DNA from: Haliotis rufescens
Taxonomy: Eukaryota
Direction: 5' to 3'
NCBI RefSeq assembly: GCF_023055435.1
Contig: NW_025964112.1
Span: 42,718,001 to 42,782,000, forward strand
Length of the DNA: 64,000 nt
The stretch's first letter is position 1. Each line of letters starts with the position of its first letter. Made by a program: the position numbers and the translations under genes. This document shows, in pieces, positions 1 to 64,000 of this stretch. The notes beneath the pieces are model-generated. The model worked only from the letters and a program-made list of their open reading frames with translations. It made no database searches and was not told the DNA's origin.

Positions 1-2560
1 CCAACGGATATCGTTTTTATCCGTTGGCTTTATCCTGCCGAGAAACCTACCCATTATATGTTAATGTTTTTTATTGTCTTTAAACACCAGGTGGCACTGT
101 AATAAAATAATTTTCTTCTTCTTCATGTATTGCCATGCTTCATTCATCACGAAGCAGATTTACATACATTTGTGAATAGCACTTAAACTGTGATAATGAA
201 TTTTACCTTTGTCCATATTAACATAATAATATATACATATATACAAATCAGGACATGCATTTAATAAGTATTTACCAGGACAATCAAATCAAGCCCAAAA
301 CACGAAAAATACACATATATGGTCAGCGACCGTCATTATACAGCGAGAGGGGGGGATTCGTCTGCTCTAACTGCATTCACAAAAACATTCCAGCCCTTAA
401 TTACCGAGGCAGCTGTGACGTAGTAGCATTACATTCGCTGCGTTTGCAGCATATAAGATGTGTAATCTGTGGAGTAACTAAAGTAATAGTACGGCTGAAA
501 TCTTAGTTGCATGGTTGTTTTAATAGAAAATCTTACGTTTTAAAAACACAATTGTTCTTATATAATGTTTTTAGGTTTGGTTTATAAATACTAGAGAAGA
601 TTGTTTATACATATAAAACTAATCGAAAATACAGCTGAACAATAGAAAAATCAAAATAGGAGTTGTGAATAGTGACAAATTTTAATTACATCACTGTGTC
701 AATAATTATTGACTGATTCCGTCAAACAACTGTCAAACCATTTATTGCCATGTACGTACATGTACACAGGAAGTCGGCGCTGTCCGAGGTAAATAAACAT
801 CGTGGTTTTATGACGGGAGATCAGACAAACCGTGAACCAGGGGCATGCGACGTAATTACAACTAAAGGTGGTAGAACCAGGGTATTTTCTCTTCAACGGG
901 CTAATTGACCGTACATATAATTGGTAACTATATTGGTTTTGACACCCGTCTTTCATGCGCATCCCGGCTCATAAGCACAATACAGATAAATGAGGCCCCG
1001 TGATCAGCGGGGCGTGAGCAACATGGTTGCCGCCTTTCGGCCGTACCGATCAGTCAAGTTGCGATCTCGGTACTGCTCGCCCGATTGAATCCAATTGCAA
1101 GCGGAGACAAGATTACTTCCCTTACCCAAACATGCTCGTTGCTCAGAAATGTTCAAATCTATCTTCAGTTAATCATGAAATTAATGCGAGCATGACATTT
1201 ATGCGAAACTTGAATGCGTTCGTCAGTCCCTCTGATTATTTTACTATGTTTCATTTCATCATGATACAAAAGTTAGTCACTTATATATATACCTTCAATG
1301 TATTCTCTCATCACTCAGCCAAACAGCGATATAACTGCAAATAAACCAATCAAGTGCGCTAAAGTATTACACATGGTGGGTGGAGGACCAGGGGCACTTT
1401 GAGTTGACAGGTGTCATCAACTGGTCAAGTAACATCACGGTTTGTATATTCACGTTGATTGGACAGTCTAGACTGGCGCCAACTAATCATGACGGCATCT
1501 TCAGAACAGACCAGAACTTTATTTCTCCCAGGTTAAGGCCTACGCGGGTAACGGTGAATTTTGTTTTAGTGATAGCACATTTTTAATTCAATCTAATATA
1601 CTTTCCTTGATTGATTATATGACTGCGGTCGTAGATCCGGATGTATCTAAATATGCTCAGTAAATACACAGGATTTATTGTTATACTATTAGGATTAATA
1701 GATACAATTGAGTATTTATACCCTTGATCATAAAGTTAGTCACTACTTTTATTTTCACATGTTCAATTTGTATGATTTGGGTTATGATTAAATTGACAAA
1801 ATAAGAAATCATTCCGTGTATATGTGTATTATATATTGTACCCCAATACGTAATTAAATTGTGTATAAATAAGGACACTAGGTTAATTACTGTAATTGAT
1901 TATTTGATAAACATATTAACCTTTAGTTGCGTAATATGTCACGGAGGTAAAGCTAATTCATAACAACTAATTGTCACATTTTTTTGTCTTCTATCTTTTA
2001 TATGAAACAAATGCTATAACATGGGGTGATAAACTTCATTGGCAATAGACGTAGCAAATAATTGTCCGCATGAACAGTCTACTCTGTTCCAGATATGTTT
2101 ATTCATTTTGTCAGCATTTAAATCGTTGCATTCCTGACTCAATGATTCATTTGACGAAATCTTGTTTCCTGTTTTGAATTACCGTCAGATAGTTCCAGAC
2201 CAATTTCCTGCCCTATGTGTTGCGCATGGTTATGGGCCGGAAGAGCGAAACATAGCCATAATCAACTCTAAAATCTCTTCGCTTTCGCGAAGCTACAGTA
2301 AGACTGGTCACGCTACAGTAAACACGGGATATTGCTATACCGGGACTCTCAAATTACAAGAAAAACACAGAAATGCGTATACCGTAATTACAGTAGTAAT
2401 TTATTAGATGCTGAAGTATAGTATAGTTGCACAAAAGTACTTTACATTTAACAAATTTAATAACTCTAATACTTTAATATTTCATAGATGTACATAATAC
2501 ATAAATACATTCTATAATAAATTTGCGGTTGCACTGGCATACACGCTGTGTTCAAGTCAT

Positions 2561-3006
2561 TCACTCCAAGTGGATCAGGTCACCAACGTGATCTGTGTAC
2601 TCAACGTCCCCGATGACGTTGTTGACGAGATTGTCTTTCAGAGCCTGAAAACGGTTGTCAATCAGCCGGTATCTTCTCTTTCTGGGTGGTGCTGACCAGT
2701 GGGCTCCAATTCGTTGAATGACGACTTCTACGTTGGATTGTTCTCTTTGAAATAGCGTAACAACTTCAAAAATGTTCGGACGGCTCTTCCTGGCAAGTTT
2801 GTTGAGTTTGGGATTCCACCCCTCGACGGAATTGTTAGTGCGATGCCCTTGGTTACCAAAATGGTTCCAGATCTCAGGTCCGAATTGGCGTCCTTCCACC
2901 CACGTTGTCGTGACGTAGTCCATGAAGGCTGCGACCTTGGGACCCGCAAGTGCTGACCACCTCGCACGGTATCAACCATGGTCACTCGAACTTGTGCATT
3001 AGCCAT
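2561..3006 (-). mobile_element. Internally deleted MULE (Mutator-like) transposase remnant
   Basis: C-terminal MULE-type motif WNH..GHRTNNSVEGWN.KLN..RPNIFEVV is joined out of frame to an N-terminus MANAQVRVTMVDTVRGGQHL. The catalytic core is absent. Confidence 0.75.
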
Positions 3007-3221
3007 TTTGGACATAGATAAATAAGTTGCAATCTTTATATATACCATCAAATACATACTGTATGTATTCTTAAGAAACGACTCTCCTCTAAACCCATCG
3101 GTATCATAACCCATATCAACTAAGAAACTAATTGTTTGTTCAATTAAGAAACTGATCATCTCTTCTCCTGTGTTTAAACATCCAACTGTATTATTTTTTT
3201 TACGAAACGACTCTCTAGTAA

Positions 3222-3260
3222 ATCTCCTCTCCTCTCCTCTCCTCTCCTCTCCTCTCCTCT
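3222..3260. repeat. (CTCCT)n microsatellite
   Basis: Seen directly. Confidence 0.95.
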
Positions 3261-3989
3261 GTTTGTAACAGCACGGGCGCTAATCTAAACTACGGTAATC
3301 CGGTGTTTTTATAGCAATTACTCATTTTCGCCTTCGTGGGACAAATACCCCAACTTGGGTTTTCGCTTTACTGATACTAGAGAAAATTGGATTTTCGCTA
3401 ACCCGGCACGACACCGTTGCGCATAATTCTGAGATAATTCGAAGTTCATATTCTTGTACGAACACTTATCAAAATTCATTTATACCTAGTACTATTATGT
3501 AAATATGTATATTAGTTCAAATTATAATAATGAGGCCCTTTATTCTCGAAACGGTCTTTGTTCTACGACAACCGTAAGTCGGTATGGGAAAACAAAATAT
3601 TTGTTTATTTGTTCAAAGTTCGTAGTCAATGTCATATGATTATAGACAAGGAAGATAAGAAATTAAATATAAAGAGTAGCCACTTTAAATGACAGAAATT
3701 CATTTAGTTAAATTTGCTCATGATTTGGCCTTTTCGTGGTAAATAGTGCCAAAATACTCTTAATTATTTACTTTCATGTCATTACTAATCTCACATAAGG
3801 TCAAACGTTGTACAACGTTTAACAGATATGATTATGACATGTTGTATCTAAACATATCCAAACTTATCCAAACAAATCCAAACAAATCCAAGCTTGGAAA
3901 TTTGGCCTTGACAAATTTTGGAATGGTCATATTTCCATTTGGAATGGTGGTATTTCCAAGTTTTGGATTGTTTGGAATGGATGATATTT

Positions 3990-4900
3990 TGTCCAGTGAT
4001 TGATTGGAGGTCTGAGGTGTTTCTAAGACTGTAATCACTGCGAGCGTTAACTTTGCCTTGGATAAGGCTGCAGAGAAAAGCTGGTGCTAAATTATATACC
4101 ATTTTGTTGAATAATGATAAAGATTGATTCTTGTGCTTTAGCGATAATGGTCTCAGATTTCGCCACGATTTCGCAATCAGAGATTTCAATCAGATCACTG
4201 ATTGACAGACAGGTGGCGGCGTTTTCTAATAACGGAGGGCACATCGTCAGCACAAAGTCTAAAATTACTATTTCTATTATTAACCAAATCACTGATGCAA
4301 ATCAGGATCAGCAGCGGACCAAGTAAAGACCCTTGTGGTACTCCAGCCAGTACAAAGTTTAATTTGGAATTAAATTTTTAAAATAAATACTCTGTGTTTT
4401 CCATCCATTAAATAACTTTCAAACAATTTTAATAATGTTCCTTTTATACCATTAGCCTCTTGTTTGTTTTTCTGATCCACGGTGCCAGACCTTATCAAAA
4501 GCTTTACTTATATCATCAAAAAATGCTCTTACTTCTTTACCATCATCAACGGCTTTAAGAATAAAGTCCTGCAAATAGATCAGTTGATTATTCGTTGAAT
4601 CTCCAGGAATAAAACCAGACTGGATAATACTTAGAAATTCATTATCTCTAAGAAAGTTGAATACATATTTAAAAACACCTTTTTCTGGAACTTTGGCAGC
4701 AGCTTGTGGGTGCAATAGATATGTAATGAGATCAATTCTTTTTCGTTTGCACTACCCATCTGGTGATCAGGAGTTATAAGTGCTTCCTCCCAGGTTGTGG
4801 GGAATTTGGTTGACTGTAATGATATATTTAACAGTGTAGTTAGGGGTTTCGATATTATTATACTTTTAGCTGACTGTCAATGATCCTGTTACTTATGCCA
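3990..4900 (-). mobile_element. CR1/L2-like LINE ORF2 (RT) fragment, degenerate
   Basis: QSGFIPGDSTNNQL..DISKAFDKVWHRG, GVPQGS at about 4330-4345, and C-terminal LFNKMVYNLAPAFL..YSLRN, with frameshifts and deletions. Confidence 0.85.
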
Positions 4901-4936
4901 TCATGTCCAACCACCTTAGTTGTACCAACTGAAAGT

Positions 4937-5163
4937 AGTGAGTGAGTTGGTTTTAACGCCGCTTTTAACAGTATTCCAGTCACATCACGGCGTGTCAGCT
5001 TAATGTGGGAGAAAAGCCCCAAGTGATGCAGGTCTCAGACGTTTACCACATCGGTGAAACTCACGAGAACGGGTATGGTGCTGACAAACCTAGAAACATA
5101 ATAGGGGCGAACCGGGATTCGAACCCACAATCATAGGTTTCTGCCGTGCCCAAGGGATGCAAC
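4937..5163 (-). mobile_element. SINE family B (tRNA head, V-domain-like), 5'-truncated
   Basis: B box GGTTCGAATCCC, CTTTTCTCCCACA core and (ACTC)n tail; matches the other B copies. Confidence 0.85.
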
Positions 5164-6259
5164 AAAATGGCGGCTCCAAGTCAAGACGATCTGATCGATA
5201 TTCAAAATCTTTATTGCGATAAAACGGGTCTTACTTCGCGAAATGAATCAAATCAGGTGAGCACCATCATTAGGAACATGAAGAGATTTAGGAAATATGT
5301 GTTGACGCCGAATTTGCGGCACACATATTTTGCACACCCAGCGATCGACAGTTAGGGGTTCGTTTAATTAACACATGTACAGTGTTATGTATAAGATTAA
5401 ATTAACAGCCGTAGAAGGTGAGAGGGCGTCCGTGGTTCCTAATCGCTATTTCCATTCTGTTTGGTCTGTCACACGCCACCCATTGAACTGAATCACAGAA
5501 AATGTATTATCACGTTTTGCTGGGGATTCTCGACTTGCATCAATCGAGTATCTTCACAATTAGGTGGGACAGATCGATATGCCTCTCATTTCTATGGATT
5601 TACTCTACAATGGTAAATGAATGTCCAATTGTCGATACCCCTGTAATCTGTAGAGAAGCCTCAGTCAGACGCAAAGGGCTGTTCAAAATAAGCATGATTA
5701 TGGTGTAAGGAATAATAAATTAAGGCAATTCTTTTCTGTACAATAGTTTGGTTTGTTTAATTTTCTGATGTCAGTACGTGGTTCAAACAACATTGACATT
5801 AGGTGGAGCAATAAACCGCATAATAGGTACAACAGGTACACGCTGGAATTAAAGGAGATGCACAAGAGTTAGTCCTTAGTTACGTAAACATTAATAACTT
5901 ACTTACTAAATAGTGGAACAAGTATATTTGTAATAATGGCTATAATACCTTTGATGGTGATTTTGTTTTGTTACACTTATTAATACTAAGCGCCTGGTGG
6001 TATTCGAAACCGGTTCGAAACTGATCCAATGTGTCCAGATATCATTACCTCACTGTTTGAATTCTCTTGTGAATACAGGGGACGTTCCGACTTGGTTGTG
6101 CAAAGGTCGAACAATACTTCTCCAAATGTAAGGTGATTTTTCTGACCCTAAAAACTTCCGCCCTATTTTGTTGTCTGATACACAGTACAAAGTATTTACA
6201 GGGTGTCTTAGAGATATTGTGTCATCATACTGCGCTTCCAATGGCATTATTTACATGGA

Positions 6260-7150
6260 ACAGAAATTGATGTTGGGGTTGTATGGTTCAATTGCTGGTT
6301 CAGAAAATGGTCCTTGAAGAGGCTAAAACTTACCTTCGTAACCTATCAATGTGTCGGATAGACGACAGAAAAGCTTATGATTCTGTACATCACGAATGGA
6401 TTTTGAAGTCACTGGAATGTATTGACCTCCCCGAGCAACTACTTGTTTTACTCAAGTCTTTAGTGAATTGTTGGTCAACTCAACTTGGGATGTATTCGCA
6501 GGGGCGGGTGGTGACTTCGGAACCAATGTTTATAAGAAGAGGAATACTTTACTAGCACAGATCTACATCACCTCTTACTCACCTCCTTTACATGGATGAC
6601 CTTGAACTTCATGTTTGTTCATTTTTCACCGGAAACGTGGCAAGGTAGAAGAGGGTAAGTCAGTTTACCTGGGGGAGGAGTTATTGATCATCTCATGGTC
6701 AGGCGCATACGTTCTTCGGGATGCAGATAAGGGACAACTCCAGAATGCCCATATCAAGGAGAAACTTGGTACAGAGTACAAATGTTCTTGAGTTCAGAGC
6801 TGAACGCTCGCAATAAAGTCAATGCCACAAATACATTTGCTGTACCAATCCTTTCGTATTCTTTCAGTGTTGTTGATTGGGCGAAACAAGGAATTCAGGG
6901 TATTGATGCCCTCACACGAAAAATCATGTCAGACAATAGATCCCACCACCCTCGCTCTTCCCTCAAACGCTTATATCTACCATTATATTGGGAGGGTGTG
7001 GTTTGATTTACGTGGCGGCTCTTCGTGATTGAATTGTATTGTGGACTATTGCACACATTTATTTATCTGACGATCATCTTGTGAGCCATGTCAAGACTCA
7101 TGATGAAAACAAGGCATTCCATAGTTTTCTGAAACAATTCCATCTGTGGC
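6260..7150 (+). mobile_element. R4/Dong-like non-LTR retrotransposon RT fragment
   Basis: IDDRKAYDSVHHEWI, IRRGI, HLLYMDDL, SELNARNKVNATNTFAVPILSYSF, RLYLP; stops and frameshifts. Confidence 0.8.
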
Positions 7151-8073
7151 AAGAACTTTTGCCGACGTCACAGGCTGTCTTCAGGGCCATCCGTGCCACG
7201 CTTAAACTCTGCTGCCCTGTGGTGGCATAGGACAGGATATCCTTCCCTGGTGCTGTGCTCATATTTTCATGATGGATTTTGATGTTAAGCCCTTTTCCGC
7301 AACAGTCAACAGAAACTATACCTCTCAGTTGATTTCATCATATGATTGATTTTCATTTGAAATTGTTTTCTGACGTGACCTGTAACGGGATGTCCCTAGA
7401 TCTTTGTTTAGCGGAGGCGAGCTCAAAGATCTGATTTTAATGAGATCGATATCATGTCTGAAGAGAAACTAAGAATAACTGCAAGTTCTCAGTTATGTGA
7501 ACATGTCCAATAATTCAACAATATTTCAATCAATAAAAGCGACAAAACATCGTCATAAATATATTTGCAAAACACACAGCCCATTGTACAATCCTGGGGT
7601 ATATCGTAACGTTTTTATGAATAATCATTAAGAATGGTGGTACAAGGTGTATTGCATCACTAGAAATGTGACATTATCAAATATGTCAATATATGTAAAG
7701 TGTAAATTGAAACACGCAGACATACAGTGAAATCTCGAAATCATTCGGATTAACAGAGTTTCGTAAATTTCTCTTATATATGCGCTGCTTTACAAACGGG
7801 ATTTCACGTTTATATCTCCATAAACGGAAACAATATGATATTCAACAATACGAAATCAGTGATTTTTGCGCAATAATGCACATAGCACAGTCCATTATAT
7901 TATCAGCCAATCAGTAAACAGTGTTCCGCTAGTGGGCTTGGCTAAATATTTACCTGTTGAAGGAAACATGAAATTACTTGCTTAGCACATAAAATGCCAC
8001 AGGATCACTTGCAATTATATACGGATTGACAAAGATGAGAGAATTGAGCACCAAAAGTAGCATGTCTAAAATT

Positions 8074-8278
8074 ATAAGAGGCGACTAACGGGATCGGGTG
8101 GTCAGGCTCGCTGACTTGGTTGATACATGTCATCGTATCTCAATTGCGTGGATCGATGCTCATGGTGTCAGTCCCCTGATTGTCTGGGAAAGACTCGATT
8201 ATTTACAGGCCGCCGTCATATAGCTGGAATATTGCTGAGTGTGGCGTAAAACAAATAAACAAACAAACAATCAACCAA
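8074..8278 (+). mobile_element. SINE family D, 5'-truncated
   Basis: TAAGAGGCGACTAACGGGATCGGGTGGTCAGG...GCTGGAATATTGCTGAG tail, (AAAC)n. Confidence 0.85.
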
Positions 8279-8789
8279 GTCACATAGCATGAACACCCGA
8301 TCCATTGAGTCGCCTCTAACTACCAGTAAAGGTTGTTGTGGAGCAATTCTTACCAGGAATCCACACGGGACACAACTGTGAGATCCATTATTATACTAAT
8401 ATGGATATGAAAGGATCTGTCATGTTAAAAACGTCGAAGCGGACAGGAAACAATACTATCTATCAACACTACGCCATAGAAAGTATGTTCATTTCTGTGA
8501 AATGTTTAATTTCGATTTCGTGTGTGATACAGTTGTCTGAATTTCGTTTTTGCATCGACAATTCGTAATATAATGAAAAACATGAAAATAACATTGATTT
8601 TTTCGTCTTTCGTGAAACTGAAAAGGCACTGTCCAGGATTAACATGGATAAGTACAGTGTATCCCATTATTCAAAAGTAATTGAAGCCAAATCTATTCAC
8701 AAACATTCAGTGTCAGGACTTGATAGTACCAGTCCTACATGTAAATGTAGGAAACGCCCTCAGGGGCGACGATGATGTCAGATGAAGTA

Positions 8790-9075
8790 GTGAGTGAGTG
8801 AGTTGGGTTTAACGCCGCTGTCAACAGTTTTCCAGACATATCGCGGCGTGTCAGCTTAATGTGGGAGGAAAGCCCGAAGTGATACAGGTCTCAGACGTTT
8901 GCCACTTCGGTGAAACTCACGAGAACGGGTATGGTGCTGACAATGACAAACCTAGAAACATAATAGGGGCGAACCGGGATTCGAACCCACAATCATAGGT
9001 TTTTGGGGTGCCCAAGGGACGCAACTCTGCACAGTGAATCGCGGCGCCTTAGGCGACTTGGCCACCCATGCCCCC
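8790..9075 (-). mobile_element. SINE family B, full length
   Basis: tRNA-like head; TSD TCAGATGAAGTA/TCAAATGAAGTA. Confidence 0.9.
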
Positions 9076-9764
9076 TCAAATGAAGTATACGAACAGCCTC
9101 TCAACCACGTCAATCAATTGGACTGTCGCCATAGTATCGACATAACCATCTGGGCATACTCTGTACGATCTGGAAGCACATATGGCCGCCAATACATGGG
9201 TAGCCGTCTCTTTTGATTTTCTTATCGTGCAAACCTACATGTTGTTTCTAATGTTAGCTGTATATAAATAACTGTATTTACTTGCAATTGCAGTTTTGTT
9301 GGTGTTTGAAATAAGTCTTGATTACAACTAAACAAGAACGTTTATTCCAAATTGTAAATAACATATAGGGGCTGATTGGACACAAAGCCTAAATTGTATA
9401 CATTATTAGATATATTCTAATTATATATCTTATATAGTTTTATTATGTAAAAAGTTGTGTTGAGTAATCAGAAGTGTTTATTCAGAAAATATGATAAAAT
9501 GGAATTTTGACACTGATCATTAAAGTAAAAAGTATCAGTACATAGGTAAAACTAAGGTACATCTATAACGAAAAGATGACCCTCGTTGTGGAACCCTGCC
9601 TTTCAGCGACCAACTGAGGTCAAAGGCGTGAAGGCATCAAATGCAACAGTGACGGTAACCACAGTTACAGTAAAGCAATCGCACCATTCCATTGGGAGTA
9701 CCAAAGCGAGCACACAGCAATGCATCATTAGAGAGTGGTTCTTCATCTGTTGCAGGTTCTCGGT

Positions 9765-9955
9765 ATGAATGTTTCTACAGTGGATGAAGTGGCGGTGGTT
9801 GTGGATACCAGAACTACTACTGAGATTGTGCTGGAACTAGGATCTCTAGCCGCCGTTAGCGTTGTCGGCATTGCCGGCAACAGCCTCGTCATTGCCGCAA
9901 TTGCATCATGCAAAGATCTGAAGACGACTTCAAATGGTTTCATTTTCAATCTGGG
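9765..9955 (+). CDS. Class A GPCR (melatonin receptor/moody-like), coding exon 1
   Basis: MNVS N-glycosylation site, TM1 GIAGNSLVI, start of TM2 FIFNL; phase-2 donor GG|GTATGT; acceptor at 9755 implies an upstream exon. Confidence 0.9.
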
Positions 9956-10007
9956 GTATGTATTATTGGCGCATCAAAATATAAGCAATTATGTATTTGT
10001 TAGCTAG

Positions 10008-10158
10008 GGAAGCTCCTATCTGCCATGGTTAAAATTATATTTATTTACTTCCCTAGCCATACTACCACGATGAGTAAATTATAGCGAAGAATATAGCGAA
10101 GTGAAGCTTATTGCGAGGGAACGTAATACGCTTTTCACCTTGACAGATAGGAGCTTCC
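10008..10158. mobile_element. Short foldback/MITE-like element
   Basis: Inverted termini GGAAGCTCCTATCTGCCATGGT / ACCTTGACAGATAGGAGCTTCC. Confidence 0.65.
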
Positions 10159-10202
10159 GAAATTTAGCTCTAACACATTGAATTTCTAAAATCGGTTCAA
10201 GA

Positions 10203-11330
10203 CATTGTGATCAAGACAACATAATCTTGAACATGACAATATGCTTCGAATGGCTCTATTGTGATCAAGGCAACATGAATTTGGACTTGATTATATGCTC
10301 TGAATGTTCTATTGTGATCAAGGCCACATGATCTTGAACTTGACAATATGATCTGTATGTTCTATTGTGATCAAGGCAACATAATCTTGGACATGACAAG
10401 GTGCTTTGAATGCTCTAATGTGATCAAGGCAACATGACCTTGGACTTGATTATATGCTCTGAATGTTCTATTGTGATCAAGGCAGCATGATCTTGAACTT
10501 GACTATATACTCTGAATGCTCTATTGTGATAAAGGCAATATTATCTTTGACTTGACTATATGCTCTGTATGTTCTATTGTGATCAAGGCAACATAATCTT
10601 CGACATGACAATATGCATTGAATGCTCTATTGTTACCAAGGCAACATGATCTTAGACTTGATTATATGCTCTGGATGCTCTATTTGGATTAAGGCAACAT
10701 GATCTTGAGCTTGATTATATGCTCTGAATGCTCTATTGTGATCAAGGCAACATGGACTTGGACTTGTCTATATGCTCTATTGTGATCAAGGCAACATGAT
10801 CCTGGACTTGATTATATGCTCTGAATGCTTTATTGTGATCAAGGCAACATGGACTTGGACTTGTCTATATGCTCTGAATGCTCTATTGTGATCAAGGCAA
10901 TATTATATTTGACTTGACTATATGCTCTGTATGTTCTATTGTGATCAAGGCAACATGATCTTGGACATGAAATATGCTCTGAATGCTCTATTGTGATCAA
11001 GGCAGCATGATCTTGAACTTGACTATATACTCTGAATGCTCTATTGTGATAAAGGCAATATTATCTTTGACTTGACTATATGCTCTGTATGTTCTATTGT
11101 GATCAAGGCAACATAATCTTCGACATGACAATATGCTTTGAATGCTCTTTTGTGATCAAGGCAACATGATCTTAGACTTGATTATATGCTTTGAATGCTC
11201 TATTGTGATCAAGGCAACATGATCTTGGACTTGACTATATGCTCTAAATGCTCTATTGTGATCAAGGCAACATGATCTTAGACTTGATTATATGCTCAGA
11301 ATGCTCTATTGGGATCAAGGCGATATGGAC
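10203..11330. repeat. 53-bp minisatellite, about 21 copies, in GPCR intron 1
   Basis: Unit CTATTGTGATCAAGGCAACATGATCTTGGACTTGACTATATGCTCTGAATGCT. Confidence 0.95.
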
Positions 11331-12676
11331 ATTATACAAAACGAATTAGTAACGCAGGACTCAATGGATTTCTCTCTGCAGCATCCGCAAACGATTCTAT
11401 TTAACTGTTATTTACATTGTCTGAAAATATGGAAATATAGCATGGTGTATTAGCTGTAGCATCATAGCATACAGTTGACATAACTGGCAGTGTGTATTAT
11501 TCCAGCATTAACACGTGATCAACATTGCATAGCAATGCATCTAAGATCATCAAAGATAACAATATATATACTCCTCTGGGAGCTTAGAATGAAAATATGT
11601 GTGCACACCGATCCGAGGGCTGCAGTAATAATAACGTAGAGCCATGAACATATACTTGAGTGCAATTTGGCACTTTTATTTTTAAACTCGATATGTAAAA
11701 CACCCCCCTTAACATAGAAGGTAATTCATTTAAAGAAATGTCATTACATTGGATTTTGGCATTATTTTGCGATAAGCATACCAAGAGGTGTACCTAATTA
11801 ACCCATTAGAGCGATTACCAGCCTACTCACATAATAGCATGATATCGCAACATAACCCTTTCTGATCATCTGAAAAATCGGCTGCAAATGTATGAAGGTA
11901 AATTACACTCTCCAATTTTTATAATAGAAAAAAAAAGAAAAAAAGAGAAAGCACACACACTAAACGCAAAAACAACATCGTCCCTCCCCAAACAATTAAA
12001 CAAACAAATCACACAAACCAAACATTATTTTCTGAAAACAAAGAAAAAAAAGGAAATAAATTATAAAGAAATGCAAATAAAACAAAAAAACTGAAGAAAA
12101 ATTGCTCAAGAAAAACCTACATACAACCCCCCCCCCCCCCAGTAACAGCAACAGCAAAAAATAAAACAAGGCTATGCCGGGTTTTATAATATTGTAATTA
12201 CTCTATCCTCCTCATTGTCAGCTCGTATGACAGACAAGCTTGCCTTACTGTGGACCCATTGTGCCCGGAATCACCACAGGGTGAAATCGATGTACTGAGG
12301 AAGACAAGAAAATGCGCTTCGAATTATGACCAGTGACATAAGTGTTTTGTTTTGGAGAATAATGCAAGTCTTATGTCATCTTTCAAACCAAGGCTATCTG
12401 TTCCATGGCAACACTTCGTCGTGAAGCTACGAGTACCCAACGGCGCTTTAGAACTATCGGATAACCCGTTGAACCACATACTTTACCCTGGTTAAAGAAT
12501 TAGTTGCTCGTCAGGCGACGTTAACATTACAAATCTTTAATGCATTGTACGATTGTACTTGTCGAACACTTGTGCGTTATTGAAGACATCATGTATTATG
12601 TTCATTGGTGAATGTAATCGTGTCATGTAATAGATGCCTAGAAGAAGTATGAAACAGATCACAAACATAATTAATG

Positions 12677-14090
12677 TCTTCAGTCACTCTGGTTGGTGCT
12701 GACTCTCCACCGTCAGTCACTCTGATTGGTATTGATACTCCACCGTCACTCACTCTGGTTCGTACTGACTCTCCACCGTCAGTCACTCTGGTTCGTACTG
12801 ACTCTCAACCGTCAGTCACTCTGGTTCGTACTGACTCTCCACCGTCAGTCACTCTGGTTCGTACTGACTCTCCACCGTCAGTCACTCTGGTTCGTACTGA
12901 CTCTCCACCGTCAGTCACTCTGGTTCGTACTGACTCTCCACCGTCAGTCACTCTGGTTCGTACTGACTCTCCACCGTCAGTCACTCTGGTTCGTACTGAC
13001 TCTCCACCGTCAGTCACTCTGGTTCGTACTGACTCTCCACCGTCAGTCACTCTGGTTCGTACTGACTCTCCACCGTCAGTCACTCTGGTTCGTACTGACT
13101 CTCCACCGTCAGTCACTCTGGTTCGTACTGACTCTCAACCGTCAGTCACTCTGGTTCGTACTGACTCTCGACCGTCAGTCACTCTGGTTCGTACTGACTC
13201 TCCACCGTCAGTCACTCTGGTTCGTACTGACTCTCCACCGTCAGTCACTCTGGTTCGTACTGACTCTCCACCGTCAGTCACTCTGGTTCTTACTGACTCT
13301 CCACCGTCAGTCACTCTGGTTCGTACTGACTCTCAACCGTCAGTCACTCTGGTTCGTACTGACTCTCAACCGTCAGTCACTCTGGTTCGTACTGACTCTC
13401 AACCGTCAGTCACTCTGGTTCGTACTGACTCTCAACCGTCAGTCACTCTGGTTCGTACTGACACTCCACCGTCAGTCACTCTGGTTCTTACTGACTCTCC
13501 ACCGTCAGTCACTCTGGTTCGTACTGACTCTCAACCGTCAGTCACTCTGGTTCGTACTGACTCTCCACCGTCAGTCACTCTGGTTCGTACTGACTCTCAA
13601 CCGTCAGTCACTCTGGTTCGTACTGACTCTCAACCGTCAGTCACTCTGGTTCGTACTGACTCTCCATCGTCAGTCACTCTGGTTCGTAGTGACTCTCCAC
13701 CATCAGTCACTCTGGTTCGTACTGAATCTCCATCGTCAGTCATTCTGGCTTGTGCTGACTCTCCGCTGTCAGTCATTCTGACTTGTGCTGACTCTCCACT
13801 GTTGGTCACTCTGGGTCATAATGACACTCCACCGTCAGTCATTCTGGCTTGTGCTGACTCGCCGCTGTCAGTCATTCTGGGTCATGATGACGCTCCACTG
13901 TCATTCACTCTGGTTGGTACTGACAATCCACTGTCAGTCATTCTGGGTCATAATGACACTCCACTGTCATTCACTCTGGGACGTACTGATACTCAACTGT
14001 CAGTCACTCTTGTAGATAATGGTACTCCGCTGTTATAGTCAGTATAGTTCGAATTCATATTTCAAGGTCAGTCATTCTGGTCATGTACCC
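12677..14090. repeat. 33-bp minisatellite, about 43 copies, in GPCR intron 1
   Basis: Unit GTCAGTCACTCTGGTTCGTACTGACTCTCCACC; homogeneous core with degenerate ends. Confidence 0.97.
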
Positions 14091-14260
14091 TCCGCTGTAG
14101 AAACAATGATCCTACAGAGTTTTCTAGCAAGGCATATTTTCCACCATTCATAATAATTCGATAAAACTGATGTGTATTATTGTATCCTGCATGCCTAATC
14201 GTTTTCAAATTCAGTTTATTGCAGGTTTGGAAACTTAGACTCTGAAACTTTCTTTTTCAG

Positions 14261-14425
14261 TATTGCAGATTTACTGATTTGTTGCCTCGTTATACCGATG
14301 TTAATCTCAGCGCGCGCTAAACGGACTTGGTTGTTGGGTGACGCAATGTGTATAATACAAGGTTTCATCAACTTCCTTTGTCTCTATGCCTCCCTGTTCT
14401 TCCTAGCCGCCATCGCTACAAACAG
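14261..14425 (+). CDS. GPCR exon 2 (TM2-TM3)
   Basis: TTTTTCAG acceptor; (G)IADLLICCLVIP..WLLGDAMCIIQG..AAIATN(R); phase 2-2; missed by the ORF track. Confidence 0.92.
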
Positions 14426-14435
14426 GTAAATAATC

Positions 14436-14698
14436 ATTTGTTTGTTAGTTTGTTGTTTAACGCTGCAGTGAGCAATATTGCAGCTATATGACTGCAGTCT
14501 GTAAATAATCGAGTCACACAACCAGACAATCTATTGATTGATATCATGAGCTCCGATCCACGCAATTGGGATGCTATGATATGTATCTCAACCAAGTCCG
14601 CGAAAATGACCACACGCTCCATTTTAGGACAAATGTAGTCGCCTTTTACGACAAACATGGGTTGCTGAAGACCTATTCTAAACCGGATCTTCACGGGT
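14436..14698 (-). mobile_element. SINE family D, full length
   Basis: Begins ACCCGTGAAGATCC on the minus strand; shared tail. Confidence 0.85.
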
Positions 14699-14899
14699 AG
14701 AGGTTAATATATTCACAAATGCCACATGTGTATATCCTGTGGCAGGAAACGGTCACCTTTTCGCGAACACCTGGTATCATGCTTATGATATAGTGTGCAT
14801 CGTACAAAACAGATGCTACTTACAAAGAGATGAAAAATAGTTTATAGAGGCAATCAATTAGTATGTTGGTATTATATAAACTCTTAAATTATTCTGGAC

Positions 14900-15770
14900 T
14901 CGCACAGTTACTACTCTTTCACAACAAGCTGAAAAGAATGCCAACAAATTTACAATATACACTATTTATGTGGTAGTTTGTCTTTAGTATGCGCAGCAAC
15001 AATATTTGACAGCATGGTTTTGCCAGTGTTAGCATATGGTGCCGAGATTTGGGGATATCAAAACTAAGATGCAATATTCAAATTCAGGTAGTGACAGTGC
15101 TGTACACGGATAATGTGGAAGACAAAAACTTGACACATATCATGCCATTAGAGTTATAAAATATTGAATAAAACTCATCTCTATGAATCCTAAGCAAACA
15201 TAGTTGATTCTCTAGAGCTTGGATGAATTGGGTAGATCTCATTGGGTAACATTTGTCAGAGCTTCTTTTTATTTGAACATAGTTTTGGTTATGCATGGAT
15301 TATTCAATATTTCTTTATTTAATATTTTTAGACAGGTTAAGCAACGTATTAACGACTAAACTGGCACGATAGTTTAATACAAATCTCGAAACTAACAGCG
15401 TATTGTACACTTGAATCTGTATTAAGAATATACAATTATCTTACTTGTGTTGAAAATAATACGTTTCGCATGGCACTTTTAAAATGTCGATGCATCAACC
15501 ACAATCTCGAAATAGATAAAGGGAGAAGAACTGGGATAGATGTTGAGAAGAGAATAAGTATTTATTGTGAACGTTATGGTTTTGACTACATCGAAAATGA
15601 ATACCACTTCTTCTCGTGTGCACTGCCTCCTCAGAACGTAGACGCAGTTATTTACCTCCGATTTATCACAACAATCCCTATCCAGAGAAGTTCGTTTCTT
15701 GAATATCTGGTACAAATTCTCAATGTTTTTCAGAACTATCAAAATATATCTATTTTCTTTTAAACTTAGA
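14900..15770 (+). mobile_element. CR1/L2-group LINE 3' fragment
   Basis: FDSMVLPVLAYGAEIWGY; RCINHNLEIDKGR..RI..YC..IENEYHF zinc-knuckle-type C-terminus. Confidence 0.75.
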
Positions 15771-16425
15771 ACATCAATAATTTTTTAGATACTAGTATAC
15801 ATGAACTTTACCTTGCTCAAATTATACTCATATTGTGCATTTCATAGTTTTGTACTATGGGCCTGAGGTTTTTATACCCTGGATGATACGACCATGCAAA
15901 TGCTACAATGTTCCTAGCACGGTCCTTCTCTCTTATGTGAAAATATGCTTGGACTAAAAAATGTTGAAATATGATTTGTCATTAACAGATAGTATTATTT
16001 TCAGACTTGAACATTCTATCAATGATCAACATTCTTTATTTTCTTGCCAAAACGTGATTTCATTGTCCAATTATGAAGTGAGGATAAAAGCCATATTTGG
16101 TCCACCAGAAATAATGAATTGTTAAGTTGCGGAAATCTTTGAAAGAAAATTAACAGACATGTTCAATTGGCTGACATGAAGCATTTTGTCTTCCTTAGAC
16201 CTGCAAATCTTTGGATTTTTGAATCAACAGTAAAGCAAACAAATTAAAATCTTACATGACATTTTTTTTAAAATACAGACGTCTGCAAAGTAAATTCTCT
16301 CTAAACCTGGTTATATATCTATCGGGGTCACAGAAAACTAATAACATGTTGTTTTCATTGCCACTTGTGAGACTCGATATCAAAATTAGGCCTCAATATT
16401 TGGTTGATATCTGTTTTTGTTTCAG

Positions 16426-16681
16426 ATTTGCTAAAACTTGGTCGATGAAGTACACTCAACTGATATACACGAGGAGAAATACCGGGATAATGTTCCTGAC
16501 CCTGTGGCTCATGTCCGTCACCGCTGCGGCACTTCCTGTGTTAGGTTGGGGCCGCTACGCCTTTGACAACATCCGGGATAACTGCATCTTTGACCGCAGG
16601 GCGGCGCCATCCTATTCTTTCTTTTTGGCGTCGGTTGGGATACTGCTGCCTTTAACAATATGTGCCGTGTCTTACATTCTG
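16426..16681 (+). CDS. GPCR exon 3 (ICL2, TM4, ECL2, TM5)
   Basis: Completes the NRF motif; TLWLMS, LPVLGWGRYAFD..NCIFD, ILLPL..SY; phase 2-0; donor GTAAGC. Confidence 0.93.
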
Positions 16682-16863
16682 GTAAGCTTTATTGTACCCT
16701 GAATGTATTGTTTGTTTACTACAGGGGGCCTTGGGTCGTGCAGACATGTTTGCGATGTTTCGAGACCTGACATCGGTACAATGTGTGAAGCCCATTACCG
16801 GTTAACTGCTATAATGAGACATGAAAGCGGTGTAAAGAACACTCCGACCCTTCCTTACCCAGA

Positions 16864-16974
16864 GAGCGACCGCCTCCGTGGCTTAGTGGTAGAGCGTCTG
16901 CCCTGAGAGCGGAAGGACGGGGGTTCGATCCCTGGCCGCGTCATACCAAAATACGTTAAACTTCATTCACCTCA
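16864..16974 (+). mobile_element. SINE family C, internally deleted mini-copy
   Basis: tRNA head fused directly to the tail; TSD CCTTACCCAGA. Confidence 0.8.
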
Positions 16975-17571
16975 CCTTACCCAGATACGATAATTTGAAT
17001 TTGAATTTCTTGCTAACAGAGGCATACATTATGTTTGAAAAGATGACCAACAGTACTATTGTGGAACGTGCTTGGGACACATTTTCACTAACCACTGCAA
17101 CATATATACTTCTAAACGTTTGATTCTGATGATCAGATATGTCAAATATACACTTGACATATTATGATAATCATTTTTGTATGTCATGGAAAGATACAAA
17201 TATACCTTTCAAAAGTGGATGAGTATATATTGCATTTATACAACATTATAGTTCAGGATGTTGTAATATTTGCCCTGTGGTTGCCAATATTTTTTATTAT
17301 GGTCAAACCTTTTTTTTACATTTACAGAAGAAAGGTATTTCCATTTACATAATTAATGAACAGGGATTGTGGTGTCGTTTACAAAGTCACAGTTGACTAT
17401 CCATCTCTTTCTGGGACGCCATGGTTGAGGCAAATGCGTTTCTGGATCCTGAAAAAAATGCCCTTCAATGTGATATTGCTAAAATTTGATTAAAACGGCG
17501 TGAAACCATGCTCACAAACACACGATGCACTTCAGGTGAATATTATAACACACATTCTGATTTTTTCACAG

Positions 17572-17745
17572 GTTCTGATCACTTTCTTCAAGAGTAGGTC
17601 ACGTGTCGGAGATCGTGGTACCATCAACGGTTCGGGTGCAACTAGTCGTAGTGAGATGAGGCTAACGAGGAACTTATTCCTGGTGTGGCTAGTCTTCTTT
17701 GTCTGCTGGACCCCCATGATCTCCTTGCTCTTCATCGATCCCCAG
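17572..17745 (+). CDS. GPCR exon 4 (ICL3, TM6)
   Basis: EMRLTRNLFLVWLVFFVCWTP; phase 0-0. Confidence 0.92.
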
Positions 17746-18064
17746 GTGATCTTACATTCCTCGATACACAGAAGGACTTGGCTGGCCCAGTAGTCACAAT
17801 GTAGTCTGCGGTTTTGCTCCTACGGGCCAGGAGCTTATGATCGTGGGTTCGAATCCCAAGTTTTGCCAAAATAATTGAATATCAAACCGTGCGTATACTA
17901 AGGTCAGCTGATATGTGGATCTGCAAATGCTGTATTCTGTTTATTCCATCTTGATGGTGGACTGTGCAGAGAGGTGGCGTCAGTCGTATGCACTGACCAT
18001 AACGATGTCCGATGCATTTCGTTATTTTGACTTGTACCATATACCATATGTTCCTGCGTCTGAA

Positions 18065-18230
18065 GGGGCGGTCGGGTAGCCTAGTGGTTAAAGCGTTCGC
18101 TCGTCACGCCGAAGACCCGGGTTCGATTCCCGACATGGGTACAATGTGTGAAGCCCATTTCTGGTGACCCCCGTCGTGATATTGCTGGAATATTGCTAAA
18201 AGCTGCGTAAAACCATACTCACTCACTCAC
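18065..18230 (+). mobile_element. SINE family A (tRNA-Asp-like head)
   Basis: A and B boxes, GTC anticodon-like loop, (ACTC)n tail; perfect 13-bp TSD TCCTGCGTCTGAA. Confidence 0.92.
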
Positions 18231-18628
18231 TCCTGCGTCTGAACACTTGTCTGTATATATATTTGTGACGAAACCCATCACAACAAAGTTATATCGCCAT
18301 TTTAGGTTTGGGATTTTATATCGGGATGACGTATCTTTTCAGCTACACCCCAAACCAGATATTTTTTAAATTATATCTATGAGCCTAAATAGTTCTTTAA
18401 AAAACCAACACTTTTATCTGCCAGCCATTTTTCTTCAACTGGCTGAAGCATAATTATATTTTAAAGATTTTTCTGCGACAATTTATTTGTTTCGATAAAA
18501 TCCCAACCGCAATACCCCCCACTGCCCCGCCTCCGGATAAAGAATTGCCGTCCCTCAGTTTTTCTATTATAGTTTTCATCCATTTGTCACATAAGACTAT
18601 ATCCTGTGATTGATTTATTGTATTTCAG

Positions 18629-18734
18629 GGTCTCTCGGGACGGACGGCGTACGTCGTCGCTGTATGGTTCATGCTATGCAACAGCTGCATCAACCCAATA
18701 ATATACGGCCTCACAAATAAGAAGTTTAGGAGAG
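18629..18734 (+). CDS. GPCR exon 5 (TM7, helix 8)
   Basis: NSCINPIIYGLTNKKFRR; phase 0-1. Confidence 0.92.
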
Positions 18735-19448
18735 GTAGATATTCCATTCTAAGTTTGATGTGGGCTGATAGTTACACTTTGAAACGAATTTGGAGAAAAT
18801 GGAAAATTTGACGGCCCATGGCATAAACTGAAAATAGCATGTGAGCCAATTTATTTGTAACGTTAAAATAAATTGAATATGCGTGATATACTTATAGTTA
18901 CACCATTGTTTTGGTGCAAAAATCAATAATTTAGTTTTGAGCAATGGAAAATTCTGTCCCTTGAGCAACATGGCTTAATTTGTTTTTACTCAAACATTTT
19001 TGCACACACACACACACACGCAGACACACACACGCACGAACGCACGCACACACAGACACACACACACTAGTTTCAAGGAGTTTTTATTTACGTATGTCAT
19101 TACAGGGTGTAACCTTTTAATAATTCCCGTTATATATCACAACAATACGCCGCCGAAACGATAACCCATGCAGTAGTGACGAGGATCAGCGTTCTGATTG
19201 GTTCAGATGTTAAATCGAGCGGCATAGGGCTCCAATGGGCGCACTCAACAGACAATTTGATTAAAAAGTCAATCTTAAACAGTCAGTGTGTATGTTTGAG
19301 AAAAAATGCACATTATCAACAATATTCATATCATATACTTTCGCTGAAATTGAAACGGTCATAAAATATCCCCTATCTGCTGTTAAATGTCCGAATGTTC
19401 TTATTGTTCACAAACTGTAATACTACCTCAAATGACGACATGTTTCAG

Positions 19449-19627
19449 GGTATCAAACCGTGGTTCGGGGATGTGTTAACCGTAGAATTAGAACGAGTCG
19501 TATTCAACCCTCTCCGACTGACGTAAGGAGGATTTCGAGGCTGAAACAGAGGCCTGGAGTAGGCGAACGAGGCAGATTCAACCCGAATCTTCTACAAGTC
19601 AGGCCATTGTCACCTCGTCGGTACTAG
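19449..19627 (+). CDS. GPCR exon 6 (C-tail and stop)
   Basis: TGTTTCAG acceptor, phase 1; (G)YQTVVRGC...PRRY, TAG at 19625; total CDS 1071 nt. Confidence 0.8.
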
Positions 19628-20653
19628 GAAGAGTTGTCTACCCTTGACCGCTGTTTGTAATTTGATGTGATGCTTAACAGGAACTTGCGTTTGCGATCTG
19701 AAGACAAGTAAATATGTTTTCTTATTGGACAGGATGATAACGGACTGTTCGCGGTTTCATATCTGACAGACTAAGCGAAACCGTACAAGAATCGTAGATA
19801 CATGGTATCATCCTATATTTGGCAATAATATACATCCACAAAGTCATGGATAGGTGTTTCTTTCAGAAATGTCACAATGCACAATATTTATTTTACCTGA
19901 AAGTGAGATTGACCAATCAGAGAACAGAACTACTAACCCCACATGAGCCCGTATACCGCCAGCAAAAATCCATGATGGTTGTTACTGACCTAATATGCGG
20001 CCGTATGCCGTCAGTAACAGCCATTTTGGATTTTCAAACACTCACCTCACATTCGTTGAACGACGCTGTTTTGTGTATTAATATTATTAATTGTTATGTG
20101 CAAAGGCATTACTTTTTGAAGAAACCACGTTCACGACTTTATTAATAAAAAAATCTCACAACAGAGGTTAGTGATTTACAAATAGCAACGTGATAGAGCA
20201 TAATATAGGATAATGTCACGAACAAGAAACGTGACGCCAATGACGTCACCTAGAATTCGATGAGGAAAAATGGGCTGCTATCAAGTTACAGTGGCTCGCA
20301 GATTTCTGATAAACTGGGAGCATTTCTGTGATAATTCTATCCAATTGAGCTATTAAACTTGTTTAAACGTTCACATTTGGTGTATTGTAGCTTCCAATGT
20401 TACCGTATGTGTTTACATTAAAACGTTGTGTCGGAAACATATGTACTGGTCCTGTTATTTATATCGGTTGTAAGTGTAAGTTTTCATTTTGACATGACAT
20501 GGGCGATAACGATTCTAGATAGTGTAAACATTCGGGATAATAAATTCATTATAATGTCTTTTGTTGCCGTATACGGTGTCATACTACGTAAGCACGCCTC
20601 GCCCAATATTTTTCTGCTAACCTAATATGACACCGTATACGGCAACTTAATAG

Positions 20654-20820
20654 AGTGAGTGAGTGATTATGTTTTTACGCCGCTTTTAGCAATATTCCAG
20701 CAATATCACGGCGGGGGACACCAGAAATAGGCTTCACACATTGTACCCATGTCGGGAATCGAACCCGGGTCTTCGGCGTGACGAGCGAACGCTTTAACCT
20801 CTAGGCTACCCGACCGCCCC
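20654..20820 (-). mobile_element. SINE family A
   Basis: Near-identical to the 18065 copy; TSD CAACT(T/A)AATAGAG. Confidence 0.92.
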
Positions 20821-22152
20821 CAACTAAATAGAGGATATTTCATGTGTCGAGAAAAATATCATGTTCCTCTCAAAGGAGATATAGGCAAGAGTGGCATAGG
20901 CAAGAGTGGCATAGGCACGAGTGAAAATGTCTCTTTTTTCCCCGTCACGAGAAGAGAGAAACATGATATCTCATGAGACAGATGGAATTTTCGATTTATT
21001 ATATACATTGTGTGTAGTCGACAACAGGAAAATTAAATTATTTAACTACTTAATGTAAAACCTGGAAACCTGGAAACCTGGAAACCTGGAAATTCTTTCT
21101 ACCTAACACACAGGGACGGTTCACAACCCCTCGTATTTGCGACTTAAAAAGTAGTTTTGTGTTTGCCAGAATTTAAAACAAAACAAAAATATTTAGGGTC
21201 ACGAAAATTCTTTATCATACATATGATATATATATATATATATATTTGATTATATACAAAATCTCCTTTAACAAAAAATATTCTTGAAAACTGCAAGACC
21301 GCTGTTGAAAGCGAAAGAATACACGCTGGTCAAGTCAAAAATGGCGCTTTGCGAAACGAAGTCTCAATTGAGGAGTTAAATAACAAATTTACAGTTTATA
21401 ACGAACATTTTCGAGGGAAAACAAACGACAAGAAGCGATATTGACTCCATAAATGACCAACTGTTATTATTTTGCCTTGTCAATATGGAACAAACGTAAA
21501 AAGGACGTCAACAGTTTGTGTACGGGCAAGACACTTACGATAAAGGGAGATAATTTGAGGGAGGTAACTCTTGTATAATAATAGTTCCGTCAAAGTGTTT
21601 TGTTCACAGCAATGAAAACATCTCTTTTCTCAACTTCAGAAAACTAAGTCTTTCACAATGAAATATATAATATAGACAACATAACTAATAATATCACGGC
21701 TCGCGCACCAGTGTATTGTTTCCGTCAAGCGCACGGCATTGTTGACGTCATTCGAATCTTATTGTAACGTGAGTCAGTGAGTCAGTGCTAATGACTGAGT
21801 GGGTCTTTGTGCATCGGTGAGTCGGTACGTGTGTCTATTTCAGGTGTGGACTAGTATTCTATTGGACATCTGTGTCATCAACCGTTGTTCTAAACAAAAC
21901 GCCAAATTTCATAACAATCCGTTTACACCATGCCTGCGAGTCAGCGAAATCTATCTTACTCAGCAGTCATCAGTATTGCAGCCGTCCACAGCAATAATTG
22001 AACAGCAATCAACCCATACTGATACGGAATCGTACTAACGACACCTTGTAAATAAAACTCTTTCATTTTTCATAAGATATATCTGCCATATGCAGAGTGA
22101 ATTGTACGATTCCGATCATGAGCATGTGTTTATGATTCACTATCAAATAGTG

Positions 22153-22509
22153 TGAGGTGTGAGGTGAAATGGGGTTGAATGTCGCGTCCAAGATTATTGC
22201 ACTTATATAGCGACGTGCATGTACGTGTGTGTGTTTGTGTGGCTGCTTGTACTAGTCCGGACTGATGCCGATTTATAGTGCTAGCTCACTGAGATACCAT
22301 GCCACAGTTTAACATGAATATCCCACTCAGACACAGTATACTGACTCCGAGCCGACCAGTCCTTGTTTTAGCCCCTTAAAGCCGAGCGCCAGTCAGGGTA
22401 ACAACAAGTACCATCTTGTAACGTCTTTTGGTATGACGCGGCCGGGGATCGAACCCCGGACCTTCCGCTCTCCGGGCGGACGCTCTACCACTAGACCACG
22501 GAGGCGGTC
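22153..22509 (-). mobile_element. SINE family C (Meta-domain-like), nested in a Naiad-type 3' motif
   Basis: tRNA head, AAGGACTGGTCGGCTCGGAGTCAGTATACTGTGTCTGAGTGGG core; flanks CTATCAAA..TAGTG. Confidence 0.88.
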
Positions 22510-22859
22510 CTATCAAAAAAATAGTGATGATACCAGGTGTTCACACACCTCATGTTGATAACACTGCAGTGTAGGCGAAAGTGGGCGTCCCCTAAAACCC
22601 TATCCCAGTGTTTGCCACCTCACAACATGCTCAGCCTGTTTCGGACACTGTAACCGCGACTAGACTACTCTATACGAAACATATACATCTTAATCTTTCA
22701 AACCCTGAACTCGACCATAAAAAGTAAACGCGAGAGAATAATCAGACTCGATTATCCACCGAAACAGATACCATTGGGCATAAAAGGCAAAATATTGAGG
22801 AAGATTATATGAATGGATCACTGAAAATCAGTCCTACGGGTATCACCCTCCACTCACAC

Positions 22860-23166
22860 GGGGTCACGGCTGGCCCAGTCGTCTGAGGCGCCGCGGTTCG
22901 CTGTGGAGAGTTACATGTACATGTACGTCCCTTGGACACGCCCGCAACCTATGATTGTGGCTTCGAATCCCGGTTCGCCCCTATTATGTTTCTGGGTTTG
23001 TCAACACCATACCCGTGCTCGTGGGTTTCACCGAAGTGGTAAACGTCTGAGACCTGCATCATTTCGGGCTTTCCTCCCACATTAAGCTGACACGCCGTGA
23101 TATAACCGGAATACTGTTAAAGGCGGCGTTAAACCCAACTGACTTACTCACTCACTCACTCACTCA
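22860..23166 (+). mobile_element. SINE family B
   Basis: Full length; TSD CTCCACTCACAC. Confidence 0.9.
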
Positions 23167-23582
23167 CTCCACTCACACAAATTTCACAAAAGTAAGTGTG
23201 TGTTGCCTGACACCGCACGACACACAGGAGCTTTCAGCAACCATCAACCGTTACAGGGACAGTCATGCGTGCTGAGAATAGGGGAATAACTGTGAACGCG
23301 TTGTGCTGAGTTCACCTCAATCAAGGGCCAGTATCCTGGTCAGCATTGAGGGATACACTAGTTTCATCGTTCACGTTACTCTCACAATCACGGAACACGG
23401 GATGGAGGCAGTCGCAGCCCTTAAATAAATGTTCTTAAATGTGTACATATTAACCATAACAAATGCTTTCCCCCAAAATAGGGTTTTATCTATTTCTGTC
23501 ATAGGTATTATGTAGGTAACGGAATAATCCGATAGGACCCGATTGTGACAGAAAAACATCATGTAAACTTTCGTGTCACTCC

Positions 23583-23896
23583 GGACCGCCTCCGTGGTCT
23601 AGTGAAAGAGCGTCTGCCCGGAGAGCGGAAGGTCGTAGGTTCGATTCCCTGTCGCGTCATACCAAAAGACGATAAAAGATGGTACCCTGCCTGGCGCTCG
23701 ACATTAAGGAGCTGAAACAAGGCCAGGTCGGCCCGGAGTCAGTGTACTGTGTCTGAGTGAGGTATCCATGTTAAACTGCGGTATGATATCTCAGCGGGCT
23801 AGTACTATACAAGTCCGGACTAGTACCAGTAGACACACACACATACACACGTCGCTATACAAGTGCAATAATCTTGGCTACGACGTTAAACTCACC
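23583..23896 (+). mobile_element. SINE family C
   Basis: TSD TCGTGTCACTCCGG. Confidence 0.9.
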
Positions 23897-24638
23897 TCGT
23901 GTCACTCCGGTGAAAGTCCCAGTACCGGGAAAATAATTAATGAGATATTAAATTAAATATATGTAGGAAGATAAATTAGACTCTGATAAGACTATAAACC
24001 TAAATCCTACTGTAGAAAATGCCATTTCATGCGTACTAGAAATATAACATCAGAATTGTTTTTGTCAAAACATTATTAAATTTGGTCACAGATATCACAA
24101 CACTCAAAGGGGTTATGCTCAGCTTTAAATACAAAATTGAAACCATATGAGCCACATAACGACCATAAATTTCCACACCGATAAATATTTGAGACGACGT
24201 AAAAAATGCAGGTTTGTCATGACTACGAACTGTTTACACTGTATCCATATCCTGTTTTCTAACCTCAGGTACAGATATCCCACAGCATGCCACATGAAAA
24301 AAAGTTAAATCTAATTCAACTCTCACTAGACCTGTTGAATTGTACCTTGCAACATAAATTGATAAATTGTATGTACATGTATGTAAATAACGTTTGGGAA
24401 TATTACTACCATGCTGGTTCAACGAATCTTGTTCTTCTGGTTTAGCTGGGCGTAGGAGAATAGCAACGTCTCCAGGCAAGAGACACAAACACGGGAAACA
24501 CATCGAGTCTGAAGGCAAACATTCCATGGACAACTCTCTAGCAAGAGATGATGGGGAAAAGTTGTAGATACCTATATGAATAGATACGCAGGTATGTCTG
24601 TAGCAGTTGGACGAATGTAGCCGAAAGGAGAGGACATA

Positions 24639-24684
24639 ATGTTACGATTCTATATTTTATGCGTTTGTATTGGAGTCGGACTTG
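24639..24684 (+). CDS. Ly6/uPAR three-finger gene 1, exon 1 (signal peptide)
   Basis: MLRFYILCVCIGVGL with phase-1 donor G|GTAAGT; joins to give GFQCYTC. Confidence 0.75.
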
Positions 24685-24936
24685 GTAAGTAATTAAATCG
24701 GTCGAATATTTAAAAAAAATAATCATTATTATATTTCTTTTTCACACCAAAGAAATTTGAGATCATTAAATGGCATTTTTTTTATATTATTCAGCAATAT
24801 ATACGTAGAGATATTTCAAAGCCAATGTGTAGGAATTATTTATTTTGTGGTGTGTGGTCAATTTGATTTTTAAGTTATCTTGTGACATGAAAATATAACA
24901 TATTATGTTGTTTGTTGTTTCAATGACAAAGACCGG

Positions 24937-24987
<51 letters not shown>
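24937..24987. repeat. (AAT)n microsatellite
   Basis: Seen directly; abuts the Penelope-like fragment. Confidence 0.95.
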
Positions 24988-24988
<1 letters not shown>

Positions 24989-25004
24989 TTAACAATATTA
25001 TCTA

Positions 25005-25930
25005 ATCTTTAAGATTAGTCTTAGAAAATAATACCTTCTGTTTCAACGGAAAATTCTATCATCAAAGAAAGGGAAGGGCCATGGGCACGAAAGTCGCTCC
25101 AACATACGCTACACTTGTGATTGGTTATATCGAGGATATTCTTTACAGGAAGGTACAAGATTCCATGTCAGAATCGAATCCATTGCCAAACATGTGCGCC
25201 AAACTTGAAAACGATTCTTAGACGATTGTTTTTTAGTTTGGCTCTCAACTCGTGAACATTTAGACATTTTTCTGGATATTATGAATACGCTCCATCCTTC
25301 CATCAGTTTTACTATGGAGTTTAGCGAGAGCGAAATTCCATTTCTGGACGTCCTTGTAGTTAAGGAAGATACTAAATTGAAAACTGATATCTACTACAAA
25401 CCAACGGACACCCATCAATACTTACAATTCGGTTCATGTCACCCCAGGCATACAAGAACATTCCTTATTCACTTGCGCGGAGAGTATGTACCATCGTGTC
25501 GGAAACGGATAAAAGAGACTTAAGATTGAAAGAATTGATGGGGTATCTCAGGAAGCTAGGATATCCGCTCGTATTTTTCCGTTTTATAAGTTGTATACCA
25601 GTAACAAGCAGCAGAGACTGGAAAAAGAACAAATGTTTATCCAATTGATGAAACCCAAATGTATTAATAGATTTGTCATTTCAATCGTAAATGTTACACA
25701 GTTACTTTACAAATACTGGATATTTTAATTCAAATGTCTCCCTACAATTGTTAAATTACTTGGTGTCGTCGCTGGAGTGTGTAAATACATTATGACGTCA
25801 CAGTTGTAATTTATGACGTCATCATAAGTATGACGTCATATTATATGTCATTGTCAGTTACACTGAAAAGCTGTCATGAGATAGCGAAAGTACTATGTCT
25901 GAAACTGATATAAATAAGATGTTGGAATAA
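25005..25930 (+). mobile_element. Penelope-like element (RT plus C-terminal GIY-YIG type), deleted
   Basis: ENNTFCFNGKFYHQ..AMGTKVAPTYA, RFLDD, LHPSISFT..IPFLDV..YYKPTDTHQYL..SCHP; then the GIY-YIG C-terminal R..KE..FI..KP..N and the 3' pLTR. Confidence 0.9.
25854..25908 (+). ncRNA. Minimal type I hammerhead ribozyme (G8A variant, probably inactive)
   Basis: CAGTT-ACA / CTGAAAA / stem II GCTGTC-ATGA-GATAGC / GAA / palindromic AGTACT / CTA site / TGT..AACTG. Confidence 0.75.
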
Positions 25931-25991
25931 CATGGACTTTATTATTTTATTATATATTACATGTACACCGAGTGAACATCTACCTCATTTT

Positions 25992-25993
<2 letters not shown>

Positions 25994-26055
<62 letters not shown>
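25994..26055. repeat. (TA)n(CA)n microsatellite
   Basis: Seen directly. Confidence 0.95.
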
Positions 26056-26832
26056 TACAATGTACGATCATTATATATATCTCTCTGACGTTTTATCTGT
26101 ATAATTCTGATATAAAATTAAATACAAATTTAATACAAAATGTCTTCAAATTACATCAGTATATGCTGTGTAGATACATACAAAAACTGCATTCACACTA
26201 TATGTTTCACTGCATAAAGCATAAATGGTTTCATTGGTTGCTTTGTTGCAACTACACAATCACAATAATAAACATTCTAACCTCTAACACTTCCCCACCT
26301 CAATAACGAATTTTACACATTCACACAACATGCTAATTTATTCAACGCATACATGCATGACTCCACGATGTGTTAAAATGTTTTCCTGTGCACATCACAA
26401 TCACAACCGGACATGCATGTGCATGGAATATACGTATATATCAAGAGTAAATAGATACATTTAGGAGATAAACATACTGTATTTTCAATGCATGTTGAGC
26501 TAGGTTACCTGTAGGTTTAACCGCGCTAAACTGACTTTGGAACCGAACGCGCTGCTTGAGTAATTGATACAGTTTACAAGTCATTTCATATGACAAACAT
26601 GGGCGTACACATCTACTCGTCTACTCCTTTTGTTTGTCGATGTTGCTATTTTCGTTGTAAGTGATCTGGATAAGAATGTTGTCTCACCATGTCTCGTTAT
26701 CAAACGGTAGCCCTGGACGTGAAGGGAGAGAACTCGTTTGGTCATACTGCACACGCCTACACCCCACTTGCCAACAACACTTGTATATGTTACAGTCAAC
26801 AGGGGACAACATGTTACAATGGGAATTGTAAT

Positions 26833-27166
26833 CAGTCAGTTTGTAAAATGACTGAAATTTTCACTTGGAAATTTACAAAACGCCAAAAATTTTCAGTCAT
26901 TTTACAATTATTTTTGTATTTATTATATCATGATAATGAATTCCAAACATTTTACTACTTCATTTCATCATCCAGTGATTTAAAATAATGGAATTGAAAG
27001 AAAACGAAAGACAATGGGTATTTTGCACATTTCTGGGCTTCCCATCCAAGCATAATTAGTATATTTTGTTGTCAATATGGCGGAAAATAATTGTAAAATG
27101 TTTACAATATTTTGCCGATTTGTAAATCGCTTAAGTGAAAATTTCAGTCATTTTGCAAATTGACTG
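26833..27166. mobile_element. MITE with about 45-bp TIRs
   Basis: CAGTCAGTTTGTAAAATGACTGAAATTTTCACTT / AAGTGAAAATTTCAGTCATTTTGCAAATTGACTG. Confidence 0.8.
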
Positions 27167-27769
27167 TAACACATAAACAACAATTAAAATCAAAATACGA
27201 TTTTGTTATAACGTAATAAATATTTATCTTTTGAAATATAAGACTACAACCACTACAACAACAACAACAACAACAACATCAGCAGCACCACTACCAGTAT
27301 TACTACAACAATACACTATCACATGACTTTTATAACGTAATAAATGTTTATTCTAACAAGTATTTACAATTATCCAGTTGTCGTTATTACTATTAGTAGC
27401 AGTAATACAAACTGCTACTGAGGCTATATGTTGTGCTTCTTGCAGTATGAAAGTAACTTATGATTTTTGTATGTCTAAAACGCAGAGGTGGTTTGGTAAA
27501 GAGAGCGAATGTTGTGAGAGAATCAGACTTCCTGATATGTTCCGTCGATAAAAGAGTAGGGATTCTCTTGATAATTAATAACAATCAAGACCGTAATAGG
27601 TTTACTTCTGTGACAGTATTTCGATGACATATACAACAGTTTGTTGAATAATATTAACACAAGTAAAGTAATTTCACCGATTTTCCAGGATGTGGAATCT
27701 GTATCTGTTGAACAAAGGCATCGATATGTAAGTCCACAGATGTTGATATTTTCAAGATAAGTGGACAAA

Positions 27770-28810
27770 AGGCTTTATTATACCACTCCAAAAAAGGGGA
27801 TGTACATTCTCCAAATTATTACAGGGGAATTACTACATGTATGTTACGTGTATTTAGAAAATATATGTTTCAATTATTAATTCTCGATTAACGTTTTGGG
27901 CTGATGCATGTGAAAAAAATGTTGAACCACCAGCAAGTTTTTGCAGTGGATACATCCCCACTGATAATGTCTTTACACAACAGTCTGTTATTCAGCGTTA
28001 TTCGATTCAGTTGATAGAACAAAATTGTGGAATGTACTACAGAGTCGGGGTGTTTCATCCAAAATGTATCCAGACTATTTATTCTAAAGTCCCCTCATGT
28101 TTAAAATAAAACGATCTTTCTTCAGACTTGTTTTAAAATATGTTCGCCAAGGTTGTGTACTCAGCCCCTTCTTATTTTCGAGGTTTATTAACGAGTTGGC
28201 AGAGGAAATCGAATCTCGTAGTTACGGTATCCAGTTACATCCATACATAGTACATTTGTTCCTTTTACTTTTCGCTGATGATGTTATTCTTATTTCTGAC
28301 ACAGTTGCTGGATCACAGAGACAAATTAGGGTCCAAGAACAATATTGCTGTAACTGTCAACTAACTATTAACTGGATAAAACAAAAGCTCTAGTTTTTAA
28401 GAAAGGGGGTATTCTGGCGAAAAGTGTAAAGTGGTACTACCAAGAGAAGCAATTGGAGTGTGTTCCATGTCAAAAATATTTAGGGGTTACTCTTAGTAAA
28501 ACTTTGTCTTTGGTTCCACATATAGAAAATGATAGTACACAGCCTAAGAAGATAGGCTAAGGGGGGGGGGGGGGGGGGGGGGGGGGGGAAGAGGAGAGAG
28601 GGGGGGGGGAGGGGGTTAGACAATTCTAAATTCCAAATTATGTTGTCCAGGGCGAATGTGGTTGCTTACCCCTTTACATATTAGCAGCTAAACGTGTAAT
28701 TTTATACTGGTTTAAGTTATTAGCAATGTCAAACTCCAGATGTCCCAGAAAAGAGTTTCAATACAATAATTTAAAGAGCAAGTCAAGGTAAGGTTAACTG
28801 GGCTTTCAAA
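27770..28810 (+). mobile_element. CR1/L2-group LINE RT fragment
   Basis: PNYYRGIT, VRQGCVLSPFLFSRFINEL, LLLFADDVILIS; interrupted by a poly-G run at 28561-28615. Confidence 0.85.
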
Positions 28811-29135
28811 CTTAAATGTTTGTAGAAAGAACTACATGTAATATAGTTTTGCTTGGTGAAAAAATGATCTCAATAGGATATTACTCCGGCATACATTTCA
28901 GTTCTCAGTTCGAAATCGTTTGTATTATGGAATATAGATGCTTGTGCGATTCATCCAATCAATTTTTGATTGTTTCAAATAATTATCATACGTCAGTGAG
29001 AAAGAATATGATCACTGTCGTGTATAATTGTTCTCTTTGCAAAGAGATTATCTAGTCATTGAACGAAAACAAATACGCACATTATGCAAGATAAGAGTTT
29101 CATCGACTCAGATACACAATCTAATATTACTAAAA

Positions 29136-29298
29136 GTGAGTGAGTGAGGCTTTACCTCGCATTTAGCAATATTCCAGCAATATCACAGCGGGGGACACCA
29201 GAAATTGGCTTCAAACATTGTACCCATGTGGGGAATCGAACCCAGGTCTTCGGCGTGACGCGCGAACACTTTAACCACTAGGCTACCCCACTGCCCCC
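29136..29298 (-). mobile_element. SINE family A
   Basis: Matches the other A copies; ATATTACT flanks. Confidence 0.9.
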
Positions 29299-29991
29299 AT
29301 ATTACTTAGAACTTAATAACAAAAGGCACTACTTTCGCCTACTCCGCTAACATAGCATCGTCATATGTCTTTGATATAAATTGCCTATGGTGACCTGTAC
29401 CATGTGTTCCCGAGTTTTTCTGGAGAAAAAATGACTTGCTTTTGCATGTGTTTGTGACACTTAGTCGGTGGGAAATAATACGCTCACCTTTTCGCGAACA
29501 CCTGGTATCACAACTATTTGACCATATCATAACCAAATGCTTGTGATAAAGTAGGAATCATAGAATCGACTCTGATTCTAGCACAGAGTTATTATAAAAA
29601 TGGAAATGGTTTTGTCGCGTTTCTTTATCAAATTTGTAAACATTTGCTTGAGTTCCTGAAGTGTTCAAATTTGTGCTTCCAGGTGACTGTAAACGAGCTT
29701 TTCCGCTGACATACAAACACACATGAACAACAGTCTGTTGCTCAGTGCTGTGTGACAAACAACAGCAATAACATGCCATCTTCTGCTGAGCCTCCTGTTA
29801 GAAGCTTAGAGTGTTAACAAAGCAATATGTCAATGCAATTTTTAAATGTAAAATCTGAAGTGGTTGTTTTCAATACGCTGGATATGTATTCATGGCCATT
29901 AACACAAAATTCTACTCGAAGACCACAATAATATTAAAAAGAAACATTAAAGTTTAAAATGTTTGAATTGTGTTTCTGTAGCCTCTCGCAT

Positions 29992-30271
29992 GTATGAATT
30001 AGGGAATTTTCTCCCTTACACGTTGGTCTGGTAGTAGGCAACAGTAGTATGAATTAGGGAATTTTCTCCCTTACACGTTGGTATGGTAGTAGGCAACAGT
30101 AGTATGAATTAGGGAATTTTCTCCCTTACACGTTGGTATGGTAGTAGGCAACAGTAGTATGAATTAGGGAATTTTCTCCCTTACACGTTGGTATGGTAGT
30201 AGGCAACAGTAGTATGAATTAGGGAATTTTCTCCCTTACACGTTGGTGTGGTAGTAGGCAACAGTAGTATG
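29992..30271. repeat. 55-bp minisatellite, 5 near-identical copies
   Basis: Unit GTATGAATTAGGGAATTTTCTCCCTTACACGTTGGTATGGTAGTAGGCAACAGTA. Confidence 0.97.
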
Positions 30272-30699
30272 GATTTATGTCGAACTTAGGCTATGCGGCC
30301 AACTTCTCGACAAGGAGTTCCTTTTTCGGTTGTTATAACTTGAAATAGTTTGTGGAAAAGGGAACATTTTCCATAAAATAGTGAAAATATATATTACAAC
30401 ACCAGAGGATAACATTTGCATCCATAATACATATATCTTGGCTTTTTAAATTGGCTTACATGTATGTGACATTTACTGACATCAGTGTGTTCTCAAGATA
30501 AGATATTCATCATGCGACTCTTGCTCAAGATATGGTATTTGTAATACGACTTTTGCTCAAACGTTGTTTGAATATGATCACAACATTTTAGGCCTCATTC
30601 AATATTTCATTTTTTATCGCCAATAAGTGGACGATGCATTTCCAAGTTTGAGGCATCAGTGATAAAAATGCTTCCGATGCAATTCCTTATTTTGACCTG

Positions 30700-31270
30700 T
30701 ACCATATGTTCTAGTGTTTTTTTCTCAGGTGAACAATTGACTTGCCTTTGCGTGTGTTTTTGACGGGTGCTTCCGGTAGGGCAGGATATCATTACTATTT
30801 GATAATGATTCATAAACACATGCCCATGATACAGTCGGAATCGTACAATGGACTGTGTTTTAGCAGAGATTTCTTGTGGCGTTGGAAAGAGTTTTGTCCC
30901 TTTTAGTTATATGATGATGGGTTAAAACACAGTACGATGATACAACGTGTAGGTGTGATCGTAGACATCGGAAGTATGGATAGTGAGTCAGTATACCATT
31001 CATTTCATATGACAAAACTGGACGGACACATCTACTCGCCTACTCCTTTTGTTTGCCGATATAGTTGGAAATATGAATTGTCAATGGAAGAAAATAACCA
31101 GTCTAAATTATCCACCGCAACAGATTTCATTTGGCATAAAGTGCAAAATATATGAGGATGGACAACTGAAAATCAGTGATGACACCAGGTATTCGCGAAA
31201 AGGGAAAGTATGTCTACCAGTAGCAACCGCTATTCACACAGATCTGGATAAGAACTGTGTCTTGCTATGT
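30700..31270. mobile_element. Two Naiad-type PLE 3' ends in tail-to-tail orientation
   Basis: Plus copy at 30700-30910 and minus copy at 31080-31270 of the motif that follows the RT at 55140. Confidence 0.65.
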
Positions 31271-31284
31271 CCCGTTATCAAAGG

Positions 31285-31430
31285 ACCCGTGAATAGGTCT
31301 TCAGCAACCCATGCTTGCCGTAAAGGCGACTATGCTTGTCGTAAGAGGCGACTAACGGTTGATGCATGTCATCGATCCCAATTGCGTGGATCGATGCTTA
31401 TGATATCAATCACTGCATTGTCTGATCCAG
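31285..31430 (+). mobile_element. SINE family D, partial
   Basis: ACCCGTGAA..CAACCCATGCTTG..GGCGACTA with a duplicated hairpin. Confidence 0.8.
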
Positions 31431-31453
31431 TATACTTGTGTTGTATATTTCAG

Positions 31454-31591
31454 GCTTCCAGTGCTATACCTGTTCCTACGATCATAATACCCCTGGGCCA
31501 ATTGACTGTTTGACCAGCCCGGAAGACCTTCCCGACAATCTGCACATAAAATGCGGAAACTTTTGCGTAACGCAAGAGGTCTTCAGTATAC
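31454..31591 (+). CDS. Ly6/uPAR gene 1, exon 2
   Basis: FQCYTCSYDHNTPGPIDCLTSPEDLPDNLHIKCGNFCVTQEVFSI; phase 1-1; missed by the ORF track. Confidence 0.88.
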
Positions 31592-31776
31592 GTATGTATA
31601 TTTATTCTGTGTAGGAAATGAGTGAAGGTTATTGCATGTTGTTATATAAGGTGTAACACTTAACACACCTTTATATATGAAGTTTTGAAGAAGGAAATCA
31701 ACATTAGTCATTGGTTTAGATCAGGTTACAATTACGTCAATTGACTTAGTGTTTCAAATATTATTGATAAGACATG

Positions 31777-32004
31777 TACCCGTGAAGATCCGTTTGGAAT
31801 CAACAACCAATGCTTTTAGTAAGAGGCGACTAACGGGATCGGGTGGTCAAGCTCACTGACTTGGTTCAAGCATGTCATGGTATCCCAATTGCAGAGATCA
31901 ATGCTCATAATGTCAATCACTGGAATGTCTGGCCCAGGGTCGATTGTGTACAGCCCGCCGTCATATAGCTGGAATATTGCTGAATGTGGCATTAAACAAC
32001 AACG
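31777..32004 (+). mobile_element. SINE family D, full length
   Basis: TSD TAAGACATG/TAAGATATG; starts TACCCGTGAAG. Confidence 0.88.
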
Positions 32005-32365
32005 TAAGATATGCTTTGATGCTCTATACTGTAGAAAAAGAAATGTGGTGAGCCTATCTTTTGCGACATTGTAAATTTGTGAAACCCATTTCTGGTGTCC
32101 CCCGCCGTGATATTGCTATGCTAGTGTTAAACGCGGCGTTAAACCTCACTTCAAAATGAACTACACGCAATTATATTCACTCACTGTATGAATAAACCAT
32201 TGCATGTTAACCCTTCAGTCAGAATTGTCTCTTCCTTCCTTCTTCTACCAAATCCATCAACTCCGCCTTGAGAGTGGGTCGTTGTTTGTATCCAGGAGAT
32301 TTTTTTATGTTTATACAGGTGTGTTTGCCGATCACATTCAGTGATGTTAGTTCAGTCTTTTGTTG

Positions 32366-32620
32366 CCCCGTGAAGATCCGGGTAAGAACTGATCTTCAGC
32401 AACCCATGCTTGTCGTAAGAGGCGACTAACGGGATCGGGTGCTCAGGCTCGCTGACTTGGTTGATGCATGTCATCGTATCCCACTTGTGTAGATCGATGC
32501 TGATGATGTCAAATACTGGATTGTCTGGCCGAGAGTCGAGTATTTACAGACCGCCGTCATACATCTAGAACATTGATGAGTGCAGCGTTAAACACATCCA
32601 ACAAAACAAAGAAACAAATA
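32366..32620 (+). mobile_element. SINE family D, full length
   Basis: TSD TCTTTTGTTG/TCTCTTGTTG; starts CCCCGTGAAG. Confidence 0.9.
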
Positions 32621-33072
32621 TCTCTTGTTGGGACGTCGTCAACATTCATCTGTAACGTCATTACCAATGAATGACGTCAACGTGAATTAATTGTAACAAC
32701 GCTATGATATTTGGTCATATAGCCAGAGCTGCTCCCTAAAACTGCCGCATCCACTGACCATGTACATGTATGTAATTACTAATGTCCTCGACAAAATCAA
32801 CCCATTGAAAACCATTTCAATGAACGATGGAGCGAGTAAGTTTATACGTCAGATTTTGTCCAAAACTACGACAAGGAAAGATCTATCACAAATATACCTT
32901 ATGCGTTTATCCATGTGGGGAATCGAAGTTAAACACAAGGCTACTCTACCGCCCATTAAATGTGTGGTTTAATTATCTTGATATCTCCAGTGGAGCTTAT
33001 CTTGAACTGTTTTGACTTTAAATCATGGCGACAACTTTATTAGTACTCAACGTTTTTCAATATTGGTTTCAG

Positions 33073-33335
33073 AGGACAAGATCATTTTATCATTTTTTCG
33101 AACGTGCAGCGTTGATTGGGGCAATGTCTGTACGGAGGATGCGTGGTTCGTGACGTGCAAAACAACGTGCATTGGCGACTTCTGCAATGAGGGACTAACA
33201 ATGGACCCTGACACACACGAGAGGCCTGATGTCAAGGACAACTACGGAAACTGGTACGAAAACAGTGCGACGCAGCTTCACAACGTCATGGAGACGATGT
33301 TAGCAATACTTTTAATCATTGCATGTGTGACATAA
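33073..33335 (+). CDS. Ly6/uPAR gene 1, exon 3 (GPI signal)
   Basis: RTC..NVC..TCKTTCIGDFCN, then an NSA omega-like site and hydrophobic tail; phase 1. Confidence 0.88.
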
Positions 33336-35079
33336 TATCAGAATACAACCAAAGGGTCGGTGGACGGTGAACTAGATTTTGTATTAATAATGTACATAAG
33401 GGACAAGCCATTTCATATTCAGGCGAGAGGCTATGATAATTTGCTTCAGTTAGCGCTTCAAGGCATACCATTCTATTCTCCGACACGAAGATCCAAAATA
33501 TCTTTTTCAGCATTTTTTTTCAAATAGATTTCTTTTAAAAAAACAAAACAACCAGACCTCCAATTGAATATGAAATGGTCGCCCCCTAAATAGTAGAGAA
33601 AACAAGGTTGCACAAGAAACACACAAAAGAAACAAACTCTGATGAATGTTGTTAAGTACTATAGAAAATAAAATATTTTGATTTCGGTTTACCAAGTTTC
33701 TCCAATTTGATTTTCTTGAAATCCCATTATTACGCTCTGTCTGATAAGTGTAAGTAACCTATACACAACATGATTAATAAAGCATAGTAGTGTATGATGA
33801 CCAGTGGGAAATCGTTTGAACACCTGGTGAAATCACTGATTTTTAGTGGTCGACTTATATAAATGTCATCGCTACATTGCCCCTTACGTCAAATAGAATC
33901 TGTTTCGGCGGATAATCTAGACTCTTGTATTGACATTTTACATTTACATGTAATTCGATGTTTCTGTACCTTTCAGGAAGGTTTTGAGTGAAATAATTAA
34001 ATTTCCTTTGAGTTCAATGTAATTCCTGCATTCTGATCAGCTGAATTGGCCAGGTGTTATTGCATTCATTTCCTAATGAATGTAAAAGATTAAGCCACTC
34101 CCAAATAGGCGGACTTCTTTTATTACTACGGAGTATCGGGGAATCCAAATATTGTATCGTGTATCGTCATGCACACGTGTATTGTCTTGCACAGGACATT
34201 TAGCGAAATTCATGCTTATTCATTGTCCAAACTACCCTTTGGCACCGAAGGCCGAGAAGGAATGAAACAGCCAACGTCCAGGCTCGCTCGCCTGAGTTCC
34301 ACAAATTGCACGTCTTCGGGTTTCATTTATAACCCGCATTTTTCTAACTGTGTCTTCTCGTTCCCTGGGAACTAATGTTCGAAACAGCCGCCTTCTCCCA
34401 GACATTTTTCTTCCAGTTCGTCACAGTCTGACTGTTGCTGTTCTTTTCGAATCTTGCCTTGATTGATAGGTCCCTATGAACTTTGTTTTGGCTACTGACT
34501 TGGTGGGCGTGTCAAGTTATGTGCATAAATTAAACAATCACAAGATTCATGTCACAACACAGTATGTATTCCTGCACCTGGAATGTTTATCAATCTCGTC
34601 ATTTTTGTCTGCTTTGATATATGCAACTGTTTTTGGTTAAACTATCATTGATACATGTAGCACATGTTTTTGTTGTCGAATTTAATTATAAGGATTGACT
34701 GTGAATTTTTTTCGGTTCATTTAGGGAAGACTCGAAAAACCGATGTGCAAACTTTTGTAAGAATCCGCTATCCTTAATTAAACTAATTCTATGGCAGAAT
34801 ATGTTTGTACTTGATTCTGATCAATCACACTACATCACTCGATGTACCATTTTGTTAGTTTACTTCAGCAGTATACATTTTGTGCGAGAATATTTGTGTT
34901 CCGTCGTCTATATAGGTATCTTTAAATTCATTCACTAGGCATAAGGCGATGCAATTCACTTCGCTGAGTTGTCTCCCTTAACCGAGCAACAATACCCAGT
35001 AAACGTTTGCCACCACCACAACCTTTGACCACAGATATAGTTACAGTTACGAGTTCTGCTCGGATTGGCAAGGTGAAAA

Positions 35080-35260
35080 CATGGTAATTCTGCCAAGAAG
35101 TTTTAAATTTAACTTGAGCTTCAGGTATATCGATGATCTGATATCATTCAAAAACCATCAAATAACCGTCAACTGATTTACCCACCTGAACTAGAAATAA
35201 TGGAGTCAAGTGCGATCGCCACGCCCGTAATCTATTAAGATGTGAAACATTTTACACTTC
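35080..35260 (+). mobile_element. Naiad-type Penelope-like RT fragment
   Basis: FNLSFRYIDDLISF..IYPPELEI. Confidence 0.7.
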
Positions 35261-35529
35261 ACCATGCTGTTTCTGCAAATCTACATGTACAGAAGATAGT
35301 GACACCGTGTATCCTCCAGTCAACGTTCGTTTTCCAAACAGTGTAACTCTGCAACCTGTAATCTTCCACATCGACTTTGAGTAAGTCCCCGCCAATGTAG
35401 TAACTTCAACATTAGACTAGAGATACACATGTACGTGGCGGTTTCTTCCATTGTGCCCAGGTATTGTGGAGAAAGATTGGCCTGGTCAGCTTGCAAGAAA
35501 GATGCCGGCAAGCGCAGAATGGTTAGATG

Positions 35530-35860
35530 CGACCGCATCCGTGGTCTAGTGGTAGAGCGTCCGCCCGGAGAGCGGAAGGTTCGAGGTTCGATCCCCGGCC
35601 GCGTCATACTAAAAGATGGAACTTGTTGTTACCCTGTCTGGCGATCGGAATTAAGGGACTAAAACAAGGACTGGTCGGCTCGGAGTCAGTATCTAATACT
35701 CAGTCAGTATACTGTGTCTGAGTGGGGTATTCATGTTAAACCGCGGCATGGTATCTCTGTGTGCTAGCACTAGTACAAGCAGCCACACACACACGTACAT
35801 GCACGTCGCTATATAAGTGCAATAACCTTGGACGCGACGTTAAACTCCATTTCACCTCAC
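35530..35860 (+). mobile_element. SINE family C
   Basis: TSD TGGTTAGATGC. Confidence 0.9.
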
Positions 35861-35879
35861 TGGTTAGATGCCATCTCAG

Positions 35880-36120
35880 TCCAGAGGGAGAGAAAGCGGG
35901 CCAATTTATGGACTATTTGACAGAAACTTGGGTTGATGATGAAGGTGTATGGGACAAGCTTTGGGAACCATTTCGGCAATCTTGAAGGATAGCACAACAA
36001 AACAACCCCTTCAATAACGTGCTAACCAAACAAAAATGAGTTTGTCAAAAACGAACCGTCTCACACAGAGCGTAAGTAACAAAAGAACCAGGACAGTGTT
36101 GCCAACCGCAACGTAAGGTA
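35880..36120 (+). mobile_element. MULE transposase C-terminal remnant
   Basis: FMDYLTETWVD..LW resembles FMDYVTTTWVE of the 2561 element. Confidence 0.55.
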
Positions 36121-36202
36121 AATAGAAATGGAAATAGAACATTTAGTCGGGTTCAACGAACAACGTTCAGCTGTGGAACCTTCCACTTAGTTCTCACAAG
36201 AT

Positions 36203-36545
36203 GGACCGCCTCCGTGATCTTGAGGATAAAGAACAGAAGGTAGGGATTCGATCCCCACCCGCGTCTTACCTAAAGACAAAATGTAGTACATGTACTTGTT
36301 ATTACTCTGAATGGCGCTCGGCATTAAATGCAGAATACAAGGACTAGCGGCTCGGGGTGCGATATCCATGTATTAAACTGCTACATGGTATTTCAATGTG
36401 CTAGTACATGGTATTTCAATGTGCTAGCACAATAAAACCGGAATAAGTCAGGGCTAGTACAAGCAGCCACACACAGGTACATACACGTGGCTATACAAGT
36501 GCAATAATATTGAACGCCACGTTAAACACACTTTCACCTCACCTC
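36203..36545 (+). mobile_element. SINE family C, diverged (plus partial tail at 36645-36760)
   Basis: GACCGCCTCCGTG head; C tail. Confidence 0.8.
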
Positions 36546-38769
36546 GCTACAAGGTGCACATAGTCGTTTAAAGTAACACGCACTTTCCTGAGAACAACTG
36601 ACAGAGTCTAATGGTGTTCCAATGGCTAACCTTAGCACATTAGATCAAGTCGGCCTTAGTCCGGGCTAGTACAAGCAGCTATTCACGTACATCTACGTCG
36701 CTATGTAAGTGCAATATTCTTAACGTGACATTAAACCACATGTCATGATTACCTCACTTAACACTCATAATCGGGGTACCTACGGGCCATAGACTTTAGG
36801 GGGTCGGACCCACTGCTCGTAGGTTCGTTTGTCAACGCTATACATGACAGAGGGGTCGTGGGCTTCACCAGCCTGTTGGCGGCTGACGCCTCCTTCATAT
36901 GGAGACGTTGATTCATATTTATATATATATTTGCACGTGTCTGTAGAGATACTCGTGGAGTAAAGTTTCATGACCAAAGGAGGTCGACCAAATTATATTT
37001 GCTCATTAGTAAAGTTGTTTGCAAAGCAAATAGTGATTGGTGAACATAATGACTGTTCATTTGTGTGATCAACAAATATATCCGGGTCTATCTCCCAAAA
37101 TAGAACATTATACTATATTAGATATCTAGACATCACGTGACGTCACTGTCTGAAAGTCATTCATGAACACACGTTCATGATATAGGCGGAATCATACACT
37201 TGACTCTTATAAGATTTCTTATGAATATGGAAAGGATTTTGTTGCTTTTATTTATCCTGGGCTTGTCGAGGAACACAAGTAACATGAAAAATCCTTTTGC
37301 AGCATTGAAAAAGTAGCCTGTTCGTGATGAGTGCCTCGGAAACATTTTCTCGTTCTTCTCGTTCTGATCTTTGTAATAATGATATATATCCTCTATGTAA
37401 ATGTCAGATCACACCCATAACCTTTATCACACATGAACATAAAAGTAAATCTACTTTTGCTGACGTGAGTATTTTTACTCCATGAGGTCAGCATGAGCAT
37501 TAGGTAATACAAACATTGATTATTCTGTATGCAGCCGAGACTGTTATCACATCATTAATCTTAATATGCGCTATATGTTTGACGAAGGTTATAATTGATT
37601 TACAAATGATAATGACACAGTAACCCACAACTAGTAATTAGGGATTTTTATAGGCATTTGCTAATACAATACCTACATGTATGGCATTGTTAATGGTTTA
37701 TACATTTAATATTGTATAATGGCAGTATACAACGCAGCTTGCAGCATCGACTCATTAACGCTGCGCATGTTCCAATGTGTTCTACAAACGTCGACAAAAG
37801 GTCTGGAACATTTGCCATAGCTCCAGGTGAAAAGTCAGTTTTTTTTAGTGTATTCAGATCTTTCTTCTCTCCGCGGAAGACGGTCTTAAGAAAATAGTCC
37901 AAATATCTTTGGACAACGGGCGAATGTTTGACGACTTGCGTGAGTTTGCCGATTGGATGTTTGTTGTTCAGCCTCGTTCAAACTAATTCCCCAGGGCATT
38001 GTTTTATACGGACTTTATCCCAGGGAATACAAACCAAAGCCTGGGATTAATGGATCATTCGTGACCTTCTGGTTAAACGTGGCAAGATAGGAAGGAAAGT
38101 AGCAGTGTTGTAGTTTTAGCCAGAAGATCTGCTTTTAGGTGTTAGTTTTTCTTGCCGGAGTCACATGCTTCATTGTTAATGATTTCTCACCGTGTTTCCG
38201 CGATGTGATGTGACATACCGGGTCTCAACAGAACACGACGTGCTAAGAGCGAATAAATTCCCTCGTTCAGAGTCACGAATAGTCTTTTTGAAAAGTGTTT
38301 AAAAATGGTACTTTTTTTGTTAAGAAATATGTAACTTATTCAAGGAAACGTGGTTATCTTGATGTAATGTTCTTAAGTAAGAAATTTCGTCCATTTTTTG
38401 GACTGTTTTAAATGATAATGTGCAGAAATATATGCTCTGTGTGCCAGTGGATATGTCTGGTGAACTTTGTTTGGCACGGACTGTAGTGATTTGACAAGAT
38501 TAACTACATCCTTCTATTTAACTAGAGTCAATGATAATCTAGTAAACATGTACACCGTAAATAGTTTCTCGGCAGGATAAAACAAACGGATAAAACAGTA
38601 TCCGTTGAGATCATTTACGGATAAATAAAGAACTATATTGTCAGTTGTCAGCGTCCGACTCACTGATAACTGACCTTGTGATGTAAGATATTGATGCGGA
38701 CGTTCCAGGAAAACTTGCATTTTTTAGATACCTTTTGTGAGAGAGAAGAATATTGATTTCAACGATAGA

Positions 38770-39076
38770 GGTGAAGGGGGATGTGAAATGGGGTTAAACG
38801 TTGCGTTCAAGAATATTTCACTTATATATCGACGTGCATGCGGGTGCGTGTTTGGCCGCGTGTACTAATCCGGGCGGTTTTATAGTGCCAGATACCACAT
38901 GCCGCAGCTTAACATGGATAGCCCACTCGGACACAGTACACTTAAGTCCAGTCCTTGTTTTATCCCCTTAATGCCCAGCACCAGACAGGGCAACAACAAA
39001 TCCCATCGTTTAACGGTTTTGGTATGATGCGGCCGGCTTGCAGGGGATCGAACCACCGACCTTCCGCTCTCCGGGC
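38770..39076 (-). mobile_element. SINE family C, 5'-truncated
   Basis: Similarity to the other C copies. Confidence 0.82.
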
Positions 39077-40719
39077 AGTTTTCGATAATATAATTTAAAA
39101 ATGACATTATATCATAAAGAAGCTATCACGCTTGTGTGCTTTGGGGATGGCACATATCTGTACTGGGAGCAGACGCTCGTTAAGGCACGTTAAATACAAT
39201 GCATATTACTCTGAGGATATTTACCATACCAAAACACAAGCGCAATAACCTCCATGACTATATAAGCCATCAGTACAATGTAGATGACTGTAAAAAAAAC
39301 ATTTCCATAATCATAAGAAACATTTGCCAAAAGTAGAGTCCACTGTACGATTCCAACTACGTCATGAGCATGTGTTAGTGAATCACTATCAAATAGTGAT
39401 GATACCAGGTGTTCGCGAGAAGGAGAGCTCATCCAGCCTCACCGGTGGCCCCCTTCACAAATACATGTTTCATTAGTTCTCTGTTCACGTTATGCAATAT
39501 ATTCACAATCTGCATAGTGATATATATAACATATCAGAAATAGCAATATTTAAAATATTATGAAAAATAGATAAAGGCTATGTGGAATTAAAATACTCGA
39601 TTCTGAGTTGTCAATCCGAGGTTTCAAATAACGATAACCCTCTCATTGCAACAGCTTATTTGACAGCCGCATCGCCGCGGAAGCGCATATTTTGGCCATG
39701 CTCCATCTCAATTATCGATAGGTATTTAGAAATAGTTATATGTACAACTGTAGGCAAACAATTCAGAGGTTTAGTTATTATAATATTTAAATTATGTGTG
39801 GCAATATATATATTGGGCAGAAAACATGATAGGAATGGACCACGAAATTTATATGACATTGTACGTCTAAACAGTTCACAAACTTAGGGTGATTATTCGA
39901 GCCAAACATAGGTTTCATCACAATCATCGGATTTTTTAACCTGCCAAAGACAACATGCCAGATGTTCCCTCTGTCGCCGGTTTAAACTTCGATTGGTTAC
40001 ACTCCAAAGCCAGATTGTACTTGACTGCTAAGTCATTTACACTGATTTGACTCTATTTTTTTTATCGTTCTGTATTTCCGAAAAAAATATATTTAAACAA
40101 TACCTGGATTAGTTCTTTACTTTCAAAACAGCAATCGATACGAAGCGCACCGGCAATGCCATAAGGCAATCGGTTCACCTCGGAGGACGATTATCAAAAT
40201 GTGTATTATTCACTTATACAAATAGCATCTTTTTAGAACAATTCAGTATCCTGAACGTTTGTCACATGTGAATTGGAACATTCAATATTTGAACCGACTT
40301 CAAAATCTGACAGAATATTAAAGAATGTTCAACGTGCGACCCTGAAACTAATGTCGAAAATAAAGTGCAAATATGATAACGATAAAAGGACAACGCGAGA
40401 TCTAGATATATTTGCTTTAAAGGATTCTGTGATATGTATTTGCTTTTCTTGCTTTTTATTGTTTTTTTTATATTATAAACTGGTTAATTAATCATCCCAT
40501 ATATGCAAGGGACATCGTGTATTTCCTACGTGTGAACATAAAATAAAAATGTGGAAGTAAGCAAAGTGTTCAGTGTTCAAAGAGTAGCCAGGGTCATCCA
40601 AGACCTCGACATTCGCTGTGCCTAAGGCGTGACTAAATATCCTTTATTGTATGATCCTGGGTTCGAATCCCAGATTCGCTCTGATTAATTATTTGTCAGC
40701 ACCACATGCGTGCTCGTAG

Positions 40720-41040
40720 AGCATTTGTATCTAAACGTTGTAACCAAAGATAAAGTGACATCTCTATCTTCAAAAGTCCAGGACTGTTTCTCCAAAAATG
40801 AAAGCAAATGTCATCTGAGATTTACTGAGAAAACAAGACTTGAAATGCTCGACTTACTCATCCATCACATCAATGAGAAATTTGGGGTTAAGACACTTTC
40901 GCAAGAAGTGGCACACGCACTGGAACCAATAGTCCTGAGGTAGGAAAAGCTCACCTTTCGCGATCTCCTGGTGCTCTCACTATTTGATAGTGACCCAAAG
41001 ATCATGATGAAATTGAAATCGTACAATTGACTCTGCTTTA
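40720..41040 (+). mobile_element. Naiad-type PLE fragment plus 3' motif
   Basis: FTEK..LEMLDLLIHHINEKFG resembles the PLE RT segment ML.FLIDNIFV.FG; followed by GCTCACCTTTCGCG..CCTGG. Confidence 0.6.
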
Positions 41041-41045
41041 AGTAG

Positions 41046-41297
41046 AGTGAGTAAGTGGGTGTAACGCCGCTTTTAACAGTATTTCAGTTATATCAAGGCG
41101 TGTCAGCTTAATGTGTGAGGAAAGCCCGAAGTGATGCAGGTCTCAGACGTTTACCACTACGGTTGAGCCCACGAGCATGGGTTAAGGGCTGACAAACCTA
41201 GAAACATAATTGGAGCGAACCGGGATTCGAACCAACAATCATAGGTTTCTGGCGTGCCCAAGGGACAGCGAATCGCTGGGCCGCCCGTGCCCCTTGG
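41046..41297 (-). mobile_element. SINE family B
   Basis: Matches the other B copies. Confidence 0.88.
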
Positions 41298-43422
41298 GGA
41301 TTGGAGATTTCTTATAATTATGGAAATGGTGTTTGTCTCTTTTATTTCTTGGACTTGCATCACTTCAGGGTTACTGTTGTGCAGGATATGCTTACCCTCT
41401 TCGCGAACACCTGGTGTCATCAGTGAATTTTCAGTGGTCCATTCATATTATTTCCACAGCTATTTGCCTTTTACGCCAAGTGGAATCTGTTTCAGCTGAA
41501 AATCTAGGTTGGTTATTCTCTGCATTGGCAATTTATATTTACAACACCAAACTGGCACGAGGTGATATTACTGTGGTACTCTTAGCATTAAACTCATTGC
41601 TTTACTCAGTCATTGGAACATAATATTTCAATATGTAATGAGCTACATTACTGCACTGAAACCTCGTGCATATATCTGGGAATCTTACATAACGTTGCAA
41701 CATTTCATAGGATAAGGTCCATGCGACATAGTCATTGACACATCGCTCCAGGTGATCATGCTGCATGATCAGCGCACTCCCTCTGTATGTCAATCCACTC
41801 CGTGTTCTACTTGCTATTTGTTCACCTGACTCCTTATGTAGGTGCACTGACAATTAAGGAGCATGTGGCAAATATACATCCAAAGTTACACTGCAACGTA
41901 CACCACAGCAAGCACACATGATTTGTAAATAATCTAGCTTTTTTTCTAATATTCCATAATCCTTCTTACAACACGTAACCGCTGACATTGTATTCTACAC
42001 ATAAAAGCAACACCGTCGTAACTCCTCCACTTTGAAAACATTATTTTAAAGAACGACAAAAATAATAATGGGCGCATATGTGGCACTTTTCAAAAGTTTA
42101 TTGGCAGCTTCTCGCTTTGAAGACTCGCATTGAACGTGACCATTTGAAGTCGTAAAGCCAGTAAGCCGGGATATTTGTCAACGATTCTTCTTTCAACGAG
42201 ACAAGAAGGAACGACGAAATCCCCTAATCGGCATCACCTATATACTGGCCTCCCTGGATTACCTCCCTTTGAGTAAGGCTATTGTAAGACGTTTCCTTGA
42301 AAGAGTAGCCCCATGTTGTTAATCTGATTATCCGAGGGGATAACAATAATCAAAGATATTCTATGGCGTTTGAAAGTAATTGTACTTTAACATTTAACAC
42401 TGTAAAGTACATAATATCACATTCGTAAAGGTACAGGAGCTACCCAAGGAATATAAATAATTATAAAATCATGATAGATTTGTAAACTAATGTACTCACT
42501 TACAATACCATGACATTATTGCCACATACCTCTTTTGATTGTCTGAAAAATGTTCCAGAAAAAGGGTTCGGGCAAACATCATCCATAAAAGTTGACCAAA
42601 ATCATTTGTCTTTACCAAGACATTCCTATGCATTGATTCTATGCATCTTCCGGTACTCATCATATCATTGTTGTCATATTCAATTAGAACATACACATTT
42701 GATGTGTTTGCATTGTACAAACAAATATACGATGGCCCCATGTACGGGTAGAGCAAAACTTACCTAAATAAACATTTGATCTCCATCATTACCAAGAGAC
42801 TTTAAGAGTACCTAGCGTTGGTAACTGCAACTTTAACTACCATCCTTTTGACAGAGAAGTTCACACCTCTCTTCTTTGTTCAGTAGCATCTCAGTTCCCT
42901 TGTAGAATCACGAAGACGAAAATGTGCGCTGCGTCCATGGCTAGACGCGATGAGCAAATTGTAACAGGAGTTTGCTAAGCACTTAAAGTCGAGTCTGATT
43001 CGGGTCATGGGACATTCTCTGCAGAAAATAAATATTGAGAATGTGACGGAGCAAGCTTTGCCCCGAATGTACACAAGAAGGAGCGGCCACGTCGAGGGCT
43101 AGTTTACCATCAGCAGTCGTGCTGGAAAGTCTCTGTGCTCTTACCTGAACAGTTTATAACATCGTTTACGGCGTTCAGCATTAAAGAAGAAAGCGGATAC
43201 ACCTTTTGTTCAGACTTACGTTTGGTCTGCGTCTTGAATTTGAAGACTATTCAAAAGTTGGTGTGTGATATACAACGTGGATTATTCTTGTTTGGACTAC
43301 TATAATTTGTGTCTGTGATGACTGCTTTCAGTAATATGTAATATCGTTGCATGCAATGGAATAGCACCTCCAACACTGACATATAGTTGCTTTACAACAT
43401 CTGTGGTTGCTGCGAAATCAAG

Positions 43423-43492
43423 ATGGCGCGACACATTAGTGTGTTGAAACATCCGGCAGTATTACTTATAGCTACGCTGGCATCTGTCTGTG
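43423..43492 (+). CDS. Ly6/uPAR gene 2, exon 1 (signal peptide)
   Basis: AAGATGG start context; MARHISVLKHPAVLLIATLASVC; phase-1 donor G|GTGAGT. Confidence 0.8.
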
Positions 43493-44369
43493 GTGAGTGG
43501 AAAAGCAAAGATGAACACTTGGAATATTATTCCAACTTGTTCGTAAAACATAACATATAATGTTGTCTGTTTTATATAATTGTAGTTATGTTAGTATGCA
43601 ATTTTAAGTTTCATTAATTAACCTCGACACATTAAAGTGCGTCTGAACAGTACATTTATTTCAGAACAAAATCGAAATTACTCTAATTTATGGTATTAAT
43701 ATATGCTTAAATCCCAACCATGTATCGACGTCTAATGGTTCGTCATATTTCTCTATACTGTAATTAAGAATATTGAACTAATATTCTGTGAGCATGAAGG
43801 AAAAGAGGGATACATTCTCATGCCAAACAATGCAATAATCCACCTGCTAAAATTCAGCTCAGTAAGGAAAATATAAATGATATAATTCCAATATCGTGGT
43901 TTGTGTATAATATCATTTGTGTGTGGAAAAGATGCTATATGTCATATTTATTACACTGTTTTACAAACATGTCCACGGAAGAGTAATTCTTCAACAAACA
44001 CCTTTCGTCATCCATACTTGTTTGCATAAAAAACCCATCATCTTTTGTCAGACACAACCCATTTAATTGTTTATTGATTAGTTTATTTTAGGTTCCATTC
44101 TTCAATCTATTAAATATAATTTTCAATGCTGAAAAGTAAGAAATTGAATTTTCTAAATCTTTAAAATGTCTTGTTTTGGTCCGAAGGTAATGCAAATTTA
44201 CCTCCTTGCCAGATTTCCTTGTAAAGGATTAAAGCCGACGTTTTGAAAGAAAACGTTTGTTCCCTTGCCTGTTGGCAGCTTCATAGTCTCAGTGTAAACA
44301 TTTCCCTTTCACGTCCAAGAAGAAAACTAACTGAGATTTAAGGAAGTACATAGAAGGTGAATGAGATAA

Positions 44370-44742
44370 ATAGTTTTCAACCGAATGACGTTTTTGTCTT
44401 AAAGTGCATTGACTTTTTCAAATGCTTGGCGTACTTTATTCAAGTTCATAACGTAATTAGGTTTCAAGTGGTTGGCATGCTACTTTCAGTCAGCTGTTTG
44501 ACAAACTAGCTATTTACAAATGCACGGCGTAATTGGTTTTCAAGTAAAAGACGTACAATAATATTTTCAAGTGAACGACGTATTTTTGTTACACGTGAAT
44601 GATGTAGTTTGTTTTTTCGGGTAATTGATGTATTTTCGGGTTATTGATGTATTTTCCTGATAATTTCGGGTGTTTGATGTACTAATTTGTTTTCAAGTGA
44701 ATGACGTTCAATTTTCAAGTGCATGACGTATTTTGTTTTCAA
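44370..44742. repeat. Degenerate short-unit tandem repeat (TTTTCAAGTGAATGACGT-like)
   Basis: Repeated motif running up to the exon 2 acceptor. Confidence 0.7.
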
Positions 44743-44749
44743 TTCACAG

Positions 44750-44899
44750 TGTGTCGGCAGATGTGCTATAGCTGCAACTACGTTGGCAACATCCTGAGTC
44801 AAGGGTACGAGTGTGTCTCTTATCCAAAAAACTGGACATATGGAAATTGGAGACTTAGGTGCAACACTAAATGTACGACACAAAGTACATACGATAAGG
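44750..44899 (+). CDS. Ly6/uPAR gene 2, exon 2
   Basis: QMCYSCNY..YECVSYP..RCNTKCTTQSTYDK; phase 1-1. Confidence 0.9.
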
Positions 44900-45249
44900 G
44901 TGAGTGTAACACATATTCACTAATAATTACACATCCATCCATTTCATAAACGGACATCAGTGTAGCCATGTTTGAACTGAGGAAAGGGAATGAGTGATAT
45001 ATGTGCACCCAATGATTTATAAATCTGTGAAATCAGACACTGCTTTGTTGCGGAGTTTCCATTGAACCGATTTCAAGTGATCAGAACATACTTCTTCACA
45101 TACAAACAATATTATGGTCCACTGTCCTGATCAGGAATAGTTAAGAGTGTTATAATGTAGAATAATGTGTAGCACAGGTCGGAAATGAAAATCAATGAGG
45201 ATATTGATGATGGAGTGACCACTGTTGTATAATTGTAACTCAACCGGTC

Positions 45250-45303
45250 ATGAGGTAAATCGGGGTTTAACGTCCCGTTCAAGATTGCACGTATGTAGCG
45301 ACG

Positions 45304-45334
<31 letters not shown>

Positions 45335-45621
45335 ATGCGTGAAGTATGTGTGTGTGTGTGTACTAGTCCGGACTAATACCGAGTTTATAGTGCTGGCCCA
45401 CTGAGATACCGTGCCGCAGTTTAACACGAATACCCTACTCAGACAAAGTATACTGACTCCGAGCCGACCAGTCCTTGTTTTAGCCCCTTCATACCGAACG
45501 CCAGGCAGGGTAACAACAAGTGCCATCTTTTAACGTCTATTGGTATGACAGGGCCAGGGTTTGAACCCCGGACCTTCCTCTCTCCGGTCAGACGTTCTAC
45601 CACTAGACCACGGCGGTGGTC
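45250..45621 (-). mobile_element. SINE family C with internal (GCAC)n
   Basis: Full length; CAACC..CATGA flanks. Confidence 0.88.
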
Positions 45622-45978
45622 CAACCAACCATGACCTTGCCATATCGGAAATTAATATTTCCATCAAACAAGACTGTGTAAATTAATTTCAAAATGAGAC
45701 ATTACAAGTTAGCCTTACCCAGCTCAATTTCTACTATAATAGATCCAATTTATGTAATAATATCAACTATGGTACATGTCATTCGTAATGTGATTCTTAA
45801 TGAATGTGTATGAGACGAATTGATACCATGGAACTGATTGACTTTGGGTCCTTTAGACAGAGGCGGCGCCATTACCTCAACAATGATAGGCTAGACGTCG
45901 TTACACATTAAGGCCCACATTTCCGTGTAGGACCGCATTTTGATCTGAAATAGCTCATGTCAATATTCTCTTCCCCAG

Positions 45979-46232
45979 AGACCGGCAAGGCCACTTTCAT
46001 GGCTCGTGGATGTAGCGGTTCCATGAAGGTTCCTGAAGACTATTGTGAGGAAGACGACTTCAGCGTCCGCTGCTACTTCACCTGCGAAGACCACTACTGC
46101 AACGATGGGCCTGGTATCGACGACAGTTTCCTGGAAATCATTTCTGATGGAGGAGGTGCCGCTAGTCGAGTGTCACTTATTACTGTTCTGCTGGAAACAC
46201 TCGTAGCTTTTTTCATCAAGATGTGTCTGTAG
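45979..46232 (+). CDS. Ly6/uPAR gene 2, exon 3 (GPI signal)
   Basis: ARGC..YC..RCYFTCEDHYCN, GGGAAS spacer and hydrophobic tail; phase 1. Confidence 0.9.
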
Positions 46233-47926
46233 TTGGAAGAAAATACCTAATACTTGTATAGTATATCAACATCCACATATGGACCACCTGTCATGAGATT
46301 TTCTAATTTCCACATTATGGACTTAAACGTCAATGATGAAATAATGTTAATGATTTGAACATTTTTAAAAATAGATAATATACTTTATTGCTTTTGCCAA
46401 AGATGAAATTAGCAATTGACCGACGATGTGACGTTGTGGGAAGCGGTGTGGCTTTGAATTGTTCGAAAAGTATGAACTGTACGTTGGACATTCTGGATGT
46501 ACTGTGAAAATTGAGTATCGAAAAAAATCCGCGACACAAACCTTCAGAGGTTCAATTGGATGTTCTGAAGCACTGACGGAAAAATATCCACTCTCGATAC
46601 AATTCCTAGCCACCACTCCTGAAATGATCGGTCCCTTAGCGACAAACACCTTTTTTTAAACATTTGAATTTCGCTTAAATGATCTGAAAAAATCTAAAAA
46701 TTAATAAGAAAATATACTTCATTTATTTTATATAAGCTTTTCGAACTTACATACCATTTTCACAGATTTCAGTATTTTTAAACAAATAGTGATGCAGTCA
46801 AAATGGCACCCATGTCTTCTTATTGCAATGCTTTTATGCTTCTATATATGCTTAGAGTATATAGCATCAATTATGCAAGAAGTGTTCATTTCGCATGTTT
46901 CGTAAATTAATGTTTGCGCAGTGATTCATAGAATTCAAACATGAAACAGCGAACTTTTTTTATATATAATCTGTCGATGCTTAAAGCAACACCGTGCGGT
47001 AAATTGTGAAGCATGTTTACAAAAAGGGCAGCTGTTACATCAGCTCTTACATCACTAAGTGCCTTACCGGAAACCACATAATGCTGAAGCTGATTAACCC
47101 GGATAAAAAAGTCAGACATTGTCTGACACTCCCCCGACAATGCCGGGTCCAACTACTGCTAAGTATATATACCTCATACCATTGCCTTTGTTTCCATATT
47201 AAATATATTGATATTGTTTTGTTCATCAAATTAAAAATATTTATTTCCAATCACAATTTCTATATGTATATTGTTTATGCTTGAGTTATGATCTATTGTG
47301 TTTGGTAAAAAAATTGATTTTAACTTAAATTGTTACGTTTCTTTTGAAAAGATTTATGAAAAATCTGTTTTATTATTTTAATTAAACATGGAATTAAAAT
47401 CATATTTACACATACTCCCTGTACGGCTTTTATTAGAAATGTAACATTTACAAGTGCATATGGTACCGTACATATATGTACAGTGAAATCACGTGATTCC
47501 CGAAAGAAAACTTTCCGAACATTAGGAACACCTATGTTATACACACATTAAAAAAAATCGTTAATTAAGAAGTTAACCCAAACGACATCGTGTTATAAGT
47601 CCGGATAAATGGTTCACTTTAAACAATTACACGGACATACAGAGTGATTTAAGATAAGGTAATCGGACTGATTACTATTGAACAATTTGATGTAACTTGC
47701 AATTGCATAGAACAGCTTTGAAGGTACTTAGACTTGTACCGGTACAACACCCCTAGATGGGGATGCTGAGGTAGTTCAGACCTTATAAAACGAGGACAAC
47801 GTTTAGAACTCCCCAATTCCATAGCCAAATCAAATACAATTCTCGTGGCAACATTCCAAACAACCTGACACATTCACTTAACTGGACACTATTCCTACCA
47901 AAAGTTGAAGCGTACTGAATATGATT

Positions 47927-48208
47927 GAGTGAGCGAGTGAGTTGGGTGTAACGCCGCTTTTAACAGTATTCCAGTTATATCACGGCGTGTCAGCTTAATG
48001 TGGGAGGAAAGCCCGAAGTGATGCAGGTCTCAGACGTTTACCACTTCGGTGCAACCCACGAGCACGGGTATGGTGCTGACAAACCTAGAAACAAAATCGG
48101 GGCGAAACGGGATTCGAACCCACTATCATAGGTTTCTGGCGTGCCCAAGGGACGCAACTCTGCACAGCGAATCGCGGCGCCTTAGACGACTGGACGACCC
48201 GTGCCCCC
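47927..48208 (-). mobile_element. SINE family B, full length
   Basis: Near consensus; TSD-like TACTGAATATGA/TATTAAATATGA. Confidence 0.9.
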
Positions 48209-49040
48209 GTATTAAATATGACAACACGGTATGACATGAACATCATTCGACTCTTGTTTGACCAAGGCTAAGATATATAAGGTATCAGTAAAGCTTTCAA
48301 AACGTGTTATGGTTTCCGTATTTTTTTAGATGAACAGTTGACTTGCCTTTGCGTGTGTTTGTGACGGATGCCAGTGGAGTAGGATACGTTCACCTTTTCG
48401 CGAACACGGGAAAGGTTTTGTCGCTTTTGTCGCTTTTATTATACAAATACAAAAATAGCGATCAATGTTTAGAGATCATATACCGGGTTGAATGTTGACA
48501 TGAGCGGTGTTAATCCACTTTCAGAGCCGGGCCAACACAGATGAGTCGTTTTCCTTGCATACGTTCTTGTGACAGTACAACCATCTAGCGAACAGTGTTT
48601 GAGATGTAAATATTCTGTCAAATTACATAAATATTAAATATTTCTTGGGACCGTTTGCGTCAGTAATTCTAACGTAAAACCTCCCTGTTTCAAGGTGATT
48701 GTAAATGTTGACAATGGGTCCGAATATGATATGTAATAGTTGTTAATGTGTCCCATACTCACTTGTTTACACCCTTTTACAGAAAGTTCAATTTCGATTT
48801 ATCAGTTGAAACTTTAATTTTAAACATGTGTACTTTCCGGAACTAAATCTGATTATTATAAGAAGATATGGTGTTAAAATGTTACACGGAAATGTAACTC
48901 ATTCCATGCGCCTCAGACGTGTTTGAAACATGTAACTATATTTGGTTTGTCATGATGATCAAACACTGAAATGTGGTTTGAATTGACAAGGCAGGACGCC
49001 AAAGTTTCTTTACCTTCATATAACACACTTAATTCACACA

Positions 49041-49302
49041 GGGGGCACGGTCGTCTAAGGCGCCGCGATTCGCTGTGCAGAGATGCGTCCCTTGGGCACG
49101 CCAGGAACCTGTGATTGTGGGTTCGAATCCCGGTTCCACCGATTATGTTTCTCGGTTTGTCAGCACCAGATCCGTGCTCGTGGGTTGCACAGAATTGGTA
49201 AACGTCCGAGACCTGCATCACTTCGGGCTTTCCTCCCACATTAAGCTGACACGCCGCGATATATTCATATTATGATATGGGTAAAATTGCTTCAAATATT
49301 GA
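49041..49302 (+). mobile_element. SINE family B, tail truncated
   Basis: Matches the B consensus. Confidence 0.88.
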
Positions 49303-50647
49303 TAAGTATTCAAACTCTGTGGCCAACAACTTGAGTTTGACGTTGTTACCGTGCGCAATGAGGTAAAAATAAAGTCGTCCCATAGATGTTTTTATGACAA
49401 GAACGAAAGTTGGGTTTTAGTTTTTACCTATCATTTGCGGCAGAAAACAAATTCAACAAATAACAAAAATGATGTTTACAAGACAAAATACTTCTTTTTT
49501 TTTCAACTGCAGAAACAAACATGCATATAACACGTTCATGTCAGCCTCTCCCTGGCGGAAATGCACAACAGACATCGAGACATTATCCTAATGACATCCT
49601 AAGCACGATTACTTATTTCAGTAACACAACAAAACACACATCCTGGTTTAAACGTCAGCTATCTACCTGTGCTGCGCACATACCTGGCGTATGTACCTGT
49701 AGGTGGTAGGTTCACGCCCACAGGTAAATATTGACAAGCGTTAAACGATCACGACCTGACAATGCCCACGTAGATTTATCTAGCGTCGCACTGGACACAC
49801 GTGAAACACAGAATGAAGGTGTGATTGTAACCCTGATGACGCATGTAGGTCAGAACAAAGGCTGTCGAAGAAGACTGTGAGGTTATCAATGAGCCATGTG
49901 CATGCAATATTCACACTTAACTGTCATGGACAAGTTAATTAGGCGCTTTGTGTGAACCTGATACGTCCTACAAATCGAAGTGTATATAAAGAAGCTGATT
50001 TTGAATAGGGAGGCATAAAATACCCTTTAAGGAGATATTTTTATACCATCGTATTTATAATAAATCATAAATGGATTTAAAGGGATTCTTCGAATTGTAA
50101 GCAAGGAAGATGATTACCACTGGTGATCTGTATCAAAGTTTTATTGCATATTTACAACAAAATCATATTGAGAAAGCAAGTTAACTGAGAGTTCTAGTGA
50201 AACATCGTTAGTCTTAACCCCTTTAATCAGGAAACTCACTTTAATGCTGGGCGTGCTTACACGTTAAATTACTCTGTACCAATTATGCGTTTCTCAGGAC
50301 ATTCGTTAATCTGGACACTTTCACTATTTCCGTAATGTCATAATTATGTAAGTTAAGGTTCAGTTATTATACCGTAAGGTAGTTTATGGTTTATCCACGC
50401 GGCACTTGGTGACATGGGTAGACCAGTAATCAAAGGTGCGGCTATTTGCCGGGCAGAGTCACGTAAAACCTATTGGTGTTGGCGGGTGTGACCGAAGTGG
50501 TTAAAGCGTGACACATGCATAACTTCAGGCTTTCCTTCCAGGTCAAGCTGACACGCTGTGATATAACTCTCATAATGTTCAATACGGCACCAAATCAACC
50601 TTATTACTGACTGACAGACTGACTCGCTCACACGATAGTCTCATATA

Positions 50648-51118
50648 TTACTTCCACGGTACAAAATGATATCTTGTTTGCTTATACAAATCACTACACA
50701 TCCGTTTGGGGACAAAACTCTGGTTGGCCCTGTATATCTGTGGCAAACGGCTTGTTGATAGTTTGCAGCCTTTTTGTACAGGTATATTCATGAACCTTTG
50801 TGCGTCCTTCTCAGATGCTTGACCCGCATTTATTTTCCGGATGGGCACGTCTTCCAGATATATAAACTCCTTTTGCCGCCTAGGCTTGTTTGAGTCTTTG
50901 TTGTCTTTGAACACATACGAGATCATATCTGGGTCCTTGTACAGGATCAGGATATCCTCATGTTCGTTGGACCCCCAGGTAACTTTCACGTCTAATATCT
51001 GACTGTTTCGTTCTCTTAAAACCATTTGGAGAGCATCATCATCTGACGAGAAACAGCTAAAGCTGCCAAGGTCCTTGTATAAACCGATGAGACGCGGTAC
51101 TCTAGGTGTGTCCATCAG
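50648..51118 (-). CDS. Uncharacterised protein, terminal exon
   Basis: Acceptor TTCTCATTGTAG, phase 0, 156 codons to TAA. Confidence 0.75.
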   Translation of the reverse strand: MMDTPRVPRLIGLYKDLGSFSCFSSDDDALQMVLRERNSQILDVKVTWGSNEHEDILILYKDPDMISYVFKDNKDSNKPRRQKEFIYLEDVPIRKINAGQASEKDAQRFMNIPVQKGCKLSTSRLPQIYRANQSFVPKRMCSDLYKQTRYHFVPWK

Positions 51119-51418
51119 CTACAATGAGAACATTAATATGAAGATGTAATTGGTGCATACAACGGAATATTTTAGAAACAATATATTGATGACTGCAGCG
51201 TAAAATGACGCTCACAGTTGAACGGATTTTAATGTCAAGATTTGAGCAATTTATGACGCCGTGATATTTTACGAAAAGCGACAAAATCACTCACTCACTC
51301 GTGGTAACATGTGGTTAAGAAATTTCGAAGTTCACATTTATGAAAAAAAGAACTGTAAGACATTATTGTACACAGGCTGCTTTAATTAGGTATTTGCATC
51401 CTATAGTGTTTGACATAC

Positions 51419-52999
51419 CTTGTCGTCAGCCTTCACGATATCTCCACAGCTGTGTGAACGTAGATACATCTGTCTGGTTCTTAGGGTGGTCCTTGTGATC
51501 GGCACGATGTCTCTAGATCTGTTATATGACTTGTTAGTTTGTGAAATGGAAGGAAACGTAAGACCACCACGCATGGCTTTCCATGTCTTCATGGTCACAT
51601 TGGTCTCATTCATGAACGTTTCTATATCGACCTCTGTGTAGTTCTTACGAAGGTGTACAGTATTCCGGGAAGAACATTTTGTCATATTTGGCAAAGACAA
51701 AGAACGTGTGAGTGGAAAGTTTATGAAACTATAAGTCCTGTTGTTTGAATGTTTTGATAGCTGTCTTCGTTTTCGTAAAAGGTTGCTGCTGACACTCGGG
51801 GTAGATTCTAGCACAGGCGCATTTGACTGCCCAATATATGTTTCATTGTCCTTGATAATCCCTGTTTCTGTACCCTGTCTGCATTGTCCATTCATATTTC
51901 TATGATGTTTCAGTAGGCCTGTTATCGAGTGAGTTTCTGCTCCCTTGTCCGCACCAGGGGTTTGTGTAGCTACAGACCTAGTTGATGTTCTTGACGAAAA
52001 TTCACTCAGCACCTTCTCGTAGCTATCGTCTGCAACGTCAAGCAAGTGGTTCAGGAGGAAACTCGGAGACTGATATCTCCTCCTCGTGAATTCCCTCTGA
52101 ATTGTCTCTGTGTATCTGTTCTTAGGCCTCCTGTGACGTCCTTCAGTCCTGCTCATCTGACTGGCAACTGTTGATACAGATTGTGTGCATAATGATGGTC
52201 CTGTGTGAACGCTATGTTTGCCTTCTGAATTCTCACTACATCTACTCGTTTGACCATGTACCTCTGGATGGGATGTACACCTTTGCCCTGAGATTGTGGA
52301 ATTATATAGATGTGACTCATTGTCATGTGTTCGTGCATGTGGGTATTCAGTGGGTAGAGAATTGCGAGATTTAGTTAATGGCATCAAGGAGTCTACCGCT
52401 GCACCTTGCATATGTGATGCATTATTTATTGTAGAACTCGTTGTTTCAACTCTAGGAAATATAACGTCTTCTTTAGTTGACCTGCTGGTGGCTTGAGTGA
52501 CACCAATAACATCGGATCCTATAAGCTCTGGGAGCAAAACACCTTTTGGTGACGACGTTACACCGTTTCTGAAATCCTCAAAATTTTCTGTTTTATGGCC
52601 ACCTTGGTACTGTACTGGATACTCCCGATGCATCCGCCTTCGTTGTGTGTGTCGTGATATTGCTGGACTTCTATCGTGACTTCTGGACCCGTCACTGTCT
52701 TGGAATATCCGACGTCGTGAGGCATGACCTGAGTTTAGAGAAGTCGTTAAACGGCCACCAGACCCGAAACTATCTTTGAGAACACGCGTGTGGGACACTG
52801 TTGACGGTGATGTTCGGGACGCTGTTGACGGTGATCCCGAGTAGGATGTGTTGATATGTTGGTTTGTGTGTCTAGCATCAGATATGGATTTGAGGACAGC
52901 AGCACTGAGTTTTGATTCATGGCTCAAGACGTCCCTATACTCACTAACCAGACTGTGTAGATCTGAAGAAGCGTGGCTGACCGATGTCCATCTGGAGTT
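51419..52999 (-). CDS. Uncharacterised S/T/R/H-rich protein, 1581-nt internal exon
   Basis: 527 open non-repetitive codons; acceptor TGTTTGCAG, donor GTATGT, phase 0-0. Confidence 0.85.
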
Positions 53000-53453
53000 C
53001 TGCAAACAGACATGACGTAACAGCTTTTGTTTTGTTTTAGTTAAATATGTTTCCATTACAAAAAGCCATAAATCTAAGCATGAGTCGAGGGCATTCTGCC
53101 CTGGCTTCCAAACTCACATACCAAAACAAGAATTGAGTCATTCTGCATTGGAATGATTAATAAAAGGTTCATATCACTGACGCGCCAATGTACATATTCT
53201 GATACATACATGAAGTTTACATGTGTACTCAATATTTTGTTCCTTTTGATGTTGGGAATCTTTCTTTATTCCTCAACTGGATAACTAGTTAAGACATCTA
53301 GGTTCATTTTTGTCTCCGTGCGCACGAACCTAAGTGATTAATTCCTATAAAAAGCACAGTCGGGGCGGTTTCAGTAGGACTTGATTTAAAAGCCTTGGTT
53401 GGAAATGATTGAAAGCCGTAGAATTACATTAATGTACACAAGCGTATATTTAC

Positions 53454-53660
53454 CTCTCCCGAAAGATCCCGATTTTCCCTGAAACTTTTGATTCTGTCAG
53501 CAAGTGAAACTTTCTGATAGTCACGATCCTGATTTCTCCGCAGGTTTTTCTTGATAATTCCTGCCACTCGCACTCCCGTGATTACACCACCAGACGAACA
53601 ATCCGAGGTTGTTACAGTGGTCGAAGTGGCAGAAAGTGTATCGTCCAACCCATTCTCCAT
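53454..53660 (-). CDS. Uncharacterised protein, first identified coding exon
   Basis: MENGLDD..RENRDLSGE, donor GTAAAT in phase 0; acceptor at 53675 leaves the frame open upstream. Confidence 0.7.
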
Positions 53661-54329
53661 TTCCACACGCAGTCCTAAGACGTATCAAAAATACTGCTAA
53701 AATCAGATTTATCCCTCAACTGAAAATACAAGAGGAGCATATTTCAGACGTGCCCGGCAAATTCTTCATTTCAATCCTCCCTTTATTGACATATATAATT
53801 TCACTGTAACGTTTCCTGAAATTCAATGTATATTTAAACAACGCATTATTTTTCAAATAATATAACAAATATATGCTCATTATACCGAATACATTAACAA
53901 CGTGAACAAACACGTGGTGGCAACTACTTACATTTCGATGCAGACGGCGACAGTTAACCTTTGAGCGTCTGAATGAATAAATATAATATGCCTTCAAACC
54001 AATAAACCACCAAGCAGAGGTGAATCGGTCAGTTGATTAATCAACTCTGAAGTCAGCGATTCCCATGCCAGCAATTTGAAGGCCTGTGGGGCCAAGCGTC
54101 ATCCCACATAAGAGGTGTCCTGCAGGGTTGTCTCATACGAGTGGGCTCATTTCCTGCTATTGTACGAAACATCCAGATTGGAATAGCCACTTATTGCCAG
54201 TTTCCGTTACTTGACCACGCTGGATCGACCCATGAACATTCTGTATTGACGGTGTGGTATGTGTTAATTTGTTTATCCAATGGAGAGGATTGATTCAATT
54301 ATATCACATGTATCTGAAATATGACTTGA

Positions 54330-54700
54330 TTAGGGGGTGTAAACGTCACAATAGTATGTCCATGCGCAATATAAGAAAGAAATGCATTTGCTCGGATAGT
54401 TGTAGAATTATATATAGTGGGCAAAATCTAATTTCCCTGCTTACATTTTGACAACGCCCTGTGTGTATTGGTTGGTTATGGTAACAGGTTCTAAATTTTA
54501 GAATAGGTAAATGAATACTTTTGGAAAGGTAAAGACTTTTTTCAAATTTAGGTTTGGTTTGAAGATATTGATAATATAGTGCTTTATGACTTGATAATAC
54601 CAACATTCTTTTATCGAAAACACCAATCCGCCGGTATGCGGATATAGATATTTATAAGTATTTCATTTTTTCACAATTATGTTTGAAGGGAGATACTTTA
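54330..54700 (-). mobile_element. CR1/L2-group LINE 3' fragment
   Basis: LKFRTCYHNQPIHTGR..NVSREIRFCPL. Confidence 0.7.
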
Positions 54701-55139
54701 GAGGGATATGTTTTGCCTTCAGTGTCTTTTGCTCTGTACCTTAATAATTTGATTTTCTGTGTCAGTTCCCTTCCAAATTAAATGGTTTTTGATTCATTCT
54801 GCATCAAATTGTCGAAACAGATACGAAGTGTACGAGGCGTTACACAAAGGAATGAAAGTCCGGAATCTAAAAAATGACAGTACTAAGTCTTTTACTTTAC
54901 CCTTTTCTGCATGCTTTGTGGTCATTTTTTTAATGTTGAAAATAGCACTTATTATTTAAATGACACATTCTTTGGTGTACTGGCGGTGAGTGACTCAATG
55001 TATGTTGTACGCACAGCAATATTCTAATTCTACCACTCTGTCACGTCACAAATCGAATCTGGACAAAGCAGATCAGAGGCAACAGCATTAGCAACGACAT
55101 AGAATGTCGACCAACCAGGTCAAAAATTGTAACCATCGG

Positions 55140-55810
55140 ATCATTTAGGTATGTCGATGATCTGATATCACTCAATCAACCAAAACGCAAATTCCATTCA
55201 ACTGATTTATCCAAAAGAACTACAAAATAAAAGAGACAAGTGAAACTGCATCATTTATTTCATATGTAGATCTCCATAAATGAGGCTGTTGGTCAAGAGG
55301 GATGACTTTCCAACAATCAACTTTCCCTTTATGCCCAGCTGCTCTAGCCTTTGGTGTCGACATTTAACAACCTTTGAGGTTCAATCAAGGATGTTCCTTC
55401 TACAAAGATTTCAAAGAGCGACATACAACTCTTGTTTAAAAGGTGTTGGATCAGGGTTATTACATTCAAGCCCGGTGCCCAAAATGTTGTCCCATGCAAT
55501 TCTCTTTTTGACTTGTACTACATGTTCCTTGTGTTTTCAAGTGAACAATTGACTTGTTTTGCATGTTTTTTTTGTGACGGATGCCGTCTGTGGGGCAGGA
55601 TACGCCCACCTTCTTGTGGACATAAAAATAACAAAGGTGTACACACGCCTTTTAAGAGTGTTTAAACGTTTAACTTTTCACAGACCCCTGGTATCATCAG
55701 TATTTGATAATGATTCATAAACACATGCTCATGATGGACTCTCCTTTCAGAAGAGATTTCATATTACAATGGAAAATTAATGCTTTTTGTTGCTTTTATT
55801 AACAAAGAAT
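55140..55810 (+). mobile_element. Naiad-type Penelope-like element 3' half
   Basis: FRYVDDLISLN..IYPKELQ..ET..SYVDL..KRDDF..INFPF; no downstream GIY-YIG; followed by the conserved 3' motif. Confidence 0.75.
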
Positions 55811-57499
55811 GTCGACGGGAGACTTAGTACATACCGTCCCCGAGAAATTTTACTACTACATGTTTCAATGTGTTTGTTGCAAAACATTATTCATTCTAAG
55901 CTGGGTTTAAAAATATATAACGTCAACGCCAGGGAATAATCAGTCTCTATTATATGCCCAAAGCATATTTCATTGAGCGTAAAAGGCAAAATAGTGATGA
56001 AATTATATGAATGGATCACGGAAACTTAACAAAGACAGCACAAGACATTTAACGAGCTAAATTATCGACTGCTGCTCAAACAAGTCAGCCAAGACATGTT
56101 TGCATCGGAATGAACCAGATGTGTGACATTCATGTCCTAGGTACATAGCCCTGTCTGTGTCTACATACCGTCGGGTCATTTGTCTCCGATCAGGATTCCC
56201 ATGATGGAGTGATGATGGTCACTACGTGACTAAATTTACTGTATCGTCCATTTATGAATAAATGTTTGTTATTGTCCTTGTAACATTTATCCTGAGACAA
56301 ATGAAATGCCAGTTTATTCAAAATACTGGTTGTTCAGACGACATTAAGATAATTAAAGATAATCTGGATACAAAGCGTACATGTCAGGAATGTAATTGCC
56401 TGATTGTCACAGTAACCAAGCAACTATTATAATGTGCCAAAGCTGCAAATCAATACACAATCAGCAAATATACTGATACAAAAGCGAAAAAACGCGCCTA
56501 GACTATGGTGTGCATACAGTGGCGTGTAGGGTATATAGGCTGAACTGCGCCTAGACCCTGGTATGCATACAGTGACGTGTAGGGTACATCGAACTGAATT
56601 ATAGACTTCGTTAGGTTCGGAGAAACATAAATAGCTTGCTCAAGCCAAAATCGATAACATATGTCTTTGGGGATGCGTCCTGTAATCAGAAAAAACAGGC
56701 TTGTTATTATACATCATGTTTCACTACTTTCAAATGGACACAAACACCGTTGCGATTCCGGGGACGAATTATTCCAAGTAACATATACTTAAGAAGCGAC
56801 TAATGGATGGCCTGGTTGAAGGGTGTCACCAGACCAGACATGTATGTGCTCCAGACGCGATTATTTGTAGATCGTCGAGATATTACTGGAGTATTGCTGA
56901 TGAAGAAAATTAAATGGAGACGAACACTGCCCCATGAACCAAATTTTAAAAATCAAAATAATAATTTTATCTTGTCTACAAGTACAGCTAGTATTGAATT
57001 CTTATTGGCGCGATTTTGGCAGTCCCCGTGGACTCTTTGCACTCACTTTTAGTCTACAACCAAACTTTTTATTAAACTGTCGCATCTAACGTATTAAACA
57101 TGTGGCTTGCATAAAAGAACATTCACAGTATTAAACTGCCTTAACTAACCTACCTAAATACACATTCAAGTACTTTCACTTGTAGTAACTAGGTACCACT
57201 ATTTTGTGCTATGTGTGGATGGCGGTGTCAATGGGTTGGTGCCCGAGGCTGGGATGTAGCGGATGTTCTAATGTATTTCATTTAATTGCAAAATTGTTTT
57301 GTTTGATAGTGGTGTATATATGTATACGGGTGACAGAAAAAGTTATTCTTGTATTGCATAATATGCCTTGGCTCTGGTATATGCACAGTTACGTGTGGGG
57401 TATATCGAATATCAAATAAGACTCAGACTCACTTCTTTATACGCCTTGGGGATGTTGCCTACGATCAGTTAAAACAGGCCCGTCATTAAAATGATATCA

Positions 57500-57570
57500 T
57501 GCGTGTGTGTGCATGCGTGCATGCGTGCGTGTGTGTGTGCGTGTGCGTGTGCGTGTGCGTGTGTGTGTGT
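57500..57570. repeat. (GT)/(GCGT) compound microsatellite
   Basis: Seen directly. Confidence 0.95.
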
Positions 57571-57619
57571 CGTGAAGTCTGATAATTCCCCGGCGAATAC
57601 AATTGATCCTGGAAGAGTC

Positions 57620-58335
57620 GCATACCACAACACACCGACGAGGAAAAGCCACACACGACGTCTTGCAGAGTTCGTTAGACTTCGGGTTACGCCATTCGGT
57701 GTTCAGCGCCATTTGTCTATGAGTGCCTGTGTTAGGTCAAGTCTGAAGGAGGTTCAGTCGTGTTGTCGTCTGACGATCAAGGCGGTCCCAGGGGTGTTTA
57801 ATGGCCATTGCAAAACGTTGACGCTATTGACCTGTAGACAGTGAGGTACAATACATGCACGTCCTTGTGACATGTTAGGAGAACGAACTGGCCAAGGCAA
57901 AACGTTGACATCGTTGACCTGCAGAAGGCGACATGCGATACATCTCCGTCATCTATGTTGTCTTGCAGTGTACGTCGGTTCTGTTGTTGAATGGGGAGCA
58001 CAACTGGATGCAATATATATATTGTACTGAGGGATTAGCGCCCAAAGCAACAAGTTCAGTATTTTCCTGATCAGAAACTACTGCCCAAATCCACATAGTA
58101 GAGTGTCCTGGACTCAACGAAGAGACGAGCGTGTGTTCCCGACGACGATACACATGTACCTAGGAAACAGTTAATCAAATAAAGAATACGCAAATAGCGA
58201 TCATCGTTGGGTGTGGTGACTAATGGTCTACCTGTCCTCGGTCTGTTCATTGTCAACCATGTGCCCTGCCTGCCCCGTCTTCTTTGTGATCTGTCTGTCG
58301 GTGTCGTGAGAGCAATCTGGTGATTGTGGCCCAGA
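57620..58335 (-). mobile_element. Tc1/mariner transposase remnant
   Basis: TITRLL.R.RQT, RPRTGRPLVTTPNDDRYLR, WAVVS..TELV, LHPVVLP, LQDN..HVA, IKH.WD.LDR. Confidence 0.8.
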
Positions 58336-58337
58336 CG

Positions 58338-58610
58338 GGCCCAGACGGGTGGCCCAGTCGTCTAACTCGTCGCGATTCGCTGTCCCTTGGGCACGCCAGA
58401 AACCTATGATTGTTGGTTCGAATCCCGGTTCGCCCCAATTATGTTTCTAGGTTTGTCAGCCCTTAACCCATGCTCGTGGGCTCAACCGTAGTGGTAAACG
58501 TCTGAGACCTGCATCACTTCGGGCTTTCCTCCCACATTAAGCTGACACGCCTTGATATAACTGGAATACTGTTAAAAGCGGCGTTAAACCCAACTCACTC
58601 ACTCACTCAC
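58338..58610 (+). mobile_element. SINE family B
   Basis: Matches the B consensus. Confidence 0.9.
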
Positions 58611-60728
58611 CTGCACTGGTGATGTAATTTGCAGTGAACATATCAATCATGCCAGAGGGAAACAACTGGTAGTATTCCTGAATAGCTGTGTGTCAATAGG
58701 CTAGTTTATGACAGTCCAGTTTCATCATGTTGTAATATTCATTGACGAGAAATGCAAGAAACATATTTTATTGAAATTCATTTTCCAAAAATATGAATAC
58801 AGAAATTTTAATATCACAGACAATGGGATCACGTTTCGTGTACTTGTAAACTCAGCAGACAAATGGTGTTGGGCTGGACAGTGTCTAGTTACAAACAACA
58901 CACACAGTGTTTACCTGGTCAATCAACTGGGACAACGAACGAGACAGTACACACTGCATTGGAAGGGGTTTGTGGTTACTCGGTACATGTTTGAAGGGAG
59001 AGTTGTTGCCAAAAGCCTTTAAACACTTGGGAAAACACTCGTAACAGTGAACATATTTATAGGCCTATATTCAAAGGTGGAGGAGTGATCGTAATGTGAA
59101 ATAGATTGGAGTTTAATGCAAAAATTACATTGTAAGAAATACTCCTTATAGATAGTATTGTGCTTAAATATCAGGTAAATCGTTAGTATCGTCACGCCAG
59201 CTACACAAGACTCAATATATATTTTAGTTTTGATAACAAAAGCTGATATTGTACGGGTATCGACATCTGCTTTTTCAGTGATAGCTGTTAATATGACCTT
59301 TATAACCCTCATGTAATAATAGATGACATTATGATATGCCGTCATCAACTGCACATTGCGTTTCATGTATTATTCAACGGAAAGTCGATGGATATGCGTA
59401 TATAGCTTAGGCTGAAATAAGGAAATTGTTTCTCGAACATCAGTGCGTCACATTAAATCTTCTCTACTGCCAATAAGAAGTTTTCAAATTTCATATGAAG
59501 CACACTCTGTTATCCATAAAACAAAATGCTTGAAACTGACATGCTGTCAAAAGGCCGAGTTCAATGTCTGCCCAGTTTCTCTGTTGGAATTCTTGGTGGG
59601 TAAAAAATATATTAAAAAATGTTCCTCTCGCATCACTGTTGTTTTCGATACAAAAATTAAAAAAGTCTTACCGCCCTCCTCACTTTCGAGGAAAAATGTG
59701 CCCAAGAAGCATTTTTTATGCAGCCTTAGTATAAATGGTATAAACCTTTGAACGGGAAAAGTGTGAGAACGCAGGGCACATGGATGTCAATTGCCAATCT
59801 AATCTCCGTGTTTGTAAGAATCAAGTTCCCCTGTTTCTGAAGAAAGCAGCTTACACTGGAGTGAGTTTAGTTGAAATATTTTTTATCAGTTATTGGCTTT
59901 TCCCGCTTCATTTTCCCCCAGTTGTACAATTATGTTGTAACAAAATATGCATATTATGAGCACTAACAACGTAAAATGATGCATAAGAAAAACGTATTAA
60001 AAAGATCGTTATAATGTAATTTGTATTGAGAGAATTGTTTTTATCAAATATTGAATATTCATGAGGGTAATATGACGTTTTATGGACCTAAGAAACTGGG
60101 TCTCGGGGTAATACCGTGTTTTAAGGATCATGTGACCCTTTCCCAAGCCACGACAAAAAAGATATATCTTGTAAATGTAATAACACGTCATATCGGCAAT
60201 ATTCCGGCTATAGGGCGAATTGATTTCTAATCGTGAAGGGGATACTTTCCAAAACTACATGTAAACGATATTACGTAGGTACATACACATATGCATTTCG
60301 TTATAGAAAAATACAGGTCACCTTGGGAATACTTTTCAAGAAAACCTTCACAATTTGGACATGTTTTATATGATACAAATCACTGATCACAAGAGTGGTT
60401 AGACAAATACCATGGTGACTCTGATGTTGATGATCTATCAAAATGGTTGCCCCCTGTTTAAAAGGTATGACTTCAGGAATGACTGCATCACAAACATGCA
60501 CACTCCTACACATGTTCTAAGATGTAAGTGCTGTTTTAGTACAACTGACATAGTGTACTGATTACAAAAAACAGGAACTCCCAAATTTGTCCCAGCAAAT
60601 GTGTGTCACATCCTCCCTTCGGCACCAAGATCAAACCATGATCATGATTTAAGAAGTGATGAAGCTCTTTTTGGAGCTCTGGAACCTTTCGCAACATGCA
60701 ACCTTGGGCATCAAAATCAATATCAAAA

Positions 60729-61382
60729 TCATGATTTCAAGAAGTTGTCAAGATCCTTTTGGAACTCCGGACTAAACACTTCATTCATGATCTTATCGTC
60801 AATCTCAGGTGCCTCGCCCGCGTCCTGCCCAGCCAAAGTCTTCAAGTTATAATCCGCAAGTTTTTCCAAGGCAGCTATACGACCATCTTCTTCCCTCACC
60901 TTTGGTGTTCGTGCAGGAATGTCCGGCTCAGGAGAGTCATCATCATCGTCATAATCGTCTGTTGGGTTGTCATCGGGTCTTGATGAATGTACATTGCTTG
61001 GGCCTGCCCGCTCTATGGGTTGGTCATCAGCGTTGCTTGAAGAAGGTACTGCGGCTTCCATCCGAGGAGGTGTATTTGGTTTGGGCTGATTTCTTGGAGA
61101 AAGAATCGTTGCTCGAGCATCGTCAGATGATGGTGTATTATTTCGACTAGGTGTCCTGTTTTGATTACTCGGAGGTCTACTGGACTGTCTTTGGTCTGGT
61201 GTACTATGTCTGCTGTTTCTACTGTTTCTGCTGTCATCCTCTTTGTTAATGGGAGGAACCACGGAATGTTTGTTGAGATCTGAGGCTGCTCGTGACAAGG
61301 GGCGATCTGCTCTCCGAGGAGTTGCCTCTCTTACAGGTGGCAAGTCATCCTGCCGTGACTGATTCCTGGACATCCTCTTCGG
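60729..61382 (-). CDS. Uncharacterised protein, terminal exon (P/S/R/D-rich, helical C-terminus)
   Basis: Acceptor GTTTTCAG, phase 0, 217 codons to TGA. Confidence 0.8.
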   Translation of the reverse strand, partial: PKRMSRNQSRQDDLPPVREATPRRADRPLSRAASDLNKHSVVPPINKEDDSRNSRNSRHSTPDQRQSSRPPSNQNRTPSRNNTPSSDDARATILSPRNQPKPNTPPRMEAAVPSSSNADDQPIERAGPSNVHSSRPDDNPTDDYDDDDDSPEPDIPARTPKVREEDGRIAALEKLADYNLKTLAGQDAGEAPEIDDKIMNEVFSPEFQKDLDNFLKS

Positions 61383-61464
61383 CTGAAAACATACACACAT
61401 AAATCAAGTCCCACATGCTGACTAAATAGGACGACAAAGTAAATACAATATAGGTAAATAGGTA

Positions 61465-61662
61465 ATGTGTCGTGGTTGTACTAGCCCGGACGTATGCCGG
61501 CTTTGTAGCGATAGCCCACAGAAATACCATGCCGCAGTGTTACATGGATGCCCATTCTCCGAGCCGACCTCAATGCCAAGCGCCAGGCAGGGTAACAACA
61601 CGTCCCATCTTTTGACGTCTTTAATACGGGCAGACGTTCTATCTACTCGACCACGGAGGCGT
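61465..61662 (-). mobile_element. SINE family C, degenerate
   Basis: Head and Meta-like core recognisable. Confidence 0.7.
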
Positions 61663-62089
61663 TCCTAAATGTAATAGAACTCGTATGGTTCCTGTGGTTT
61701 CTGCTTTCAATGTAAATGCCTCATATCTCTATTAACATTATTATCAGTGTCAATCACAATACCTTTAGTCTGTTTGGTTTTTTTGGACTTTGTAATATCG
61801 GTAGTTTGATTGCGTTTGACTGCGTTTGATTTAACGCCGTTTAAATAGTATTTCAGATTTATCGCAAACGTCATATAAAGACCGTATTGAGGCAGGTCTT
61901 AGGCGTTTACCACGACACCAACGAGCACGGGTACGGTGACTAGGAACCGGGATTCGAACCCACGATCATAGATCTGTGACACGGGCAATGCACGGAATGA
62001 TGGCCCCCCCCCAAAAAAAAAATAAATAAAAATAAAATAAAATAAAATAAAAAAATGTATCGTTGACACCAGTTTGAGGTACAACTTAC

Positions 62090-62152
62090 ACTGTCCCGTT
62101 CCTCGTCTCCCATCTCTACATACACATCTCGGGCTGTTGTGGGATCCTCAGC
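62090..62152 (-). CDS. 63-nt internal exon of the same gene
   Basis: TTCCCTTCGTTCCAG acceptor, GTAAGT donor, AEDPTTARDVYVEMGDEERDS, phase 0-0. Confidence 0.75.
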
Positions 62153-63551
62153 CTGGAACGAAGGGAATCTCTCATTCTTAACATCAATACGTGTTATATG
62201 CTCTTCACTTGCAGTTTGATATTGATGACAAACAAGCTTGGAACTTAGTACTCGTAACATTTACATAAATGTACATCTACCATACAAATAATACACATTT
62301 ATGATATTTGATAAAGGTTTTATCAAACATGTACTGAAAATCAATTTCAGAAATGACATTGACTCGTTAAACAAATGAAAAAATAACAGAAGGAAATGCC
62401 TTGAAAGTGCTGATATAGAAGTTGGTAGTGTTTGATAACATACAAAATTATTGTAGTGATGAAACATATATATCATTCTGTTGATAAGATGTACATAGGA
62501 CAGACACATATATAGACTGTGATTACGTACAATGCTGTATTGACATGCTTAGGATATACCATAGGCTATATCGACACATATAGATTAGTAGTAAATATTA
62601 CATGAACGAAAAATGTACATATCATGCTGTATATATTTCAATAAGGGGTTATTTGAAACAAGAAACATCTGCACATGTAGTTTATTCAATGACAGTTTGC
62701 TCATTCACCATTCCAATAGACTTCTATTGTCTGTCACCAACGCAACAGAGTAATCCCATGTGATTGTTGATGTGTTTGCAATCGCAGGTGACAAAGAGGA
62801 CAACTTTATAGATTTATTGATCTTCATGTCGGCAGAGCCCTCGGGGACAACATAACAACTCAGATGGTAGAGACCTAATTCTCAGGATCAAAAACTACAC
62901 TGCCATTGCTCATGTACTTCCCATTCGCTTGCTCAATATAATTTATAGTCAGTCGCACATTGAACAAATAAGCAGTACCGTGGTATGTAGACATCTAGAC
63001 ACTTGTAATATGCGAAAGACGTTCTGTTGTGTTCACGAACCGAATAAAATATCCCTGTGAAACGTAAATTAATTAAACAATACATATAGAGAAGAAATAT
63101 TAAGTCATCAAACCAAGCTACAGACCTCCATGATATTGACGGCACATACAGACGCAGGAAAGACACACAGCATATGATGTCATGTTTCTATGGCAACAAG
63201 TCTGACACGTGCTCACTCGGAGATGAATAGGTGATGGATTAGATAAAGCAAATCGTCATGATAAGCTGAATTAGGGCTTGACTAATGCTGTGAAGATAAT
63301 CGATATACTAGCTGTGCTACTTGAATTCAAACAGTAATTGCATCGCTGTCTACATTAACATAAGGGAAGTGACACGGAACAAAACAAAAGCCACAGTTGG
63401 TTTGAGATATATTATGCATACCTAATCCAATTTGACATGCCAATGGAATGAATACGCACAAAAGTCATTTCCCAGAAAGGAAAGTAGAAGATGTTTTAGT
63501 ATTTATGGTTGAACAAGAAAATGGTTTGATAAGATTAAATGAGATTGAGGA

Positions 63552-64000
63552 TTATCTGAACCAGAAGTCTGAACTCTTTCCTACGTCTGTCACGCGCCAA
63601 TGACGTCGTCTTTTAGTCACCTTATCGACAAATGCCATCACGCGGCGCCTCAGGAACACCTTCTGAGCTAGGTCAAGGTCGTTTGCTGACCTCCGATTTC
63701 GTTTCTTCCTTATTCGTTTCCGGAGGTCACCGGATTTGTCCATGTGACCTCGTGACTCCTCGGTCTCCGTGTCAGACTTATTGAACCATAGGTCTGGGTC
63801 AGATTTAGACCTACTGAGGTAGACGTAATTCCCATGCTGTGAGTTTGTGGACACAATTTCAGGGATGTTAGTGTAGCCAGGTTCAAGTTTAGATACATAT
63901 GATCCTTTAAATTCATGCTTTTGGTCACTAATTGATGATACGCTCTGCGACCGCTGGCGTACCTTGGTTGCCTCCGCTTGTTTACGATAAATTCTGTTCT
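63552..64000 (-). CDS. Coding exon running off the window (internal or alternative terminal)
   Basis: Frame open from the window edge to TAA at 63552; possible phase-0 donors at 63659 and 63620. Confidence 0.6.
   Translation of the reverse strand, partial: NRIYRKQAEATKVRQRSQSVSSISDQKHEFKGSYVSKLEPGYTNIPEIVSTNSQHGNYVYLSRSKSDPDLWFNKSDTETEESRGHMDKSGDLRKRIRKKRNRRSANDLDLAQKVFLRRRVMAFVDKVTKRRRHWRVTDVGKSSDFWFR

Follow-up and report, generated by a model that had tools for sequence, protein, structure and literature searches.

What sets the precise 5' ends of tRNA-less SINEs, and of many LINEs, is the question raised by a SINE copy of Haliotis rufescens (GCF_023055435.1, contig NW_025964112.1). The copy lies in a stretch of 64,000 nt, here called the window, which is the whole piece of DNA analysed (positions 42,718,001 to 42,782,000, forward strand). 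In an earlier reading of the letters, hereafter the original prediction, it was described as having a fixed 5' end, no Pol III boxes and, in place of a tRNA head, a structured RNA module built around a closing stem and a kissing loop, perhaps a ribozyme. We followed this head through the window, the genome and other sequence collections.

The SINE family in the window

Six family matches to the motif named in the original prediction were found in the window, against 0.01 expected by chance, and blast with the 32366 copy returned six copies or fragments (Table 1). Full-length members measure about 245-255 nt. The 3' tail of the copy at 32365 ends in (CAAA)n-type repeats, and the copy is flanked by a weak TSD of 10 bp (32356-32365 / 32621-32630, 9/10 matching). 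The three copies originally described as bounded by TSDs do have them, but all are weak (9/10, 8/9 and 8/9). The head of the full-length copy reaches 69.4 bits with our model R1, in whose training set this copy is itself included. For a typical copy (L006), the local score of the tail was above all 200 shuffles with 5 of 5 LINE tails. The 31777 copy was rightly assigned to the family, but the 3' strand of its first hairpin is lost. A duplicated P3 unit, as in the partial copy, is carried by 10 of 69 family copies.

Table 1. Features of the SINE family in the window, and viral copies of its head module (window positions unless a locus is named)
Feature	Position	Strand	Description
Full-length SINE copy	32365..32620	+	LINE-derived head, body of unknown origin, LINE-like 3' tail
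Head module	32365..32434	+	homologous to the LP or 'Nimb-17 homology' segment
Pseudoknot stem S1	32367..32382	+	5' CCCG (32367-70) pairs with loop CGGG (32379-82), 4/4 pairs
Pseudoknot stem S2	32372..32397	+	32372-78 with 32391-97, 7/7 pairs
A-rich loop	32383-90	+	conserved AGAAY
Second domain	32403..32433	+	P2 (32403-05 with 32431-33), GCNU/UAA internal loop, P3
P3 hairpin	32412-26	+	near-invariant sequence
LINE-like tail, ~40 nt	32560..32600	+	similar to the 3' end of the intact APE-RT-RNase H LINEs of the genome
Second copy	31777..32004	+	head damaged by internal deletion, 18.7 bits
Third copy	14433..14699	-	retains the pseudoknot domain and P3 but has another 3' strand in P2, 59.2 bits
Partial copy	31284..31430	+	subfamily with duplicated P3 unit
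5'-truncated copy	8071..8275	+	first base inside P3
Degenerate head	8298..8372	-	tail-to-tail with the 8071 copy, 34.9 bits
Viral copy L334			toti-like, Pfam RdRP_4, 69.0 bits
Viral copy L342			Pfam RdRP_3, 63.7 bits
Viral copy L340			Pfam RdRP_3 and nodavirus-type capsid, 43.5 bits
Viral copy L330			Pfam Peptidase_A21 capsid, 38.1 bits
Viral copy L618			S-domain coat, 38.5 bits
Viral copy L324			53.1 bits
Viral copy L332	L332:3954-4027		212-kb DNA-virus contig, NAD-dependent ligase nearby; module intact, intergenic, 118 nt downstream of one stop codon and ~146 nt upstream of the following start, 62.7 bits

A sample of 400 kb, drawn from fixed positions throughout the genome, contains 106 merged family matches, of which 33 have the native 5' end and 33 consist of the tail only and may belong to other families. 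Extrapolation from this sample gives ~1.1e5 full-head copies in the genome. None of the 5 family copies tested has an A box, in contrast to the two tRNA-headed SINEs of the window, taken as control, which carry A and B boxes. The fixed 5' end without Pol III boxes is borne out.

The family is not an undescribed one. Judging by its sequence, it is of the type published as LP-SINE by Matetovici (2016; PMC4758252), an outcome that the original prediction had itself named as counting against it, and is in itself ordinary. It lacks a tRNA head and A/B boxes and has TSDs and 3' tandem repeats. According to the available parts of that paper, LP-SINEs occur in Haliotis, Littorina, oysters and scallops, and their first ~70 bases are common to the LINEs Nimb-17_LMi, I-3_DR and RTE-9_CPB.

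Several other repeats were observed. A MESC-type tRNA-headed SINE (16866-16960, 22150-22510 on the minus strand, 23584-23895, 35520-35860, and 45250-45630 on the minus strand) has internal (CA)n and a CACCT end, as given for Haliotis in PMC4758252, and a second tRNA-headed SINE of ~170 bp lies at 18065-18232, 20653-20820 (-), 29135-29297 (-) and 32064-32150. An abundant, young repeat of ~230 bp (85-97% identical copies at 4937-5163, 8785-9075, 22860-23155, 41045-41276, 47926-48208, 49035-49263 and 58345-58609) is probably a further SINE, which at 41045-41276 would lie on the minus strand. Tandem arrays at 10204-11321, 12680-14010 and 29992-30275 have units of 53, 33 and 55 bp; the 33-bp array, with 40 copies, 0% indels, a unit that is a multiple of three and strong GC skew, could be a coding repeat. 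Parts of the SINE itself are found in tandem elsewhere, as ~52-bp units of the 5' pseudoknot domain ending in one complete SINE (L021; G000:C223:39873479-39876572) and as a 96-bp head tandem (L022/L023).

Fold of the head

All complementarities named in the original prediction are present in the 32366 copy (closing stem 4/4, first hairpin 8/8, kiss 4/4, GCA/TGC 3/3, last hairpin 5/5), but the closing stem and the kissing loop get no support from covariation across families and cannot be kept as the conserved fold. Comparison of the copies points to another one, a 5' H-type pseudoknot (S1, one-base L1, 7-bp S2, A-rich L3) followed by P2, an internal loop and P3.

We aligned 20 non-viral heads, and the resulting model holds S2 and P3 only. 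In a model-guided alignment of 26 copies, 7 of the 7 S2 pairs change on both sides (51 cells vs 18.2 in shuffles), and P3 is invariant; since P3 was the search anchor, its invariance may be owed to the selection of copies. The near-invariant P3 may point to protein binding or catalysis.

S1 and P2, which are outside the model, were tested by duplex energy, comparing segments of the same copy with segments permuted among copies (the energies are approximate). Column-wise pair counts were not used for these two stems because of register shifts between families, and 3 of the 26 rows (L084, L181 and L172), whose 5' domain is missing or misplaced, were left out. In the 17 non-viral rows, S1 has z -2.2 and P2 z -4.5, compared with +1.0 for the closing stem and -0.6 for the kiss; in the 23 rows including viruses, the values are -3.8, -5.5, +0.5 and -1.6. 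The test was also thinned by kinship, with one member drawn 40 times from each of 16 related groups assigned by eye. S1 (z -3.9) and P2 (z -3.75) stood out in these 16 lineages, with no support for the closing stem (z +0.5) or the kiss (z -0.8). The 10 non-viral groups gave -2.6 for S1, -2.7 for P2, +1.0 for the closing stem and +0.45 for the kiss. A held-out copy (L198) has, by eye, an S2 of 7 bp, an S1 of 4 bp and a P2 of 8 bp. With S1, S2 and P2 supported by covariation, the broader proposal of a structured RNA module in place of the tRNA head stands.

The originally proposed junction may nevertheless exist as a conformer in the SINE family of the window, because in its own sequence P2 is short (3-4 bp vs 5-8 bp in other families) and the stabilities are about equal (summed duplex energy in L002 of -22.8 kcal/mol for the junction vs -21.0 kcal/mol for the conserved fold). 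The MFE fold of the exact 73-nt stretch is this junction (z -2.64 vs shuffles), with no significance for longer stretches (82 nt, z -1.04; 102 nt, z -0.41) or for other SINE copies (z -1.06 to -1.38). A second kissing partner, GGGT at 32437-40, was dropped, being absent from other families.

At the gathering threshold, Rfam recognized in the whole window only 3 tRNA-like heads of other SINEs, and E-value searches with the SINE head, the LINE head and six viral loci returned nothing for the module. The hatchet, twister, pistol and hammerhead covariance models gave no match. An HDV-like reading of the SINE head was discarded, with no Rfam HDV match at E<=10 and a different strand order in the supported fold. 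Threading the head by hand as HDV, twister, pistol or hatchet gave no fit (hatchet after PMC6561176). The placing of the head outside the HDV, hammerhead, twister and pistol consensus was correct in this respect.

The module in LINEs

An intact two-ORF LINE with a zinc-knuckle-like ORF1 and an APE-RT-RNase H ORF2, located on a contaminant scaffold, begins with the head. Its RT has 131 scored matches in the H. rufescens genome, from which 20 LINEs with long open frames were taken, and the module was found by blast and HMM in 20 of these 20, ~500-600 nt before ORF1. The partner LINE, whose 5' UTR had been proposed as a place to look, therefore does carry the module. By domain content these LINEs would be placed in the I-group, and the Nimb assignment is taken from PMC4758252 and not from a tree.

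The 5' end is one step further upstream in 18 of the 20, which start 58 nt ahead of the module with an HDV-like, ribozyme-shaped unit, a putative ribozyme by its sequence. It pairs 7/7, 7/7 and 3/3 and has a 7-bp P1 with a G-U first pair, P2, P3, L3, GG and the J4/2 cytosine. With the Rfam HDV-F-prausnitzii model it gives E 0.0028 and 27.5 bits, below the gathering score of 44. The unit is flush with the LINE 5' ends; it is minimal, with almost no P4, and most intact I-group LINE families begin exactly with it (for example L490:1128-1185, G000:C334, about 45,127,300, and 17 others of L486-L505). PMC5786205 lists six clades with ribozymes, and this I-group clade is not one of them.

We chose 30 copies of HDV-bearing families only by the module and downstream sequence. 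The whole unit is kept in 28, and the other two are cut inside it. That not one copy starts at the module speaks against self-cleavage or initiation at the module edge, and would be expected if the module were passive behind a 5'-OH end. In a second LINE family (L499 type), the HDV-like unit is absent in 30 of 30 copies.

Element 5' ends

The SINE was originally said to start with (T/C)(A/C), but the usual start is G-A-CCCG (G in 46 and A in 44 of 69 distinct 5' ends). A clear TSD (score >=9) was seen in 12 of the 69 copies, and in 9 of these 12 it stops just before the G position. This first G could be a reverse-transcribed cap. More generally, elements start 0-3 nt before S1 with a first base that depends on the family (G in the SINE of the window, U in L499, mostly A in the L135 family), and in 8 terminal copies the distance from the start is 20-36 nt to AGAAT and 48-68 nt to the P3 motif. 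The 5' end follows structure (S1) and not a fixed spacing to conserved boxes, since the start-to-box spacing varies by 16-20 nt and the first base differs between families.

In the LINE family without the HDV-like unit, 29 of 30 copies start one base ahead of S1, at a U. The family shows no sign of a copied cap, since position -2 is G in no more than 5 of the 30 copies, among which are some duplicated loci.

Three small-RNA runs, whose organism code is unlike that of the best-matching loci, gave 9, 116 and 13 reads, mostly antisense; these few reads show no pile-up at the SINE 5' end. Small RNAs of ~30 nt, mostly antisense to the SINE body, share one start site (L010:1416-1458) in two runs (63 and 9 molecules) and are piRNA-like.

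Copies in viruses and in other records

An exact 17-mer scan hit at least 120 metagenome loci, spread over many unrelated repeat families, and 5 viral contigs. With model R1, built from 20 non-viral heads only, the full module reaches 38-69 bits in one DNA virus and six lineages of RNA viruses, compared with <=28.5 bits for loci with the anchor only. The RNA-virus copies are all on the coding strand, 4, 9, 22, 72, 99 and 196 nt after the last stop codon. Two occur in tandem, in L324 (the second copy being cut by the contig end) and in L618 (a second variant lying upstream). The long ORF of L324 has no Pfam or PDB match, and its reading as an RNA virus rests on the source collection and polymerase-like motifs seen by eye. 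S1 and S2 of the viral copies show compensatory changes of their own. Since unrelated RNA viruses keep the module in their 3'UTRs, its function should be at least partly at the RNA level.

A profile search of 1.14 Mb of sequence from the viral scan found at least 6 distinct motif sequences in 7 contigs, the rest being anchor-length matches. Scans allowing variation in P3 detected no stem variants and 1 new full match among 67 loci.

In prokaryote genomes, 10 of 46 pattern matches reach at least 35 bits, and 5 of these 10 are training sequences. We claim no bacterial occurrence, since the inspected matches look like eukaryotic contamination (a whole, intact LINE in L195; contig ends in L176 and L198). 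The prokaryote records with an animal retroelement head (L195/L465, L176, L177, L194, L198, L169, L180, L181 and L172) are likely host contamination or chimeric contig ends, and a mid-contig match of 36 bits in a prokaryote record (L200) is probably due to chance. In another metagenome family (L084:782-924 and ~16 related copies), an insertion with (TAAG)n repeats breaks up the pseudoknot, but P2 and P3 are retained and show an A-U/U-A swap when compared with sister families.

What the module may do

We tentatively suggest, as a leading explanation still short of probable, that the head is an xrRNA-like element which blocks 5'-to-3' exoribonucleases (Xrn1/Xrn2) and so sets and protects the 5' end of the element. 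A host transcript would read through a SINE copy, an exonuclease would trim the RNA up to the base of S1, and the trimmed RNA would be reverse-transcribed by an I-group LINE with the same 3' tail. Such a block would fix the start of the element with neither promoter nor self-cutting, and in viruses it would leave a short 3' subgenomic RNA. LINE families with an HDV-like front would be released by the ribozyme, and the module would be retained there as an additional barrier or for another role.

We favour an exonuclease block because it fits the 5' end of the SINE, that of LINEs with or without ribozyme, and the viral 3'UTRs. The pseudoknot engages the 5'-most strand and the viral position is the 3'UTR, as in xrRNAs; flavivirus xrRNAs occur in tandem. 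In the cited accounts, xrRNAs typically lie in 3'UTRs (PMC10520033), the Xrn1 stop in plant-virus xrRNAs is at the base of P1 (PMC12397905), that in coremin one nucleotide upstream of hp1 (PMC10520033), and the model of coremin combines an H-type-like pseudoknot with a hairpin that is required downstream (PMC10321173). On the other side, Xrn1 is not stalled by ordinary frameshift pseudoknots of the H-type, not even by those to which a hairpin is added (PMC10321173), no sense-strand Rfam match to the flavivirus, LT or coremin class was obtained (one antisense Flavi_ISFV_xrRNA match, E 2.6, is at chance level), and the extrapolated ~1.1e5 full-head copies are a lot for read-through transcription alone. 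In addition, the supposed stall product was never seen integrated in the 30 copies of HDV families, and the first G of the SINE could be a copied cap.

That G is also among the points in favour of an internal RNA polymerase II promoter, in which the head DNA would initiate at its own first base and the RNA fold would have a separate function. We regard this as unlikely, though worth keeping in mind: a SINE without Pol III boxes needs a source of transcription, a promoter was proposed from position alone by Matetovici (2016), and the trypanosome Pr77 head is both promoter and ribozyme, the L1Tc case being cited by those authors as a parallel (PMC4758252). However, a promoter cannot explain copies in the 3'UTRs of RNA viruses. 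Transcription from the module start would also cost the HDV-bearing LINEs their first 58 nt, which 28 of 30 keep; L499 starts at U with no extra G, and the start-to-box spacing is not constant.

The head could instead act in translation, as a cap-independent element or a binder of ribosomes or initiation factors: 3'CITE-like in viruses, IRES-like in the LINE, and a ribosome-docking head in the SINE, as the Alu domain is. In LINEs it stands directly behind a ribozyme-shaped unit that would leave uncapped RNA, ~500-600 nt before ORF1; in the DNA virus it is ~146 nt ahead of an ORF; the viral 3'UTR position fits 3'CITEs, and the near-invariant P3 suggests a binding partner. But the SINE encodes nothing, such an element gives no reason for HDV-less elements to start exactly at S1, and we know of no CITE class that the head resembles. 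On balance, a translation element seems rather doubtful.

The original prediction leaned towards a ribozyme, and with the corrected fold this would be a new self-cleaving class cutting one base 5' of S1. The 5' end referenced to structure with a free first base, which fits cleavage at the 5' edge of HDV- or hatchet-type (PMC6561176), and the highly conserved junction residues speak for it, and ribozymes, in some cases in tandem, are known from linear RNA viruses (PMC13725137). The case is weakened by the HDV-like unit lying directly upstream in most LINE families: self-cleavage at the 5' edge would delete that ribozyme in daughter copies, and none of the 30 copies begins at the module, although it looks intact. 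Described viral ribozymes are mostly in UTRs ahead of ORFs (PMC13725137), whereas the viral module copies are 3' of the last ORF, where cleavage would cut off the genome end, and no Rfam ribozyme matches at E<=10. We consider this class improbable.

Least plausible by far is that the LINE protein recognizes the module (for 5'-end capture or second-strand synthesis) and that the viral copies are host sequence captured passively, since, although the module is in 20 of 20 intact LINEs examined and is kept by many independent SINE families, the compensatory changes of the viral copies in S1 and S2, their same strand and their same 3'UTR position in tombus/noda-like, tetra-like capsid and toti-like viruses imply selection without a LINE protein.

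What is apparently new is the fold supported by covariation and the presence of the module in the LINE 5'UTRs of this genome, in six RNA-virus 3'UTR lineages and in a DNA-virus intergenic region. No paper with the motif of the module was found in the full-text literature (subscription papers, Repbase notes and figures being outside its scope). Among the papers listed for LP-SINE and its three LINE names, only the 2016 one was relevant, and the listings for xrRNA joined with retrotransposons or with these virus groups, and for RNA motifs joined with both, contained no report of the module. In its available text, a 2024 survey of bivalve SINEs (PMC11481361) does not mention 'ribozyme' or 'LINE promoter'.

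An exonuclease block would make the module part of a previously unmodelled nuclease-blocking RNA class, traded between the 5' ends of animal LINEs and SINEs and the 3'UTRs of unrelated RNA viruses and defining retrotransposon 5' ends by exonuclease stalling; we hold this wider view possible, with some reserve. If true, retrotransposons would have, in addition to internal promoters and self-cleaving ribozymes, a third means of defining their 5' ends, and viral xrRNAs would have a cellular counterpart. A natural experiment is available in this one genome, where some LINE families have an HDV-like ribozyme upstream of the module and others lack it. Be it xrRNA, ribozyme or translation element, any outcome would be a new RNA family common to viruses and animal retrotransposons.

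Comparison with known systems

The nearest relatives are the abalone elements Hdi_LP and Hmi_LP (PMC4758252), which, like the SINE of the window, are tRNA-less, ~255 bp long and provided with a ~70-bp LINE-derived head. The likeness to Hdi_LP is one of length and description (about 245-255 nt vs 255 bp). By eye, the scallop 'Nimb-17 homology' segment of the same paper shares with the head the AGAA loop, the CCC run, the P3 motif and the following GGGATC; the AATATA hexamer given there reads AATATT in the SINE of the window. The available text of PMC4758252 proposes a promoter and describes no head fold, viral copies or upstream HDV-like unit.

Pr77 / L1TcRz of the trypanosome elements L1Tc, ingi and NARTc (PMC4758252) is likewise a short 5' module of autonomous and non-autonomous elements. 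However, Pr77 is itself HDV-like ribozyme and promoter, while in abalone the HDV-like unit is a separate 58-nt upstream piece, absent from the SINE. Hatchet resembles the module in its boundary at the 5' edge of the first stem and in having a hairpin and then a stem with an internal loop. It differs in its four nested stems P1-P4, with conserved C20-A22, U28-G31, G63-G66 and A73-A75, and no 5' pseudoknot is described for it in the available text (PMC6561176).

The last comparison is with coremin (xrRNA-C) and the ST9a-type xrRNAs. The module has another sequence (the coremin sequence printed in PMC10520033 is absent from the head), larger stems (S1 4-6 bp, S2 7 bp) and an extra P2/P3 domain; unlike coremin and the plant-virus xrRNAs, it is found at retrotransposon 5' ends, and both its nuclease resistance and a ring-like fold around its 5' end, the feature by which xrRNAs are defined, are putative. 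As described in PMC10520033, PMC10321173 and PMC12397905, those RNAs are, like the module, compact, conserved and present in unrelated virus families, mostly in 3'UTRs. They also share with it a small pseudoknot with a downstream hairpin and a boundary at, or one base before, the first stem.
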